This document shows, one piece after another, positions 1 through 64,000 of a stretch of DNA of 64,000 bases (the first letter of the stretch is position 1; every line of letters begins with the position of its first letter). The position numbers and the translations under genes were made by a program. The notes below the pieces were generated by a model, which saw only the letters and a program-made list of their open reading frames with translations, had not been told where the DNA came from and made no database searches. Source of the DNA: Planctomycetota bacterium (GTDB lineage: Bacteria; Planctomycetota; UBA1135; UBA2386); contig OZ245006.1 in assembly GCA_965223545.1 (NCBI GenBank), forward strand, positions 1,664,001-1,728,000, in the 5' to 3' direction.

Positions 1-1259
1 TGCAGAGTCGAGAACACCAGGTGGCCGGTGAGGCTCGCCTCGATCGCGGTCTGCGCGGTCTCCCGGTCGCGAATCTCACCCACCAGGATGACGTCGGGGT
101 CCTGGCGCAGGATGGTGCGCAGCACCGCTGCGTAGCTGACCCCGATCTCGTCGTTGACCGGGATCTGGACGATGCCCTCGAGGTCGTACTCGACGGGGTC
201 CTCGACCGTGATGATCTTGACCTCCTCGCGATTGGCCTCGTTGAGCAGGGCGTAGAGCGTCGTGGTCTTGCCCGAACCCGTCGGGCCGGTGACCAGCACG
301 ATGCCGTGCGGCAGGCCGGTCAGCGCGCGCAGCTGCTGCTTCTGCTCGGTGTAGAAGCCCAGATTGTCGACGTCGAGCGACACCACCGAGCGGTCGAGGA
401 TGCGCATCACGCAGGACTCGCCGAACATGGTCGGCAGGGTCGACACGCGCAGGTCGACCGGCCGGCCGCCGACCGAAAGCTCGATGCGGCCGTCTTGCGG
501 CAGCCGGGTCTCCGCGATGTCGAGGTCGGCCATCACCTTGACGCGCGAGATCAGCGCCACCGCGAGGTGTGGCGGCGGCGCCTCGAGCTCGTAGAGCACG
601 CCGTCGACGCGGTAGCGGATCTTGAAGTCACTCTCGAACGGCTCGAGGTGGATGTCGGCAGCCTTGTCGCGGATCGCCTGGAACAAGACGTAGTTCAGTA
701 GCTTGACCACCGGCGCGGCGGCCGCCATCGCCTGCTTGTCCTCGAGGTCTAGCTTGCCGCCCTCGCGCTGCAGCTCGGCGACGAGCTGCTTCATCTCCGC
801 CTTGGCGGCGGTGGCCTCCTCCTGATAGTTGCGCTCGAGTGCGGCGACGATGTGCTCTTCGGCCGCCACCATGCCCTGCACCTCCAGGCCGGTGGTGAAC
901 GCCAGGTCGTTGAGCACCGAGACGTTTTGCGGGTCGGCCAGCGCCACCGCGAGCACGCCGTTGTCGATCGACACCGGGATCACACGGAACGCCCGCGCGC
1001 TGGCGGCGTCGAGGCGCCGGACCGCGTCGGGGTCGATCTGCTGCGTGGTCAGATCGCAGAACGTCAACCCGGCTTGCTCGGCCAGGGCCTTGCCCAAGTC
1101 CTGCGCGTCGATGTGGCCCAGCTCGATGAGGATCTCGCCGATGCGACCGCCGCGCTCGCGCTGGATGTTGAGCGCCTCCTGCACCATCCCCTCGTGGATG
1201 GTGCCCACGCGCTTGAGGATCTGCCCGATCAGCTGGCGGCCGGAAACTCGTTGCGCCAT
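1..1259 (-). CDS. pilB: Type IV pilus/T2SS assembly ATPase PilB/GspE (3' end runs off the window)
   Basis: Manual translation from ATG at 1259 (MAQRVSGRQLIGQILK...): MshEN-like N-terminus (RIGEILIELGHIDAQDLGKALAEQ), DIHLEPFE, RYRVDGVL, Walker A GPTGSGKTTT, EDPVEY, LRQDPDVILVGEIRD, LTGHLVFSTL. Absent from the ORF track because it is truncated. Confidence 0.9.
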   Translation of the reverse strand, partial: MAQRVSGRQLIGQILKRVGTIHEGMVQEALNIQRERGGRIGEILIELGHIDAQDLGKALAEQAGLTFCDLTTQQIDPDAVRRLDAASARAFRVIPVSIDNGVLAVALADPQNVSVLNDLAFTTGLEVQGMVAAEEHIVAALERNYQEEATAAKAEMKQLVAELQREGGKLDLEDKQAMAAAAPVVKLLNYVLFQAIRDKAADIHLEPFESDFKIRYRVDGVLYELEAPPPHLAVALISRVKVMADLDIAETRLPQDGRIELSVGGRPVDLRVSTLPTMFGESCVMRILDRSVVSLDVDNLGFYTEQKQQLRALTGLPHGIVLVTGPTGSGKTTTLYALLNEANREEVKIITVEDPVEYDLEGIVQIPVNDEIGVSYAAVLRTILRQDPDVILVGEIRDRETAQTAIEASLTGHLVFSTL

Positions 1260-1264
1260 CGGGT

Positions 1265-2332
1265 CTAAGCGCCCCCACCGCCGGCGCGCTGTTCCATGCC
1301 GGCGCGGTCGAAGCAGCGCTCCAGCAGAGTCTCACGGTCGATGCGCCCCGACTGGTAGAGCTGCAGCAGCGAATCGTCGAGCAGACACATGCCGGCGCGG
1401 CGGCTAGTCTGGATCACCGACGGGATCTTGAAGGTCTCGCACTTGCGGATGTGGTTCTCGATCGCCGGCGTGCTGATCATCACTTCGAAGGCGGCGACGC
1501 GGCCCTCGCCGTCGGCGGTCGGCACCAAGATCTGCGAGATCACGGCAACCAACGACACCGCGAGCTGCGAGCGAATCTGCTCCTGCTGGTCGGTCGGATA
1601 CTGATCGATGATCCGGTCGACGGTGCGCGCCGAGCCGGTCGTGTGCAGGGTGCCGAACACCAAGTGGCCGGTCTCCGCCGCGGTGATCGCCGCCGACGTG
1701 GTTTCCAGATCGCGCATTTCGCCGAGCAGGATCACGTCCGGGTCCTGCCGCAGAACCCGGCGCATCGCCTCGGGGAACGTCGGCACGTCGGTGCCGACCT
1801 CGCGCTGCGTGACCTGCGCGCGCCGGTGCTCGTGGTAGTACTCGATCGGGTCCTCGATGGTGACGATGTGGACCTCGCGGTTGCGATTGATCCAGTCGAG
1901 CATCGTGGCGAGCGTCGTCGTCTTGCCCGAACCGGTCGGCCCGGTGACCAGGATCAGACCGCGGTGCAGGGTCAGCAGCTTCTGCACCGACTCGGGCAAA
2001 CCGATCTGCTCGAGCGACAGCAGCTTGTGCGGAATGAGCCGCATCACGATGCCGCGGGCGCCCTTCTGCGTGAGCACGCTGACGCGGAAGCGGCATTTGG
2101 ATTCGTGCGCGTAGCCGAAGTCGGTGGTGCCGCGCTCCTCGAGCTCCCTAGAGTTCTGCACCGGCGCGAACTGCTCGACCATGCCGTCGATGTCCTCCGG
2201 GGTCAGCGGCTCGCCCTCGAGCTCGACCAACCCGCCGTGCACCCGCAGCACTGGTGGCCGGCCGACCGAGACGTGAAGGTCGGACGCGCCGCGCTCGAAG
2301 CAGGCGTCCATCAGCTCGAAGATGTCGTGCAT
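1265..2332 (-). CDS. pilT: Type IV pilus retraction ATPase PilT
   Basis: ASDLH, GPTGSGKTTT, TIEDPIEY, LRQDPDVILLGEMRD, AETGHLVFGTLH and an AIRNLIRE-like motif (AIENHIRK); 355 aa. Confidence 0.93.
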   Translation of the reverse strand: MHDIFELMDACFERGASDLHVSVGRPPVLRVHGGLVELEGEPLTPEDIDGMVEQFAPVQNSRELEERGTTDFGYAHESKCRFRVSVLTQKGARGIVMRLIPHKLLSLEQIGLPESVQKLLTLHRGLILVTGPTGSGKTTTLATMLDWINRNREVHIVTIEDPIEYYHEHRRAQVTQREVGTDVPTFPEAMRRVLRQDPDVILLGEMRDLETTSAAITAAETGHLVFGTLHTTGSARTVDRIIDQYPTDQQEQIRSQLAVSLVAVISQILVPTADGEGRVAAFEVMISTPAIENHIRKCETFKIPSVIQTSRRAGMCLLDDSLLQLYQSGRIDRETLLERCFDRAGMEQRAGGGGA

Positions 2333-2410
2333 CGTTTTCGTTCGCCTCCTGGCGCCCCATCTTGGCGCAGGTCGGCAACAACACCAAACGTCAACGCGCG
2401 TGCTTGCGCA

Positions 2411-4063
2411 TTACATGGCCGCCGTGACGCGCAACAGCTCCTCGACTGAGGTCCGCCCCTGCAGCACCTTGCGGACGCCATCGCCGGTCAGCGTCGACAT
2501 TCCGCCCGACGTCCGGGCGTAGTCCCGCAACCGGCCGGTGGCCTCCCCGCGATAGGTGTACTCGCGCAGGGTGTTGTCCATCACCATCAGCTCGAAGATG
2601 CCGATCCGACCGCGGTAGCCGTTGCCGTCGCACGCCTCGCAGCCGCCCTTGCCGAACAGCTCGATGTCGGCACCGGGCTCGAGGCCCAGCGTGCGCAGCT
2701 CGACGTCGTTCGCGCGGTACGGCACGCGGCAGGCCGGACAAAGCACGCGCACCAGGCGCTGCGCCATCACGGCCTGCAGCGAAGCCGAGACCAGGAACGG
2801 CTTGACGCCCATGTCGACCAGCCGGGTGATCGCCGAGGGCGCGTCGTTGGTGTGCAGCGTCGAAAACACCAAGTGCCCCGTCAACGCCGCCTGCACCGCG
2901 ATCTCGGCGGTCTCGGCGTCGCGGATCTCACCGACCAGGATGATGTTGGGCGCCTGGCGCAGCATCGCCCGCAGGATGCGGGCGAAGTCGAGACCGATCC
3001 GCGAGCGCACCTGACACTGGTTGATGCCGGCGATGCTGAACTCGACCGGATCCTCGGCAGTGATGATCTTGGTGTCGCTGCGGTTGAGCCGGTTCAACGC
3101 GGCGTAGAGCGTCGTCGTCTTGCCTGAGCCGGTCGGTCCGGTGACCAAGAAAATGCCGTTGGGACGCTTGATCAGACGCTGGAACCGCTCGAGATCGTCG
3201 CCTTCGAAACCCAGCCCCTCGAGCGACAGCAGGCTCTGCTCCTTGTCGAGCAGGCGCATGACGATCGTCTCGCCGTGGTTTCCCGGCAGCACCGACGTGC
3301 GGATGTCGATGGCTTTGCCAGCCGTGCGAAAGTCGATGCGGCCGTCCTGCGGCTTGCGGCGCTCGGCGATGTCGAGCGCTGCCATGATCTTCAGCCGCGA
3401 TGTCAGCGGCCCGTGCAGCGCGATGTCCAGCGAAGCGTGCTCGCGCAGGACGCCGTCGACGCGGTAGCGCACCCGCAGCCGGCCCTCGAACGGCTCGATG
3501 TGGATGTCGCTGGCGCGCGCCTGCATCGCCTCCTCGATGGTGCGCTGCACCAGGCGGATGATCGGCGCATCCTCGTCCTCGCCCGCCGTGGCGCCGCCGC
3601 GCGTTGCCGCGCCGCCGCCGGCAGCCGTCGCCGGCCCCGAACCACCGAGGGCGCGGGCGATCGCCTCCTTGAGCGCGCCGGGGGGTGCCAGCGCACAACG
3701 CACCTCACAACCGGCGAAGAAGGCGAGGTTGTCGGCGACGTAGGTCTTGATCGGGTCGGAGATCGCGACGTAGAGACGGCCGTCGCGCACCTGCACCGGC
3801 AGCAGCCCCTCGGCCTCGATCTGGTCGCGGGGCACCATGCCCAGCAGCTCGGGCCCCACGGTCGCCTTGCGCGGATCGACGAACGGCAAGCCCGACGCCG
3901 CGGCCAGGCACCGGTACACATCGGCCTCCGACGCCCCCTGCGCCAGCACGGCTTTGGCCAAAGGCATGCCACGGCTGCGCGCCATGGCCTGCGCCTTGTC
4001 CAAGTCGGCCGGCTCGAGAACGCCCTTGTCCGCCAGGGCGCGAGCCAGCGCGGCGTCGCTCAA
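2411..4063 (-). CDS. Second PilB/GspE-family secretion ATPase
   Basis: ASDIHIEP, GPTGSGKTTT, EDPVEF, GEIRD, TGHLVFSTLHTNDAP, tetracysteine CPAC...CEAC; TTG start overlapping the upstream stop. Confidence 0.9.
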   Translation of the reverse strand: MSDAALARALADKGVLEPADLDKAQAMARSRGMPLAKAVLAQGASEADVYRCLAAASGLPFVDPRKATVGPELLGMVPRDQIEAEGLLPVQVRDGRLYVAISDPIKTYVADNLAFFAGCEVRCALAPPGALKEAIARALGGSGPATAAGGGAATRGGATAGEDEDAPIIRLVQRTIEEAMQARASDIHIEPFEGRLRVRYRVDGVLREHASLDIALHGPLTSRLKIMAALDIAERRKPQDGRIDFRTAGKAIDIRTSVLPGNHGETIVMRLLDKEQSLLSLEGLGFEGDDLERFQRLIKRPNGIFLVTGPTGSGKTTTLYAALNRLNRSDTKIITAEDPVEFSIAGINQCQVRSRIGLDFARILRAMLRQAPNIILVGEIRDAETAEIAVQAALTGHLVFSTLHTNDAPSAITRLVDMGVKPFLVSASLQAVMAQRLVRVLCPACRVPYRANDVELRTLGLEPGADIELFGKGGCEACDGNGYRGRIGIFELMVMDNTLREYTYRGEATGRLRDYARTSGGMSTLTGDGVRKVLQGRTSVEELLRVTAAM

Positions 4064-5277
4064 CGGACGAACCCGTTGAACATCACCTCTTTGAGCCGCG
4101 AAGCGGGGTGGTTGAGGTGGATGCGCAACAGACCGTTCATGTAGGTGCCAGCCTGCACCCCCTTGTCGACCTCGATGTGTACGACGATGTCGCGGCCGTC
4201 CTTCTCGTGCGTGAAGCGGACCGCCTCCTTGTCGGGCGGCTTGATACCGTGGAGGCGAACGACTTCGAGCTTCTCGACCTGCAGATCGAAGTCACCGCTC
4301 GGCGACAGCACGACCTCGGCAGTCTTGCCCTCGTCGGACTTGATGTGACCGAGGGAGACGAAGCCACCGGGCTTGAGTGTCAGCGGCCCCTTGATCATGG
4401 CGATGACGCGCGCAGACACGGCCTTGCCGTCGACGTCGGTCGCGAACTGGATCAGACCGCCACCATCGGCCTCGTCGACCTCGGGGCCATACGTCCCGCG
4501 CACGTGCCACACGGCGCGGTCGTCGCGCATCTCCTTCTCGTACTCGATGCGCATACCCTTCGACAGCTCCTCGTGCGACAGCAGGTTGAAGTCCTGCTGC
4601 ATCGGCGAAGAGATGCGGAACTCGAACTCGCGCTTGTCACCCCATGCCATCTCGTTGAGGTTGACGTCCGGCGGTTCGACGACGAAGTACTGCGCACCCG
4701 TCGCCTGCCACTGCAGGTTGACCAACGGCAGCTCCTCGTCGGACGTCTGCAGCGAGACCAGCGCGTCCTTCCGACCACGCACGCCGTGCATGGTCATGTG
4801 CACCTCGACTTCGCCCTTCTCTTCGCTGCCGACGTTGATGTGCCGCACCTGCTCCCGCTGCTCGGCACCATCGACCGACTCGACCCGGTACAACAGCTTG
4901 TCTGCCCCGATCTCGTAGGTGCGATCGCCGACCCGAATGATCGCCTTGGTGCAGGCGCAGTTCGGCTGGATGTTGCTCAGCTGATGCTCGGCCTCGCGCG
5001 GGTTGTGGAACAGGAACTTGCCGACCGCGACCTCGTCGTCGAAGTAGGTGCCGAGATCCCGTCGCGTCGCCTCGAACCAGTCGTTGGGGCCGGGGTCGAC
5101 CTGCTGGCCCCCCGCCTGCGGCGCCGGTCCCTGCGGGTTGACGGGCCCTTGAACGGGGGCGTGGGTGTGTCCCTCGTGGCCATGGCCCTCGTGCCCGGGA
5201 TCCTGTGCGGTGAGGATCGGGAGGAGGAGAGCGGTCACGGCCGAGCCGGCGATGCTGATGCTGCTCATGCTGGTCAT
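4060..5277 (-). CDS. Secreted protein with DUF1573-like Ig domains
   Basis: Signal peptide, His-rich segment (GHEGHGHEGHTH), 'LSNIQPNCACT' resembling the DUF1573 CGCT motif, beta-rich repeats. Start chosen at ATG 5277; uncertain. Confidence 0.6.
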   Translation of the reverse strand: MTSMSSISIAGSAVTALLLPILTAQDPGHEGHGHEGHTHAPVQGPVNPQGPAPQAGGQQVDPGPNDWFEATRRDLGTYFDDEVAVGKFLFHNPREAEHQLSNIQPNCACTKAIIRVGDRTYEIGADKLLYRVESVDGAEQREQVRHINVGSEEKGEVEVHMTMHGVRGRKDALVSLQTSDEELPLVNLQWQATGAQYFVVEPPDVNLNEMAWGDKREFEFRISSPMQQDFNLLSHEELSKGMRIEYEKEMRDDRAVWHVRGTYGPEVDEADGGGLIQFATDVDGKAVSARVIAMIKGPLTLKPGGFVSLGHIKSDEGKTAEVVLSPSGDFDLQVEKLEVVRLHGIKPPDKEAVRFTHEKDGRDIVVHIEVDKGVQAGTYMNGLLRIHLNHPASRLKEVMFNGFVR

Positions 5278-5402
5278 GGGTCGAGTTGGAATCCGGATCG
5301 TCTTGACGCCCATCTGAACGGGCAGAACTCCCCTTGGACTCCCGCGGAAATGCGAAACAGAGAAGGCCGAAAGTGGGCGGGAGAGTATAGCCTCCGAGGG
5401 GA

Positions 5403-6041
5403 ATGGGTTTACCAGCCACAGCGCGCCGTCTTGCCGCGGCGGCCGCCCTGCTCCCCCTGAGCGGATGCTGCGACCTCGCCCTGTGGTGGTGCGGCCCGGA
5501 CAAGAGCCACTGGGTGGCACAGAGCTTCCTGACCCCGGATGAGGCCCTGGCCACGTTCGTCGAGGCGACCCGGCGCGACCGGCCCGACATCGTCTACCGG
5601 GCGTTGTCGGAGGGTTTCAAGCAGCGGGTCGGGCTACCCGGCGCGTTCGAGGCCGCCGTCGGCTGGGAGCGGCTCAAGGAGCAGTACTCGGGCATCCACC
5701 TCCTGGCCCGCGCGACCATCTCGCCGGCCGAGCGGCTCGCCGACGACCGGGTGCGCTACCGGCTGGAGCTGCGCGGCTACCGCTTCGACGTCGAGCTGGT
5801 CCGGCTGGCCTGGGTCGGGCTGCGCTATGACGTCGACGGCGCCTCCGAGCCACTCGAAGCCTTCGTCGGCGAGCTGCGCGACCACATCGCGCTCGGGCCG
5901 GGGCTGATTCCCAGCAGCGTGCGACTCGAGGTTCCGCTGGACGGCGCGCCGGACGACGTGCTCGACCGTCTGGAGGGGATCGGCGCCGGCTACCGGTGGA
6001 AGATCGACCACCTCGCGCAGGTCACCGACGAGGACAGCTGA
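5403..6041 (+). CDS. Hypothetical lipoprotein
   Basis: Lipobox-like LLPLSGC, globular composition, typical codon usage. Confidence 0.65.
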   Translation: MGLPATARRLAAAAALLPLSGCCDLALWWCGPDKSHWVAQSFLTPDEALATFVEATRRDRPDIVYRALSEGFKQRVGLPGAFEAAVGWERLKEQYSGIHLLARATISPAERLADDRVRYRLELRGYRFDVELVRLAWVGLRYDVDGASEPLEAFVGELRDHIALGPGLIPSSVRLEVPLDGAPDDVLDRLEGIGAGYRWKIDHLAQVTDEDS

Positions 6042-6057
6042 GGCTCTACGAGCAAGC

Positions 6058-6142
6058 GCGAGACGTACGGAGTCAGGCTCGATTTTCTCGCTTGGCGGCT
6101 GCCGCCAAGCGAGAAAATCGAGCCTGACTCCGTACGTCTCGC
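6058..6142. repeat. REP-like doublet: perfect 42-bp inverted repeat with 1-nt loop
   Basis: GCGAGACGTACGGAGTCAGGCTCGATTTTCTCGCTTGGCGGC-T-reverse complement, between convergent genes. Confidence 0.95.
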
Positions 6143-6195
6143 ACACTCGAAATCCAACCGGGGCCGCGCAACGATGCCGTTTTCGAACGCGCTCC

Positions 6196-7851
6196 CTACC
6201 GCGCCATCAGCACCGTCACGCGGTGCGGTTCCGCACCCGCCGCCCGGAGCCGCCCGCCATGCACGTCCTTGGCCGTGAACGGGTGGTGCATGACGACGTC
6301 CTGCTTGCCGTCCCTGTTCACGTCCGTCAGCCAGGTGTACTCCTCGTCGTTCGGCGCCGAGAGCCGGATTCGCGCGGGCTCCTCCGCGAAGAGCTCCCGT
6401 CCCGGAATCCCGACGAAGACCTCGACGAATCGCGGATGGTCCGCGACGAACATGTCGAGGCGTCCGTCTCCCGTGACGTCGCCGAAGCGCACGGTCGAGT
6501 TGAACGCCTTCGGCCAGATCGCCTGGTTTCGGCGCCCTTCGTGCGTCGCCCCTCGCAGGACGATCTCCGCCGGCACCCACCCGTGCTCGCGATGGCTCGG
6601 AGGCCCATCCAACGCGCGGGTCCGCACCGTGTCCGGCGCGGCGGAGTACTGCCCGTCCCGCATGCGGTGGAAGGCGAGCTGCATCAACACGTCGTCGCCC
6701 ATCGCCCCTTTGAATCGCTTCCACAGGCCCCCTGTCAGAAAGCGGTCCTCGATGGTCGTGCGCACGACATCGCGCGCGCCATCGCCATCGAAGTCGTACA
6801 GCTCCAACCCGAGCTGGAGGCTGCCCCGAGTTTGCAGGGAGGCGCCGACGTCGGACGCAAAGCGCGTCCCGCCGTCCGCCGAGCGGGCACCGAAGTGGAT
6901 CTCGTACACCGAGTGCTCCAGCGCGCGAGGCCCGCGGGACAGGGAGTGGACCACCAGATCACCGACGCCATCGCCGTTCATGTCCACTATCGCGTCCAGG
7001 ACGCGACCCGCCATCTCCCCCGAGGCGAAGAAGGAGGGATCGTCCGAGTCGATGACGACCTCGGTCGAGAGTGTCATGGGCTCGGACGCGAGCTCCCCGC
7101 CCTCGCCCTGCAGCCAGACGTCGAAATGATCCGCGTCCCAGCTCACCAGATCGCCCCGGCCGTCGTGGTCGCAGTCCATCCCGTACACGCGACTCTGACT
7201 CCAGGGATCGTAGCGATAGCCGTCGGCTCCGTAGATCCGACTCAAGTCCGGAGTCGAGCCAACACTCACCGGATCCTCGAAGGCGCCGCTCTCGGTCTGG
7301 ACGAAGACGTGAAACCCATCCGCCGACGGAACGACCAGATCGTCTCGACCATCGCCGTTCACGTCGCGGGTGAGGTCCACGTGGGGCACCTCGTTCGCGC
7401 GCGGCGGCTCGAAGCTCGCTTCTACTCGAACGAGCTCGCGCACGACTCCCGATTCGGGATCGAACCAATCGACACGCCCGGGACGGTAGGCAATTAGCCG
7501 ATCCCGACCGCCGAGCTCGACCACGTCGACGAACTCGACCGCGGCATCGAGCGTCGCGTCGAGACGCGACGTCCAAGCACTTCCCTCAAACCCGTAGAGC
7601 CGAAGGCTGCGCTCCCCGTCCGCCTCGACCTTGACTACGGCAAACTCCGCGACAGCGCCGCCGAGGAGAAAGCCGGTCAACACGGTGGGGCGATCCGCGA
7701 AGCCGATGCCGAAATCGCAGCGGTCGAAGAGGCGGGAGGTAGGCGTCGCGCGGGACGAGTCAGAAGCCGGCTGCCAGCTGGCACATGTCATGCAACCCAG
7801 CAGCAGAGAACCGACAACGCAGACGAGCGGCCAACCGTGCTTGGGAGCCAT
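6196..7851 (-). CDS. FG-GAP/VCBS repeat lipoprotein
   Basis: Repeated DxNGDGRxDL motifs (DVNGDGRDDL, DMNGDGVGDL, DFDGDGARDV, DVTGDGRLDM, DVNRDGKQDV); LLLGC lipobox after ATG 7851. Confidence 0.8.
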   Translation of the reverse strand: MAPKHGWPLVCVVGSLLLGCMTCASWQPASDSSRATPTSRLFDRCDFGIGFADRPTVLTGFLLGGAVAEFAVVKVEADGERSLRLYGFEGSAWTSRLDATLDAAVEFVDVVELGGRDRLIAYRPGRVDWFDPESGVVRELVRVEASFEPPRANEVPHVDLTRDVNGDGRDDLVVPSADGFHVFVQTESGAFEDPVSVGSTPDLSRIYGADGYRYDPWSQSRVYGMDCDHDGRGDLVSWDADHFDVWLQGEGGELASEPMTLSTEVVIDSDDPSFFASGEMAGRVLDAIVDMNGDGVGDLVVHSLSRGPRALEHSVYEIHFGARSADGGTRFASDVGASLQTRGSLQLGLELYDFDGDGARDVVRTTIEDRFLTGGLWKRFKGAMGDDVLMQLAFHRMRDGQYSAAPDTVRTRALDGPPSHREHGWVPAEIVLRGATHEGRRNQAIWPKAFNSTVRFGDVTGDGRLDMFVADHPRFVEVFVGIPGRELFAEEPARIRLSAPNDEEYTWLTDVNRDGKQDVVMHHPFTAKDVHGGRLRAAGAEPHRVTVLMAR

Positions 7852-8009
7852 GGCCGGGCATTGTCGCGGTCTCTGCCTCGACGCAGGCGAAACACCTCCG
7901 AATCGCATCGATTCGGCCAGCGAATCGATCGCTGACTACCGCGGTTAACGGCAGCGGGGCGACCCATCAAGGCCGCCCCGTCCAGTGAGAGGAAACCGCC
8001 GGAGTTCGC

Positions 8010-8834
8010 TCAGCGCGTCAGGCGCGCCGGGGCTCCCTCCACCACCTCCGCACCGGCGGAGAAGTGCTGGCGGATTTCCTTGGCGATGTCGCGCCGCGGG
8101 TGGCTCCCGTGCGGCTGCCCTTCGAAGAACAGATCGTTCTGCAGGATCTTCTGCGCGACGTCGAGGCGCTCCTTGACCTCGGCCAGGACTTCCTTGGCCT
8201 CGCCCAGCGCGCTGTCGTCCAGCGTGAAGTTGCGCGAGCTGGCCTTCATTGCGTCGACCTGGGCCTGCTGGGTCTTCAGCTGCCCGATCAGGTCGACCAT
8301 GCGGCTCTTCTCGGCGCGCACGGTGTCCAGCTTGGTGCGAGCGGCGGCGACCGCGGCGGTCTCCCGCTCGATCAGCACCTTCTTGCTCTTCATCATCGAC
8401 TGGTTGGCCTTGAAGGACTCGAAGGTCCGCTCCAGGTCGATCTCGACCCGCTCGCGGCTGATCGTCTGGCCGCTGGCCAAGCGATAGTGGACGTCGCCGT
8501 CCCAAGCCGCCAGCTGCTCGGCGCCCGACTTGAGCTTGCGCTCGCCGCGCACGATCGCGCGCTCCAGGCCCTCGACGTCGTCGACCAAGCGCTCCAGCCG
8601 CACCTCGGCGCGGGCGACGTCGCGCTCGCACTGGCGGATCTGCGGGTCGATGTCGCGGATCAGCGACTCGGCGCGCTTGAGCTCGAACTCGATCGGGATC
8701 TCGCCGCGCACACTCTCCTTGACCGAGCTGGCCATCGTGCTGACGTAGCTGACGACGTTGTCACCGAAGACAAAGTAGCCAGCGCCGGCCATGCCCAGCG
8801 CTCCGATCAGGGTCCATTTCACAAGCTTCAGCAT
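8010..8834 (-). CDS. Membrane-anchored long coiled-coil protein, PspA/IM30-like
   Basis: N-terminal hydrophobic helix, then a continuous E/K/R/L-rich coiled coil; GGAGG RBS upstream of ATG 8834. Confidence 0.6.
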   Translation of the reverse strand: MLKLVKWTLIGALGMAGAGYFVFGDNVVSYVSTMASSVKESVRGEIPIEFELKRAESLIRDIDPQIRQCERDVARAEVRLERLVDDVEGLERAIVRGERKLKSGAEQLAAWDGDVHYRLASGQTISRERVEIDLERTFESFKANQSMMKSKKVLIERETAAVAAARTKLDTVRAEKSRMVDLIGQLKTQQAQVDAMKASSRNFTLDDSALGEAKEVLAEVKERLDVAQKILQNDLFFEGQPHGSHPRRDIAKEIRQHFSAGAEVVEGAPARLTR

Positions 8835-9023
8835 CGTAGGTATTGCCTCCTGGCGGTCGGTTTCCGGGGTCAGGAAGCGCTCGGGATGGCGCCCCAACTG
8901 ACGGTCCCCCATGCGGAAACGACTGCCAAAGATTTGCGCAGGCACCGTCTCTCGCGCGTTTTGCGGGCCAGGGGGCGGTCATCCCGGCAAAAATTGCCGA
9001 CACTGGCCGCTCGCGGCGCGGGC

Positions 9024-9335
9024 TCAGCGCGGGCGGGGCCGCAGAGCCGCCGCGGTCGATCGCATCAGACGATCTTTGAGGTCGACGAGCTTGCGCTGCG
9101 AGGCGTCGTCCGCCCGCGCGCGCAGGTCCTCGAGCACCGCGTTGCAGTACGGGCAAGCCGCCTCGCGCAGGTGGAAGTCCAAGAACTCGATCGCACCACT
9201 CTCCAGCGAGCCGGCATCGTAGGCGCGCAGCAGATCCGGGTGTGGGCAGGAGACCCGGTGCTCGCGCCACACCGAGCTGACGGTGAACGCCAGCGCGTCG
9301 TCGCGGTCGCCGCCCGCTGGTGCTCGATCGGTCAT
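9024..9335 (-). CDS. Small Zn-finger (ZAS-like) putative anti-sigma factor
   Basis: 103 aa, CPHP...HLREAACPYC motif, immediately downstream of an ECF sigma gene. Confidence 0.6.
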   Translation of the reverse strand: MTDRAPAGGDRDDALAFTVSSVWREHRVSCPHPDLLRAYDAGSLESGAIEFLDFHLREAACPYCNAVLEDLRARADDASQRKLVDLKDRLMRSTAAALRPRPR

Positions 9336-9337
9336 TG

Positions 9338-9991
9338 TCAGCGCGCTCCGGGCTGCCAGAGGCCGCCGAACAGCGAGTGGTTGGGGTCGTTCTGCCGCGC
9401 CAGACCGCGCAGCTTCTCGATGGCGCGGAACTTGACGCCGGCGACGATCTTCTCGTCCTGGATGCCGAAGCGCGCCGCGGCGTCCTTGTTGCGACCACCG
9501 AGCACGAACAGGTACTCCAGCACCTGCAGCTTCTGGAACTCGCCGGCCTCCCACAGCTCGCCGACGAACTCCTTGAGGATCCGCGCCAGCACCGCCTTGC
9601 GGCGCGTCGCGTTCTCGGCCTCGACCGCGTCGGCGGCGGGCTCGGGGGCGCCCTCGGCGTCCATGTTCTCCAGCCACACGCCGCTGTAGTCGCGCTCCTC
9701 GGCCTTCGCGGGGATCAGCCGGATCTTGTGCTTGCGGAAGTGATCGATGACGCGGTTCTTGGCGATGCCGAACAGGAACTGCTCGAGCGTGAAGCCGGGA
9801 TCGAACTTGGCGATGCCCTTGACCGCACCGAGGAACACGTCCTGGGTGAGATCCTCAGCGGTCTGGTGGTCGTCGACGTAGCGCTTGACGAAGAAGAACA
9901 CCCGCCGGAAGTACTCTTCCTGCAGACGCTCCCAGGCCAGCTCGTCCATGGCCTGGAGGTCGCGGATCTCGGGGTCGGGGTCGCTGTTCAT
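9338..9991 (-). CDS. ECF-type RNA polymerase sigma factor
   Basis: Region 2 AEDLTQDVFL...FLFGIAKNRVIDHFRK; region-4-like NKDAAARFGI...KFRAIEKLR; start ATG 9991. Confidence 0.85.
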   Translation of the reverse strand: MNSDPDPEIRDLQAMDELAWERLQEEYFRRVFFFVKRYVDDHQTAEDLTQDVFLGAVKGIAKFDPGFTLEQFLFGIAKNRVIDHFRKHKIRLIPAKAEERDYSGVWLENMDAEGAPEPAADAVEAENATRRKAVLARILKEFVGELWEAGEFQKLQVLEYLFVLGGRNKDAAARFGIQDEKIVAGVKFRAIEKLRGLARQNDPNHSLFGGLWQPGAR

Positions 9992-10014
9992 TAGGCTAGC
10001 GCTCCGCCGCCAGC

Positions 10015-11292
10015 CTACACGAACAGCGAGCCGAGGAAGATCAAACCAACCACGATCCCGACCAGCAGTGCCGCCATCAGCACGTAGCCGGCAAAGTGCA
10101 GCGCGAGGCCGAGAATGCGGAACGGCAGCTGCACCAGGAACACGAGCCCGTGGCCGAGCCCCATGCTCAGCAGCCGCACCGGCAGCAGCGCGAGCATGAT
10201 CATCAGCTCGATGCCGCGGAACACCAGATGGACCGCGCCGCCGACGACCCCGCCGACACCCACCGCCGGTGGATCGCGCCACGGCATGCTCTGCGGCCCT
10301 CCCGGAGCGGCGGTCGCGGCCGCGCCCATGGCGGGTTGAGGCGGCGGCGGCGGCGCAGCCGTGCGCGCGGTGTCGGCCGCCGCAGACTTGCCCGGAGGCG
10401 GGATGACCATGCTCTCGCCCAGGGCTGCGGGCGCGTGCAGCGCGTGCAGCAACTCCTCGGCGGTCTGGAATCGATCGTCGGGGTCCTTGGCCAGGCAGCG
10501 GTCGAGAATCGCCCGGTCGGCGGCGCCGATGTTGGCCGGGTAGTGCGGGTGCGCGCTCTCGTGCTTGCGCAGCACCTCCCACTCGGTGTCGCCCTTGAAC
10601 GGCACGTCGCCGGTCAAGCACTCGTAGAGCAGCACGCCCAGCGAGTAGACGTCGCTGCGTGCGTCGCCGCGCCGCTGAAGCATCTCCGGCGCCATGTAGT
10701 AGGGCGTGCCGCGGCCGAACGACAGCGAGTTGCGCGACTCGGTCACCAGCTTGGACAGGCCGTAGTCCCCCACGCGGGCGATGTCGCCCTTGAGGAAGAT
10801 GTTGGCGGGCTTCAGATCGAAGTGCACCAGCGAGCGCTCGTGCAGCGCCTGCACGCCGCGCGCCGCCTGCACGAAGATGCGCATCGCCTGATCCCGCGAC
10901 AACGGGCCGGCCTCGAGCCGCTTGCGCAGCGTCTCGTCGCCGGCGTAGCTCATGATGATGAACGGGATCCCGTCCACCTCGCCCTTGTCCTCGATCGACA
11001 CCAGGTTTGGGTGGTCGATCTGGGCGAAGAAGCGCACCGTCTGTAGCTCGCGCACGACCGCGTCGCGCACGACCTCGTCGTCGACCTTCAAGAACTTGAT
11101 CGCGTAGTCCTTGCCGATCGACTCCTTGCGCGCCTTGAACACCATGCCGAACACGCCGCCGCCGAGCTTGTTGACGACCTCGAAGCCGGGCACGTAGCCG
11201 GGCTTGCGGTAGTTGGCGTAGAACGACTCCCAGTTGATCCGGGGCCGGCCGGACGGGCCGGGCTGGGTCGATTCGAGGCTTTCGGCTTCCAT
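10015..11292 (-). CDS. Ser/Thr protein kinase with C-terminal membrane segments
   Basis: LGGGVFGMV, AIK, HFDLKPANIF, DYG, GTPYYMAPE, DVYSLG; Pro-rich linker; hydrophobic C-terminus. Confidence 0.92.
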   Translation of the reverse strand: MEAESLESTQPGPSGRPRINWESFYANYRKPGYVPGFEVVNKLGGGVFGMVFKARKESIGKDYAIKFLKVDDEVVRDAVVRELQTVRFFAQIDHPNLVSIEDKGEVDGIPFIIMSYAGDETLRKRLEAGPLSRDQAMRIFVQAARGVQALHERSLVHFDLKPANIFLKGDIARVGDYGLSKLVTESRNSLSFGRGTPYYMAPEMLQRRGDARSDVYSLGVLLYECLTGDVPFKGDTEWEVLRKHESAHPHYPANIGAADRAILDRCLAKDPDDRFQTAEELLHALHAPAALGESMVIPPPGKSAAADTARTAAPPPPPQPAMGAAATAAPGGPQSMPWRDPPAVGVGGVVGGAVHLVFRGIELMIMLALLPVRLLSMGLGHGLVFLVQLPFRILGLALHFAGYVLMAALLVGIVVGLIFLGSLFV

Positions 11293-11297
11293 GGCGC

Positions 11298-11903
11298 TCA
11301 CAGCATGAAGACGACCGGTGCGACGGTCGCGCCCAGGGCCAATCCGATCAGGCGCAGGCGCCACGTCATGTAGCCGCGGCTGACCCGGTCGAGCCACGCG
11401 GTGACGAACGCCAAGAAGCCCCAGAAGACAGCGATCCCGCCGCACTTCGCCGCGAACAGCTTAGCCGCGGCGGTGAGGCGGCGCGCCAGCCGGGCGTCCT
11501 GCTCCGCATTCGCACGAGCGGAAGCCTGCGCCGGGGCCAGCTGCAGGCTGGTCTGGTAGCTGCGGCCGAAGCCGTGATCCCGCTCCTGGCAGCTGCGGTC
11601 GAGGACCTGGATCTCGTCGGGCATCGCGCCCCGCTCCCAGCGCTCGACCTCGCGCTGCACGAACAGCGAGGGCAGCCACCACGGCGCGCTGTCGCCGGCG
11701 ACGGCCGCCCCGCGGCGGCGCACGTCCTCGCTCAGAATCTCGCGGGCGCGCCGGATCGCGCTGGCGTCGGCCTCCGCCTCGCTGAGCTCGACGCTCCCCT
11801 CGACGGTCACCACCGCCGGCCGGGGCTCGCCGCCAAACGCCCACTGCGCCGTAGCTTGGGGGCCTTGGGCGAGAAGAACGACGGCCAGCATCAGGGTCGA
11901 CAA
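11298..11903 (-). CDS. Hypothetical membrane protein (signal peptide + 2 C-terminal TM)
   Basis: TTG start 7 nt after GGAGG; C-terminal WLDRVSRGYMTWRLR between two hydrophobic helices; 5 nt upstream of the kinase start. Confidence 0.65.
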   Translation of the reverse strand: MSTLMLAVVLLAQGPQATAQWAFGGEPRPAVVTVEGSVELSEAEADASAIRRAREILSEDVRRRGAAVAGDSAPWWLPSLFVQREVERWERGAMPDEIQVLDRSCQERDHGFGRSYQTSLQLAPAQASARANAEQDARLARRLTAAAKLFAAKCGGIAVFWGFLAFVTAWLDRVSRGYMTWRLRLIGLALGATVAPVVFML

Positions 11904-12019
11904 GGGAAACCTCCGCTCATGGGCTCCACAGTTCCGGGCGAGACGCCGTTTATTCCGAAACGCGGCGTTCGGGGTTGGGACTCGGGCCAAACCGATCCAA
12001 GAGACGGCGACTTCTGCCC

Positions 12020-12433
12020 ATGATCTCCGTCGCAATCGGGCCCGTGCTGTGGGTCAACACCACCGGGGAGCTCTTCTGCGGAGGCTTGCGTTTCCTCCAC
12101 GTCCCGCTTCAGCGAGGCCCGGAGGATGCGGCGGCCGTTCACGTCGCGCATGGCGGCCTCGTGCTCGAGATCGCCAGACGCCCCCCGCATGCCGTCATGG
12201 CGCGCTTCCCGGGCTACGCCATCGCGGCGAAGAATCCGGCGATTCGCGCGCGGTTGGCGCAGTGGCCGATGTTCCAGGTCTGCGGCAGGGCTCGCATCGG
12301 CGGGTTGCTCGTCTCCGCTTCGCCACGGTGCCTCTGGATCGACGACCGCGCCTTCGGCCCGTCGCTCGACAACGCGAGAGGGCGCGCGCTGGACGTCGGC
12401 GCAGAGGGGGTCACCGTCCACGCAGCTCGTTGA
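12020..12433 (+). CDS. Hypothetical protein
   Basis: Protein-like composition; fills the gap between two minus-strand genes. Confidence 0.45.
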   Translation: MISVAIGPVLWVNTTGELFCGGLRFLHVPLQRGPEDAAAVHVAHGGLVLEIARRPPHAVMARFPGYAIAAKNPAIRARLAQWPMFQVCGRARIGGLLVSASPRCLWIDDRAFGPSLDNARGRALDVGAEGVTVHAAR

Positions 12434-12451
12434 CCGCGACGCGCCGCGCCG

Positions 12452-15154
12452 TCACGCGCCCCGCTGCCAGGGCTGCAGAACGAACGAGACCTCACCGCAG
12501 GTCACCAGGGCACCGGCCTCGACCGGGTGCTCCTTGGCGAACGGGCGGCCGTTGATCTCGCCTTGACCGTCGTAGCGCACCCGCACCTGACCGTCCTTGG
12601 TGGCGAACAGCTCGACCTCGGGCTGGTCGTGGGGCGTGCGCACGTGGGCGTCGTCGACGGGGCCGATCAGGATGCGGCCGTCGCGGCCACGGTCCTTCAT
12701 CAGCAGGACCTTGTCCGTGCCGGCGACCTGGAAGCCGCTCGACAGGGTCAGAAGGGCGCTGAGCGAGCGGGAGCTCGGCAGCCGGTAGTGCAGCTCGAGG
12801 GCCTTGCCCAAGCGCACGCGGTCGCCGGTCTTGAGCTTGTGCTCGGCCACGGCGCGGCCGCCGACGGTGATCTCGCCGCGGTCGGCGACGATGCGATCCT
12901 GCAGCCCCCCGTGGAACGACATCGAGCGCTGGATGCGCGCGTGGCTGCCCGCGATGTTGGCCAAGACCGCCAGGTCGGCGTGGCCGTCGCGCAGGTTGCC
13001 GATGGTGCACGAGTCGCGGCGCAGCACCAGGAACTCGCCACCCTCGTCGACCCGCAGCAGGAAGCCCGCCTCCAGGCCTTGCGCCCGCGCCAAGCTCTGC
13101 TTGATGTCGAACACGCGGGTGCGCAGCAGCGGTGGGGTCGGCGGCATGCCGCTCAACTTGGCCTGCGCCGCATCGAAGTCACGGCCCTCGGCCAGGCGCT
13201 CGACCTCGCACAGCGCCGCCTCCTGCTGCCGCAGCCGGACGACGCCGTCCTCCAACCGGCGCACGCTGGAGCCGTCCACCGACGCACCGCGCGCCTCCTC
13301 GAGGTGTCGCTCGGCGGCCTCCAAGTCGCGGCCGGCGAGCGCCTCGGCCCCGCGCCGCGCCGCATCCGACGCCGTCGCGCGCTGCTCCTCGACGCGTTCG
13401 CGCAGGGTCTGCGCCCGGCGCGCCAACTCGCTGCCCTCGCCGGCGAGCGCCTCGGTCGCCGACAACCACAGCACTGCCGCGGCGAGCTGGCCGGCACCGG
13501 CCGCGGCCTCGGCGGCGGTCAGCATGCGGTCGCCGAGCTCGAGCACCCGCGCGTCCAACCGATCGGGGCGCAGCAGGCGACCGCGCACATCCGGCCAATC
13601 GGCGAGCGCCGTCGCCACGCCCTTGGCATCGGCACCGTCCATGAGGGCGGTCGCCTTCGAAAACAGCTCCAGTCCCTCGATCTCGGCCTCCAGCGCGCGA
13701 TCGAGCTCCGCGGCGGCCTCGTTGTCGGTCTGCACGGCCATCAGCTGTTGCAGCCGTGAGCGACAGTGGCGCAGCCCCTCGGGCGTCGCCGAGTCGCGCC
13801 CGTGCATCGCCCGGCGCACCTGATCCAAGCCGCTGTCGACGAGGTCGATGCGCGCGCGCAGGTCGGCCAGCAACAGCCGCGCCTCCTCGCCCTGGCCGCT
13901 CGGCCCGACCAGGGCCACGGCGATCGCGGCGGCCTCGCGCAGGCGCGCGTCCTTGGCCAACTCCCGCGCCCGCGCCAGCCGCTCCTCGCGGTCCTTGGCT
14001 CCCTGGTCCAAGAGATCCATCTCGCGGCGCGCGGCTTCGTGCATCGGCCAGCGCTCCAGCAAGGGCACCAGCGCTGCCCGCGCCTCCACCAGGCGGCCGG
14101 CACCGGCCAGCTCGCGCGCCTTCGCCAGACCGTCGCGGGTGTCGGCAGCCGCGCGGTCCAGCTCCTTCTGCACCGCGCGCGGCAGCGCCACCCCCGAGCC
14201 CTGCATCACCACCGCCAGCTGCCGGCCGGCGCCGTCGAAGTCACCGCGGTCGCGCAGTTCGAGCGCCTGCGCCAGCGCGTCCATCGCGCGCCGCATATCG
14301 GTGCCGCCCGTCTCCTGCAGGACCCGCGGGTCCATCTCGGCGTAGGCCGCGGCGGCGGCATCGAGCTCGCCCGCCTTGAGTCGCTTGCGCAGCTCGTCGC
14401 TCCACGATCCGGCGGCGCGCGCCATCAGCTTCTGCACGCTGTCGACCGCGTCGAGCTCGGGCAGCTGCGCGCGCTCGCGGTGCAGCTGCTCGAGCGCCCG
14501 GTCGATGTCGCCCTTGGCGACCTGCTCGCGCAGCGCCGGCACCAGCGCCGCGGCGACTGCCCGCGCGATGCGCAGCCCGAGATCACCGGCCGCCGCCAGG
14601 CCACCGTCCTGCCCCTTGGCGCGCACCAACAGATCGCGCGCGCGGTCGGTCTCGCCGTCGCGCAGCGCCGCCTCGGCCTGCTCGGCCAGGTCGGCGCCGG
14701 CCTTGCGCCGGGCCTCGATCAGACTGGACACCGCGCGCTCTTCAGCCGGCAGCGCGTGCAGCTCGTGCGCGGCCCGGCACTGCTCGGCGGCGGCGTCGAG
14801 CTCGCCTCGCGCCGCCATCCGGCGCGCCTCGCGCAGCATCGAGCCAGCCTCGCGCGCGGTCGTCGAGGCGCCCTCGATCTCGTCCTTGACGGCTTGCGCC
14901 AGGGTCCGCGCGCCGTCGTACTCCGGCGCCGACACCAGCACCCGACTGAGGTCGGCCAACGCGGCGGTGCGCGCTCCCTCGCCTTGCCGGCGGCGCGCGC
15001 GCTGCATCAAGCCTTGAAGCGCCTTGTCGCGCAGCTCGCGGGCGCGCCGCTGGTCGCGCACCACGGGGTCCTGCAGCAGCTGCAGAACCTGATCGAAGTG
15101 CCCTCGAGCGAGGGCGCGCCGCGCCTCGGCGAATCTGATGAATCGGTCGAACAT
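12452..15154 (-). CDS. Helical-repeat (TPR-like) protein with C-terminal FHA-like domains
   Basis: Long Ala/Arg/Leu/Glu helical repeats, then CTIGN...ADLAVLANIAGSHARI...LKTGDRVRLG and a second FHA-like segment (ILIGPVDDAHV). Confidence 0.75.
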   Translation of the reverse strand: MFDRFIRFAEARRALARGHFDQVLQLLQDPVVRDQRRARELRDKALQGLMQRARRRQGEGARTAALADLSRVLVSAPEYDGARTLAQAVKDEIEGASTTAREAGSMLREARRMAARGELDAAAEQCRAAHELHALPAEERAVSSLIEARRKAGADLAEQAEAALRDGETDRARDLLVRAKGQDGGLAAAGDLGLRIARAVAAALVPALREQVAKGDIDRALEQLHRERAQLPELDAVDSVQKLMARAAGSWSDELRKRLKAGELDAAAAAYAEMDPRVLQETGGTDMRRAMDALAQALELRDRGDFDGAGRQLAVVMQGSGVALPRAVQKELDRAAADTRDGLAKARELAGAGRLVEARAALVPLLERWPMHEAARREMDLLDQGAKDREERLARARELAKDARLREAAAIAVALVGPSGQGEEARLLLADLRARIDLVDSGLDQVRRAMHGRDSATPEGLRHCRSRLQQLMAVQTDNEAAAELDRALEAEIEGLELFSKATALMDGADAKGVATALADWPDVRGRLLRPDRLDARVLELGDRMLTAAEAAAGAGQLAAAVLWLSATEALAGEGSELARRAQTLRERVEEQRATASDAARRGAEALAGRDLEAAERHLEEARGASVDGSSVRRLEDGVVRLRQQEAALCEVERLAEGRDFDAAQAKLSGMPPTPPLLRTRVFDIKQSLARAQGLEAGFLLRVDEGGEFLVLRRDSCTIGNLRDGHADLAVLANIAGSHARIQRSMSFHGGLQDRIVADRGEITVGGRAVAEHKLKTGDRVRLGKALELHYRLPSSRSLSALLTLSSGFQVAGTDKVLLMKDRGRDGRILIGPVDDAHVRTPHDQPEVELFATKDGQVRVRYDGQGEINGRPFAKEHPVEAGALVTCGEVSFVLQPWQRGA

Positions 15155-15289
15155 GCGAGATATCAGGGCCTTGCGGCCGGACGCCGGATGCCTGACAGAG
15201 CCGGCGACGGGGGGCGAATGCGCCACCCGGCGCCCACTATTCGCAGGAAACGGACCGGGCGTAAAGCCCTCCGCTAAGGCCGGCGCGGC

Positions 15290-16261
15290 CTACGGGTCGC
15301 CGGACGCCCGCAGTCCATCGACGCCGTGGCCGTCGATCGCCAGGCGCAGGCACGCCTCGGCGCGCGTCAAGAACTCGCTGCGGTGCGCAATGCCCGGCGC
15401 GGGCGCGGTCACCAGGCCGGCGCGCGGTACCAGCCGCAGCCCGCCGCCGAACTCTCGCTCACCGAGCCCGCCGAGCAGGCGCTGGCACAGGGCGGTGGCG
15501 CCGGCTCCGCCGGTCCCTGGCAGCAGCAGCAAGAACGTGGTGTCGGTGAACCGGGCGAGGATGTCGAGGTCGCGACACTCGTTGAGGAGCACGCCGGCGA
15601 TCTCGGCCAGCGCCATGTTCCACGCCGGGCCGGCCGCATCCTCGCCGACGCCGATGTCGAGCAGCACCAGCGACAGCGGCTGGTGGAAGCGCTGCGACCG
15701 CTTGAACTCCTCTTCGAGCTTGTAGCTGGCGAACGGCCCGTTGAACAAGCCGGTGGCCGGATCGGTGAGGCGAGTCAACAACGAGTCCCCCGGCTCGCCG
15801 GCGAGGATGCGCTGCACCGCCGAGGCAGCGCGCGCTGTGTCGCTCGACATCTCGCGCTCCAGATCGGCCAATGCCGCGTCCAGCGGCACCCGACCCGTGG
15901 GCGCGCGCAGCACCATCTCGACGACCGATAGGTCGCGCAGCTGGCCGTCATCGTCGACTTCGACACAGCCGTCGGCGAGACAGAAGCGCGCGACCTCGCG
16001 GCTGTGGCGATCGCCGGCCTCGGTGATCAAGAACACCCGCACGCGCGGCGATGCCTTGAGCGCGCAGCAGGCGGCGAACGCGTTGCGCCCGGGCAACACC
16101 GAGTCGCCCTCGCCGCCGCCGCGCGCGGCCAGGAACACCAAGTCGCCTTCCCGCGGATCGGTCGGATAGCAACGCTGCACGTCACTCCCCAACCGGCGCT
16201 CCAGCTCGTCGCCCCACTCGGCGACCGGACCGTGGTAGTACAGCGCCTGCATCGCCCTCAC
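15290..16261 (-). CDS. Receiver-like + degenerate GGDEF domain protein
   Basis: TDPATGLFN, LSLVLLDI, RDLD I-site, but the active site reads ARFTDTTF rather than GG(D/E)EF. Confidence 0.75.
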   Translation of the reverse strand: MRAMQALYYHGPVAEWGDELERRLGSDVQRCYPTDPREGDLVFLAARGGGEGDSVLPGRNAFAACCALKASPRVRVFLITEAGDRHSREVARFCLADGCVEVDDDGQLRDLSVVEMVLRAPTGRVPLDAALADLEREMSSDTARAASAVQRILAGEPGDSLLTRLTDPATGLFNGPFASYKLEEEFKRSQRFHQPLSLVLLDIGVGEDAAGPAWNMALAEIAGVLLNECRDLDILARFTDTTFLLLLPGTGGAGATALCQRLLGGLGEREFGGGLRLVPRAGLVTAPAPGIAHRSEFLTRAEACLRLAIDGHGVDGLRASGDP

Positions 16262-17019
16262 TCCTCCTTGGCCGCCTGCTCGGCGATCTCGTCCGCCATC
16301 TCGTAGTTGGCCGATACCGTTTGCACGTCGTCGTGATCTTCGAGCGCGTCGAGCAGTTTGAGCACCTTGCGCGCTTCATCGACCGACTCGATCGCCGCGC
16401 TCGTGCTCGGCACTTGCACGACGCTGGCGTCGACCAGCGGGATCTCGGCAACCTCGAGCGCGGCCTTGATGGCGACGAAATCACTCGGCGCGCCGTGGAT
16501 CGTGAACACGTCCCCATCGCGGATCAGATCCTCCGCGCCGGCCTCGAGCACGATCTCCATCAATCGATCCTCGCTGGCGCCGGCCTCGGGATCGACGACG
16601 AACACCGCTTTGCGCTCGAACATGTACGCCACGGCACCGGCCGACGCCAAGTTGCCACCGGCGCGCTCGAACAGCTTGCGGATCTCGGGCGCGGTGCGGT
16701 TGCGGTTGTCGGTGAGGATGTCGAGCATCACCGCGACGCCACCGGGAGCGTAGCCCTCGTAGACGATCTCCTCGAAGTCGCCGGTGTCGCCCTCGCCGGT
16801 CCCCTTCTTGATCGCCCGCTCGATGTTGTCCTTGGGCATGTTGACCACGCGCGCCTTCTCGATGGCCAGCCGCAGCCGCGGGTTGGCCTCGGGGTCGCCA
16901 CCGCCCATCTTGGCGGCCACGGTGATCATGCGAGCGAGCTTGGAGAACGCGCGCGCCCGCTTGGCGTCGACGCGGTCCTTGCGGAACTTGATGTTCGCGG
17001 AGTGGGAATGACCTGCCAT
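16258..17019 (-). CDS. yebC: YebC/PmpR family protein
   Basis: MAGHSHSANIK, GGDPEANPRLRLAI, YEGYAPGGVA, TDNRNRT, LEDHDDVQTV. Confidence 0.95.
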   Translation of the reverse strand: MAGHSHSANIKFRKDRVDAKRARAFSKLARMITVAAKMGGGDPEANPRLRLAIEKARVVNMPKDNIERAIKKGTGEGDTGDFEEIVYEGYAPGGVAVMLDILTDNRNRTAPEIRKLFERAGGNLASAGAVAYMFERKAVFVVDPEAGASEDRLMEIVLEAGAEDLIRDGDVFTIHGAPSDFVAIKAALEVAEIPLVDASVVQVPSTSAAIESVDEARKVLKLLDALEDHDDVQTVSANYEMADEIAEQAAKEE

Positions 17020-17182
17020 AAGCAACCCCGGCGGGGCCTTCGGGGAAGGGCGCCGGCGACCGGCACGACGATCGACGGGCTCCTACCGCTTGAGTGCAGC
17101 AGACCCGGGCATCGGTGTCCAGCCCGCGAGCAGCGGGCCACGCGCATCCGCGCCCGAGCAGGCTGCGGAACGACCGCGCTCG

Positions 17183-17584
17183 TCAGCGCTTGGAGAACTG
17201 CGTCGCGCGCCGCGCCTTGCGCAGGCCGTACTTCTTGCGCTCCACCATGCGCGCGTCCCGGGTCAGCAGACCGTGCTCGCGCAGCGTGTGCTCGGTCTCG
17301 GGGTTGTCCGACTTCAGGGCTCGCGCCACGCCGAGCGACACCGCGTCGGCCTGCCCGTTGGGGCCGCCGCCCTCGACGCTCACCCATACATCGTAGGAGC
17401 TGCGCGCCTCGACGGCCTCGAGCGGCTGCACCGCCGACCGGCGCGTGTCGAGCGTGGTGAAGAACTCCTCCACCGGCTTGCCGTTGACGACGAACTGGCC
17501 GGACCCGGCCTTGATACGGACGCGGGCCACCGAGGTCTTACGCCGACCGGTGCCCCAAACATACGGATCGGATGCTAGAACCAA
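17183..17584 (-). CDS. rpsI: 30S ribosomal protein S9
   Basis: GTGRRKTSVARV ... LLTRDARMVERKKYGLRKARRATQFSKR. Confidence 0.97.
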   Translation of the reverse strand: MVLASDPYVWGTGRRKTSVARVRIKAGSGQFVVNGKPVEEFFTTLDTRRSAVQPLEAVEARSSYDVWVSVEGGGPNGQADAVSLGVARALKSDNPETEHTLREHGLLTRDARMVERKKYGLRKARRATQFSKR

Positions 17585-17586
17585 GC

Positions 17587-18027
17587 TCAGATCTCCAAGG
17601 GAGTGGGTTGCTGCGCGCGGTGCGGGTGCTCGGGTCCGGTGTAGACCTTGAGACGACTCAGCATGTACTTACCCATGCGCGACTTGGGCAGCATGCGGCG
17701 CACCGCGGCGGTGACGATGTACGCCGGGTTGCGGTCCAAGAACTCGGCCATCGTCACGGTCTTCCGACCCGAGAGGTGCCCGGTGTAGTAGTGGTATTCC
17801 TTCTTCTCCCGCTTCTGCCCGGTGACCTTCACCTTCTCGGCGTTGATCACGATCACACCGGCGCCGACGTTGATGTGCGGGGTGTAGAGCGGCCGGTTCT
17901 TGCCCATCAGCGTCTCGGCGATGACCACCGCCATGCGCCCGAGCGTGTGCTGGGAAGCGTCGACGACATACCAAGTGGCCGCGGCGCGGGTGTGGTCGTC
18001 GATGGTCGCGAAGGTGGTCTTGGTCAT
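17587..18027 (-). CDS. rplM: 50S ribosomal protein L13
   Basis: WYVVDA..TLGR, GKNRPLYTPH, VIVINAEKV, AVRRMLPK, HPHRAQQP; start ATG 18027. Confidence 0.96.
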   Translation of the reverse strand: MTKTTFATIDDHTRAAATWYVVDASQHTLGRMAVVIAETLMGKNRPLYTPHINVGAGVIVINAEKVKVTGQKREKKEYHYYTGHLSGRKTVTMAEFLDRNPAYIVTAAVRRMLPKSRMGKYMLSRLKVYTGPEHPHRAQQPTPLEI

Positions 18028-18136
18028 CGAGATGGGCGCCGAGTCGGCGCGCTGATTCAAGGAAAAACGCCCTGCCCAGGTCGGGCGAGGGGCGGGGACA
18101 GTATCCAGTGCCGCAGGGGGAATCAAGGCCGGCCGA

Positions 18137-19579
18137 CTACTCGAGGACACGGATGTTCATGATGTTGGTCGCGCCCTTGGTGCGGCTGCTGCCGAACACG
18201 ACCACCACCGGCTCGCCCTTGCGCGCCAACCGGCGCTGCAGCAGTACGCGCTCCCCCTCCAGGGTCATCTCATGGCTCGTCCGCGTGCGCGTGCAGCGCA
18301 CGGCGGTCACCCCCCAGGTCAGCGTCAACCGCTGCACGGTGGCCTGCGACGGCGTGAACGCGACGATCCGCGTCGGCGTGCGCTCGACCGCCATCAGCTG
18401 TGCCGTCGCGCCGCTCTCGGTGAACACCGCGATCACCTTGGCCTGCACCTCGAGGGCGGCGTACGCCGCCGCCTTCACCGTCGCCTGCTCGACCGACGAC
18501 ACCTTGGCGCTGCGCCGGCGGCGCCGGGTGTACTCCCATCCGCCGAACACGTCGGTCTCGGTGCGCCGCGCGATCTGGTGCATGATGCGCACCGCGCGGA
18601 CGGGGTATTTGCCAGAGGCGGTCTCCGCCGACAGCATCACCGCCGAGGTGCCGTCGTAGATGGCGTTGGCGACGTCCGAGGCCTCGGCCCGCGTCGGCCG
18701 CGGGTTGGTGACCATCGATTCCAGCATCTGGGTGGCGGTGATCACCGGTTTGCCGAGCTCGCGAGCGTGGCGGATGATGCGCTTCTGCTGCGCCGGAACG
18801 GCCTCTGGCCCCAGCTCCACCCCCATGTCGCCGCGCGCGATCATCAGCCCGTCGGCGACCTCGGCGATCTCGTGCAGGTTGCGCACCGACTCGGGCCGCT
18901 CGATCTTGGCGATCAGCTGGGCCTCGCCGCCGGCCGCGACCATCAGCCGCCGCAGCTGCTCGATGTCGGCCGCCGTGCGCACGAACGACTGGGCGACGAA
19001 GTCGGCCCCGCACTTCAGCGCGACCTTGAGATCGGCGCGGTCCTTCGACGACAGGCTCTCGGCCGACACCGCCGAGCCGGGCACGTTGATCCCCTTGTAC
19101 TGCTTGAGCAAGCCGCCGTGCACGACGCGGGTATGGATCTCCGGCCCCTCGACGTCGACCACCTTGAGCTCGAGATAGCCGTCGTCGAGCAGCATGCGCT
19201 CGCCGGGTCGCACGTCGCGCGCCAGGTTGCGATAGCTGGTGCCGATCACCGGCGCATCGCCGCCGCGCCCGACCACACCGGGCGTGGTCGACACCACGAG
19301 CCGCTGGCCGCGCTGCAGCCAGATCGGGGCGGCGGCCTCCAACGGCCCGACCCGCATCTTCGGCCCCTGCAGGTCGACGAGCACGCCGATCGGTGCCTTG
19401 AGCCGCTTGGCGACCCGGCGGATGGTGCGGATGTCGCGCTCGAGCGTCTCGTGGTCGGCGTGCGCACAGTTGAGCCGAAACACATCGACACCGACCGTGA
19501 CCAGCCGCTGCACGGTCTTCTCGGCGCGCGACGCTGGACCGAGAGTGGCGACGATCTTGGTGCGATTGGGAGCGGACAT
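18137..19579 (-). CDS. pyk: Pyruvate kinase
   Basis: RTKIVATLGP, DLQGPKMR, LIAKIE, MIARGDMGVE, ATQMLESM, MLSAETASGKYP. Confidence 0.97.
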   Translation of the reverse strand: MSAPNRTKIVATLGPASRAEKTVQRLVTVGVDVFRLNCAHADHETLERDIRTIRRVAKRLKAPIGVLVDLQGPKMRVGPLEAAAPIWLQRGQRLVVSTTPGVVGRGGDAPVIGTSYRNLARDVRPGERMLLDDGYLELKVVDVEGPEIHTRVVHGGLLKQYKGINVPGSAVSAESLSSKDRADLKVALKCGADFVAQSFVRTAADIEQLRRLMVAAGGEAQLIAKIERPESVRNLHEIAEVADGLMIARGDMGVELGPEAVPAQQKRIIRHARELGKPVITATQMLESMVTNPRPTRAEASDVANAIYDGTSAVMLSAETASGKYPVRAVRIMHQIARRTETDVFGGWEYTRRRRRSAKVSSVEQATVKAAAYAALEVQAKVIAVFTESGATAQLMAVERTPTRIVAFTPSQATVQRLTLTWGVTAVRCTRTRTSHEMTLEGERVLLQRRLARKGEPVVVVFGSSRTKGATNIMNIRVLE

Positions 19580-19614
19580 GTCGTCGGGAGCCCCCCTTCT
19601 TTATCCCAGCGTTA

Positions 19615-19643
19615 GTACGGAGTCAGGCTCGATTTTCTCGCTT
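19615..19643 (+). repeat. REP-like unit (single arm)
   Basis: GTACGGAGTCAGGCTCGATTTTCTCGCTT, identical to the arm core at 6065-6093. Confidence 0.9.
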
Positions 19644-19675
19644 CGACGACACCCCCCCGGCGCCCAACTCCCCCG

Positions 19676-21727
19676 TCACAGGCCGACGACCACCCGCAAA
19701 CCGTTGCTCATCGCCAGCACGCCGGCAAACGCACCGTTCGCGTCGAACACTCCGCTCTGGAAGAACAAGTCCAACCCCGCGAGCGCGGGCACATTGGGGA
19801 TTCCGAACACGAAGTCGTGACGTCCGGCGGAATCGGTGAAGCGCAGCACTCCCTGCGAAGGTGGTGCCAAGTAGTAGGAACAACCTCCGGACAGCGCGGC
19901 CGTGGCCTGATCCGCCGCGACGAACACCAGGGCTGGGGCGAGAGGGCGCGCGTTGTCCAGCGCGACCCCGAAGCTCGCGTTGCCCACCGTCGGCTGCCCG
20001 ATCCCCTGCAACGAGGGCACCAGTCCACCGGTGCCGGCGCAACCAACACCGAAGGGCTGGGCAGCTCCCACCGCCATCCCTGCCGTCACCGTGATGTCAT
20101 CCGACCCTTGGTTGGCAACCACGATGTCATCCAGGCCGTCGCCGGTCACATCGCCGACAGCGACCGCGACCGGGTTGGTGCCCACCCCCACTGCAGCCGA
20201 GCGCGCGAACGCCAGCGCGCCCGCATCGAATCCGGCGAGCGACCAGGCATCGCCTGATCCCGCGTTGACGACCGCCACGTCACGCAGCAAGAAGAACCCT
20301 GGGAGAGAGTCGCCGTCGACCTCGCCACAGGCGACATCGACCGCCAGCGTGCCCGGCACGGCGAGGTCCGCCGCCGCGGTGAAGTCGAGCCCGTCCAGCG
20401 GCGGCGCTCCCGTGTAGAGCAACACGCGGAGCGTGTTCGCCGGGGTCGGGAACAGAACCGGCAGCAGCGCAACCATGTCGGGAGCACCATCGCCATCCAA
20501 GTCTCGGCAGCAGACCCCGCTCGCCAGACCATCGGTCGGCAGGTCGATCGCGCCGGCGAGCGTCAACGCGCCGGCGCCGTCGTTCTCCAACAGCAGCAAC
20601 TGGTCAGGGCTGCCCTGCGAGACCGCAACCACGTCGAAATCACCATCACCATCCAGATCACACATCTCGACCGCCACGGCGCGATCGGCGACGCCGCCCA
20701 ACGCCACCGCTGCGAACGCGGCGCCACCGAGGCGGACCTCCACCCCGGCCCCACCGGAGAGCAGCGCGCCCTCGAGTCCGACCACGACGTCGTCCCGGCC
20801 GTCTCCGTCCAGGTCTCCGACGGCGACGCTGACCGGCCGCGTTCCGCCAGTTGGCAACGAGCTCACGCCTGGAGCAACAGAGCCGGCGTCGAGGATCACC
20901 GCTACAGTCGATGACTCGGCACACGTGACGACCAGATCGTCGGCCGCTCCGTCGCCATCGAGGTCGCCAGCGGCGATCGCCCGCGGCTCGTCGTCCGCCG
21001 CGCTCAACGCAATCGGCGACGGCACCCCGAAGCCACCGGCACCGTCGTTGGCGAAGATGAAGACATCGTCGCTGTCCGCGTTGGCGGTCGCCGCGTCGAG
21101 ATCTCCATCGCCATCGACATCCACCAGCACCACGTCTCGCGGCCCCGCAGCGACACTTGGCGTCGGGGCGTCGAACTCGACGATGTAGCCCACGATCGAA
21201 GCATTGGTCCCGACATCGTTGGCGTCGACCCATTGCCCGGCCAGCAACGTCGGACCCCAGGTGCCGAGCGACCAACAAGCGTAGTGCTCGCCTCCCGAGT
21301 TGTTCGGCTCGTTGGCCCCCCAATCGGCATACGAGAACGGCGGCGTCGCCATGCCGGTCGAACCGGACCAGAACTGAGTGCCGGCCTCGGGACCGACCAC
21401 CCAACGCCAATCGCCCTCAGCGGCGCTGTCGGAGGCTCCGACCCACGCAGTGGCCAGCTCTGCGGTCCCCAGCGCCTGCACCAAGAAGGCGTTCTCGGCG
21501 GCCGAGGTGATCGTCGCCAGATACCCCGGCTGCCCACCGAAGGACGCGGCCTGGGCGGCAGCCCGCGCGTCGGTCCATGACAACGCCGTGCGCACGAGCA
21601 TGTAGGCGTGGTCGTTGCCGCCCGCACTCGACGGCCATGTCGTCTGAGCGGCCGACGCGGGAGTCAACGTACCAATGAGGGCAACCAAGGAGGTCGCGAA
21701 CTGACGCGGGGAGATGAGTTCGAGCAT
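19676..21727 (-). CDS. Secreted C-type lectin + FG-GAP repeat protein with conserved C-terminal domain
   Basis: SWTDARAAA...LATITSAAEN...WVGASD...WGANEPNN (C-type lectin), many GDLDGDG repeats, C-terminal FGVGCAGTGG...SNGLRVVVG. Confidence 0.85.
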   Translation of the reverse strand: MLELISPRQFATSLVALIGTLTPASAAQTTWPSSAGGNDHAYMLVRTALSWTDARAAAQAASFGGQPGYLATITSAAENAFLVQALGTAELATAWVGASDSAAEGDWRWVVGPEAGTQFWSGSTGMATPPFSYADWGANEPNNSGGEHYACWSLGTWGPTLLAGQWVDANDVGTNASIVGYIVEFDAPTPSVAAGPRDVVLVDVDGDGDLDAATANADSDDVFIFANDGAGGFGVPSPIALSAADDEPRAIAAGDLDGDGAADDLVVTCAESSTVAVILDAGSVAPGVSSLPTGGTRPVSVAVGDLDGDGRDDVVVGLEGALLSGGAGVEVRLGGAAFAAVALGGVADRAVAVEMCDLDGDGDFDVVAVSQGSPDQLLLLENDGAGALTLAGAIDLPTDGLASGVCCRDLDGDGAPDMVALLPVLFPTPANTLRVLLYTGAPPLDGLDFTAAADLAVPGTLAVDVACGEVDGDSLPGFFLLRDVAVVNAGSGDAWSLAGFDAGALAFARSAAVGVGTNPVAVAVGDVTGDGLDDIVVANQGSDDITVTAGMAVGAAQPFGVGCAGTGGLVPSLQGIGQPTVGNASFGVALDNARPLAPALVFVAADQATAALSGGCSYYLAPPSQGVLRFTDSAGRHDFVFGIPNVPALAGLDLFFQSGVFDANGAFAGVLAMSNGLRVVVGL

Positions 21728-21832
21728 GGGGGTTTGGAGAGGACGATCGCGAGCGCGACCCACTCTTCCAGCGCGTGGCGCTCCTCGCAGAGGCAGCGAT
21801 TTATTTGGCGTCGAACCCGAGGAACGGTGCGC

Positions 21833-24286
21833 TCAGCGTCGCACGACGGGCAGCGAAACGGTCGGCCGGATTCCGACCGTGGACTCGTGCGCACGCTCGT
21901 GGTGGCTGTTCATTCCGTCGGCCACCGCCCCGACTGCCGGCCGCCCCCACGCGCCCCCCATCGACAACCGGTGATGGGAGGGGAACGGAGGTTTGGGCCA
22001 GGTCTGTTCCGGAGCGCCGACATAGCCATCTGCCAGATACTCCCAGACATTGCCCGCGATGTCGTGCAGACCGAACGCGTTGGGCAGGAACCGGCCGACC
22101 GGGGCATGCGCCGGCCACCCGTCGTTCCATGGCATCTGCCCCGAGAGCGACCAGTTGCTCTGGTCGAGCACGTTCGCATAGCGCTGGCAATCGTCCTCGT
22201 CGTCCCCGAAATACCACTTGGTCGCCGCGCCACCTCGGTAGGCGTAGGTCCATTGGCTCCAAGTCGGAAGCTTCATGCGAAAGCGATCGAGCACCATCAG
22301 CGCACGCCCCCAGCTCACACTCTCGACCGGATGCATGAGCGAGCACGCGAGGATCGGGTCGCCTGGTCGGTAGGCCGACGGATTGTCCCCCGCGAGGCGC
22401 AACCATTGGGCCTGCGTCAGCTCGTGCTTGGCGATCAAGAACGGCTCGACGGCAGGGGATCCCTCCCCACCACTGCCGGGAAGGAGCACGAATACGATTG
22501 CCGACCGAGCATCCAGCGAGAGTTTGCCTCCTTCACCCCGGACAGGGCACACTCCGCTGGCAACGTGGGCGAACTCGAGCAGGCCAGAATCGGGGTCGGG
22601 CCCCAGCGGCAGCAGGCCCCAGACTCGCGGCAGCCGCATCCCGAGCGATGCACGCGCGTACCGCTCGGCAACGAGCCAAGCCTCTTCGGCCTCCGAGCCC
22701 GAGTGGGTCAGATGGTCGACTTCGTCGATCAACTGCAGCCGCTGACGCACCGCCGGCATGGTCGCGTCGAGCAGCGTGCCCGGCTGGCGGCCGTCGACCA
22801 GGCGGCGCACACGTGCGACCAACGGTCCGACCTGCCGCTCGAAGGTCTCGGCGGCCGACTGGCTCGAGCGCCCCTGGCGCCACCATTCCGCCTGTTCCAC
22901 CGGCACGCGCGCCCGCTCGGCTTCCAGGGCCGGCAGCCGCCGCGCGATCTCAGCTGCAGACGCGAGCCACTTCTCGCAGTCCTCCCGGCACTCCGGACCA
23001 AGTGGCCAAAGCGACTCGTCAGCCGCTCGCTCGAGGTCGGTGAGCAGCACCGCCATGTTCACTGCGTCGAGCTTGGCCAAAGCCGCCTGCTGCAGCAACA
23101 GCCCCACGACCAGAGCGGCGAACGCCACTCCGAGGCCTGCCAGGGCCACCCGATAGCGCACGGCGTGCTTGCGCAGACGATACCAGCGGTAGCCAGAGCT
23201 GGTGATCACGATCCCGCCACTTCGGAATCGTGCAACCGCGTCTCCGAGCTCCGCGGCGGAGCTGAACCGATCCCCTGGCGCGTGTCGAGTCGCGCGTTCG
23301 CAGATCCAATCCAACTCCCCAGCGACGGTCTTCGCCAGCTGCCGCGGCGATGCACCGCGCTGCGCCGCGCGCCGCTGGGCCACGTCCCGGTCGCGATCGA
23401 CGAGCGCAGCGAAAGCCCGCGACGGCCGTAGGCCGTCGCTCTCATCCCACGGCGAGACTCCGACCAACAGCTCCACGAGCAGCACGCCAAGCGAATAGAC
23501 ATCGGCACGCACGTCGACCGGCCGATGCCCCGGCAGCCGCTGCTCGGGGCTCATGTAGCCGGGCGTCCCCAAGACGTGATGATCACCGGTCAGCCGACTC
23601 GCATCCTCGCGCATCAGCCGGGCGATGCCGAAGTCGATGAGCTTGACCTGATGGCCCCCGTCTACAGCGCGCACGAGCGTGTTGCCGGGCTTCAGGTCGC
23701 GATGAATCACACCGCGCTGGTGCGCGTGCTGCACCGCGTCGACGACCCGGCCGAACAGCTCGAGCCGATCTTCGATCCCCAGGCGTTCGCGATCGCAATG
23801 GTCGGTGATCGGGCACGCCCCCTCGACGTACTCCATCGCGAAGAACGCGCGTCCATCCTCGGCAGTTCCCGCGTCGAGGACCCGCGCAATGCAGTCGTGA
23901 TCGAGGCTCGCCAACGTGCGGCGCTCCTGCTCGAAACGCCGGACGAGCCGCGGACTCCCGATGTCCGACCGCAACAATTTGATCGCGACCCGCGACGGAA
24001 CATCGCCACCTCGCACCGCCAGGAAAACCTCGCCCATTCCCCCAGCCCCCAACCGCCGCACCACCTCATAGCGACCAACCCGCACCGGAAGTACGGAGTC
24101 AGGCTCGATTCTCTCGCTTCGCGGCGACGCCAGCAGGCTCACCGCATCGGAAGGCGGTGCATACCGCAACAATGAACGCACCTCCTCGGCGACCTCCGGC
24201 TCGCAGCTGCTGAGCAACGCCTCGCGCGTCACGGGATCGGCGCGTCGCGCTGCCAAGAACAAGTCACGTACGTCGACGCCGGTCAT
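21833..24286 (-). CDS. Ser/Thr kinase fused to a formylglycine-generating-enzyme (SUMF1)-like domain
   Basis: LGAGGMGEV, HRDLKPGN, DFG, GTPGYMSPE; TM; HELTQAQW, HPVESVSW, PNAFGLHDIAGNVWE. Confidence 0.9.
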   Translation of the reverse strand: MTGVDVRDLFLAARRADPVTREALLSSCEPEVAEEVRSLLRYAPPSDAVSLLASPRSERIEPDSVLPVRVGRYEVVRRLGAGGMGEVFLAVRGGDVPSRVAIKLLRSDIGSPRLVRRFEQERRTLASLDHDCIARVLDAGTAEDGRAFFAMEYVEGACPITDHCDRERLGIEDRLELFGRVVDAVQHAHQRGVIHRDLKPGNTLVRAVDGGHQVKLIDFGIARLMREDASRLTGDHHVLGTPGYMSPEQRLPGHRPVDVRADVYSLGVLLVELLVGVSPWDESDGLRPSRAFAALVDRDRDVAQRRAAQRGASPRQLAKTVAGELDWICERATRHAPGDRFSSAAELGDAVARFRSGGIVITSSGYRWYRLRKHAVRYRVALAGLGVAFAALVVGLLLQQAALAKLDAVNMAVLLTDLERAADESLWPLGPECREDCEKWLASAAEIARRLPALEAERARVPVEQAEWWRQGRSSQSAAETFERQVGPLVARVRRLVDGRQPGTLLDATMPAVRQRLQLIDEVDHLTHSGSEAEEAWLVAERYARASLGMRLPRVWGLLPLGPDPDSGLLEFAHVASGVCPVRGEGGKLSLDARSAIVFVLLPGSGGEGSPAVEPFLIAKHELTQAQWLRLAGDNPSAYRPGDPILACSLMHPVESVSWGRALMVLDRFRMKLPTWSQWTYAYRGGAATKWYFGDDEDDCQRYANVLDQSNWSLSGQMPWNDGWPAHAPVGRFLPNAFGLHDIAGNVWEYLADGYVGAPEQTWPKPPFPSHHRLSMGGAWGRPAVGAVADGMNSHHERAHESTVGIRPTVSLPVVRR
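24091..24119 (+). repeat. REP-like unit embedded in the kinase CDS
   Basis: GTACGGAGTCAGGCTCGATTCTCTCGCTT (1 mismatch to consensus); read as SERIEPDSV in the kinase frame. Confidence 0.85.
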
Positions 24287-24435
24287 GCCTCCGCGATCTC
24301 GCGCGCCAACCATGCCGACGAGTACGCCCAGTCACCCTTGACCGTGCGCTCGGAGACCCCGAGCACCGACGCCGTCTCCGCAACGGGAAGCCCAGCGATC
24401 GCACGAAGCTCGACCACGGCGCGGTAACGCTCGTT
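24283..24435 (-). pseudogene. Remnant (region 4 only) of a kinase-associated ECF sigma factor
   Basis: RAVVELRAIAGLPVAETASVLGVSERTVKGDWAYSSAWLAREI; ATGA overlap with the kinase; only ~150 bp upstream before the divergent gene and no region 2 recognised. Confidence 0.7.
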
Positions 24436-24583
24436 ACCTGAGGTCTCGGCGGGGCTGGCCATCGGTGGAACCGAGATGATGCACGGCCTCGGTCGCCAAC
24501 GCCACCACACCCGTTCTGCCTTGTCGAGCCACGTCTCCCCAACCAGCACCTGGCGGTCGGACTTGTCGAAGTAGGATGGTGCG

Positions 24584-26119
24584 ATGACCGACCCCGTTGT
24601 CACCGACGTCAAGCCTCGCCCCATCGAGCTGAAGACCGGCGAGTCGTACTACTACTGCGCCTGCGGCCGCAGCCGCAGCCAGCCATTCTGCGACGGATCC
24701 CACCAGGGCACCGGCATCACGCCGTTGGAGTTCCAGGTCGAGAAAGCGGGGGAGAGCTACCTCTGCATGTGCCGGCAGTCGGGCAACCGACCGTTCTGCG
24801 ACGGCACCCACGCGCGGCTGCCCGACGGCATCGTCGGCACCGAGTATCGGCGGCCAAGCGACGGCGACGCGGCGCCCGAGGCCGCGCCGACGCCGGAGGA
24901 ACCGCACGTCGCGTTGATCCACCAGCTCGCGCGCGAGGGGCTGGCCAAGTTGGGGCACCACGGCCCCATGGCCGCGATGGGCGTGCCGCGCGACGCGCTG
25001 CCGCAGTGGGACGCGATCCAAGTCATGGTCGCGCAGCTCGACCCCAAGCCACTGCTCGACGACGCGGCAGTCGAGACCGCGCTGGTCATCGGCCCACGGG
25101 CCAAGCGCCCGCTGTCGCTGTCGATGCCACTGTTCGTCTCCGACATGAGCTTCGGCGCGCTTTCCGAAGAGGCGAAGGTCGCGATGGCCACTGGCGCGGA
25201 CCGCGCCGGCACCGGCATCTGCTCCGGCGAGGGCGGCATGCTGCCCGAGGAACAGGCCGCCAACCGGCGCTACCTCTACGAGCTCGCCTCCGCGCGCTTC
25301 GGCTACAACGAAGAGCTCCTGACGCGGGTGCAGGCGTTTCACTTCAAGGGCGGCCAGGGGGCGAAGACCGGCACCGGCGGCCACCTGCCCGCGGCCAAGA
25401 ACATCGGCAAGATCGCTCGGGTCCGGGGCCTGCCGGAGGGCACACCCGCGATCTCGCCGGCGACGTTCGCGGACCTCGTCACTCCCGCCGACTTCCGCAA
25501 GGTCGCCGATCGCGTGCGCGAGGTCAGCGGCGGGATTCCGATCGGCTTCAAGCTGTCGGCAAACCGCATCGAACGCGACCTGGACTTCGCGCTCGAGGTG
25601 GGCGTCGACTACATCATTCTCGACGGGCGCGGCGGCGGCACCGGTGCGGCGCCACTGCTGTTTCGCGACCACATCTCGGTGCCGACGATCCCGGCGCTCG
25701 CCCGGGCGCGCCGGCACTTGGACGCACGCGGCCAGCAGGGCAAGGTCACGCTGATCGCGACCGGTGGCCTGCGCGTGCCCGCCGACTTCATCAAGGCGAT
25801 GGCGCTCGGGGCGGATGGCATCGCGCTGGCAAACTCGGCAATGCAAGCGGTGGGCTGCGTCGGTGCGCGCATCTGCAACACCAACCTGTGTCCCGCCGGC
25901 ATCGCAACCCAGGATCCCGCCCTGCGAGCGCGGCTGGATCCCGAGGCCGGCGCCGAACGCGTGGCGACCTTCCTGCGCGCCGCGGTGGAGCTCATGCAAG
26001 TGATGGCGCGCGCCTGCGGGCACGCTCGCCTCGCCGATTTCGGTCTGCAAGACATCGCCACGTGGGACCGGCAACTGGCCGACCTCGCCGGGATCCCGTT
26101 CGCCGGGGTCGAGCGCTGA
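24584..26119 (+). CDS. CDGSH iron-sulfur domains + FMN-binding glutamate synthase-family protein
   Basis: CACGRSRSQPFCDGSH and CMCRQSGNRPFCDGTH; MSFGALS, SGEGG, GQGAKTGTGGHLP, DGRGGGTG, CVGARICNTNLCPAGIATQ. Confidence 0.9.
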   Translation: MTDPVVTDVKPRPIELKTGESYYYCACGRSRSQPFCDGSHQGTGITPLEFQVEKAGESYLCMCRQSGNRPFCDGTHARLPDGIVGTEYRRPSDGDAAPEAAPTPEEPHVALIHQLAREGLAKLGHHGPMAAMGVPRDALPQWDAIQVMVAQLDPKPLLDDAAVETALVIGPRAKRPLSLSMPLFVSDMSFGALSEEAKVAMATGADRAGTGICSGEGGMLPEEQAANRRYLYELASARFGYNEELLTRVQAFHFKGGQGAKTGTGGHLPAAKNIGKIARVRGLPEGTPAISPATFADLVTPADFRKVADRVREVSGGIPIGFKLSANRIERDLDFALEVGVDYIILDGRGGGTGAAPLLFRDHISVPTIPALARARRHLDARGQQGKVTLIATGGLRVPADFIKAMALGADGIALANSAMQAVGCVGARICNTNLCPAGIATQDPALRARLDPEAGAERVATFLRAAVELMQVMARACGHARLADFGLQDIATWDRQLADLAGIPFAGVER

Positions 26120-26182
26120 TCCGGGGTCGACCGCGGTTTTCGGTCCCGGATTCCCGCGCGGCGGAGTTTGGGACAACGAGCG

Positions 26183-29062
26183 ATGAGCCACATCGACCAC
26201 ACCGACCACGCCGACCTCGAGCTCTTGCTGGGGCATGCCGGTTGGCTGCGCGCTTTGGCCGGGCAGCTGGTGGGCGACGGCGCGGTCGCTGACGATCTCG
26301 TGCAGGAGACCTGGCTGCGCACCCTGCGCCGGCCACCCCGCGCCGGCGTCGCGGTTCGCGCATGGCTGGCCCGCGTCCTGAGCAACACCGCCGCCAGCGC
26401 AGTGCGCCAGGAGCAGCGGCAACGGCGGCGTGAGCACGCCGCGGCGCGCGCCGACTGGGTCGACCCCGCTCCTTCACTCCTGCAGCGCGCCGAGTTGCAG
26501 GCCGCGCTGGCAGCCGCCGTGCGCGCTCTTCCCGAGCACGAGCGCGCCGTCGTGGTCCTGCGCCACTACGACGAGCTGCCGCCGAAGCAAGTCGCCGAAC
26601 GGTTGGCGCTGCCGGAGGGCACCGTGCGCAAACGCCTGCAACGTGCTTATCAACGACTGCGGCTGAGCCTGCAGCGCCGCGCCGGGCCGTCGTGGCGCGG
26701 CGTGGTGGCGGTCGCGCTCGGGCTGCGTCCCGGGACGGACGGACCTGCGCCGGGGCTCGCCGAGCTCGGCGCCGCCGCCACGCCGCGAGCCTTGACGATG
26801 GGAGCGATCATGACCTCGAACGCGATCAAGACCGGCCTCGGAATCGGCGTCGGTGGCCTGCTCTTGCTCGGCTGGTGGACCGCGCGGGCAACGCCGGGCG
26901 ATCTGCCTCTACCCCCGGCGGAGATCGCGGAGGCGCCACATCTGGTCGGCGGATCGCCGCCCCGGGACGCAACCGAAAGAACCCCCGCCGACACGCGGAC
27001 CACCATCGACGAACCGGTCCGTGTCGAGCGCAGTCACGACCTACCGCCGGGACGCGCCGGCTGGACCGGCCGGGTCGTGCATGCCGACGGCCGGCCAGCT
27101 CCCGAGGCATCGGTCCTGGTCAGCAGTGGCGCGTTCGCGACCGTGCTGGCCACCGATGCAGAGGGCCGCTTTGCATGGACCAAGCGGTCCGGCAGGCGTT
27201 GGCGCGGTTCGAGCTTCGCCGGCGTGCTGGCCGGTCATCTCGGCGAGTGGCGCTCTGCCCCCGCCGACCGACCGCCTCGCGAGCTCGTGCTCCCTCTTGC
27301 GCCCGCGACCGAAGTCACCCTGCGCGTCGTCGACGATGCCACCGGGGCTCCGGTCGCCGGCGTGCCCCTACAGCTCACCCTCGCCGGCGCGGTGTCGACG
27401 GCGCGGTCGGACAGCGATGGCCTGGCGCGGCTGAGCGCCCGCGGAGAAGGGATTGCCCGCCTCACCGTCCGTGACTGGGGGCCGGTGCTCGGCATGGACC
27501 TGCAGCGCGAGGTGCGCGGCGGCGCGTTGGTGGATGCGGAGATCCGCGTGCGCCTCTATCCGCGCACCGCGCGGCTGCGCGCCGTCGAGCACCGGACCGG
27601 CCGACCGGTCGCCGGCGTTCAGTGGACCCGCGCCATCGCTCCCGACGGGCCGGGCGATCCCGGCGATGGCCCCTACCTGCGCGGCGCGTGGCCGAAGCTC
27701 CCGCTGTCCGCCGATGCCCGCGGCGTGGTCACGGTGCGGCTGCCCGACGACGAGCACGGCATCTACGTCCGCGCCGCCGCACCGGGCTACTTCGCGGCCG
27801 CGGTCACCGTCCTGAGCGAACAGCCCACCGTGATCGACGTCCCGCTGCGGCCCGTGCATCGCACCGAGGTGCAAGTGGTCGCCGCCGGTGAGCCCTTGGC
27901 GGGCGTCGCGCGCATTCACTGGCGCGCGCCGGCGGTCTTCGAACCGCTGCCGCGCGCCGCCCGCTCGGCGGCCCACCGGCCGCGATGGCCGGGAGTCGAG
28001 CAAAGCGGAGTGGTGCAGACGGATGCCAGTGGACGCGCGACGCTGCCCGTGCCGGCGGAGGCGGCGGTGCCGGAGGTGTTCGAGCTCGAAGTCGAGGCGG
28101 CCGACGGCCGCCGTCGCAGCTACGGGCAGTTGCAGGGCGCGCACATGCCGCCCCCACCGTGGCTGCTCGACGTCGCGCCGCCGCGGGCCGAGATCGCGGT
28201 ACGCGTCGTCGACGACGCAGGGCTGCCGGTCGCGGGTGCCGAGGTCGTGCTGACACCGTGGGTGCAACGCTCGGCCGACGGCTATCAGGACCGCGTGCGC
28301 GCCGGCGCCGCCGCCGGCGCGCTGGACGAAGTGACCGGCGCGCGCCACGTCGAGCGCACGGATGACGATGGCATGGTCCGGGCGCGCGTGTACGCGCCCT
28401 CGGAGCTCGCGGTCGAGGTTCGCCGGGGCGACCCCACGACTCGCGCAACCCGCACGATGGTCGCCGGCGAGTCCGCCACGATGGAGGTGCGCCTACAGGC
28501 GCCACCCGATCCAGGGCTCGCGATCCACGGCCGAGCGGTGCCGCGGCACGGGCGTTGGCAGCCTGGCCGGGTTCGGCTCGAGGCGCGCGCGCTCGACCTG
28601 CCCGCCGATGCCGACTGGCGCCAGCGGCAGCCGGTGCGGGCGCGCGTCGCGGACGACGGTTCGTTCGCGATCTCCGGCCTCGCGCCGGGGCGGTATCAGC
28701 TGCACTCGCCGTGGAGCGCAGCGCAAGACGACGTCATCGCCACCGCGGGCGACCGCGGCGTGCAGGTCGTCGTCCCGCCCGTCGTCGACCTGCGCGTCAC
28801 GGTCGTCGATGCCCACACCGGACGCCGGCTGCCGGGTGCGCTCGTCGACGTGCAGTGCGGCGACCCACGACAGTGGTGGACGCTGTCCAGCGCGGCCCCA
28901 GGCGCCCGCACCAACGACGGCGTCGTCTTCGCGCCGCGGTGGGCCGCGGACTTCACCGCCGTGCGCGCCCGCGCTCCGGGTTATTCGGCGAGCACGGTTT
29001 CGTTGACGGCAGCGTCGCCCACCGAACTCGGCGGCGTCGTGGTTGCGCTCGTGCCCGAGTGA
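26183..29062 (+). CDS. ECF sigma factor with TM and long C-terminal extension (carboxypeptidase-regulatory-like beta-sandwiches)
   Basis: ADDLVQETWL, WLARVLSN, LPEHERAVVVLRHY...VAERLALPEGTVRKRLQRA; TM; repeated GRVV..DG.P...A.V and TDA.G.F units. Confidence 0.85.
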   Translation: MSHIDHTDHADLELLLGHAGWLRALAGQLVGDGAVADDLVQETWLRTLRRPPRAGVAVRAWLARVLSNTAASAVRQEQRQRRREHAAARADWVDPAPSLLQRAELQAALAAAVRALPEHERAVVVLRHYDELPPKQVAERLALPEGTVRKRLQRAYQRLRLSLQRRAGPSWRGVVAVALGLRPGTDGPAPGLAELGAAATPRALTMGAIMTSNAIKTGLGIGVGGLLLLGWWTARATPGDLPLPPAEIAEAPHLVGGSPPRDATERTPADTRTTIDEPVRVERSHDLPPGRAGWTGRVVHADGRPAPEASVLVSSGAFATVLATDAEGRFAWTKRSGRRWRGSSFAGVLAGHLGEWRSAPADRPPRELVLPLAPATEVTLRVVDDATGAPVAGVPLQLTLAGAVSTARSDSDGLARLSARGEGIARLTVRDWGPVLGMDLQREVRGGALVDAEIRVRLYPRTARLRAVEHRTGRPVAGVQWTRAIAPDGPGDPGDGPYLRGAWPKLPLSADARGVVTVRLPDDEHGIYVRAAAPGYFAAAVTVLSEQPTVIDVPLRPVHRTEVQVVAAGEPLAGVARIHWRAPAVFEPLPRAARSAAHRPRWPGVEQSGVVQTDASGRATLPVPAEAAVPEVFELEVEAADGRRRSYGQLQGAHMPPPPWLLDVAPPRAEIAVRVVDDAGLPVAGAEVVLTPWVQRSADGYQDRVRAGAAAGALDEVTGARHVERTDDDGMVRARVYAPSELAVEVRRGDPTTRATRTMVAGESATMEVRLQAPPDPGLAIHGRAVPRHGRWQPGRVRLEARALDLPADADWRQRQPVRARVADDGSFAISGLAPGRYQLHSPWSAAQDDVIATAGDRGVQVVVPPVVDLRVTVVDAHTGRRLPGALVDVQCGDPRQWWTLSSAAPGARTNDGVVFAPRWAADFTAVRARAPGYSASTVSLTAASPTELGGVVVALVPE

Positions 29063-29997
29063 CGCGGCGTGGTCGTCTCCGCGCCAGTCGCTTCCGCGGC
29101 GAGCTCGTGGTGCGGCACGGCGAAGCCGAGAACGTCTGCCGGCGTCACGTTGCGGCGCGGCACTGCGCGGCGGCAAGACTCGTCCACGAGCACCGTGCAG
29201 ACCACTCCGTTGTAGCCGGGCAACCCGGCGGCCAGCCGGTCGGCCCGCATCAGCAGCGCAGCCGCCCGTCGGCCGAAGACGCGCCGCAGCAACGGGCACA
29301 GCGCACCGTAGGCCTTGGCGACGACCGACGTCGCTCGCCGCGGCCGCGTGGCGTTGACGAAGACGATGGGCAGCCACAACAGCGAACTCAGGATGCGGCG
29401 CGACCGCAGCACGAGACCGCGGTCAGCCAAGCCGTCGAAGCTCCGATCGGTCAACGCGTGGATGTGCGCGTGCGGAATCCGCCGGCGAATGTTCTCTGCC
29501 ACGGTGCGCGGCGACTCGGCCGGCACGGTGACGATCACCGCGCGGCGCGCGACGCGCAACAGCTCGTCCATCGCACCCTGCAAGTCCTGCACGTGCTCCA
29601 GCGTCTCGCTGCACAGCACCACGTCGAAGGAGTCGTCGGCGAACGGCAACCCGTGGATGTCGATTGGCTGTGCTTCGAGACCGTAGATGGCGCGCGCCCG
29701 CAAACAGGCCTGCTCGGAGAGATCGGTGGTCACCACACGCGGCGTGCCGAAGAGATGACGCACCAGCGCGGCCTTGTAGCCCTCGCTACCGCCGACATCC
29801 AAGAACGAGGCGAAGTCGAGGCCCGCGAGCTCGCGCGCGATGTGGTAGGTGATGGTGTACGAGCGCACCGACGCCGGCTCGCACGGCTCGACTCGAAAGC
29901 CGTAGATCGGTTGGTGCGCGCGATAGACCCCGCGATGGTCGGACTGCTGATAGCGCTGCTCGAGCCAATCCTTGGTCGCGGCGGTGTACGAGTCCAT
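28981..29997 (-). CDS. Class I SAM-dependent methyltransferase
   Basis: FLDVGGSEG, LPFADDSFDVVLCSETLEHV. Confidence 0.85.
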   Translation of the reverse strand: MDSYTAATKDWLEQRYQQSDHRGVYRAHQPIYGFRVEPCEPASVRSYTITYHIARELAGLDFASFLDVGGSEGYKAALVRHLFGTPRVVTTDLSEQACLRARAIYGLEAQPIDIHGLPFADDSFDVVLCSETLEHVQDLQGAMDELLRVARRAVIVTVPAESPRTVAENIRRRIPHAHIHALTDRSFDGLADRGLVLRSRRILSSLLWLPIVFVNATRPRRATSVVAKAYGALCPLLRRVFGRRAAALLMRADRLAAGLPGYNGVVCTVLVDESCRRAVPRRNVTPADVLGFAVPHHELAAEATGAETTTPRHSGTSATTTPPSSVGDAAVNETVLAE

Positions 29998-30073
29998 GCC
30001 TTCTCATCGGCGCCCTGCCGGCAGCGCCTGTGGCAAAACCATCGATGCGAACGGCGGTTCAGCGGCCGCAACC

Positions 30074-32287
30074 CTACTCGCCGATGGTCCAGCGCAGACC
30101 GCTCGACATGGCCCCGAGGGCCGTGCCTCCAGCGCTCAGCACGGCGGCCTGCGAATACACATCGAGGCCGATCAAGCTCAGCTGCATCGGGATCGGCGTC
30201 CGCACGCTGGCAAACCCACCACCGTTGGTGACGATGGGCAGGCCGACGAGCCACAGGCTCGGGTCGACACCCAACGTGCAGCCGGCCCCCAGCGGCAACG
30301 ACGCCGGCCCGAGGCCAACGGCAACGACGCCGGCCCGGGCGGCACCCGCGCCGATCACGTCCATGCCGTAGTCGATGTTGCCGAGGAACGGCAGTCCGAC
30401 GGCGGCGAGCGCCGGGGCGGGGCCGAGCGGCTCGCATCCCGCGCCGAATGTGGCCACCGCGGCGACGCTCGTGTCACCGAACACCCACGTGTCGGCGAAC
30501 TGCACCGAGTTGCTGCCTCCGTTCAGGACCATTCGCTGGCGGGCCTCGTCGTAGGCCATGGCGTGGCCGGCGCGGGGCCCGGGAACGGCGGCACCGGTCG
30601 CGATTCGGTTCCAGTCGTTGCCATCCCACTCCCAGAAGTCGAGCCCGTTCCAGTACGAGAACAGCACGACCGTCCCGCGGCCGGCATCGTAGGCCATCTC
30701 CATGCGCGATCCCGGAGGCGGACTGGTGCCAGGTGACCGTGCCTGCCAACTCGACCCATCCCATTCCCAAGTATCCGCGAGGCTGTTGCCGGCCTCATCG
30801 CGCCCACCGAACAACACGACGCGTTGGCGCGCGGCGTCATACGCAACCTGGTGCCAGGTCCTCGGTGACGGACCGGTGTTGGCCAGCATGCTCCACTGGG
30901 TCCCGTCCCACGCCCAAGTGTCGCCGTTGGCGCTGGCGGAGCTGCCGACCGTCGCACCGCGATTGCCGCCGAACAGCAGCACGTGGCCCCGCGCCTGATC
31001 GTAGACCATCGCGGCCCCGGCCCGCGGTGAGGGCCGGGCGCTCGGCGTCCGCTGTCGCCAGTCGACGCCGTCGTACTCCCAAGTCTCGTCGTTGTGCGGC
31101 CAACCGCCGAAGACCACGGCGCGGCTGCGGCCGCGGTCGAAGGCGAACGCGTGGTTGAACCGCGGCGGTGGCGACGTCGACGGTCGCCGCAGGCGCCAGC
31201 GCGCGCCGTCCCACTCCCACGTGTCGTTCAGCGGGGTCACCACTCCTCGCTGACCACCGAACAGAACCACCCGCTCGCGCCGCGCGTCGTAGACGAGATC
31301 GTGGTTGTAGCGCGCAGGCGGACCCTGCCGGTTCAGCGACGTCCACCGCGTCCCGTCGTACTGCCAGCCCTCGGCGATCGGGCGCAACGACCCCTCCTGC
31401 CCGCCGAGAAGCACGATCCGCTGGAGTCCCTCGTGCCAGACGAGGGCGTTGTGCATCAGCTGATGTGGTGCCGGCGCCGCCGCGACCCAATCGGTTCCGT
31501 CCCACTCCCAGGTCTCGTCCAGAGCGGAGAAGGTTCCCCCCGTCTTGGTGCCGCCCACCATCACGACCCGTCCGCGCACCGGATCGTAGGCCATGGCGTG
31601 CTCGAAACGAGCTGCGGGCACCGTCGCCGGAAAGCGCTGCTGCCACGTCGCGCCGTCCCACTCCCAGGTATCCGACAGCACCGTTCGATTGGCGCCCTCG
31701 CCACCGAACAGGACGACGCGGCCGCGCGCGCGGTCGTACGCCATCGCGTGATTCTCGCGCGCGGGCGGCACGACAGCCGGCGTGCGCAACGTCCAGGACG
31801 CGCCGTTCCACTCCCAGGTGTCGTCGACCAGGGTCGGCAGCGGCGTGAACGCACTGCCACCGAAGAGCACGACGCGACTGCGGCCGCGATCGTAGGCCAG
31901 CGCGTGGTCGGTGACGGCCGGCGATGGACCCGCGCCCACCGTGACCCACGCCGCGCCGTCCCAGGTGTAGGTCGCGATGCTGTTGACCAGCACAGTGCGC
32001 TGACGCGCCGCGTCGTAGACCGCCGCGCCGGCCACGGGTGTGCTGCGGGGCGAACGCTGCAACCACCGGCCGCGGTCCCATTCCCACGTATCCCTGAAGA
32101 TGGTACTCCTCGCCGCGAGCTGACCGATCCCGCCATGGATGACCAGTCGATCGCGCACGTCGTCGTACACCATGGCGTGGGCGTAGCGCGGCGCGAAGTT
32201 CGGCTTGGCGACCCAGATCGGCTGCGCCGAAGAGGTCGCGACGAGCAGGAGGGAGACAGCGGCGGACATGAACGACGGCATTGGCAT
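30074..32287 (-). CDS. Secreted Kelch-repeat protein with conserved C-terminal domain
   Basis: About 12 repeats of P.AR..HAMAYD..R.RVVLFGG...DTWEWDG..W; signal peptide after ATG 32287. Confidence 0.88.
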   Translation of the reverse strand: MPMPSFMSAAVSLLLVATSSAQPIWVAKPNFAPRYAHAMVYDDVRDRLVIHGGIGQLAARSTIFRDTWEWDRGRWLQRSPRSTPVAGAAVYDAARQRTVLVNSIATYTWDGAAWVTVGAGPSPAVTDHALAYDRGRSRVVLFGGSAFTPLPTLVDDTWEWNGASWTLRTPAVVPPARENHAMAYDRARGRVVLFGGEGANRTVLSDTWEWDGATWQQRFPATVPAARFEHAMAYDPVRGRVVMVGGTKTGGTFSALDETWEWDGTDWVAAAPAPHQLMHNALVWHEGLQRIVLLGGQEGSLRPIAEGWQYDGTRWTSLNRQGPPARYNHDLVYDARRERVVLFGGQRGVVTPLNDTWEWDGARWRLRRPSTSPPPRFNHAFAFDRGRSRAVVFGGWPHNDETWEYDGVDWRQRTPSARPSPRAGAAMVYDQARGHVLLFGGNRGATVGSSASANGDTWAWDGTQWSMLANTGPSPRTWHQVAYDAARQRVVLFGGRDEAGNSLADTWEWDGSSWQARSPGTSPPPGSRMEMAYDAGRGTVVLFSYWNGLDFWEWDGNDWNRIATGAAVPGPRAGHAMAYDEARQRMVLNGGSNSVQFADTWVFGDTSVAAVATFGAGCEPLGPAPALAAVGLPFLGNIDYGMDVIGAGAARAGVVAVGLGPASLPLGAGCTLGVDPSLWLVGLPIVTNGGGFASVRTPIPMQLSLIGLDVYSQAAVLSAGGTALGAMSSGLRWTIGE

Positions 32288-32292
32288 TCCCC

Positions 32293-35003
32293 TCAGTAAC
32301 GGGTCACCGCGGTGCGCAACGGGTTGGTGAAGCGAGCGGCCGACGGAGTCGCCGCCGGCGCGACCAACGCCTGCCAGAAGAAATCGGCGCCGACCAGAGC
32401 AGCCGTGTTGGGCACGGTGAACGACCACACCACTGTGCCCGTCGTCGCCACCGGCATTGAGCAACTCAGCGTCGCCGGTCCGAGCGACAGCCAACCGAGC
32501 GATCCGATGCGCGCCGCCGGCGAGAGCGCGGTCGTGCTGGCGCAGAGCGCGGCCAGGATGCTCCCTCCGGCGGCACCCGGGTCGCCCGTGACCTCGATCT
32601 GCCACGGCCGACCGAGCCCCATGAGATACGGCGCGCGCAACGCCCGCGCCCGGTTGGCGAACACACGCAGTCCGCCGCCGACGTACTCGAGTGCATCGGC
32701 ATCGCCGTCTCGATCGACGTCGGCGAGAACGAGTCGCTTGGTGACCGTTGCGGGCTGTCCGAAGAACACTCGCTGGTAGCTGGCGGGAAACAAGGGCGAC
32801 GACAACGAAAACACGCCGTTGCCATCGTTCAACAGGACCTGCTCGACGCCCATGTTGTCGACCACGATCACATCGAGGTCGCCGTCGGAATCCAGGTCGT
32901 CGGCTTCGATCTGCTGCTGGTAGGCCGGCCACAAGGGCATCCGCGCCGCCGTCGCGTCGAAGAACATGCCATCGCCCGGGTTCTCCAAGAACATCGCACC
33001 GGGCGTCGCGTTGAGCCTCCGGCGCCTCAAATCTTCGAGCTTCGACAACATTTTCGAGGCGACGCCGCTGCCATGGCAACGGCGCCGCGGCGCCGGAGGC
33101 TCGGAGAGACAGTGCCTCTGGGCTCAGCGCGGCGGCGGATGTGTTGGACCTTCCAAGCCGCTCCGGCAAGAGCGGCATCCGAGTTGGTTGCGGCGGTGGC
33201 CGCGCTGAGCCTCGCGGCGGTCATGATGTCGAGGTCGCCGTCGCCATCGAAGTCCGCGATCTCCAGGTCGGTGCCGTGGAACGGGGCGTTCTGCATGATC
33301 ATCGTGAAGACGCCGGCCCCGTCGTTGCGAAACACCTCCATGCGCGAGCCCCGGGCGTGGACGGTATCCAGGTCGCCATCGCCGTCGAAGTCGAGCACTC
33401 CGAACGCGTCGATCTCGGAGGACGAGTTCGGGTAGGTCGAGCTGCAGGTGAAGCCACCGGCGCCGTCGTTGACGAGGAGATCGAGCGCGTAGCGGCCCGG
33501 ATACAGACCCGGATTCGTCTGCCGGCACATCAACACGTCCACCGCTGCGTTGCCGGCGAGATCTCCCGCCGCCAGCGTGATCGCCATGCCGCGCGGGTAT
33601 CCCGCCCGCTGGGTGAAACCGGCGCGGCCGTCGTTCAGGAACACACGCAGCTCGCTGTAGTGGCCATCGAGGAGATCCCCGTCGCCGTCGCCATCGACGT
33701 CGGCGATCAGGATCGCACCGGACTGCCCCGGACTGGCAATCGGCGGCAGGTGTCGGAAGCTGCCGAAACCGCTGTTCAAGAACAGCTCGGGCTCACCGCC
33801 GGCGAACGAGATGCTGTCGTTGGCGACGACGACGTCGTCGAGGCCGTCGCCATCGAGATCGCCGACCGCCCAGTCGACGAACGCCATCGCCGGCCGAGGA
33901 AACGGACCCGCAGAACCGTCGCGCCACTGCAGCCCGCCCTCGTTGAACAAGATCCTCCACGGCGCGCCGAACTCGACGAAGTCGAGATCGCCATCTGCGT
34001 CGGCGTCGAACGCCTGCGGCGCGGCGGAGTCGATCCAGGGCGGCATCGACGCCGGGGCCCGGGTGAACTGCGCCGCACCGTCGTTGAGCCACACCTCCGG
34101 CCCACCGGCGTCGAGCACGAGATCGACATCGCCATCGCCATCACAATCCGCCGCCAGGCTGCGCGCGACGCCGGCGCTGCCGACCGCCCCGGCGAACGAC
34201 CACCGAAAGCCGGCACTGTGAAGCAATAGCGAGTTCCCGGTCCTGCCGGTTGCCAGCCAGTCCAGATCGCCGTCGCTGTCGAAGTCGGCGTATGCGTCCG
34301 TCGGCGCCACCGACAGCGAGGAGGCGAGGGAGAACACACCCCCACCCGTGTTCTCCAACCAGACCGAGTTGACGTAGGCCCCGCTGGTGGAGCAAAGGAC
34401 ATCGGGGTCGCCATCGCCATCGGCGTCCACCGCGAGAGTGATCCCATTGACCGACGTCGCGGCAGTGGACCCGAGCGAGAACAGACCGGTGCCATCGTTG
34501 AGCAGGGTCTGGAGAGTGCCGGCAGGAGCTACACAGAGCAGGTCGGTGTCACCATCGCCGTCGACGTCTGCCGGAACCGGAGCGGAGCACAGCGTCAGGC
34601 CTGGGGCGAGGCTCGCGGCGGTGACGTCCGTGAAGTTGCCGGACCCGTCGTTGGCAAAGAGACTGCTCGACACGATCAGGTCGAGGTTTCCGTCCCCGTT
34701 GAGGTCGGCCAACCGCGGAGTCGTCCGGAACTGCTGCTGTGGGCCGATCGTCCCGTCGAGGATGAAGCGCCCGTGGCCGAGATTGCGGACGCGGTGCGCG
34801 GTGTCCAGAAACATCGCGATCAGGTCGCGATCGCCATCGCCGTCGATGTCGCCGTGAGCGAAGCCACCGAAGGTGCCGCCCGAAGGCAGGTGGGCATACA
34901 TCCGCTCGACAAAGCCGGGCTGGCAGGGCACCGCGGCAGCGAGCGACCACGCAGCGAGGAAAGCCACTGCAACAGCTTGGCAACGGTGGGGGCAACCGTG
35001 CAT
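32293..35003 (-). pseudogene. Secreted FG-GAP repeat protein split by a 194-bp insertion
   Basis: Two ORFs (35003-33027 and 33051-32293) both carry D.DGDGD.D repeats; deleting 33020-33213 gives the in-frame ...DLDIMTAARLNATPGAMFLENPGDG... Confidence 0.85.
33012..33213. mobile_element. Small gene-less structured insertion (194-bp unit) bounded by a TGAGCCTC direct repeat
   Basis: Direct repeat at 33012-33019 and 33206-33213; perfect internal inverted repeats 33013-33026/33089-33102 (14 bp) and 33121-33133/33199-33211 (13 bp). Confidence 0.75.
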
Positions 35004-35219
35004 TTCGAACGACTCGGGTGAGGCGAGGCCGTGGACGAACAGCGCGAGAATCGACGCCTTCCCCGACCCCGGCAGGGGATTCGCACAGCTTACTTGAACT
35101 CGGTGGCCGCGAGGAAGAGGCCCCCCATGCCGGGCGCCTTCCGCGATCGCCAAGCTCAGGCTAAGATCGACGACATGGCGTGGGCCGAAGACCCGAGCCG
35201 TCGCCCTTTGGAGAGTTTC

Positions 35220-36425
35220 ATGATGCTGAGTTCCAGAATGTCGTGGTTCGCGGTTGCCGCCTTGCTTCCCACGCCGGCGATGGCGCAGATCGGAGGCAGC
35301 GGCTCACTCGGAGCCTTCGCCCCGACAAGCGACGTCGTGCTCGACACGACCGCGGGCGGGGTGTTCGACTACACCTCGATCTCCGTCCCGGCCGGCGTCA
35401 CCGTGCGCGTCGTCGGTCCGAATCCCGCGGTGTTGTCGAGCCAAGGCGCAGTGGACATCGACGGCGTGATCGACGGCGACGGCAACTACCTCGACCCCGG
35501 CGCAGGCGGCTTCCGCGGGGGAGCGGCCGGCACCACCGGCGCGGGCGCGCCCGGCGAGGGACCGGGCGGAGGTCGCGGCGGCGAGCCATCGATCCTGGGC
35601 GGTCCCGGCGAGCCCGCCGCGCACGCCACACAGGGCTCGGGCACCGCGCCGACGTACGGTGACGATCTACCGCTGACGCTGCTGGGCGGCAGCGGAGGCG
35701 GCGGTTCCAGTGGCCCGGGGTTCACCGTCTTTCCAGCGCTCGACGGCGGCAATGGCGGTGGCGCGATCGCGGTCCTCGCCGACGGCCCGATCCGCGTCGG
35801 TGGGGAGATCCGCGCGTGCGGCGAAGACGTGCTCTACTGGACCACCTCGATCCCCGGCGGTCCGGGTTCGGGTGGCACGATCCTGCTGCGCTCCCTGCAG
35901 TCGGTCTCGGTCACGGGTGCGGTGCGCGCGACCGGCGGCGTCGCCGGCTACGCCACGCAGACCTTGTTCCTCAACCGAGGTGGCGACGGCTACGTGCGCA
36001 TCGACGCCTACGGTGGAACACCGGTGACCACCGGCGCGACGGTCGAGCCCGCGCCGCTCGCGGTCGAGCTGCCCTACTTGACCGAGCTCGCCCCTCCCGC
36101 GCTCGGCCAGCTCTGGCAACCGCGATGCGCCAGCGTGCCCGGAGACGTGCTGGGCTGGTGGCTGTCGATGCGAACGCTGCCGTCACCGGTGTTGATCCCC
36201 TTCGGTACTCTGTACTTGGACTCGGCGCCGGGCGCGGGATTCGTCTACGCCGGCGCTGTGACGACCCCCGCAAGCGGCATCGACCCGCTGGCCGGCGTCG
36301 ACTTTCCAGTGCCCACCGCACCGGCGCTCCGCGGCGTGACGTTTCACAGCCAGATGTTCAACATCTTGGGTGCGGTGACCGGGCGGCCGCGGCTCAGCGG
36401 ATTGCTGTCGTCGACGGTGCAGTAG
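35220..36425 (+). CDS. Secreted Gly-rich protein with conserved C-terminal domain
   Basis: Signal peptide (AMAQ), FDYTSISVPAGVTVRV, GGSGGGG/GGNGGGAI motifs, C-terminal VPTAPALRGVTFHSQ. Confidence 0.75.
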   Translation: MMLSSRMSWFAVAALLPTPAMAQIGGSGSLGAFAPTSDVVLDTTAGGVFDYTSISVPAGVTVRVVGPNPAVLSSQGAVDIDGVIDGDGNYLDPGAGGFRGGAAGTTGAGAPGEGPGGGRGGEPSILGGPGEPAAHATQGSGTAPTYGDDLPLTLLGGSGGGGSSGPGFTVFPALDGGNGGGAIAVLADGPIRVGGEIRACGEDVLYWTTSIPGGPGSGGTILLRSLQSVSVTGAVRATGGVAGYATQTLFLNRGGDGYVRIDAYGGTPVTTGATVEPAPLAVELPYLTELAPPALGQLWQPRCASVPGDVLGWWLSMRTLPSPVLIPFGTLYLDSAPGAGFVYAGAVTTPASGIDPLAGVDFPVPTAPALRGVTFHSQMFNILGAVTGRPRLSGLLSSTVQ

Positions 36426-36459
36426 GCGGCGTTGCCACGCCCGCCACCGCCGTAGCAGA

Positions 36460-37185
36460 ATGCCAACCGTGAACTGGCGCGTCGACATTGCGGATCCCGC
36501 CGAACGGCGTCGCATCCTCGCCGAAGTGGAGCGGCTCGCGCCGTGGTATCACTCGTTCGACCTAGCGGATTGGCTGGTGATCGAGGGGCGACACGCCAGC
36601 CGCACGACGCAAGAGGCGCTGGACCGACTGGGCTTTCCGGAACGCTTCGACGGCCAGAGCGTGCTGGATGTCGGCTGTAACTCGGGGCTCTACAGCTTCC
36701 TGGCGTTGACCCGCGGGGCCGCGCGCGTGGTCGGCGTGGAGATCGTGCCGAAGGCGTTGGCGCAGGCCGCGTTGATCGGCGAGCTGCTCGAGCTCGAGGT
36801 CGAATTCATCGAGGGCGACGTGCACGAAGTGGGTTCGGCCTTGGGGCAGTTCGATACGGTCATTTGCTCTGGCCTGCTCTACCACATCCACGACCCGACC
36901 AACGTTCTGCTCCGCCTCGCCAGCGTTTGCACCGGAACCCTGTTGCTGGAGAGCGAATTCCTCCTCGAGCCCGAGCTGAGCGAGACCGCCCGGTTCATCG
37001 AGGGAACGTACATGGAAGACGCAACCAACTGGTGGATCTTCGGCCCGACCTGCATGGAGCGCATGGTGCGCGCTTGCGGATTCCGCACCGCCGAGTTCCG
37101 CGGCTTCCACCGCGAGCCGCGCGGCGCTCTCAGTCCCGAGGGCATCCCCATGGGTGGCCGCGGCTTCTTGATCGCCACCAAGTAG
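36460..37185 (+). CDS. SAM-dependent methyltransferase (CmoB/DUF1698-like)
   Basis: PWYHSFDL, VLDVGCNSG, FDTVICSGLLYH, DATNWW. Confidence 0.8.
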   Translation: MPTVNWRVDIADPAERRRILAEVERLAPWYHSFDLADWLVIEGRHASRTTQEALDRLGFPERFDGQSVLDVGCNSGLYSFLALTRGAARVVGVEIVPKALAQAALIGELLELEVEFIEGDVHEVGSALGQFDTVICSGLLYHIHDPTNVLLRLASVCTGTLLLESEFLLEPELSETARFIEGTYMEDATNWWIFGPTCMERMVRACGFRTAEFRGFHREPRGALSPEGIPMGGRGFLIATK

Positions 37186-37193
37186 ACCGGCGG

Positions 37194-38543
37194 CTACGGC
37201 GCCGGCACCTCGATCTCGACGGACGGTCCGTCGGCCGGGGTCCAGCGCGTGACGTAGGCGTCGCGCGCGCTCGGGACTTCGACTGATATGTAGCGGACGC
37301 CATCGCTGGCACCGGCGCCGACCACGAACCGGCCCGCCGCGTCGGTGCGCACGACTTGGCGGGCGTGCGGCAGGATTTCGATCGGCTGCGACCAGAGCCG
37401 GTCACCGGCATCGCCGAGCTCCGCAACGGTGGCACGCATGCAGTCCTCGAAGTGCACGGCGACCGCGGCCCCAGCGATCGGCAGGCCACCGCTGGTCACC
37501 CACCCGCGCAACGTCGGTGCTTGCTCCAGCGCGAAGTGCAGCTGGGCGGGCTCGCCCGGTACCAGCCATGCTCGCTGTCGCGAGGCGTGGCAACGCGCGT
37601 GGAACACGTGCACCTCGACCTCTCCGGCGGGAAGCTCGACCAGCGAGCGCGCACCACCGGCGGCCACCGGAATCGGATGGACCCGATGCCACGGGAACCC
37701 GGACTGCGCGCCGCCAGCGGTTCTCGGCCCGATCCCGACCGGGAACACGTAGACGAGTGCGGGCGACGGCCCCGGGGCAGCGAGCAGCGAGACGTCGAGC
37801 TCGCAGCCCGGCTGCAAAGCGATGGTCAGTGGCTGCGCACGGTCGCGCGAAGTCGCCAGCTGGCGGTGCGCTGCGTGGCCGGGCGCGTGCACGACCAACA
37901 GTGCGGCACCCGCGGCGCGCTGGCGCAGCGAGAACGCACCGCGCGCGTCGGTGCGCGTTTCTTCTCCGTCCAGCAGGACCGAGGCGCCGGCCACCGGCGA
38001 GCCAGCGGCATCGACCACCGTCCCGGTGATCGCACCGAAGTCGCCGAACTCGATCGCGAGGTCGGTGGCACGCCCCGGCCGCAGCCGCAGCTCACGCCGG
38101 ATCCACTCCGCGCCGTGGCGCACCTCGAGCAGGCCAAACCCGGGGTAGAGATCGACACGAGAGAGCGTTCCGTCGGCCGCGCATTCGACCACCCGCCCCT
38201 TGTTGGGACCGGCCACGAACTCGACGGTCGCGGGGATTCCGCCTCCTCGACAGTGGACGAGACCTCGAAGCCCCGCGGTGCGCCCCTTCTCGACCACGGT
38301 CGCGGCGATCGCCGACCGGTGCTCGGAGGACTGGGGCGACGGTGGCGGGTCGCGCGTGGTATCGACGACCGCCGCAACGCCTTCGCCGCGAACCACGCCG
38401 GGAACGGCAACGCCTACGGCCGCGCGCCGAGCGCTCCCGATCCTGTCCGGCGTCGAGCCGAACGAGGTGCACGTCCACGCCAACGCAGTCGCCATGAAAG
38501 CGGCCAGCGCCACGCACCACCCACGGCTGCCATCCACCGCCAC
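37194..38543 (-). CDS. Secreted carboxypeptidase-regulatory-like domain protein
   Basis: ITGTVVDAAGSPVAGASV...RTDARGAF repeats; GTG start chosen just after the upstream stop (uncertain). Confidence 0.7.
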   Translation of the reverse strand: MAVDGSRGWCVALAAFMATALAWTCTSFGSTPDRIGSARRAAVGVAVPGVVRGEGVAAVVDTTRDPPPSPQSSEHRSAIAATVVEKGRTAGLRGLVHCRGGGIPATVEFVAGPNKGRVVECAADGTLSRVDLYPGFGLLEVRHGAEWIRRELRLRPGRATDLAIEFGDFGAITGTVVDAAGSPVAGASVLLDGEETRTDARGAFSLRQRAAGAALLVVHAPGHAAHRQLATSRDRAQPLTIALQPGCELDVSLLAAPGPSPALVYVFPVGIGPRTAGGAQSGFPWHRVHPIPVAAGGARSLVELPAGEVEVHVFHARCHASRQRAWLVPGEPAQLHFALEQAPTLRGWVTSGGLPIAGAAVAVHFEDCMRATVAELGDAGDRLWSQPIEILPHARQVVRTDAAGRFVVGAGASDGVRYISVEVPSARDAYVTRWTPADGPSVEIEVPAP

Positions 38544-38544
38544 C

Positions 38545-41500
38545 CTACTGTCCTTGTCGCTCGTAGGCCCCGACATCCACGGTCGCTCCGCCGCGACCAT
38601 CGCCATCGACGATCCGCGGCAGCCCGTCGAGATCGAGCTCGGGAAGAGGCTGGCGGCCAGCGACCCCGAGGTTGGTGTCGACGAAGTTCAAACCGGTGTC
38701 GACGCAGGGCGAGCCAGTGCGCAGACGGAGATCGGGGCCGGCGAGCTGAGTGAACAACGGGTCCGCATCGAAGTTCCCGGTGCCGGGCAACGGGATCGTC
38801 GCCAGTCCTTCGATGCAGCAGTGGAACGCCTGCATCGAAGGGGTCGTCCACTGCAGCTGCTGCTGGCCGAGCGGCAAGCCCGGCGGGTTGGGCACGACGA
38901 AGGTGTTGCCCCAGAGGATGCTGTTGCTGATCTGCATGATCCCTCTCGAGAACACCGCCGGGGCTCCCGTGTGGCCGACAATCATGCAGTTGGTCACGGT
39001 CACCGTGCCATCTCCGCGGATCGCACCGTAGACGTTTCGCCAGAAGCGACAGTTGGTGATCGTGTGCACGCCAGGCGACAGGCCGACTGCGGCGCTGGAG
39101 TTCGCGGTGAACTCGCTGTCGGTGATGTTGCAGTGGACGGGGTTCGAGAGAATCGTCATGGCCGAGATCGCCTGCGCCCCGTTGCGCGAGAACAGACAGC
39201 GTTCGACGTTGAGCGTCGGTGCCTCGTTCTTCAGCGGCAACACCATGATCCCAGCCCCCGTGGTGCTGCCGGGGACGCCGTTGGCGATGAAGGTGCAATC
39301 CCGCAGAGTGACCGTGACGTCTCCATCGAACTCCTTGGCGATGAACATGCCGGTGCCCCAGCCGGCTTGCTCGCCGCGGTTGAGCGCGAACACGCACTTC
39401 TCCAGGACGGGGGCCACGTCCGAGTCGCGTTCCTGCGTGACCGACATGCCCGCGCCGGTACCCACGACCCAGGACAGGGAATGGATCGTCAGCACCCGAT
39501 CCGGCGCGACGTTGCCGAAGAACAGCAAGTTGCGCAGGGTCGGCGACCCCTGGCAGTGCATGCCAGCCCCCAAGCTGTCGCGCCCCTCTTGCACGGTGAA
39601 GCCGTCCAGCGTGGCCGACCGGGCCGTCCCCGACGGCACGACAACGACCCGTCCGGCAAACCCGGCAGACAGGCTCGTCGCGTTGGTCAGCGGATCGGCG
39701 TCTCGCGCGGCGAGCTTGGTCTCGCCACCGGCAAACCCTCCGTAGAGAGCGAGCTCGTTCTGCAGCTCGAACGGCGCGCCGGGAGTCATGTACGTTCCCC
39801 GCGCGACCCAGATCTGCGAGGTCCGCTCCTGCGGCACGGTGCCACCATTGCGCGCGCGCGCGTCGTCGAGCGCCTCTTTCAGACTGACGAACGCCTTGCG
39901 CCACGTGGTGCCGTCTCCGCTCTGCGCGAGGCTGCTGTCCACGTGCAGGATAAGTGCTGGAATCGTCGGGAACGAGTCAACGCCGTCCGCCAGGCCGTCG
40001 CCGTCAGTGTCCGGATCGGTGGGATCGCTGCTGTCGCCCGGTGCTGTGGGATCGAGGCCATCGCGCTCGGCGGCGTCGCTCAGACCATCGCCATCCGTAT
40101 CCGTCAGCCGTGGGTCCGAGTAGACCCGCCGCGACCCGACCAACCAACCGTCCTTGACCTCGGTGATGTCGTCGAGCCCGTCGCCGTCGCTGTCGGAGTC
40201 GTTGTCGCTGGTGCCGTAGAATTCCTCTTCGAACTCGAACAGGCCGTCCTCGTCCTCGTCCCGGGTGTAGATGAGGCGGATCTCGTCGCCGGCATGCAGC
40301 ACGATGTCGTCGAAGCTGCGGTCGAGCTCGGCGTGCTCTCCGCGATTGCCGACGATCGCCCAGAACCTCGCCGGGCGCGTCGGCACCGCGCCGACCTCGA
40401 ATCGCTGGCCACGGACACTGGTCAACACCTCGACGTTGGGTGCCACCGGCTGGCCACCGATCGTCCCGGTGCGGACCTGGACGGTGTAGCCGGCGGCCGG
40501 ATCGTTCTTCTTCAGGCCGAGGATGTCGTCCATCACCTCGAACATGCGCACCCCCGCCAAACTGGAGTCGGGGTTGCGGTTGACGTTGGTGGCGACCCGA
40601 TAGGTCTCGACGCTGTCGCCGAAATCGATCTCGACGAGTGCCGTTCGCCGAAACGTGTTCTCGGTCAGGAACTTGAAGTTCACGCCCTCGGCGTTGCGCA
40701 AGTCGAAGACCGAGGGCTGCAGGATCAAGGAGCTCGGCCGCGCCAGGAACCGCTTGACGACCGCGGCATCGACGTCGGTGTTCGAGACCTCGAGCACGGG
40801 GGTCGATGCGCCCGGCGACAGAGTGAACTCCTCCTGCTTGGCCGTCAGCGTCGCCATCACCTTGAAGCTCCCCTCGTTGGGGGTCGCCCCCGGCGTCCAG
40901 TGCAGCACCGACGCACCGAAGTTCGTCAGCGTGAAGGTGGCAAGCCCGGTGTTCTTGACCCGGAGCGGAAAGCTGATGGTCCCCGACGACGAGGTCTCCG
41001 TCCGCTCCAGGCTGTCGGTGCGGTAGCGCGACGCCTCCTGCGTCGCTTCCTGTGAGGACTCCGTCTCGAAGTGCTGCTCGGTGGAGAAGTCATAGCTGGC
41101 CGTGGCCTCCACCGAGACGGTGGTGCTGACCGAGGCCGAGGGCGGCAGTGAGGCCTCCGCCGTGGCCGACACGCCAACCGTCAGCGAGCCCCCCGCCGAG
41201 TGGGTCGTCGCCCCCCCGCTGCGGCGCGCATTGCTCGTGCCGCGCGACATCGCGGTGCCGTATTCGGTCCCCGACCCGATCGACTCCTCGTACTCGACGT
41301 TGAGCCGCACGTCGATGTCGCCGTCGACGACGATTCCCGCCTTCGGCAGCTCGGCGACCCGCGGGTTGAAGAACGGGTCATCGGCCTCTTCGAAGTCGGT
41401 GCGCCCATCGCCATCGGTGTCCGCCAGCGTCGGCGACGTCTTGAGCACGACCAGCTCGTTGCGATCGAACAAGCGCGAGTTCGGTGCGAGAGATTGCGAC

Positions 41501-41955
41501 GGCCCACGCGCATCGTCGTCCGAATCCACGGTCACCGGGTTGGTCTTCCAGCGGCGGAGCTCGGCGAAATCGTCCAACCCATCGACGTCGGTATCCGAGG
41601 AGTTGGGATCGGTGCGGTGCTTGCACTCCTCGAAGTCGCTGAGGCCATCGCCGTCCGAGTCCGGGTTGTTGGGGTCGCTGGTCACGCGCTCGACCTCCGC
41701 GTTTTGGGTCCCGTTCCCGGTCCGGTCGACGGTGATCTCCCAACCGGCGAGCTCGAGCTCGGTGGAGAGCCCATCCCCGTCGGGATCCAGCTGCACGGCT
41801 GCGGAGCTGGAGGCGCTGCCGTCGCTGCATGCGGCGGCCACCAGGAGGAGGGCAACCGTGCAGGCACGGAGGTTGGGGCAGAAGTGCGGCTCGGCGCCAC
41901 GACTGCGGGAGAACGAACGCGGGGAGCGGAGGGGGCCCATAGGGAAACCCATCAT
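38545..41955 (-). CDS. Large lipoprotein: Ca-binding DxDGDG repeats, protective-antigen/binary-toxin-B-like domain, C-terminal beta-helix
   Basis: LLLVAAAC lipobox; DSDGDGLSDFEE; NPRVAELP; Ser/Thr-rich hairpin; VKNTGLATFTLTN; NCRFWRN/NSILWGN beta-helix; SPCVDTG...DLDGLPR...VDVGAYE tail. Confidence 0.7.
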   Translation of the reverse strand: MMGFPMGPLRSPRSFSRSRGAEPHFCPNLRACTVALLLVAAACSDGSASSSAAVQLDPDGDGLSTELELAGWEITVDRTGNGTQNAEVERVTSDPNNPDSDGDGLSDFEECKHRTDPNSSDTDVDGLDDFAELRRWKTNPVTVDSDDDARGPSQSLAPNSRLFDRNELVVLKTSPTLADTDGDGRTDFEEADDPFFNPRVAELPKAGIVVDGDIDVRLNVEYEESIGSGTEYGTAMSRGTSNARRSGGATTHSAGGSLTVGVSATAEASLPPSASVSTTVSVEATASYDFSTEQHFETESSQEATQEASRYRTDSLERTETSSSGTISFPLRVKNTGLATFTLTNFGASVLHWTPGATPNEGSFKVMATLTAKQEEFTLSPGASTPVLEVSNTDVDAAVVKRFLARPSSLILQPSVFDLRNAEGVNFKFLTENTFRRTALVEIDFGDSVETYRVATNVNRNPDSSLAGVRMFEVMDDILGLKKNDPAAGYTVQVRTGTIGGQPVAPNVEVLTSVRGQRFEVGAVPTRPARFWAIVGNRGEHAELDRSFDDIVLHAGDEIRLIYTRDEDEDGLFEFEEEFYGTSDNDSDSDGDGLDDITEVKDGWLVGSRRVYSDPRLTDTDGDGLSDAAERDGLDPTAPGDSSDPTDPDTDGDGLADGVDSFPTIPALILHVDSSLAQSGDGTTWRKAFVSLKEALDDARARNGGTVPQERTSQIWVARGTYMTPGAPFELQNELALYGGFAGGETKLAARDADPLTNATSLSAGFAGRVVVVPSGTARSATLDGFTVQEGRDSLGAGMHCQGSPTLRNLLFFGNVAPDRVLTIHSLSWVVGTGAGMSVTQERDSDVAPVLEKCVFALNRGEQAGWGTGMFIAKEFDGDVTVTLRDCTFIANGVPGSTTGAGIMVLPLKNEAPTLNVERCLFSRNGAQAISAMTILSNPVHCNITDSEFTANSSAAVGLSPGVHTITNCRFWRNVYGAIRGDGTVTVTNCMIVGHTGAPAVFSRGIMQISNSILWGNTFVVPNPPGLPLGQQQLQWTTPSMQAFHCCIEGLATIPLPGTGNFDADPLFTQLAGPDLRLRTGSPCVDTGLNFVDTNLGVAGRQPLPELDLDGLPRIVDGDGRGGATVDVGAYERQGQ

Positions 41956-42114
41956 GAAGGAAAGAGCTCGCTAAGGGTGTGAGTCAGACCGGAGCATGAC
42001 CGGAGGTTGCTCGCATACGTCACGTCGTAAGAACCGAGGACGGTTCTTCGAAACTCGCACGAACCTCTCCGACACGAACGAGCCGCCCCAGGCGTTCACC
42101 CAAAGGAAACACTC

Positions 42115-42477
42115 GTGTCCCCAAAGCAATCGGTTCGTTGCCTCACTCTCGCCGGACTCTCGCTGCTCGCCGTAGCAGCCATCCCGTTCCCCGGTGCGGG
42201 CACGCTCTTCGGCATTGGCGCCCACATCCTCCCGGGCTTCGCCACGGTGAGCGCCGGAGATGATATCACCGTGCAGAACGACGGCGACACGGCGGTGGAC
42301 GTCACGATCGTGCGCCGCGATACGAACGCCACTCTCCACTCGGCCTCGGTCAAGGCCGGCGACACCGACTCGTGGACGGTCGCCGACTCCCTGGTCGGCA
42401 AGAGTCTGCGCACCACCGTCGTCGAGCCGAGCACGAAGACCGTGGTCGCGCAGCGCGACCACCGCGTGGTGCGGTAG
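42115..42477 (+). CDS. Small secreted hypothetical protein
   Basis: Hydrophobic N-terminus, beta-rich body, AAGGA RBS upstream of GTG. Confidence 0.6.
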   Translation: MSPKQSVRCLTLAGLSLLAVAAIPFPGAGTLFGIGAHILPGFATVSAGDDITVQNDGDTAVDVTIVRRDTNATLHSASVKAGDTDSWTVADSLVGKSLRTTVVEPSTKTVVAQRDHRVVR

Positions 42478-42503
42478 CGAGAAAATCGAGTCAGACTCGG
42501 TAC
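42476..42503 (-). repeat. Degenerate REP-like unit
   Basis: AGCGAGAAAATCGAGTCAGACTCGGTAC, reverse of consensus with 3 changes; between convergent stops. Confidence 0.8.
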
Positions 42504-42504
42504 T

Positions 42505-43527
42505 TCACTGCTTGGTGTAGGTCGCCTCGAACATGCGGGCGGGCTCGGCGCTCGACGCGATGCCGTCGGCGAGGACGCTGGCCAGGGCTCCGTCTTCGCT
42601 GGTGCGCATGATACCGCGGCCGACGGAGAGACTGCCCTGTTGCGGCATCGACATCGTGTAGACCAGGTCACGCCCGTTCCAACGGCACTCGGAGCTGTGG
42701 ATCTCGCCCATGCTCGAGACGCCGGCGCTGCGATAGCTGTTGATGGTGGGATCCCAAGCGATGAAGCCGAACGCTTCGTAGTTCATCGGCTCGCCGGTCG
42801 TGTGGAACGTGCACACGGTTCCACCGAACAGCATCTCGCACCGACCCACCCCGGTGATCGCGATCTCGGCGGCGCCGGGGCCACTCATCTTTCCGTCGAT
42901 GTCGTAGGTGCCGGCCATCGCGGCCACTCTCTGCATCTCGGCCGCCGCCGGCGCCATGAACGCGGCGTCCGCCAGCTCCATGTCCGCTGAGGGGTCACCG
43001 GTCCGCTCCATCTCGCCCCGCACGTGGACGAACGGATCACCATCGCCGACGGCGCGGTGCCCGACCATCGTCCATCGATCGCCGTCCATCCGCTGGACCC
43101 AGTGGTCCATGGTGGGCAAGCCCTCTTCGACGCCGGTCGTGGTCGACACGAAAGCGCCGTTGTCGAGGACGTGCAGGTCGCTCAACACGACGGTCCCCAT
43201 GTTGCTGACCTCTAGCGTGCGGTAGCGCTGGCGCTCGCGATCCCAGCCGGTGAACACCGTGAACTGCAGCGCGCCGGGCATCGCCTCGCCGAACTCGATC
43301 CGGGTGTCCTGGCGCAGGAAGTGGCCGCCCAGAACCCAGCGGTTGTTGTCGACCGAGGTCCATTGCATCGGCGGCATGCCCGGCTGCATGACCACCGTAC
43401 CCGAGCCCTTCCAGCTGCCGACCAGTGCATCGAGCTTCTTCAGCTCGGGTGCGGGGGGCATCGGACCCTGGGCCGAGAGAGCAGCTGCTGACAACAAGAG
43501 AGAACAACACGCGACGAGGAGCTTCAT
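42505..43527 (-). CDS. Secreted protein with tandem DUF1579-like domains
   Basis: PAPELKKLDALVGSWKG, WVLGGHFL, GWD..., SNMG; second similar half ending MFEATYTK. Confidence 0.7.
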   Translation of the reverse strand: MKLLVACCSLLLSAAALSAQGPMPPAPELKKLDALVGSWKGSGTVVMQPGMPPMQWTSVDNNRWVLGGHFLRQDTRIEFGEAMPGALQFTVFTGWDRERQRYRTLEVSNMGTVVLSDLHVLDNGAFVSTTTGVEEGLPTMDHWVQRMDGDRWTMVGHRAVGDGDPFVHVRGEMERTGDPSADMELADAAFMAPAAAEMQRVAAMAGTYDIDGKMSGPGAAEIAITGVGRCEMLFGGTVCTFHTTGEPMNYEAFGFIAWDPTINSYRSAGVSSMGEIHSSECRWNGRDLVYTMSMPQQGSLSVGRGIMRTSEDGALASVLADGIASSAEPARMFEATYTKQ

Positions 43528-43706
43528 GGTTCGCCGACCTCCGTGGGCGATGAGGGATCAGGACAAAGAGAAGGACTGGTGGGGCCACGCGCGGCCGCTC
43601 ACCATCCAATGCGCCGACGGTTGGCGCGGACCTGATTCGACATTCGCATTTTCTTTCCGCGGGGACCAACTCGAATCGGAGCGCGTTCGGCCGACCGCAA
43701 CCAGGG

Positions 43707-46100
43707 TCAGCCGTTGAGCTCCACCTCGACCTCGATGACTTCCGCGCCGATCTCGACCGTGTGCAGGGGCTCGCTCGCCGAGGGGACCCAAATCTCCCAC
43801 GTACCGGCGGGCAGACCGTTGAACTCGAACTCCAGGTCACGGCCCAACCAGTGAGTTTCCCGCCAGCGACGCCCCTTCCTTGCCACGCTGCACACCTCGA
43901 CCTGCGTCGGCGCCGCGACGCCGGGCGAGCACCGCAGGCGACCGCGCAGCCCGCCGGGGTGCGGCGGCGGCAGCCGCAGGATCACGGGCTCGTCGCTGGG
44001 AACGTATTCCGGCACCAACAATCTGCGCTTGGCGCGCACCACAGTGGCGGTCAGAGGCTCTCGCACGATCAACCGGTACGACCGATGTTCGACCCCGTCG
44101 AAGGAGAAGCCGCCGGTACTGTCGGTCGTGGTTCGCGCTGCGCGCCAGCTGCCGGGCTCATTGCTCTCGCCCGCCCCCACGTGCTTGTTCAGCCGCACGA
44201 TGTAGTCATGACAGGGCTCGCCGGCATGGTTCAGCACCCGCCCCACCACGCGCATCCCGGCCAGCGGCTTGTCCAGGTTCAAGGCCAGGGTCTCGCCCGC
44301 GCGAACGGTGACCCGCCGCTCCGAGATCCACGCACCGCGCAGCGGGTCCCAAAGGCCCACCGTCGCCCGGCCTGGTCGCAGGCCAGTGACCTCGAAGCTG
44401 CGGTCCGGGCCGATGGCCGAACGACACTCGAGAATGCGAAGCGCATCCCACGCCCGGCGAAGCTGCGGCAGACATCGCACCACCGTCCCCGGCGGCAACC
44501 CCGCGGGCGCGACTCCACGCACCGTCGCGGTGCGCTCCAGACGAAGATCCGCGACGACGCGTTGGCCGCCCTGCGCACGCCGCAGCACCACCGCCCTGGG
44601 ATCGTGGGTTCGCGCGACCACAGCAGTGGGTCGATCCACGAGCGCGGGCACCTCGAACCGCCCCCCCGCGTCGGTCGTGAACCACTGGAACGAGAATCCC
44701 AGCTGCTGCACGCACACCTCGACCCCGGCGGCCGGACGCTCGTCCAGCCCGATCACGGTGCCGGCGACCACACCGGTGAACCGTTGCAGTCGCAGCATCA
44801 CGTCGTCGTTGTCGCCGGTTGCGAGGTGAATCGTCGATCGCAATCGAGGGCTGATGGCGGCCCACAGTGAGCAGGGCCCCTCCAGGACGGACACCGTGAA
44901 GTGCCCCTCGGCGTCGGTCCGCGCCAGCGCAAACGGCGGTTCGTGGGCGGCGGTCTCAGCTGCTCCGTACACGATCGCGCCGGGAACGGGCTGCCCCTCG
45001 GCGTCGACAACGCACCCCCGCTGGATCGAGTACATCTCGACGGTCGCCTCGACATCGAACGGGGCCGGCACGGTCGGCCAGCGGAGGACCGCCGAACGCT
45101 GCGCCGCTGAGCCGTACAGCAACTGGAAGTTGTCTCCAGCGCGCCGATCGAACCGAACCACACCGTGCTCGTCCGAGCGCCGCTCGACGAACTCGAGGCC
45201 ACTTCCAAGCCGCGCGCCGGCCTCGTCCACCGCCACCAAGCGCACCGGCAAGTCCACGCACGGCGAGCCATCGCGCCATCGCAAACGCGCCGACAAAGTC
45301 GGCGCCGGGACGGTCTCGATCGGCGCCGCCGAGGACGCGATCGGGGTGCGCGACGCGGCCTTCAACGGAGCCGGCCGCGCAACTTGCTCGAGCGAGTCTG
45401 CAGGAATGGCCTCAGTGGACGGTGCTCCGCTGTCCAGCGCGTCCCCGCGCGACATGGCCACAGCCGCGACCAAGACCACGACGCCGCTGGCAGCGAGGAC
45501 GGGTTGCCGCCACGCGCGCGGCCGCGCGGCAACCGGCGCACCGGTGCCATGCGAGGCCCTCGCTTGCATTGCCAACAGAGCACACAGACCGGCCGGCCCC
45601 AGATGGCGTCGCACCATCGAAAGGCCGCGCTGCAGTTGCGTGCGCACGGTGCTGGGGTTGCGCCTCAACCGACGCGCGATGTCGGTCGGCGTTTCGCCGT
45701 CCACGAGAAACGCCTCCACGACGGACCGGTGGCTGTTGGGCAGGCGAGACACGGCGTCGCGCACGAGCACCTGCGCTTCGGATCGAACGGCCGCGCCCGC
45801 CGGATCCAACGACTCGGGCGTGTCCAACCGCATTGGATCGGGCACACGCGAGCGCTCGTCGACTGCCTTGCGCCAGACGTTGGCCATGACAGCGCGCAGC
45901 CACCCGCGCGGATTGCGTTCCGGGTCGATGCGCGCCGCCATCTGCAGGGCCAACAGGAACGTCTGCTGCGTCAGATCCGCCGCGTCGTTGCGGTCTCGTG
46001 TCAACGCGAGAGCGCGCGCGTACAGACTGGCCGACTCGCGCTCCAGCAGTCCGAAGATCCAGCCTCGATCAAAGTCTCCGTTCGGGGGCAGCCTATCCAC
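43707..46100 (-). CDS. ECF sigma factor with TM and long C-terminal extension
   Basis: AADLTQQTFL, PRGWLRAVMAN, IARRLRRNPSTVRTQLQRG; TM; carboxypeptidase-regulatory-like repeats. GTG start at 46100 is tentative. Confidence 0.82.
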   Translation of the reverse strand: MDRLPPNGDFDRGWIFGLLERESASLYARALALTRDRNDAADLTQQTFLLALQMAARIDPERNPRGWLRAVMANVWRKAVDERSRVPDPMRLDTPESLDPAGAAVRSEAQVLVRDAVSRLPNSHRSVVEAFLVDGETPTDIARRLRRNPSTVRTQLQRGLSMVRRHLGPAGLCALLAMQARASHGTGAPVAARPRAWRQPVLAASGVVVLVAAVAMSRGDALDSGAPSTEAIPADSLEQVARPAPLKAASRTPIASSAAPIETVPAPTLSARLRWRDGSPCVDLPVRLVAVDEAGARLGSGLEFVERRSDEHGVVRFDRRAGDNFQLLYGSAAQRSAVLRWPTVPAPFDVEATVEMYSIQRGCVVDAEGQPVPGAIVYGAAETAAHEPPFALARTDAEGHFTVSVLEGPCSLWAAISPRLRSTIHLATGDNDDVMLRLQRFTGVVAGTVIGLDERPAAGVEVCVQQLGFSFQWFTTDAGGRFEVPALVDRPTAVVARTHDPRAVVLRRAQGGQRVVADLRLERTATVRGVAPAGLPPGTVVRCLPQLRRAWDALRILECRSAIGPDRSFEVTGLRPGRATVGLWDPLRGAWISERRVTVRAGETLALNLDKPLAGMRVVGRVLNHAGEPCHDYIVRLNKHVGAGESNEPGSWRAARTTTDSTGGFSFDGVEHRSYRLIVREPLTATVVRAKRRLLVPEYVPSDEPVILRLPPPHPGGLRGRLRCSPGVAAPTQVEVCSVARKGRRWRETHWLGRDLEFEFNGLPAGTWEIWVPSASEPLHTVEIGAEVIEVEVELNG

Positions 46101-46283
46101 TCGGAGCAAGCGTATGCGAGAGCGCGACCGACCGGCAATCCGCTCCGGGCGGCGCGCTACGCCGCCGCCACGCGGCAGTCGTGCCCCGAACAAAAAGATC
46201 CGGAATCCGTGAGACGGTGGAGCCGGTGCGCGGAACCCACCCCGCCGAGTTGGGAGTATCCTGGGAGGGAAACGCCGCCCGCC

Positions 46284-46766
46284 GTGCACTGGCTCCTCGT
46301 CTTGTCCTCTCTGCTACCGCTGACCGGAGCTGCTCTGGTATGGCGACTGGGGCACGTCAGGTGGCGCATTGCGATGGCAGTGCCACTCGCCGCGTCGGTC
46401 ATCCTGTTTCTCGGCGGGATTCGCTCGTTCCGCGTTTCCGCAGGCGGCAGCGCGGCCGCCTGGGAGTACTTGGTTTGGTTGACGCTGGTCTGGGGTGCCG
46501 CGCTCCCGCTGCTCGGCATGTTGCTCGCCGGCGGCGTGCACCCCCCGGCCGCCTTCGCCAAGCGACTTGCCGCCTTGGGCGTCGGGGTGTGTGCGTCGGC
46601 AGGGTCGATCGCCGTGCTGCTGCAGCACACCTACAGCCCCGATATCAAGACCGGCTTCGCACTCCTGTCGGTGGCCAGCTTGCTCGGGTTGGCGACGGGC
46701 ATCGCACTGGTCTGGTCTGCGGTCGCCACGCTCCGCTCGCCGAAGCTCGACCGGCACGACGCGTAG
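46284..46766 (+). CDS. Integral membrane hypothetical protein
   Basis: About 5 hydrophobic helices in the last 160 aa of ORF 45165-46766; divergent from the ECF gene. Confidence 0.6.
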   Translation: MHWLLVLSSLLPLTGAALVWRLGHVRWRIAMAVPLAASVILFLGGIRSFRVSAGGSAAAWEYLVWLTLVWGAALPLLGMLLAGGVHPPAAFAKRLAALGVGVCASAGSIAVLLQHTYSPDIKTGFALLSVASLLGLATGIALVWSAVATLRSPKLDRHDA

Positions 46767-46914
46767 GACAAAAAAGCAAACAAAGCCGTTATGGCGGCCG
46801 CGCTCCCGCCGCTGACGGCGAGCGACGGCGGTTGCATCGGAGCTCCCGCCGCACAACCTGCCCGCACCTCCCCGTGCGGGCTCGACCACGCAACGTCTTT
46901 TCAAAGGAGACATC

Positions 46915-47463
46915 ATGCTGCGCAATGGAATCCTGTCTGTCGGGCTCGGCACCGTGCTCTGCTCACTGGGCCTCGTCAACAACGCCACCGTGCCGGCTGC
47001 CGCCGCGGCGGAAGTCGCGGTCCCGACTCCCACGGGACCTTCGCCGAACGAGTTCATCTTCGGCCTGTCGGTCGCCGGCGTGTATCGCAACAGCTTCTCG
47101 GTCGGCGGCACGACGACCGTGGACGGATTGACCACCTTCCACGCGGACGGGACCTACAACTCGGTCGACGACAACGACCAGGTGCCGGGAAACTGGAACA
47201 CGATGACACACGGAATCTGGAAGCGGACCGGCCCGCTCCAACTGACCCTGCGCCAGATCAACCACGACTTCGACGCGAACGGCGCCCTGGAGTTCTTCGT
47301 CCGCACCGATCTGGTGGGAGACTTCGACCCCAACCTGCAGGGGGGTACGTTCGCCGGCTCGGTCGAGCTGTTTGCGGCCAGCCAGGACCCGCTGGATCCG
47401 AACGCGACGCCGATCGCGCGGATTCCCGTCACCGGGACTTCGCAGCGCATGTCCGTCCGGTAG
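46915..47463 (+). CDS. Secreted beta-barrel-like hypothetical protein
   Basis: AAGGAG RBS, signal peptide, LTTFHADGT...HGIWKRTG. Confidence 0.7.
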   Translation: MLRNGILSVGLGTVLCSLGLVNNATVPAAAAAEVAVPTPTGPSPNEFIFGLSVAGVYRNSFSVGGTTTVDGLTTFHADGTYNSVDDNDQVPGNWNTMTHGIWKRTGPLQLTLRQINHDFDANGALEFFVRTDLVGDFDPNLQGGTFAGSVELFAASQDPLDPNATPIARIPVTGTSQRMSVR

Positions 47464-47821
47464 GGCACGACCGGGCGTCGGCTTCCGGATGGTCGCTGGC
47501 CGGCAACCGTCGGTATCGACGGCTCCACGCCGGCTCAGCGGCCGGCGCAAACGCGGGAATCGCTGGCTCGACCTCCCTCGCGCAGCGGTCGCTCCTCGGT
47601 TGCGGCCTCGACTGCGCTGGGCAAGGCACGGAGGTCGGCCTCGCGCATGGTTCTTGCAGTGGCTCGGGTTGCTGACGACCACCCGCCGGGTGATTCGGTC
47701 CAGCGCTTTGTCGAGAGTCTCTGCCGCTCGAGTTTCTGCAACCATTCGGGCACTCCAGTGCGCGTCGCTCCCGCGGGTGGCGACGCAAGCCCTGCCCACT
47801 CGCAAGATCCGATCGAGGTCC

Positions 47822-50800
47822 ATGCCCCCCATGCCAACTCCACGCCGACTCGTTGCTTCCCTGTTCCCCACGGTCATGGCGTGCATCGCGCCCGCCGCAG
47901 CGCAGACTCTGGTCGCCGATATCGCCCAGTCGCCAATCCAGATCCCGCAGCCGGCATCGTGGCCGAACAACCCGTACCGCGCGTTCGGCGGCATCTTGTT
48001 CGGTGCGGACCTGACCAGCTTCGGCAGCGAGCTCTGGTTCAGCGACGGCACCGTCGCCGGAACCCGCCTGCTGGCCGACATCGAGCCCGGCTACCGCGGC
48101 TCCAACCCGCGGGGCTTCGCCACGCTGGCATCCGGGAACGTCGTCTTCAGCGCGGAGTCTGCTGACCTGGGCCGTGAGCTGTGGGTGACGGACGGCACGG
48201 CTGCGGGCACGCGCCTGGTCGCCGACCTCGCGCCGGGAACCACTGGGTCTTCCCCCGGCGGACTGACCGCCATCGGCGGAGTGGTCCTGTTCTTCGCCGA
48301 CGACGGGACGCGTGGCCTCGAGCTGTGGAGCACGGATGGCACGGCGGCCGGAACGGCACTCGTCGTCGATCTCACTCCCGGACCGATTGGTCTGTTTGCC
48401 ATCCCACCGATCACCGAACTGAGCAACGCCGCGCTCTTCATTACAGCCCCCCTCGGCGGCGGGTGGCAGCTGTGGCGTTCGGATGGCACCGCAGCTGGCA
48501 CCACGATGCTGCGCTTCGAGTTCACTGCGACTCGACCGAGGGCCGGTGGGTTCACCACGCTCGGCACCCGCGCGGTGTTCTGGGGCGACGGCGCCGCCGG
48601 CGCGGAGCCATGGGTGACGGACGGCACGAGTGCCGGCACGATGCTGCTCGCCGACGTGCTGCCGGGGGCTCTTCCCTCGCAGGTTCTCGGCCCGTACGCA
48701 GCCAGGCATTTCGTCGCGGCGGGCGGCCGCGCGTGGTTCTTGGCTTTCGGCGCCTCGGTGGGCCACGAGCTTTGGCTCACCGACGGAACACCGAGCGGCA
48801 CGCGCATCGTCACGACACTGGGTTCGCTCGCCGCCCGCCCTGGGGCGCTGCTCGGCGAAGTCGCCGGCGGCGACCTCGCATTCATGCTCGCCATGGACGC
48901 CGCGGTCGGGCAGTACGGGCTCTATCGTTCCGACGGCACCGCCGCAGGAACGGGACTGGTCTCCGTGCTCGGCAAGTCGATCGAGAACGTCCCCACCCCC
49001 GGAGTGGCCTTCGCGGGGGCGCTGTACTTCGCCGGGATCGGCAACGAGGGCACCGAGCTGTGGCGGACGGACGGCACCGCTGCTGGAACGGCGATCGTGT
49101 CCGATCTGCGGCCGGGAGCGACGGGGTCGGTGCCAACGGAGATGATCGACGCCGGCGGAACACTCGTGTTCAGCGCGGACGACGGCACAAGCGGACGCGA
49201 GCTGTGGCTGAGCGACGGGTCCGCTGCCGGCACGCGCATTGCGGACCTGGCCAAGGGTCCGATCAATTCCAGCTCGCATCCGCAGCTGATCGGCGTGCTC
49301 GACGGCAACAGCTACTGGCAAGTGTGGGCTGGGACCCCGGGCCCAACGTCGATCTGGCGATCGGACGGCACCACCGCCGGCACCACTGCTGTCTTGCCGA
49401 GCGCGCCCTTCGTCTTCCCCCCGACCGGTTTCGCTTCGGCCGTCGACTTCGCGATCTTCGGCGCGGTCGACCCCAACATCGGCGTCGAGCCGTGGGTCAT
49501 CGACTCCGCCGGCGTTCGGCCCCTCGTGGACCTGCGACCCGGCACCCGGGGCTCGGTGCGTGCCGAGTTCGCCAGCCTGGGCGACCGCATCGTGTTTGCC
49601 GCCGACGACGGCGTGCGCGGCAACGAGCTGTGGGTTACCGATGGCACCGCGGCCGGTACCGCGATCCTGGCCGACTTGGTGCCGGGATCCTCGCCATCCG
49701 ACCCCCACTCGCTGTTCGCTTGGAACGGGCAGGTGTTCTTCGCTGCGACCGACCCGACGCTGGGTACGGAGCTGCACGTCACCGACGGCACACCCAGCGG
49801 CACACGCCTGGTGCAAGACATCTACACGGGACGCAACCCGGCACTCCTGCAACCGGAGTTCACAGGCCTGGGAGACTTCGTCTACTTCGCCGCGGAAGAC
49901 GGCATCCACGGTCGAGAGCTGTGGCGCAGCGACGGCACGTCGGCCGGTACTGCTCTCGTGCACGACACCAACGGCATCTCGTTCTTTGGTGCCAAGCCGT
50001 ACGGGATGGCGGCGGTCGGTGACCGTGTCTTCTTCGCCGCGACGGTCGCTCTCGGTCAGTGGGTGCTGAGCACCGACGGTACGCCGGCGGGCACGAGCTT
50101 CGTGCGCTACGTCCCGGGCCGGGTCGAGGGCTCGCTGCAAGCGGTGGACGACACCCAAGCGGTGTACTTCGTGAGCGACGGCGCCAACTCATCGGCCCTG
50201 TGGCGCACCGACGGCACGAACGCGGGCAGCCGTCAGCTGCTCACCCTGAATACGCACCTCCTGCAGTGGGTGCAGCCCGAGATCCACAACGTCGGCGATG
50301 GCCGCGTCTTGTTCACCGCCAACGACGGCGCAAGTGGTCAGGAGCTTTGGGTGACCGACGGCACTGCTGCCGGCACGCGGTTGGTGGTCGACATCGCGCC
50401 CGTGGACGCCGACCCAACCGACCTTCAACGGCTGGGCAACCGCGTCGTGTTCTCCGCCAACGACGGCGTGCTGGGCCGAGAGCTCCACGGCATCGATTTG
50501 CTCGACACCGGCGCCTACGCGGCCGACCGCTACGGCTTCGGCTGCCCCGGCACCGGCGGCGTCGAGCCGAGCATCGAGGCGCGCGGCGCCGTGCGCAGCA
50601 GTCTCGGCAGCTGGCCCCTGGGGATCGACCGCGCGCTGCCGAGCAGCGCCGCGGCGGTGCTCGTCGGCGCCACCCGCCTCCGACTCCCCTTGTCGGGCAG
50701 CCTCTGCCGGCTGTGGACCGCACCGCTGGTCGCCCTGCCGGTGGCCATCGATCCGATGGGCAGCGCGACCCTCAACCTACCCGCCCCACCCGTCTCGGCA

Positions 50801-50902
50801 GGACTCGTCTTGCGCTGCCAAGCCGCCGTCCTCGACCCCGGCGGCGCATTCGGCGGACAACTCAGCAGCACCAGCGGCCTCGAGATCGTGATCGGCCAGT
50901 AG
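47822..50902 (+). CDS. Secreted ELWxxDGT repeat protein with conserved C-terminal domain
   Basis: More than 15 G.ELW.(S/T)DGT.AGT repeats; signal peptide (AAAQ); C-terminal YGFGCPGTGG...SGLEIVIGQ. Confidence 0.9.
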   Translation: MPPMPTPRRLVASLFPTVMACIAPAAAQTLVADIAQSPIQIPQPASWPNNPYRAFGGILFGADLTSFGSELWFSDGTVAGTRLLADIEPGYRGSNPRGFATLASGNVVFSAESADLGRELWVTDGTAAGTRLVADLAPGTTGSSPGGLTAIGGVVLFFADDGTRGLELWSTDGTAAGTALVVDLTPGPIGLFAIPPITELSNAALFITAPLGGGWQLWRSDGTAAGTTMLRFEFTATRPRAGGFTTLGTRAVFWGDGAAGAEPWVTDGTSAGTMLLADVLPGALPSQVLGPYAARHFVAAGGRAWFLAFGASVGHELWLTDGTPSGTRIVTTLGSLAARPGALLGEVAGGDLAFMLAMDAAVGQYGLYRSDGTAAGTGLVSVLGKSIENVPTPGVAFAGALYFAGIGNEGTELWRTDGTAAGTAIVSDLRPGATGSVPTEMIDAGGTLVFSADDGTSGRELWLSDGSAAGTRIADLAKGPINSSSHPQLIGVLDGNSYWQVWAGTPGPTSIWRSDGTTAGTTAVLPSAPFVFPPTGFASAVDFAIFGAVDPNIGVEPWVIDSAGVRPLVDLRPGTRGSVRAEFASLGDRIVFAADDGVRGNELWVTDGTAAGTAILADLVPGSSPSDPHSLFAWNGQVFFAATDPTLGTELHVTDGTPSGTRLVQDIYTGRNPALLQPEFTGLGDFVYFAAEDGIHGRELWRSDGTSAGTALVHDTNGISFFGAKPYGMAAVGDRVFFAATVALGQWVLSTDGTPAGTSFVRYVPGRVEGSLQAVDDTQAVYFVSDGANSSALWRTDGTNAGSRQLLTLNTHLLQWVQPEIHNVGDGRVLFTANDGASGQELWVTDGTAAGTRLVVDIAPVDADPTDLQRLGNRVVFSANDGVLGRELHGIDLLDTGAYAADRYGFGCPGTGGVEPSIEARGAVRSSLGSWPLGIDRALPSSAAAVLVGATRLRLPLSGSLCRLWTAPLVALPVAIDPMGSATLNLPAPPVSAGLVLRCQAAVLDPGGAFGGQLSSTSGLEIVIGQ

Positions 50903-50954
50903 ACGCGCCCTGTCCGGAGCCCGGAAGTTGAACGTACGGAGCCTGACCTGAAAC

Positions 50955-52337
50955 TCACCCAGCCTCGGCGATCGGTATGAGCTTGTACCCGAGGGATTTA
51001 GCGTTCTGTCGGAGTCCGACGATGCGTCGCTGGGTGAAGCGCTCCTCGTAGGCCTTGGCGCCTTCGTCTACGTAGTCCTGGCCGAACTTCAGCATGCGGT
51101 AGATGAGCAGGGCCAGTTTGCGGGCGATGGCAAAGATGGCGACGTTGCCGTCCTTCGCGCGGGCGATCTTGCGGAAGTGTGCGCCGAGAGCTGTCTGAGT
51201 ACGTTGGAGGGACAGGGCGGCCATCCGGAGGACCGTGGCGATCCTGCTGACCGCGATGTTGTTGCGGTGCTTCTTGATGCGCTTTCCACCCGAGACGGCT
51301 TGACGTGGGCACAGGCGTAGCCAGGAGACGAAGTGCTTCTCGGTCGGGAAAGCTTCGAGGTCGTAGCCGACCTCGGTGAGCACGATCATGGCCGTGCTCG
51401 GGCTGATACCGTCGATTCGCGTGAGATCACACCCGACGAGCCGGCAGAGGGCATCGCGAAGCTCCCGGCCGCCCTTCGTTCGGATGCTCCTCTCCTTGCG
51501 GGGGTCTGGATGCTCGGGGACGTCGGCCGTCTTGGCTTCCTCCGGTTGCAGGTCCTCGATCATCGCCATCAATCGCTTCTCGACCGACTCGATCTCGTGG
51601 TCGGTGTGCTCGAGCATCCGCAAGCCCGAAGCGAGAGTGAAGATGTGCTCCTCGATCCAGGTCCCTTGCAAGTGATCCGCGAGCTCCTTCTCGGAGATCT
51701 TGCAGCGCGGATCACGCAGTCTGGCGAGCGCTCGAGGGTCGCGTTCACCAGCGAGAATCGCGCGGATGATCGCGAGGCCGGTCTTGCCGGTGATGTCCGT
51801 TACCGCGCGATGGATCGCCACGTTCATCTGATCCAGTGACCGCTGCATCAACTGCGTGTGGCGCGTGCGCTGCGCGATCAAAGACGCGGCATGGCGTTGC
51901 AGGGTCCGCAACGCACAGATGTCCTTCGGAGGCCGGAACGAAGCGCGAATGAGGCCATAGGTGTGTAGCTTCTGCAGCCAACTGCAATCGCTGGCATCGG
52001 ACTTGGAGCGGCCCGGCACGTTCTTCACCTCGCGGGCATTCGCGAGGATGACCTCGAAGCCTCTCGACTCGAGTAGCTCGTAGACGGGAATCCAGTAGAC
52101 ATAGGTGCTCTCCATCGCGACGGATCGCACTCCGAGCTCCTCCAGCCAGTCCGCGAGCGCCTCTAGCTGGGGCGTCGTCGTTCCGAATCGCTTGATCGGA
52201 CGACTGCCGTCGGGTGCTGCTGCGCACACCCAGTGCTCGCGGCTGCCGATGTCGATTCCGGCGGCGTTGGGCTTCACGACTGGCAATACTTCCGCTGCGG
52301 GCTTCTTGCCCTTCCTCGTTCTGCTCTTCCCAGCCAT
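50955..52337 (-). CDS. IS110-family DEDD transposase/recombinase
   Basis: GIDIG, AMEST, KSDASD (RuvC-like DEDD); LTRIDGI, SWLRLCP...SGG, AIARKLA. Confidence 0.95.
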   Translation of the reverse strand: MAGKSRTRKGKKPAAEVLPVVKPNAAGIDIGSREHWVCAAAPDGSRPIKRFGTTTPQLEALADWLEELGVRSVAMESTYVYWIPVYELLESRGFEVILANAREVKNVPGRSKSDASDCSWLQKLHTYGLIRASFRPPKDICALRTLQRHAASLIAQRTRHTQLMQRSLDQMNVAIHRAVTDITGKTGLAIIRAILAGERDPRALARLRDPRCKISEKELADHLQGTWIEEHIFTLASGLRMLEHTDHEIESVEKRLMAMIEDLQPEEAKTADVPEHPDPRKERSIRTKGGRELRDALCRLVGCDLTRIDGISPSTAMIVLTEVGYDLEAFPTEKHFVSWLRLCPRQAVSGGKRIKKHRNNIAVSRIATVLRMAALSLQRTQTALGAHFRKIARAKDGNVAIFAIARKLALLIYRMLKFGQDYVDEGAKAYEERFTQRRIVGLRQNAKSLGYKLIPIAEAG

Positions 52338-52339
52338 AC

Positions 52340-52587
52340 TTCATCCTCATTGTTGTGGTGGGCCCGGCCCGAGGCGGCGATCAAACGAATCTGACCTGCG
52401 GGAGTGGGCACGGCGACGTGCCCCTCACCAGTGAAGGATGGCCAACTCGGACCCAGACTGGCTCTGGGGCAAACGTGCTCCAGTGGCTATTGGGGGCGTA
52501 GCTGCCGGGCCCCTCACACGTTCCCCTCCCCCTTCCTCAGCGGCTAGTTTCCTGCCCTGAAGGGCCGACAAATCTGCCGGGGCAGGA
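52340..52587 (-). ncRNA. Putative bridge RNA in the IS110 non-coding end (copy 1)
   Basis: ~250-nt non-coding end upstream of the transposase with matches to the target half-sites (52458-52464, 52477-52481) and the donor junction (52391-52398). RNA boundaries unknown. Confidence 0.65.
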
Positions 52588-52589
52588 CT

Positions 52590-52634
52590 GGCTCCGATTC
52601 ATCACCCGGCGGTGCCGGGTGATGAATCGGAGCC
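52590..52634. repeat. Central part of the REP-like doublet trapped between the two IS copies
   Basis: GGCTCCGATTCATCACCCGGC-GGT-GCCGGGTGATGAATCGGAGCC perfect hairpin; outer arms at 50927-50943 and 54282-54298. Confidence 0.9.
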
Positions 52635-52645
52635 TGACCTGAAAC

Positions 52646-54028
52646 TCACCCAGCCTCGACGATCGGTATGAGCTTGTACCCGAGGGATTTAGCGTTCTGT
52701 CGGAGTCCGACGATGCGTCGCTGGGTGAAGCGCTCCTCGTAGGCCTTGGCGCCTTCGTCTACGTAGTCCTGGCCGAACTTCAGCATGCGGTAGATGAGCA
52801 GGGCCAGTTTGCGGGCGATGGCAAAGATGGCGACGTTGCCGTCCTTCGCGCGGGCGATCTTGCGGAAGTGTGCGCCGAGAGCTGTCTGAGTACGTTGGAG
52901 GGACAGGGCGGCCATCCGGAGGACCGTGGCGATCCTGCTGACCGCGATGTTGTTGCGGTGCTTCTTGATGCGCTTTCCACCCGAGACGGCTTGACGTGGG
53001 CACAGGCGTAGCCAGGAGACGAAGTGCTTCTCGGTCGGGAAAGCATCGAGGTCGTAGCCGACCTCGGTGAGCACGATCATGGCCGTGCTCGGGCTGATAC
53101 CGTCGATTCGCGTGAGATCACACCCGACGAGCCGGCAGAGGGCATCGCGAAGCTCCCGGCCGCCCTTCGTTCGGATGCTCCTCTCCTTGCGGGGGTCTGG
53201 ATGCTCGGGGACGTCGGCCGTCTTGGCTTCCTCCGGTTGCAGGTCCTCGATCATCGCCATCAATCGCTTCTCGACCGACTCGATCTCGTGGTCGGTGTGC
53301 TCGAGCATCCGCAAGCCCGAAGCGAGAGTGAAGATGTGCTCCTCGATCCAGGTCCCTTGCAAGTGATCCGCGAGCTCCTTCTCGGAGATCTTGCAGCGCG
53401 GATCACGCAGTCTGGCGAGCGCTCGAGGGTCGCGTTCACCAGCGAGAATCGCGCGGATGATCGCGAGGCCGGTCTTGCCGGTGATGTCCGTTACCGCGCG
53501 ATGGATCGCCACGTTCATCTGATCCAGTGACCGCTGCATCAACTGCGTGTGGCGCGTGCGCTGCGCGATCAAAGACGCGGCATGGCGTTGCAGGGTCCGC
53601 AACGCACAGATGTCCTTCGGAGGCCGGAACGAAGCGCGAATGAGGCCATAGGTGTGTAGCTTCTGCAGCCAACTGCAATCGCTGGCATCGGACTTGGAGC
53701 GGCCCGGCACGTTCTTCACCTCGCGGGCATTCGCGAGGATGACCTCGAAGCCTCTCGACTCGAGTAGCTCGTAGACGGGAATCCAGTAGACATAGGTGCT
53801 CTCCATCGCGACGGATCGCACTCCGAGCTCCTCCAGCCAGTCCGCGAGCGCCTCTAGTTGGGGCGTCGTCGTTCCGAATCGCTTGATCGGACGACTGCCG
53901 TCGGGTGCTGCTGCGCACACCCAGTGCTCGCGGCTGCCGATGTCGATTCCGGCGGCGTTGGGCTTCACGACTGGTAATACTTCCGCTGCGGGCTTCTTGC
54001 CCTTCCTCGTTCTGCCCTTCCGAGCCAT
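52646..54028 (-). CDS. IS110-family DEDD transposase/recombinase
   Basis: 460 aa; differs from copy 1 at 4 residues seen (G3R, S5G, LEAF/LDAF, PIAE/PIVE). Confidence 0.95.
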   Translation of the reverse strand: MARKGRTRKGKKPAAEVLPVVKPNAAGIDIGSREHWVCAAAPDGSRPIKRFGTTTPQLEALADWLEELGVRSVAMESTYVYWIPVYELLESRGFEVILANAREVKNVPGRSKSDASDCSWLQKLHTYGLIRASFRPPKDICALRTLQRHAASLIAQRTRHTQLMQRSLDQMNVAIHRAVTDITGKTGLAIIRAILAGERDPRALARLRDPRCKISEKELADHLQGTWIEEHIFTLASGLRMLEHTDHEIESVEKRLMAMIEDLQPEEAKTADVPEHPDPRKERSIRTKGGRELRDALCRLVGCDLTRIDGISPSTAMIVLTEVGYDLDAFPTEKHFVSWLRLCPRQAVSGGKRIKKHRNNIAVSRIATVLRMAALSLQRTQTALGAHFRKIARAKDGNVAIFAIARKLALLIYRMLKFGQDYVDEGAKAYEERFTQRRIVGLRQNAKSLGYKLIPIVEAG

Positions 54029-54030
54029 AC

Positions 54031-54279
54031 TTCATCCTCCTTGTTGTGGTGGGCCCGGCCCGAGGCGGCGATCAAACGAATCTGACCTGCGGGAGTGGGC
54101 ACGGCGACGTGCCCCTCACCAGTGAAGGATGGCCAACTCGGACCCAGACTGGCTCTGGGGCAAACGTGCTCCAGTGGCTATTGGGGGCGTAGCTGCCGGG
54201 CCCCTCACACGTTCCCCGCCCCCTTCCTCAGCGGCTAGTTTCCTGCCCTGAAGGGCCGACAAAATCTGTCGGGGCAGGA
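54031..54279 (-). ncRNA. Putative bridge RNA in the IS110 non-coding end (copy 2)
   Basis: Same guide-like segments as copy 1. Confidence 0.65.
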
Positions 54280-54298
54280 CTGGCTCCGTACGTTCAAC

Positions 54299-55420
54299 TC
54301 AGAAGGTGTCGCGGTTCTTTTCCCACCAGCCGGCCCAGCGCTTCTGGCCGGCGCGGAGGTCGTCGGGGCGGCCGTCGGGGTCGTAGGCGAGCTCTTGGCC
54401 GGTCAAACGGCGCAGGGCGCCGTAGGCGGCGTGGCGCACGATGCTCTCGCTGTCGCCGAGGGCTTCGATCAGGGTTTCGACGCTGGCCGCGGCGCGGAAG
54501 CCGCTGAGGCCATCGATCGTCAGGCGCCGCACGAATGGGTCGACGTCGACGGCCATCGGCAGCAGGGCGTCGAGCACTGCCATGTCGCCGGACTCGAGCA
54601 GCTTGTCTACGGCCTCGAAGCGCGTTCCCGGGTCTGGGTCTGCCAGGCGTGCCACCTCCGTGGCCAGCTCGGGCGCCAACGCCACGATGGGTGCGGCGGA
54701 GCCGTCCTCGGCGGCAACCGATGCCGGCGGCATCATCGCCGGAGCGGGCCGCGCGGCGGCGCGCAGGTCGATCATCGCTGCGGCCAGCTCGCGGCTGACG
54801 TCGCGGACCTCGCGGCCGAACGCCGACAGGGCGGCGCCCTGGTCGCGCTGGCCCTCGCCGAGCTGCGCCACCTCGCGGTGCAAGTCCTTGCTCAGCACTT
54901 CGATGCGGCCGTTGGTGCCCTCGAGCGCAGCCTGCAGCCGCAGCTCGCGGTCCACCATGCTCTGCGCGATGCCGTCGAGGCGCTCGCGCAACCGATCCAG
55001 ATCCGCCGTGCCGGCGAGGACCGCCAGGCGGTCCTCCAGCACCGGCAGTCGTTCGCCCAAACCCCCGACCCCGCCTTCGATGGCGTTGATGCGGCGGGCC
55101 AACGCTTCGCTCTCGACGGTCAGGCGCCAATCGAGAAACATCGCACCGGCGGCGATGGCCGCGAGCAGCACCACCGCCGTGGCCAACAGGCCGCCGCGCG
55201 GCGCGCTGCCGACCGCCACCACCGCGGGGGTGGGCTTGGCGACGGGCGCGGCCGCCGCAGCAGGCTGGGTCGCCTGCGCGATGCCGCGCAGCTGACCCAG
55301 GCAGCACTGGCCGACAACGCGCCCCTTGACGCGCGCGGCGACGCCGAGCTCGAGGTCGCGCTGCGGCACCGACGTGTTGCAGAGGTCGCAGAAGAAAACT
55401 TCGAGTTCCTGTGCTTGCAT
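54299..55420 (-). CDS. Membrane protein: N-terminal Cys motif, TM, coiled coil, C-terminal HEAT repeats
   Basis: CDLC...QCC; hydrophobic helix; LADPDPGTRFEAV, DVDPFVRRL, LGDSESIVRHAA. Confidence 0.75.
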   Translation of the reverse strand: MQAQELEVFFCDLCNTSVPQRDLELGVAARVKGRVVGQCCLGQLRGIAQATQPAAAAAPVAKPTPAVVAVGSAPRGGLLATAVVLLAAIAAGAMFLDWRLTVESEALARRINAIEGGVGGLGERLPVLEDRLAVLAGTADLDRLRERLDGIAQSMVDRELRLQAALEGTNGRIEVLSKDLHREVAQLGEGQRDQGAALSAFGREVRDVSRELAAAMIDLRAAARPAPAMMPPASVAAEDGSAAPIVALAPELATEVARLADPDPGTRFEAVDKLLESGDMAVLDALLPMAVDVDPFVRRLTIDGLSGFRAAASVETLIEALGDSESIVRHAAYGALRRLTGQELAYDPDGRPDDLRAGQKRWAGWWEKNRDTF

Positions 55421-55528
55421 GGCCGTCCCTTTCCGCGCATGCCGCGGTTCCAGGCCTACTAGTCTATCCGATCGGCCCGGGAACCGGGATTTCCACCAGA
55501 TCCGGTGACACGCGGCGCACCGAGCGCC

Positions 55529-56710
55529 TCACGCGTTGCCCGCGGCCTGCTGAACATGCGCCCGCAAGGCGTCCACGGCGTCGGTGGCCTCCCAGGCAAA
55601 CTCGGGCAGCTCGCGGCCGAAGTGCCCGTATGCCGCCGTCTTGCGGAAGATCGGCCGGCGCAGCTTCAGCTTCTCGATGATCTTGCCGGGGCGCAGATCG
55701 AAGACCTGCCGCACCGCTTCGACCAGCGTGTCCTCGGCGACCTTGCCGGTGCCGAACGTATCGACCCGGATGCTCACCGGCTGCGCGATACCGATCGCGT
55801 ACGCGACCTGCACCTCACAGCGGTCGGCGAGATCAGCGGCGACGACGTTCTTGGCAACCCAGCGCGCGGCGTAGGCGGCGGACCGATCGACCTTGGTCGG
55901 ATCCTTGCCCGAGAACGCACCGCCACCGTGCCGCCCCATGCCACCGTACGTATCGACGATGATCTTGCGGCCAGTGAGGCCGGCGTCCGCCTTCGGTCCA
56001 CCCTCGACGAAGCGGCCGGTCGGGTTGAGGAACCAGCGCGTCTCGCTGTCGAGCATCGCCGCCGGCAGCACCGACTCCGCGACCTCGCGCAGAGTGCCCT
56101 TGAGCTGTTCATCGCTGACGTCGGGCGAGTGCTGGTGCGAGATCACCACCGTGTGCACGCGCACCGGGTTGTGGTTCTCGTCGTACTCGACGGTGAGCTG
56201 CGACTTGCTGTCCGGCCGCAAGAACTTGGCTTCACCGCGCCGGGCGTCGGCCAACGCCTCGAGGATCCGGTGCGAGTAGTGGATCGGAAACGGCATCAGC
56301 GCATCCGTCTCCCGACACGCGTAGCCGAACATCATGCCCTGATCGCCCGCGCCGGTTTCGCCGCTCGCCGACGTCCCTTCATCGACACCCAAGGCGATAT
56401 CTGGGCTCTGCGTGCCGATCGCCGTCAACACCGCGCAAGAGTTCGCATCGAATCCGATCGCCGGATCCTCGTAGCCGATCTCGGCAACCATCTGACGCAC
56501 GACGTCCTGGTAGTTGATCTGGGCGTTGGTCGTGATCTCCCCGGTGACGACGACCAGGCCACGCGACGTCGCCGTCTCGCAGGCCACCCGCGAGTTGGGA
56601 TCCTGATCGAAAATGGCGTCGAGCACCGCATCCGAGATCTGATCGCACACCTTGTCCGGGTGCCCTTCACTCACGGATTCACTGGTGAAGAGACGCAACT
56701 CGCTAGGCAT
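55529..56710 (-). CDS. metK: S-adenosylmethionine synthase
   Basis: [49 protein letters not shown]. Confidence 0.98.
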
Positions 56711-56892
56711 GGTTTTTCCTTACTTTTGGGCAATCGGAGTGACGACGGAGTGGGCCGCCAGCGGGCTGCGGAAGCCCCTCGGGGGCCCGCGCAGCCGGGT
56801 TTTTTGCGCGCAGGGCAAACTTTTGCGGCGGCAAAGCATACATGGGGAGTGGGGCCGGGGCACGAAGCTCCGGCGAGTCACTGAAACGAACG

Positions 56893-56994
56893 ATGATGTT
56901 GGCAGAATCGCTGCTGCAGGCGTTGGAGCGGACGTCGGTGGCGCTGACCCTACTGGCCGTCGCCATGGTGGTCGCGCTCGCTCTGACCGGCTGA
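56893..56994 (+). CDS. Putative 33-aa small membrane protein
   Basis: MMLAESLLQALERTSVALTLLAVAMVVALALTG*, GC-biased third positions, single hydrophobic helix; below the ORF-track cutoff. Confidence 0.45.
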   Translation: MMLAESLLQALERTSVALTLLAVAMVVALALTG

Positions 56995-57030
56995 TCCCCC
57001 GGTTCCTTTGGCCGGCCGCCTGCGCCTCCC

Positions 57031-58344
57031 TCAGAAGGCGCCCGACCCCGGCTGCGCGAGCACCGGGTCGAGCAGAGGACGGAGACGGGCAAGGGTGCGC
57101 TCGGTCGCACCCTGGTTGTCGCGGATGCGCTCGACCGCGCGGTGGCCGAGGGCGGCGCGCCGGTCGGGGTCGAGGATCAGCTGCTCGAGCGCGGTAGCGA
57201 GCTGCTCATAGTCACGCACCTGCACCACTGCGTCGGCCTCCAACAGCAGCCGGACATCGGTGCGGAAGTTGGCGACGTGCGGGCCGAACACCACCGCCTT
57301 GCCCAGCACGGCGGGCTCCAGCATGTTCTGCCCACCGTGCGGCACCAAGCTGCCGCCGACGAACGCGATGTCGCAGGCACCGTAGAAGGTCTCCAAGTGG
57401 CCGATGGTGTCGACGACGACGATCGTGTCGTCGCCGAGCGCGCCGCGCTCTGGCGGCAACGCACTCCACGACACCGAGGTCATGCCCGCGGCTTGCAGCG
57501 CTTCGCGCACGACGGCGGCGCGCTCGGGATGACGTGGCGCCAGCACCAGCCGGATCCGTCGTGCCAAACGCTGTTCGAGGGCACGCGCCACGCGCGCGAC
57601 GCCGATGTCCTCCTCGCCGTGGGTCGAACCGCCGACCAACACGATGCGGTCGTCCGGCGACAGCCACGCGCGCACCTCCGCCGAACGGGCGCTGGCATCC
57701 TTGAGGGCGACGCTGTCGTACTTGATGTTGCCGGTGACACAGATGCGCCGCGGGTCGATCGACAGTGCGCGCAGCCGCCGCCGGTAGGACTCGTCCTGCA
57801 CGCAGAAGCACGCGATCGATTGGAACTGCGGCAGCAGCCGTCGCACCAAGCGGTAACCGCCGAAGCTGCGCTCCGACATGCGGCCGTTGACCACCGCGAC
57901 CGGGATCCGCCGCTTGGCCGCCGCCTGTAGGAAGTTCGGCCACACCTCGAGCTCGACCAGCAACACGCACGCAGGGCGCACGCGGTCGAGTGCACGCCGC
58001 GGAAACAGGCCGAAGTCGAGCGGGTAGTAGAACACGCGCAGGTCGGGGTGCAGCTTGCGCGCCAGGCCGTGGCCGGTCGGCGTCGTCGACGACAGCACCA
58101 GCTCCGCCGTCGGGTACTCGGCGCGGAGCCGCTCGATCAACGTGCTCGCAGCCTTGACCTCGCCGACCGATACGCCGTGCACCCAAACCACCGGCTGCGC
58201 TCCGCTCGTGCGCGGCACCCAGCCCATGCGCTGGCGCAACCCGCGGCGGTAGCCGGGGATGGTGACCATCCGCCATAGCATGACCGGGCCGTAGAAGAGC
58301 ATCGCCACGGCGAACACGACGTGGTAGACGCCGATGGCCACCAT
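57031..58344 (-). CDS. waaA: 3-deoxy-D-manno-octulosonic acid (Kdo) transferase
   Basis: WVHGVSVGE, ELEVWPN, NGRMSERS, TGNIKYD, GSTH, APRHPER, FVGGSLVPHGGQNMLEP. Start uncertain. Confidence 0.93.
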   Translation of the reverse strand: MVAIGVYHVVFAVAMLFYGPVMLWRMVTIPGYRRGLRQRMGWVPRTSGAQPVVWVHGVSVGEVKAASTLIERLRAEYPTAELVLSSTTPTGHGLARKLHPDLRVFYYPLDFGLFPRRALDRVRPACVLLVELEVWPNFLQAAAKRRIPVAVVNGRMSERSFGGYRLVRRLLPQFQSIACFCVQDESYRRRLRALSIDPRRICVTGNIKYDSVALKDASARSAEVRAWLSPDDRIVLVGGSTHGEEDIGVARVARALEQRLARRIRLVLAPRHPERAAVVREALQAAGMTSVSWSALPPERGALGDDTIVVVDTIGHLETFYGACDIAFVGGSLVPHGGQNMLEPAVLGKAVVFGPHVANFRTDVRLLLEADAVVQVRDYEQLATALEQLILDPDRRAALGHRAVERIRDNQGATERTLARLRPLLDPVLAQPGSGAF

Positions 58345-58405
58345 CCCCCACCACCGCCCGATGCCGGGCGGCGACGGCGCTCGCGGCTCGTCGACCAAGG
58401 CGCCG

Positions 58406-61282
<2,877 letters not shown>

Positions 61283-61299
61283 CGCTGTGCTCTCTGGTG

Positions 61300-61446
61300 C
61301 TCACCCGCCGGCGAGGCGGGTGAGGGTGTCGTTGTCGTCTCACCGCCCGAGATTGAAGGGCGGCACGCAGTGGCCGGCTGTCCGCACCGGAACAGCCGCG
61401 ACGCACACCTCGCGCGGAGGTGTCGGGAGCGCGGCCATGGGCCGCG
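61300..61446 (-). promoter_or_regulatory. Five consecutive stem-loops in the secA leader
   Basis: Stems at 61300-61324, 61343-61363, 61375-61398, 61405-61423 and 61430-61446. Confidence 0.55.
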
Positions 61447-61449
61447 AGC

Positions 61450-61758
61450 TCAGGCCGCGGGCGGTGGCGCGCGGGGCGGCGAAAGGCTGCGGTTCGCCAC
61501 GCATCGCGCCGGTCGATCGGCCGTCGCTGCGCGCCGCGGCGCGCCCGTCGGCACTCGTTCCACCGCGGTGTGCCGCGCCGCGACCACCGCCGCGCGGCGC
61601 GCGGCGTCGCAGTGGCGCTCGAGCACCGGCTCCCGCCCCGCGTGCGCCAAGGAACGCACCACCGGCGCGGCGCCGATGACGAACATCAGCAGGAGCGCCA
61701 CCGCCACGGCCTCGGGGCCGCGCGCGGGCGCTCGCGTTCTCGACGGGTTGCGGGTCAC
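61450..61758 (-). CDS. Putative secretion-monitor arrest peptide (uORF of secA) with RAPP motif
   Basis: N-terminal signal/TM (AVAVALLLMFVIGAAPVV), C-terminus SLSPPRAPPPAA*; GTGA overlap with the upstream gene. Confidence 0.65.
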   Translation of the reverse strand: MTRNPSRTRAPARGPEAVAVALLLMFVIGAAPVVRSLAHAGREPVLERHCDAARRAAVVAARHTAVERVPTGAPRRAATADRPARCVANRSLSPPRAPPPAA

Positions 61759-62591
61759 GATGACTGGGGTTGCCCCTGATCCAGGAGTCGTTGCACCATC
61801 TCGTACAGGAGCTCCTCGGGGAAGGGCTTGGCGAGAAAACCGTCCGCCTTTCGGATGTCCGCCATGGCGATGCGGCTGGCGGTGGACAGCATGACCGGGA
61901 TCGACCGCGTGTCCGGGTCCTCGCGCAGGGCGGAAATCACCTCGAGCCCGTCCATCTCGGGCAGCTCGTAGTCGAGGACGATCAAGTCGGGCCGATGCTC
62001 CCGGGCCAGCGCGAGGCCGCGGTCGCCGTCAGTGGCGACGTCGACCTGGTAGCCGCGGCATTCGAGCAGCCGCTGCACCGCCTCGGCCAAGTCCTCTTCG
62101 TCGTCGATCACCAGGATGCGCTGGGATGCCGGCTCGGCCACCCGCTCGCGCTCGGCGGCGAGCCGGCGCAGCGTCGCGCCGGTCGCCAGTCCCTCGTCGG
62201 CGAAGGCGCCCTCGATCTTGCGCTTGAGCCCCTGGTTGAAGCGACGCACCGCCATCCAAGCCTCGTAGTCCGGGAAATCGGGCTTGATGTCCATCTCGTC
62301 GTGCGTGTCGACCGCGAAGTAGTACTCGCCGCCGACCAAGTGCTCTTGCAGCACGAGCTTCATGAACGGGTAGTTGCGGTTGCCCAGCCGGAACGAGTAG
62401 CGCACTGCGGTGCGACCGTCGTCGCTGGTGGCCTCCTCCTTGTGGAACAGGCCGAGCACCTCGTTGGGGCTCGCGTCGGCGGCGAGCGACAGGTCGGGCA
62501 TCCGCGGCTGGGCCCCGGCGCCGTAGGCAAGGTCGAGATACGTGGTCACCGCCTTGCTCACCGTCGCCAGGTCCAACCGCTCGAGCCTCAC
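61755..62591 (-). CDS. Response regulator: unknown N-terminal domain + C-terminal receiver
   Basis: RILVIDDEE, PDLIVLDYELPEMDG, FLAKPF. Confidence 0.85.
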   Translation of the reverse strand: MRLERLDLATVSKAVTTYLDLAYGAGAQPRMPDLSLAADASPNEVLGLFHKEEATSDDGRTAVRYSFRLGNRNYPFMKLVLQEHLVGGEYYFAVDTHDEMDIKPDFPDYEAWMAVRRFNQGLKRKIEGAFADEGLATGATLRRLAAERERVAEPASQRILVIDDEEDLAEAVQRLLECRGYQVDVATDGDRGLALAREHRPDLIVLDYELPEMDGLEVISALREDPDTRSIPVMLSTASRIAMADIRKADGFLAKPFPEELLYEMVQRLLDQGQPQSS

Positions 62592-63556
62592 GCCTGACCG
62601 ACCTCCCGCGCCGCCGACCCGCGACAGGTCCCCGGGTCGGGCGCCGCATCGAGCGTGCCGACCAGCGCGGCGATGCTGCGGTCGGCCTCTTCGAGTCGGC
62701 AGCGCATTCCCTCGATCATGCCGGCCAAGCCCGCGGGATCGACGAAGTTGGCGGTGCCGACCTGCACCGCGCTGGCGCCGGCGACGATGAACTCGAGCGC
62801 GTCATCCGCGGACGAGATGCCGCCGACACCGATCACCGGGATGCGCACCGCGCGCGCCACGTCGTGCACCATGCGCAGCGCGACCGGCTTGATCGCCGGT
62901 CCCGAGAGGCCACCGATGCGCCGGCCCAGCACCGCGCGCTGGCTGCGCCAATCGACCGCCATGCCGATCAGGGTGTTGATCGCGGTCACGCCATCGGCGC
63001 CGCCGGCCTCGGCGGCGCGGGCGATCTCGGTGATATCGGTGACGTTGGGGGACAACTTGGCGAACACGGGGGTGGCAGCCGGCACGATCGCACGCACCCG
63101 CTGCATGACTTCTTCGGTCAAGGATGGCTGGGTAGAAAAGTACAACCGCCCGCCCTGCACGTTCGGGCACGACAGATTGACCTCGAGCGCGTCCACGCCG
63201 GCCTCGCTGAAGCGGCCCGCCAGCTCGACGAACTCGTCCATGCTCTCGCCGCCGATGTTGACGATCACCTTCGGCCCCAGGGTGCGCATGCGCGGCAGGG
63301 TCTCGGCCAAGAACACTTCGGCACCCCGATTCTCGAGCCCGATCGAGTTGAGCATGCCGGCCGGCGTCTCGGCCAACCGCGGCGGCGGGTTGCCGGGTCG
63401 CGGCGCCCGCGTCACCGTCTTCGACACCAGCGCGCCGACCTGGGTCAGGTCGGCGAACGTGCGCCCCTCCCAACCCGAGCCGAAGGTGCCCGAAGCACTC
63501 ATCAGCGGGTTGTCGAGGAGGAGCTTCGGTCCGATCTGTGCCCGCAGCCTGGACAT
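62588..63556 (-). CDS. pyrD: Dihydroorotate dehydrogenase (family 1B catalytic subunit)
   Basis: NPLMSASGTFG, GMLNSIGLEN, EVNLSCPNV, KLSPNVTDI, GGLSGPAIKP. Confidence 0.95.
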   Translation of the reverse strand: MSRLRAQIGPKLLLDNPLMSASGTFGSGWEGRTFADLTQVGALVSKTVTRAPRPGNPPPRLAETPAGMLNSIGLENRGAEVFLAETLPRMRTLGPKVIVNIGGESMDEFVELAGRFSEAGVDALEVNLSCPNVQGGRLYFSTQPSLTEEVMQRVRAIVPAATPVFAKLSPNVTDITEIARAAEAGGADGVTAINTLIGMAVDWRSQRAVLGRRIGGLSGPAIKPVALRMVHDVARAVRIPVIGVGGISSADDALEFIVAGASAVQVGTANFVDPAGLAGMIEGMRCRLEEADRSIAALVGTLDAAPDPGTCRGSAAREVGQA

Positions 63557-63634
63557 ACGTCGTCCCGGCGAAGGATAGCCGAGGCGGGGGCGCTGTCGAG
63601 CGGGGCCGGCGGATTCTGCCCGCGCGCCGCGGCG

Positions 63635-63663
63635 AAGCGGGAAAATCGAGCCGGACTCCGTAC
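63635..63663 (-). repeat. REP-like unit (single arm)
   Basis: AAGCGGGAAAATCGAGCCGGACTCCGTAC, reverse of consensus with 2 changes; just downstream of the lspA stop. Confidence 0.85.
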
Positions 63664-63669
63664 GTACTG

Positions 63670-64000
63670 CTAGGCGGTTTGGGCGGCGGCGGCGTCGGCC
63701 CGCCAGAGCAGGACGGCCAGGGTGATGGCGCCGACGCAGATGCAGGAGTCGGCCACGTTGAAGGCCGGGAACGAGCGCAGCTCGCCGCCGATGTGGGCCG
63801 AGAACAGCAGGAAATCGCGGACGCCGGAGCGCTCTTCGGTCAGGTTGTCGTACAGGTTGCCGATGGCACCGGCCATGACCAGGCCGAGCACGAACTGCTG
63901 CAGGCGCGCGGCCGCGGGGAGGCGGGCCGCGAACACGACGATCAAGACCAGCGCGACGAAGCGCAGCACGATCAAGGGCGTGGTCAGATCCTGGCCGAGC
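63670..64000 (-). CDS. lspA: Lipoprotein signal peptidase (5' end outside the window)
   Basis: AGAIGNLYD, GVRDFL, FPAFNVADSCI. Confidence 0.9.
   Translation of the reverse strand, partial: LGQDLTTPLIVLRFVALVLIVVFAARLPAAARLQQFVLGLVMAGAIGNLYDNLTEERSGVRDFLLFSAHIGGELRSFPAFNVADSCICVGAITLAVLLWRADAAAAQTA

Follow-up and report, generated by a model that had tools for sequence, protein, structure and literature searches.

The repeats closest to the one considered here are the REP/BIME-2 and REPIN sequences that go with TnpA-REP (RAYT) (PMC3333891, PMC8266576, PMC3116915, PMC6006769) and the gene-less PATEs of the IS200 type (PMC10055086). TnpA-REP is reported to cleave at C|T inside the complement of a guide, GTAG; BIME circles can be excised, and a model with a single-stranded BIME circle has been presented (PMC3333891). 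A change of the guide from GTAG to GTGG shifts the cut to CC (PMC8266576), TAM and TEM covary with the guide in IS200/IS605 and in PATEs (PMC10055086), and IS110 insertion in REPs has been described (PMC12288879). Comparable in other ways are bcr1 of the Bacillus cereus group, a dispersed repeat of ~155 bp with two independent stem-loops, compensatory changes and a TTTAT direct repeat, whose mover is given as unknown (PMC3184786, PMC6542083); the mycobacterial MIRUs, which lie in tandem between genes, at stop and start codons, and have repeats of 4 bp at their ends (PMC3184786, PMC12548453); and the REP-like hairpins of class 3 TnpA-Y1, a class reported from Planctomycetes (PMC6006769). It is still an open question how REP-like and bcr1-like repeats spread, and whether gene-less elements choose targets with a DNA guide of their own, since the ends of REPs are ragged and guides seldom vary in nature.

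Here we describe a family of gene-less, two-armed mobile repeats, one copy of which lies in the window, the 64,000-nucleotide stretch of a Planctomycetota genome (G000) that was analysed. The family is real and previously undescribed; no description of it was found in the non-subscription literature. It offers sharp ends, lineages with differing end motifs and natural guide swaps, and hence a direct prediction, namely that a change of guide should change the target, with the cut expected at TGA|G. It is the largest repeat family of G000, a landing site for two IS110s, and able to break genes.

Like REP/BIME sequences, the element is high in copy number and extragenic (123 units in 83 arrays, with 3 of 57 arrays in coding sequence), forms tandem and mosaic arrays and is targeted by IS110s. 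Unlike them, it has precise unit ends at a fixed 4-mer, and its arms of 60-90 nt, against 20-40 nt for REPs, do not fit the 20-65-nt hairpin by which REPs are recognised; its hairpin foot is CGAG, GGAG, GGGG or GGAT by lineage rather than GT(A/G)G, no REPtron was found, and its arrays begin and end in mid-junction. With PATEs (PMC10055086) it has in common the absence of genes, a target motif outside on the left, an element-encoded motif on the right without duplication, and covariation of guide and target. It differs from PATEs in that its guide pairs linearly, extending a long hairpin, whereas PATEs cross-pair from a short subterminal palindrome; reading seems to extend to a base 3' of the cut, tandem arrays occur, replichore bias is lacking, and no matching autonomous tnpA-bearing IS was found. 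From bcr1 it is set apart by sequence and phylum, by common arrays and by an end repeat that is not a duplication in one relative (G017), and from MIRUs by its larger size, a much stronger two-arm fold and, in G000, a position mostly after stops with no coupling to starts. It has GCCGC(A/G)ACC in common with the class 3 hairpins, but their CnGA foot is not conserved in it, and viral class-3 arrays are short direct repeats without long arms. The element works like REP/BIME and PATEs yet belongs to neither, having no GT(A/G)G foot, no shared IS ends, no replication bias and no REPtron that could be found. An initial sequence-only reading had stated that it matches no class; that statement is unsupported, because its logic is common to REP/BIME and IS200-type PATEs.

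An insert in an FG-GAP repeat gene

A host FG-GAP repeat gene on the minus strand is split and frameshifted by a 194-bp insert lying antisense to it (Table 1). Just as the sequence-only reading proposed, taking out the 194 bp restores a single frame, of 888 aa, and 70 paralogous FG-GAP matches align across the restored join. The unit is 93.5% identical to the nearest other copies, and the family consensus is 195 bp long.

Table 1. Features of the inserted unit and its host gene (window coordinates)
Feature	Position	Strand	Basis or remark
Host FG-GAP repeat gene	32293..35153	-	Interrupted and frameshifted; insert antisense
Left 4-mer TGAG	33012..33015	+	Left versus junction/right asymmetry in G017; deviation pattern in G000
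194-bp mobile unit, type A	33015..33208	+	Boundary for a cut after TGA; 33016-33209 if after TGAG
Left-arm stem, 5' strand, across left junction	33013..33026	+	Folding, compensatory changes
Left-arm stem, 3' strand	33089..33102	+	Folding, compensatory changes
Proposed DNA guide CTCG (CGAG on minus strand), complementary to left 4-mer	33100..33103	+	Putative function
Central spacer with small hairpin	33103..33122	+	GCC-N4-GGC at 33114-33123 covaries
Right-arm stem, 5' strand	33123..33133	+	Pairs with right 4-mer in G000/G009 lineage only
Family-wide right-end motif GGTTGCGGCCnnGGCCGCG	33186..33205	+	Holds target of 11-copy IS110
Right-arm stem, 3' strand, ending in right 4-mer TGAG (33206-33209)	33199..33209	+	

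Public contigs cross both junctions, from runs X1 and X2 on the left and X2 on the right, and X5, from a separate study, also crosses the right junction, so the insert is no misassembly; neither an empty site nor a circle junction was seen among the 15 of 97 joints listed. A local template switch or a misassembly would explain self-complementarity only, and in the face of these contigs, from two runs and a second study, and of 123 full copies in the genome, either is extremely improbable.

Both of the long perfect stems that had been pointed out are present, one of 14 bp formed by the two left-arm strands of Table 1 and one of 13 bp pairing 33121-33133 with 33199-33211. The strong self-folding claimed for the insert also holds, its fold being better than those of 200 of 200 shuffles on both strands (z of -6.4 for the minus strand and -4.7 for the plus). 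A suggested preference for the minus (mRNA) strand is not family-wide: folded as DNA, the minus strand is the better in 47 of 123 units. The terminal T-G wobble is on the plus strand, at a G that our search pattern favours.

A dispersed family of two-armed repeats

The insert is no one-off. BLAST against G000 gave 190 matches in 129 clusters, a pattern search recovered 123 full units, which group into 83 arrays (56 of one unit, 17 of two, 9 of three and one of six), and a profile search returned 231 matches, among which left ends number 158, right ends 145 and tandem junctions 53. Units are mostly 195 or 201 bp long; identical ones stand at unlinked loci, and left arms, centres and right arms combine among them as mosaics. 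When 15 units were aligned, 7 of the 23 consensus pairs proved to have changes on both sides, so that the fold is kept by compensatory changes, and the ends pair with the centre and not with each other, leaving no terminal inverted repeats, in agreement with the proposal of a non-autonomous element lacking them. Classification as a MITE was rejected for this reason and for the rejection of a duplication in G017, described below. A structure-only search of G000 yielded no second family with two-armed anatomy, and the genes between nearby copies are ordinary host genes only. Orientation is unbiased between the replichores (59 versus 69, p=0.43). We note that most unit lengths (195 and 201 bp) are divisible by three, that almost every copy has two open frames on the plus strand, and that a predicted gene contains the copy at C1 6633579 in frame.

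By the calls of a home-made gene caller, coding sequence accommodates the three paired arrays given above, against 77% of all TGAG sites, and 21 of the 57 lie directly after a TGA stop codon. This placement, after stops and outside genes, suggests survival by selection, and the window copy is a rare gene-breaking insertion. The same distribution bears on the idea of an element that acts at the RNA level, spliced out or reverse-transcribed from a structured circular RNA. Such an element would agree with the strong RNA fold, with the group II intron copies present in G000, and with a left hairpin that crosses the junction as does the P1 helix of a group I intron. We nevertheless hold it to be very unlikely given the depletion from coding sequence, a window copy that is antisense and breaks its gene, the lack of an apparent ribozyme core and a DNA fold without strand preference; the best Rfam score of the insert, 17.9 bits, is not near the threshold of 82. 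A known structured RNA or self-splicing intron was rejected on the Rfam score and on the single sense in-frame copy found in coding sequence among the 57 arrays, and removal at the RNA level, which the earlier reading had allowed for, is likewise unsupported.

Two-armed elements akin to it are present in roughly a dozen genomes of the same family, with 34-72 motif copies in four of them. The G000-type centre was found in 2 of 339 class genomes and, in a metagenome scan, on 2 short contigs, where no mobile gene was found. A covariance model matched 11 of 91 family genomes; 19 matches were inspected, with a partial match in G322 left out. Those in G017, G018, G274, G278, G280, G307 and G317 have the same two arms with unrelated left-stem sequences, a short A/C-rich spacer and the common right-end motif; two-armed anatomy was not seen in the match in G288. 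The right-end motif, GGTTGCGGCCnnGGCCGCG in the window, counts 113 copies in G000, 72 in G301, 65 in G017, 55 in G303, 34 in G018 and 11 in G305, with 0-2 matches for reversed-pattern controls, and was not found in viral contigs; it is a probable protein-binding site. Only in the G000/G009 lineage does the centre pair with the right 4-mer, so that the complementarity of the centre to the right end, which had been remarked on in the sequence-only reading, stands for that lineage and is missing in the relatives. The copies of G303 and G301 have nearest-neighbour identities of 0.91 and 0.96, where other genomes have 0.92-0.98, and these values do not clearly indicate a loss of the enzyme in the two genomes. 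In G009, a two-unit array (L002:1429-1810) lies at an overlapping stop/start codon, as do MIRUs, and its 188-bp unit, read by eye, is an open frame that starts at this ATG and runs for ~63 codons until a TGA follows, also as in MIRUs.

End motifs and a proposed internal guide

The family end motif is the 4-mer TGAG, and in G000 the ends are sharp, with near-random flanks beyond. Outer right flanks continue with at least 4 junction bases in 2 of 81 cases, where ~1.1 are expected; one of the two is the window copy, whose 8-bp terminal repeat, as it had been described, is therefore a local match. The clearest view of the ends comes from G017, in which 37 units were parsed from fetched loci, out of 105 motif matches. 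Here 20 of the 23 arrays have TGAG on the left, against 2 of 18 tandem junctions and none of 19 outer right ends (p=8e-11), the junctions and right ends being mostly TAGG. The right 4-mer is thus part of the element, the left one part of the target, and the end repeat in G017 is not a target duplication. We infer that in the window, too, the first three or more bases of the left TGAG are host target rather than element. In G000, 12 of 48 paired arrays have a deviant 4-mer, in no case in the same form at both ends, and left-end deviations concentrate at positions 1-3. The fourth base varies more at right ends (18 of 182) than at left ends (8 of 212; p ~0.02), for which reason the cut would most likely fall after TGA (TGA|G; minus-strand reading C|TCA); in the relatives alone this asymmetry is not significant (p=0.12), and the positional gradient could also come from erosion of old ends.

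Other genomes are less simple. Single copies with identical 4-mers at both ends are in excess in G303 (8 of 16, against 4.1 when shuffled; p=0.01) and in G301 (15 of 26, against 12.0; p=0.03), which a strict no-duplication model does not predict, and copies in G009 have 8-12 bp in common at both ends. The PATE-like arrangement of a target motif on the left and an element motif on the right, without duplication, is found in G017 and G018, and is weakened by the excess in G301 and G303. These excesses and the G009 copies would be expected of a MITE-, MIRU- or bcr1-like element with a 4-bp target duplication, whose ends came to differ by later mutation or gene conversion and whose "guide" is a mere internal stem; TGAG stands at both ends of most G000 arrays, and direct repeats of 5 bp for bcr1 and 4 bp for MIRUs are described (PMC3184786). 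The right ends of G017, which are of the tandem-junction type, speak against this reading, as do the ends of G018, identical no more often than when shuffled, and the lack of terminal inverted repeats, and we judge it unlikely.

The 3' strand of the left hairpin continues beyond the stem, pairing with the left 4-mer. This putative guide reads CTC in G000 and G017, and its fourth base and composition vary among relatives, which have CTCC, CCCC or ATCC against CTCG here. In G017, where the guide is CTC, 21 of 23 left 4-mers have GA at positions 2-3; in G301 and G303 together, with a CCC guide read by eye, 38 of 50 have GG there and 1 of 50 has GA. Within G018 alone, position 3 is A in 7 of 7 units with a CTC guide and in 5 of 15 with a CCC guide (p=0.005), and the single CGC-guide unit has C at this position. 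Of the ATC-guide units of G280 and G317, 4 were parsed, and all 4 show TGAT or CGAT as the left 4-mer, with a fourth base that may be element-derived. These counts are evidence for covariation of guide and target of the kind by which PATEs are recognised, with a switch across genomes that rests on few independent lineages. The element appears, from these sequence comparisons, to carry a short internal DNA guide that chooses its landing site. As in REP/BIME, the probable C|T cut would lie inside the complement of the hairpin-foot tetranucleotide (GGAG in G017 and G018, on the minus strand), a GG-type guide goes with a CC site, and the end statistics are compatible with C|TCA and C|CCA cleavage.

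A guide had been foreseen by the sequence-only reading in a longer form, with the centre pairing with the host flanks. A short guide at the left 4-mer does seem to be carried; the longer pairing, beyond the 4-mer, was not found (with tandem neighbours left out, p=0.45 and p=0.20). An initial signal of extended pairing of guide and flank was due to partial tandem neighbours and disappeared on filtering, and an excess of junction-like left flanks over all TGAG sites fell to 7 of 77 against 6.2% with a non-coding background.

With precise ends, dispersal to unrelated sites, tandem arrays, mosaic halves, the two-arm fold, the absence of duplication in G017 and the match of the target 4-mer to the bases at the left hairpin's foot established, we favour, with moderate confidence, the view that these are non-autonomous DNAs of 140-200 bp that move as folded single-stranded DNA and are mobilised by an HUH enzyme. 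A Y1 enzyme resembling TnpA or RAYT would act in trans, binding the conserved right-end motif, and would cut one strand at both ends, most likely at TGA|G (C|TCA on the minus strand, as does TnpA-REP). The ends would then be joined into a circle, which would insert where target bases 2 and 3 pair with the internal guide, and repeated or rolling insertion would build the tandem arrays; copies would persist mainly right after TGA stop codons and between genes. The head-to-tail arrays are what a circular or rolling intermediate predicts, and to that extent the earlier suggestion of a folded circle holds, its RNA variant apart. Against this explanation count the failure to find a cognate enzyme, the lack of replichore bias, the excess of identical ends in G303 and G301, and the want of an empty site or circle junction among the joints listed.

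Candidate mobilising enzymes and other mobile DNA

Two Y1 types are encoded in G000, and a profile search detected no third. Both were rejected as the mover: the 232-aa type, in 12 copies, has arrays of its own, is present in 105 of the 339 genomes of the class and gave no match in G018, G301 or G303, and the ~330-aa RAYT type, in 22 of 91 genomes, does not co-occur with the element and is tied, in its two G000 copies, to a different repeat. No match to PF01797 or NF047646 was obtained in G301 (72 motif copies, 85% complete) or in G303 (55 motif copies, 88% complete, 6 contigs). REPs can outlast their enzyme. The one physical hint of a mover comes from G018, where a unit lies 3 bp before the ATG of the sole Y1 gene; no REPtron-like link of element and Y1 was found in G000, G009 or G317, and no similarity to the element in the flanks of 33 Y1 loci. 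The right-end motif stands beside a Y1 gene in 2 of the 33 loci, both of which look like insertions, and no shared mobile-enzyme gene emerged among 715 neighbouring frames.

Enzymes of other kinds did not fit either. IS91/Y2 is broken in G000, has unrelated ends and was not found in G301; the DEDD transposase of IS110 was not found in G301, G305, G009 or G307; and the integron integrase, present in 42 of 91 family genomes (enrichment p=0.13), was not found in G000, G009 or G317. For class-3 Y1, motif searches of G000 were blank, 74 viral loci with class-3 REPs showed no such protein next to them, and across the 91 family genomes canonical class-3 REPs are no more frequent than expected by chance. 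We note that class-3-type REP hairpins form densely packed direct arrays on viral contigs L468, L488 and L497, where a Y1 gene was looked for within 1.5 kb and not found.

The same element and guide could be served by another single-strand recombinase, either a host or integron-type tyrosine recombinase that acts on the folded arms or an HUH enzyme missed by PF01797 and NF047646, such as a class 3 Y1. That no Y1 was found in G301 and G303 would fit, as would an integron integrase that passes the cut-off in 9 of the 13 genomes with the element, G301 and G303 among them, and the nonamer that the right-end motif has in common with class-3 REP consensus sequences (PMC6006769); if the 4-mer is inherited in a mixed fashion, a heteroduplex core would agree with it. 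The integrase is nevertheless common anyway, and was not found in three of the element-bearing genomes as given above; the element's ends are not at an attC-type GTT, and no protein with the class-3 motif was found in G000. Overall we consider this a serious but doubtful possibility. An integron attC cassette proper (RYYYAAC...GTTRRRY, with a G|TT crossover) was rejected, the boundaries not being at GTT and no integrase in G000 being over the cut-off. A further suggestion, rather unlikely, is that these gene-less single-stranded DNA elements form a class apart and guide themselves, their target reprogrammed through changes in a Watson-Crick guide at the hairpin foot and their enzyme outside the known Y1/RAYT families and possibly host-encoded. 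Such an enzyme would account for the 55-72 copies in genomes without a detectable Y1, and a mover other than a known Y1 protein would add a compact DNA-guided system of single-strand recombination.

Two IS110 families insert into the element, one in the right-end motif in 10 of 11 copies and the other at the centre, beside the spacer of type-B copies, in 4 of 4. The IS110 of the window, which has 23 copies in the genome, targets another palindrome, and a link to it through the resemblance of its target to the insertion site, to which attention had been drawn, is unsupported. An IS110-derived MITE or bridge-RNA module was rejected, since the element's ends differ from those of all three IS110 families and two of these target the element instead. 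Two tandem copies of the window IS110, encoding 461 aa, occupy 50934-54291 in a palindromic repeat of the GTACGGAGC type that is unrelated to the element. The units at C1 537270 and 611310 of G000 have a 5-bp extra at the IS110 target; these are probably footprints of imprecise IS110 excision.

A second repeat family of ~34 bp has 93 segments genome-wide, with window members at 6065, 6135, 19615, 24091, 42503 and 63663, and its repeats flank a ~330-aa RAYT gene beside a gene for a XerD-like integrase just past the window. At 12 loci on C1 (e.g. L025 and L023) near-identical genes for the 232-aa Y1 each follow variable mosaic hairpin arrays, which group II introns (~2032 bp) invade; its homologs in the class often have numerous copies, a state unusual for RAYT-like genes. 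In G018, G303 and G305 (L366, L368, L370 and L374), IS91-type Y2 genes lie directly downstream of a tyrosine recombinase gene.

What the first reader, a model, noticed from the sequence alone, without database searches (positions are those of the whole stretch)
50927..54298. Two IS110 copies occupy the equivalent site in both arms of one REP doublet
Seen: removing both elements reconstructs an 81-bp hairpin GTTGAACGTACGGAGC-CTG-GCTCCGATTCATCACCCGGC-GGT-GCCGGGTGATGAATCGGAGC-CTG-GCTCCGTACGTTCAAC with a single T-T mismatch. Each IS sits at the CTG centre of GGAGC-CTG-GCTCC, in the same orientation. The copies differ by several substitutions and a 1-nt indel. Established: some IS110 members (e.g. 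IS621) target REP sequences with a CT core. Inference: two independent, sequence-programmed insertions into a subfamily of the window's REP repeat; the pair could also excise as a composite carrying the central hairpin.
Basis: partly seen in the sequence, partly recalled or inferred. Interest (0 to 1): 0.72.

Follow-up and report, generated by a model that had tools for sequence, protein, structure and literature searches.

The report
Two jumping genes fill one hairpin
Two near-identical RNA-guided jumping genes sit head-to-tail in the two arms of one short hairpin repeat, most likely because each landed separately and a tiny flip in one arm turned both landing sites the same way; this targeting habit is known, but their predicted guide RNA matches both halves of the element's joined ends on one DNA strand, which would suit a single-stranded intermediate.

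Summary
Observation confirmed. Two intact IS110 copies (9 substitutions, 1 indel) interrupt both arms of an 81-bp REP doublet in the same orientation. The genome holds 23 full copies, 22 in this REP. The two copies are each identical to a different genome-wide haplotype (12 and 6 copies), and an intact 95%-identical sister doublet exists, so two separate insertions are likely. The core is CT, not CTG. A doubly filled doublet is expected by chance (P=0.60). The oddity is the T-T mismatch: 20 of 26 REP clusters have inverted cores, and here one arm's loop is flipped (7 of 95 one-footed REPs), which makes both targets face one way. A predicted bridge RNA in the left end covaries with target and ends in homologues. 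One donor guide matches an internal site on the same strand as the other guide (7 of 11 exact, 1 of 102 swapped), unlike IS621. Composite excision is untested and left no trace in the genome. The scan already noted this element at other copies in this genome, and head-to-head IS110 pairs in REP doublets in another genome.

The parts
50927..50942 (+). Outer half of REP arm 1 (GTAC foot and GGAGC stem), 24 bp after the stop of the upstream gene
   Evidence: matches the outer arm of the intact sister doublet
50943..50944 (+). CT recombination core at IS1's right-end junction; in canonical first arms this position reads CA (flipped loop)
   Evidence: flank-to-IS junction bridged by short-read contigs
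50945..52587 (-). IS110 copy 1, 1643 bp, haplotype A (identical in 12 genomic copies)
50955..52337 (-). IS110 recombinase of copy 1, 460 aa; D29/E76/D114/D117 and S349 align with IS621's catalytic residues
   Evidence: PF01548, PF02371, NF033542 above cut-off; alignment to 8wt6; residues
52338..52500 (-). Predicted bridge RNA in the long non-coding left end: two guide loops, each a 5' strand, a hairpin and a 3' strand
   Evidence: alignment and consensus fold of 11 homologues; no Rfam match in the window
52458..52464 (-). Target guide GAGCCAG, complementary to core plus REP stem on the CT strand
   Evidence: covaries with the flank in homologues: 6 of 9 exact, 0 of 70 swapped
52484..52488 (-). 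Candidate short second target guide AGCCA
   Evidence: 3 of 3 pairs in 4 of 11 own versus 4 of 104 swapped pairs; weak
52391..52397 (-). Donor guide AGGTCAG, complementary to core plus right end on the CT strand
   Evidence: 6 of 8 exact, 0 of 44 swapped
52432..52438 (-). Second donor guide TCCTTCA; pairs with an internal left-end site on the same (CT) strand
   Evidence: 7 of 11 exact, 4 with one mismatch; 1 of 102 swapped; antisense 0 of 11 exact
52558..52564 (+). Internal left-end site (TGAAGGG) read by the second donor guide, about 24 nt inside the end, next to a short hairpin and a GTTTC/GAAAC box mirrored at the right end
52588..52635 (+). 48-bp spacer: CT core, inner halves of both REP arms (20-bp stem, GGT loop), CT core
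52636..54279 (-). IS110 copy 2, 1644 bp, haplotype B (identical in 6 genomic copies); ORF 52646-54028
54280..54298 (+). CT core and outer half of REP arm 2, ending at the stop codon of the convergent HEAT-repeat gene
47372..50902 (+). Upstream host gene, ELWxxDGT-repeat protein (context only; start codon not settled)
   Evidence: TIGR04534
54299..55420 (-). Downstream convergent host gene, HEAT-repeat protein (context only)
   Evidence: PF13646

Best explanation
Two intact IS110 elements of different haplotypes sit in the same orientation in the two arms of one REP doublet, likely as two separate bridge-RNA-guided insertions into a doublet whose first arm already carried a flipped loop. Shown: the REP family, the 23-copy expansion, the CT core, the two haplotypes, the sister doublet and guide-target covariation. 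Inferred: the element leaves as a circle joined at CT, its RNA pairs with CT-GGCTC on one strand plus a short stretch on the other, and the recombinase crosses over 3' of CT as IS621 does. Because the REP stem is a palindrome, only the loop sets the direction. Normal doublets offer two opposite targets. Here the first loop reads CTG instead of CAG, probably through micro-inversion inside the stem, so both insertions face one way and leave a 48-bp hairpin between head-to-tail copies. With about 18% of REPs filled, one doubly filled doublet needs no special mechanism.
For: 22 of 23 full copies sit in the REP centre with the same core on both sides. IS1 equals the 12-copy haplotype and IS2 the 6-copy haplotype, with no mosaic. 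The rebuilt site matches an intact doublet at 81 of 85 positions and six more at 94-97%. Among one-footed REPs the loop is CAG 88 times, CTG 7 times and CCG/CGG 0 times, so the flipped loop is a recurring class: 6 of the 7 are empty, p=0.0005 against equal substitution rates. Occupancy of flipped loops (1 of 7) matches canonical ones (14 of 88). P(at least one double among 26 clusters)=0.60. Guides covary with flank and end in homologues. The 7-nt guide motif alone occurs 1936 times and the 10-nt motif 126 times, close to the 120 REP sites. IS621 cuts the top strand 3' of CT (PMC11208158 passages), so a backward insertion into a CA site would be expected to leave CA at the left junction, where CT is seen.
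Against: The order of events (flip before or after insertion) cannot be read from one genome. No empty or singly filled allele of this locus was found: no close relative holds the REP family (at most one motif match in 60 relatives), and the metagenome scan found no relative of the flanking gene. The only double hit falls in one of 6 direct-core clusters and none in 20 inverted ones (joint P=0.10), a weak hint of selection or preference. The central junctions are not confirmed by independent contigs. RNA expression and activity are untested. The guide regex caught only 12 of 44 loci tried, all closer homologues.
Confidence: 0.8

Rival explanations
1. IS1 first entered a canonical CAG arm in the opposite orientation, or backward at the mismatched site. 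The segment core-IS-core was then flipped between the 6-bp inverted stems, or the mismatch was repaired, and the head-to-tail form survived because an inverted pair would be a 3.3-kb palindrome.
For: Flipping core-IS-core between the stems gives exactly the observed sequence (sequence logic). 0 of 20 inverted-core doublets are doubly filled, 5 singly. 13% of IS621 off-target insertions lacked CT (102 of 117 had it; PMC11208160 passage). Instability of long palindromes is recalled knowledge.
Against: 0 of 20 is the expected outcome half the time (P=0.50). Six empty flipped-loop REPs show that the flip occurs without an element in place. Two unchecked scan notes (e1-8543817, e1-8543924) report paired IS110 copies in REP doublets of another genome, one described as head-to-head, so inverted pairs may be viable.
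Confidence: 0.11
2. One insertion plus a local duplication, or a composite circle (element plus central hairpin from another doublet) pasted into a resident copy sitting in a two-footed REP.
For: The element does make local duplications: at C1:4.826-4.830 Mb a copy plus about 175 bp of flank is repeated with a junction at a non-REP CT. Two-footed REPs are common (25 of 120). ISPpu9 makes modular circles and ISPpu10 makes tandem amplifications.
Against: The two copies are pure, different haplotypes, whereas the 4.83-Mb pair is identical. The spacer is not repeated. No two-footed REP with these outer flanks exists (0). The rebuilt site has an intact full-length sister.
Confidence: 0.04
3. The tandem is an assembly artefact at a repeat.
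For: No listed short-read contig bridges IS1-spacer-IS2 in four runs, and that junction is unique in the assembly.
Against: The copies carry different genome-wide haplotypes, the spacer has its own loop and restores a sister-like doublet, the chromosome is one 8.07-Mb contig with a clean two-arm GC skew, and the unusual left junction is bridged in three runs. The tool states that holes prove nothing, and 31 pieces were not shown.
Confidence: 0.03

Closest known systems
ISPpu9 (Pseudomonas putida KT2440; PMC12288879; abstract, Results parts 1-2 of 4, section 17, Discussion part 1 read)
   Same: IS110 inserting at an AG dinucleotide in element sense, within REPs and mostly BIMEs (11 of 12 new insertions); inverted repeat in the left-end box; circles joined at AG; ends can be mixed to give modular circles.
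   Different: No doubly filled BIME is described in the parts read. Guides were not mapped there. Sequence kinship of the two transposases was not tested. Mutating the left-end inverted repeat did not stop ISPpu9 circles, which argues against a strict need for a folded end if the two are alike.
IS621 / ISCro4 bridge recombinases (PMC11208160, PMC11208158 passages; PMC13626964 abstract and one section; PDB 8wt6, 9t56)
   Same: DEDD plus serine catalytic set, long left non-coding end with a two-loop RNA, CT core, REP target, no long terminal repeats.
   Different: 460 aa against 326-341, only weakly similar (E 2e-10). The gene and RNA run opposite to the CT strand. One donor guide matches an internal same-strand site instead of the opposite strand at the junction.
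ISPpu10 (bioRxiv 10.64898/2026.03.19.712850; part 1 of 8 read)
   Same: REP-targeting IS110 with CT core; pairs of copies in REPs form composite, ISPpu10-cargo-ISPpu10 units and tandem amplifications; target stem-loop adds specificity.
   Different: Those composites span over 100 kb between separate REPs; here the cargo is the 48-bp centre of one doublet, and mobility is unshown.
REPIN/RAYT systems (bioRxiv 10.1101/2021.07.10.451892 and PMC6006769, passages)
   Same: Two short palindromes in inverted orientation with a spacer, about 100 bp, between genes; a Y1 transposase gene flanked by the same repeats.
   Different: The foot tetranucleotide is GTAC rather than GT[AG]G. The flanked gene scores below the NCBIfam RAYT cut-off and has a C-terminal helix-turn-helix-like extension.

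Membership tests
IS110 family | N-terminal DEDD RuvC-like domain PF01548 and C-terminal PF02371 | tested here: met
   E 1.3e-26 and 4.7e-14; NF033542 247.9 bits against cut-off 140
IS110 family | Catalytic DEDD and conserved serine | tested here: met
   D29, E76, D114, D117, S349 align with IS621 (IS621 residues named)
IS110 family | Insertion at a short core present at both junctions, no target duplication beyond it | tested here: met
   23 of 23 copies have the same core at both ends; core narrowed to CT
IS110 group (not IS1111) | Long left non-coding end holding the RNA, short right end, only short subterminal repeats | tested here: met
   left end 250 nt, right end 10 nt; only a 5-6 nt GTTTC/GAAAC box
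Bridge-RNA recombinases | Structured non-coding RNA whose loops match target and donor and covary with them | tested here: met
   prediction from sequence only
Bridge-RNA recombinases (IS621 type) | Each loop pairs with both strands of a double-stranded site at the core | tested here: not met
   for the donor loop both guides match the CT strand: same-sense 7 of 11 exact, antisense 0 of 11; the target loop fits the two-strand pattern only weakly
Bridge-RNA recombinases | RNA expressed, circle formed, recombination activity | not testable with these tools
   no RNA holder listed; contigs only
REP / REPIN | Short palindrome repeated many times, often as inverted doublets | tested here: met
   120 sites, 26 clusters within 120 bp, 20 with inverted cores
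REP / REPIN | GT[AG]G tetranucleotide at the hairpin foot | tested here: not met
   the foot is GTAC in the listed sites; the census required GTAC, so GTAG feet were not counted
REP / REPIN | Cognate RAYT gene flanked by the repeat | tested here: inconclusive
   a Y1_Tnp gene at C1:3,914,532-3,915,533 has this REP on both sides, inverted; PF01797 above cut-off, NF047646 63.5 bits below cut-off 80
REP / REPIN | Extragenic location genome-wide | not tested
   only this locus was checked: between two convergent stop codons
Composite transposon | The pair plus cargo moves as a unit | tested here: inconclusive
   outer ends are in direct orientation, but the unit occurs once and no circle joint is listed

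The most novel reading that the evidence does not exclude
This IS110 subfamily recombines folded single strands. Its donor loop grips the CT strand of the circle folded back on itself, with TG facing CT (a T-T mismatch) as a pseudo-core, so a single-stranded circle can insert without being made double-stranded. A REP doublet with a flipped loop folds into the same T-T pseudo-duplex, fully matching both target guides (AGCCA on one arm, GAGCCAG on the other), which makes it a preferred target and explains why the one mismatched perfect doublet is the one filled twice. The donor half rests on tested covariation (I put it near 0.4 alone). The target half rests on a non-significant excess (4 of 12 sites filled in direct-core clusters against 5 of 40, p=0.19).
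Probability: 0.1. Interest if true: 0.8.

Novelty: new variant of a known kind. Interest (0 to 1): 0.42.

Why it matters
The double insertion is a tidy natural demonstration that a single loop base sets the direction of an RNA-guided insertion into a palindrome, and a ready substrate for asking which end pairs an IS110 joins: single circles, a 3.3-kb composite, or a fused dimer without the spacer. That is useful but not surprising. The larger value is in the element's guide layout. Whether IS110 circles are single- or double-stranded is described as unresolved in a 2026 preprint that finds single-stranded IS621 circles (10.64898/2026.08.31.748434). A subfamily whose donor guides both match one strand makes that question testable by simple compensatory mutations, and could widen the substrate range of bridge-recombinase tools.

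Tried and rejected
Replication-strand bias of insertions, which a lagging-strand single-stranded target would predict: 12 of 23 on the leading strand, p=1.0; rejected. Clustering or preference for a second hit nearby: P=0.60 by permutation; direct-core clusters 4 of 12 against 18 of 108 other sites, p=0.23; not supported. Orthologous empty allele: none of 60 relatives has more than one match to the REP motif; the best relative recombinase hits were 35-43% identical over part of the protein; the metagenome scan with the flanking HEAT gene gave 493 pattern hits and 0 confirmed relatives. Sequencing runs: no RNA holder listed. Logan contigs list no joint for an empty allele or a circle junction, and no piece bridging the spacer; contigs drop rare variants, and 69 and 31 pieces were not shown. 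Summed contig depth over the element was about 14-16 times that of the left flank, below 23, but the tool states that depth is not copy number, so I did not use it. Rfam: 0 matches in the window. Minimum-energy folding of the single RNA was not above shuffles (z=-1.16). Folding the joined donor strand gave the GTTTC/GAAAC-closed fold-back in 4 of 7 homologues and not in this element or the other 3, so the fold-back is not supported by energy alone. An antisense donor guide for the first bases of the left end was sought and not found. Literature: searches surfaced no paper on two IS110 copies in one REP doublet or on a same-strand donor guide. The library lacks most subscription papers, and I read no supplements; those of PMC1525189, PMC12288879 and the bioRxiv preprints may hold such cases.
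Full report
Observation. The described structure is present. Junction motifs lie at 50938, 52582, 52629 and 54274, and the two elements differ by 9 substitutions and one 1-nt indel. Both encode intact 460-aa IS110 recombinases on the minus strand, with D29, E76, D114, D117 and S349 aligning to the IS621 catalytic set. With both removed, the site folds as one long stem with a single T-T mismatch and a 3-nt loop. It lies between two convergent host genes, 24 bp after one stop codon and abutting the other.

The element in its genome. BLAST finds 23 full copies and one fragment on the 8.07-Mb chromosome. Twenty-two sit in the centre of one palindromic repeat, always with the same core on both sides. 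The 23rd, at C1:4,826,231-4,827,872, follows a second copy and a repeat of about 175 bp of flank, and its non-REP junction breaks exactly after CT. Homologues carry TAG on one side and CAG on the other. The core is therefore CT on the window's plus strand (AG in element sense, as stated for ISPpu9), and the elements are 50945-52587 and 52636-54279. Six haplotypes exist: 12, 6, 2, 1, 1 and 1 copies. IS1 is identical to the 12-copy type and IS2 to the 6-copy type. A local duplication would give identical or mosaic copies, as at 4.83 Mb, so separate arrivals are the simplest reading.

The repeat. In an element-free copy of the chromosome I counted 120 sites (stem GGAGC/GCTCC with at most one mismatch, loop CAG or CTG, GTAC foot on at least one side), 22 of them filled. 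They form 26 clusters within 120 bp: 20 with inverted cores (5 singly filled, none doubly) and 6 with direct cores (2 singly filled, and this one doubly). The rebuilt site matches an intact doublet at 81 of 85 positions and six more at 94-97%, all with CAG in the first arm. A Y1-transposase gene at C1:3,914,532-3,915,533 has this repeat on both sides in inverted orientation, the layout used to assign RAYTs to REPINs. It passes PF01797 but not the NCBIfam RAYT cut-off, and the foot is GTAC rather than the canonical GT[AG]G. I therefore treat the repeat as a REP/REPIN-like family with a variant foot. It was not found amplified in 60 relatives.

Is the double hit surprising? No. Placing 22 insertions at random on 120 sites gives at least one doubly filled cluster in 60% of 100,000 trials. 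The informative detail is the mismatch. Read from the foot, one-footed REPs have loop CAG 88 times, CTG 7 times (this arm included) and CCG or CGG never. That points to inversion of the loop within its stem rather than random substitution (p=0.0005 under equal rates). Template switching at near-perfect inverted repeats is an established source of such local changes (PMC7954356 passages); its role here is my inference. Because the stem is palindromic, the loop alone sets direction, so a flipped first arm yields two targets facing one way. In IS621 the top strand is cut 3' of CT, so a backward insertion into CA should leave CA at the left junction, where CT is seen and is bridged by short-read contigs. 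A later flip of the whole core-element-core segment gives the same sequence and cannot be excluded. Selection against a 3.3-kb inverted pair is plausible from recalled knowledge but unsupported by the counts (P=0.50 for none in 20; joint pattern P=0.10), and two unchecked scan notes report paired copies in REP doublets elsewhere, one of them head-to-head.

The guide RNA. A scan of genome contigs gave 75 related loci. The left non-coding end is conserved among the closer ones and folds into two loop modules, the donor module with covarying stem pairs (9 of 29 predicted pairs with two-sided changes). A regex found both main guides in 12 of 44 loci tried. After dropping near-duplicates, guide 1 matched its own left flank plus core exactly in 6 of 9 and never in 70 swapped pairs, and guide 2 matched its own right end plus core in 6 of 8 and never in 44 swaps. 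In this element they read GAGCCAG and AGGTCAG. A short second target guide pairs fully with 3 flank bases in 4 of 11 own against 4 of 104 swapped pairs, which is weak support. The 7-nt motif alone occurs 1936 times and the 10-nt motif 126 times, so both guides together are about enough to explain REP specificity without invoking the hairpin, although ISPpu10 is reported to use a target stem-loop.

A difference from IS621. Earlier scan notes on other copies suggested that the donor loop reads one strand, and I tested it. The 5' strand of the donor loop matches, in the same sense, a site 21-30 nt inside the left end: 7 of 11 exact and 4 with one mismatch, against 1 of 102 swapped pairs, while the antisense match is never exact. 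Both donor guides would thus pair with the CT strand, one at the junction and one at the internal site, with a small hairpin between them and GTTTC/GAAAC boxes outside. In IS621 each loop pairs with both strands. The simplest geometry is a folded single strand in which TG faces CT. A 2026 preprint reports mainly single-stranded IS621 circles and donor-only excision (parts 1-3 of 6 read), while another paper detects resealed empty sites. Against the fold-back: energy folding gave it in 4 of 7 homologues and not in this element; ISPpu9 still circularised when its left-end inverted repeat was mutated; and there is no replication-strand bias (12 of 23). A looped double-stranded arrangement is an open alternative.

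Most novel reading. The flipped doublet, folded as one strand, also puts TG opposite CT and would pair fully with both target guides. It would mimic the donor and could be a preferred target. Direct-core clusters are filled at 4 of 12 sites against 5 of 40 in inverted doublets (p=0.19), so this is allowed but not shown. I give it 0.1.

Composite excision. The outer ends are in direct orientation, and donor-only excision and modular circles are reported for relatives, so a 3.3-kb circle is possible. No trace was found: the donor junction occurs 0 times in the genome and the element-to-spacer junction once, and contigs list no such joint, which does not show absence.

Limits. The centre of the tandem and IS2's right junction have no independent read support here. 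No relative shows the empty allele. All RNA roles are predictions. Papers were seen as stated under Closest known systems, plus passages of PMC1525189 and PMC3971601; no supplements were read. Searches found no printed case of this arrangement, within a library that lacks most subscription papers.

Verdict. A real locus, explained by known REP targeting plus chance and a flipped loop. The element is an IS110-group bridge recombinase that works like IS621 or ISPpu9 but fails the two-strand donor test, hence a new variant of a known kind. Interest 0.42.

Noticed in passing
G000 C1:3,912,823-3,917,190 (L077): The RAYT-like gene has both of its flanking REPs filled by this IS110 (one A-like copy, one B copy, inverted, right ends inward). 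At 18% occupancy a double hit on one given pair is about a 3% event (post hoc).
   Followed up: partly
G000 C1:4,826,231-4,829,690: Tandem duplication of the element plus about 175 bp of flank; the new junction joins the right end to a non-REP CT. It looks like a one-ended (half-match) recombination event.
   Followed up: partly
G000 C1:988,112-988,240: Internally deleted remnant: a 5' piece of the recombinase gene joined to the element's right end and core, in a non-REP context.
   Followed up: no
L001:1645-1730: In the closest homologue (78% identical protein), the right end is followed by an 86-bp near-perfect palindrome whose far arm carries a mirrored stub of the element's end; remnant of an inverted second insertion, template switch or assembly fold-back.
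   Followed up: no
G000, 12 weak PF01797 matches (e.g. L078-L087): A multi-copy family of about 240-325-aa Y1-transposase-like ORFs, below the RAYT and IS200 cut-offs; in L080 it lies next to an ORF that looks by eye like a reverse transcriptase (YADD motif; not tested).
   Followed up: no
G000 C1:1,729,907-1,730,233 (L076), just past the window's end: A Y1_Tnp domain inside a 1432-codon open frame.
   Followed up: no
G000 C1:1,013,441 and 4,332,373 copies: Short tandem duplications of the REP half next to the inserted element.
   Followed up: no
G000, 25 of 120 REP sites: Two-footed REPs (GTAC on both sides), some perfect palindromes; they could be collapsed doublets. 7 of 25 are filled against 14 of 88 canonical.
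   Followed up: partly
window 33012-33213: An earlier scan note (e1-9802812) describes a second, gene-less hairpin repeat family here.
   Followed up: no
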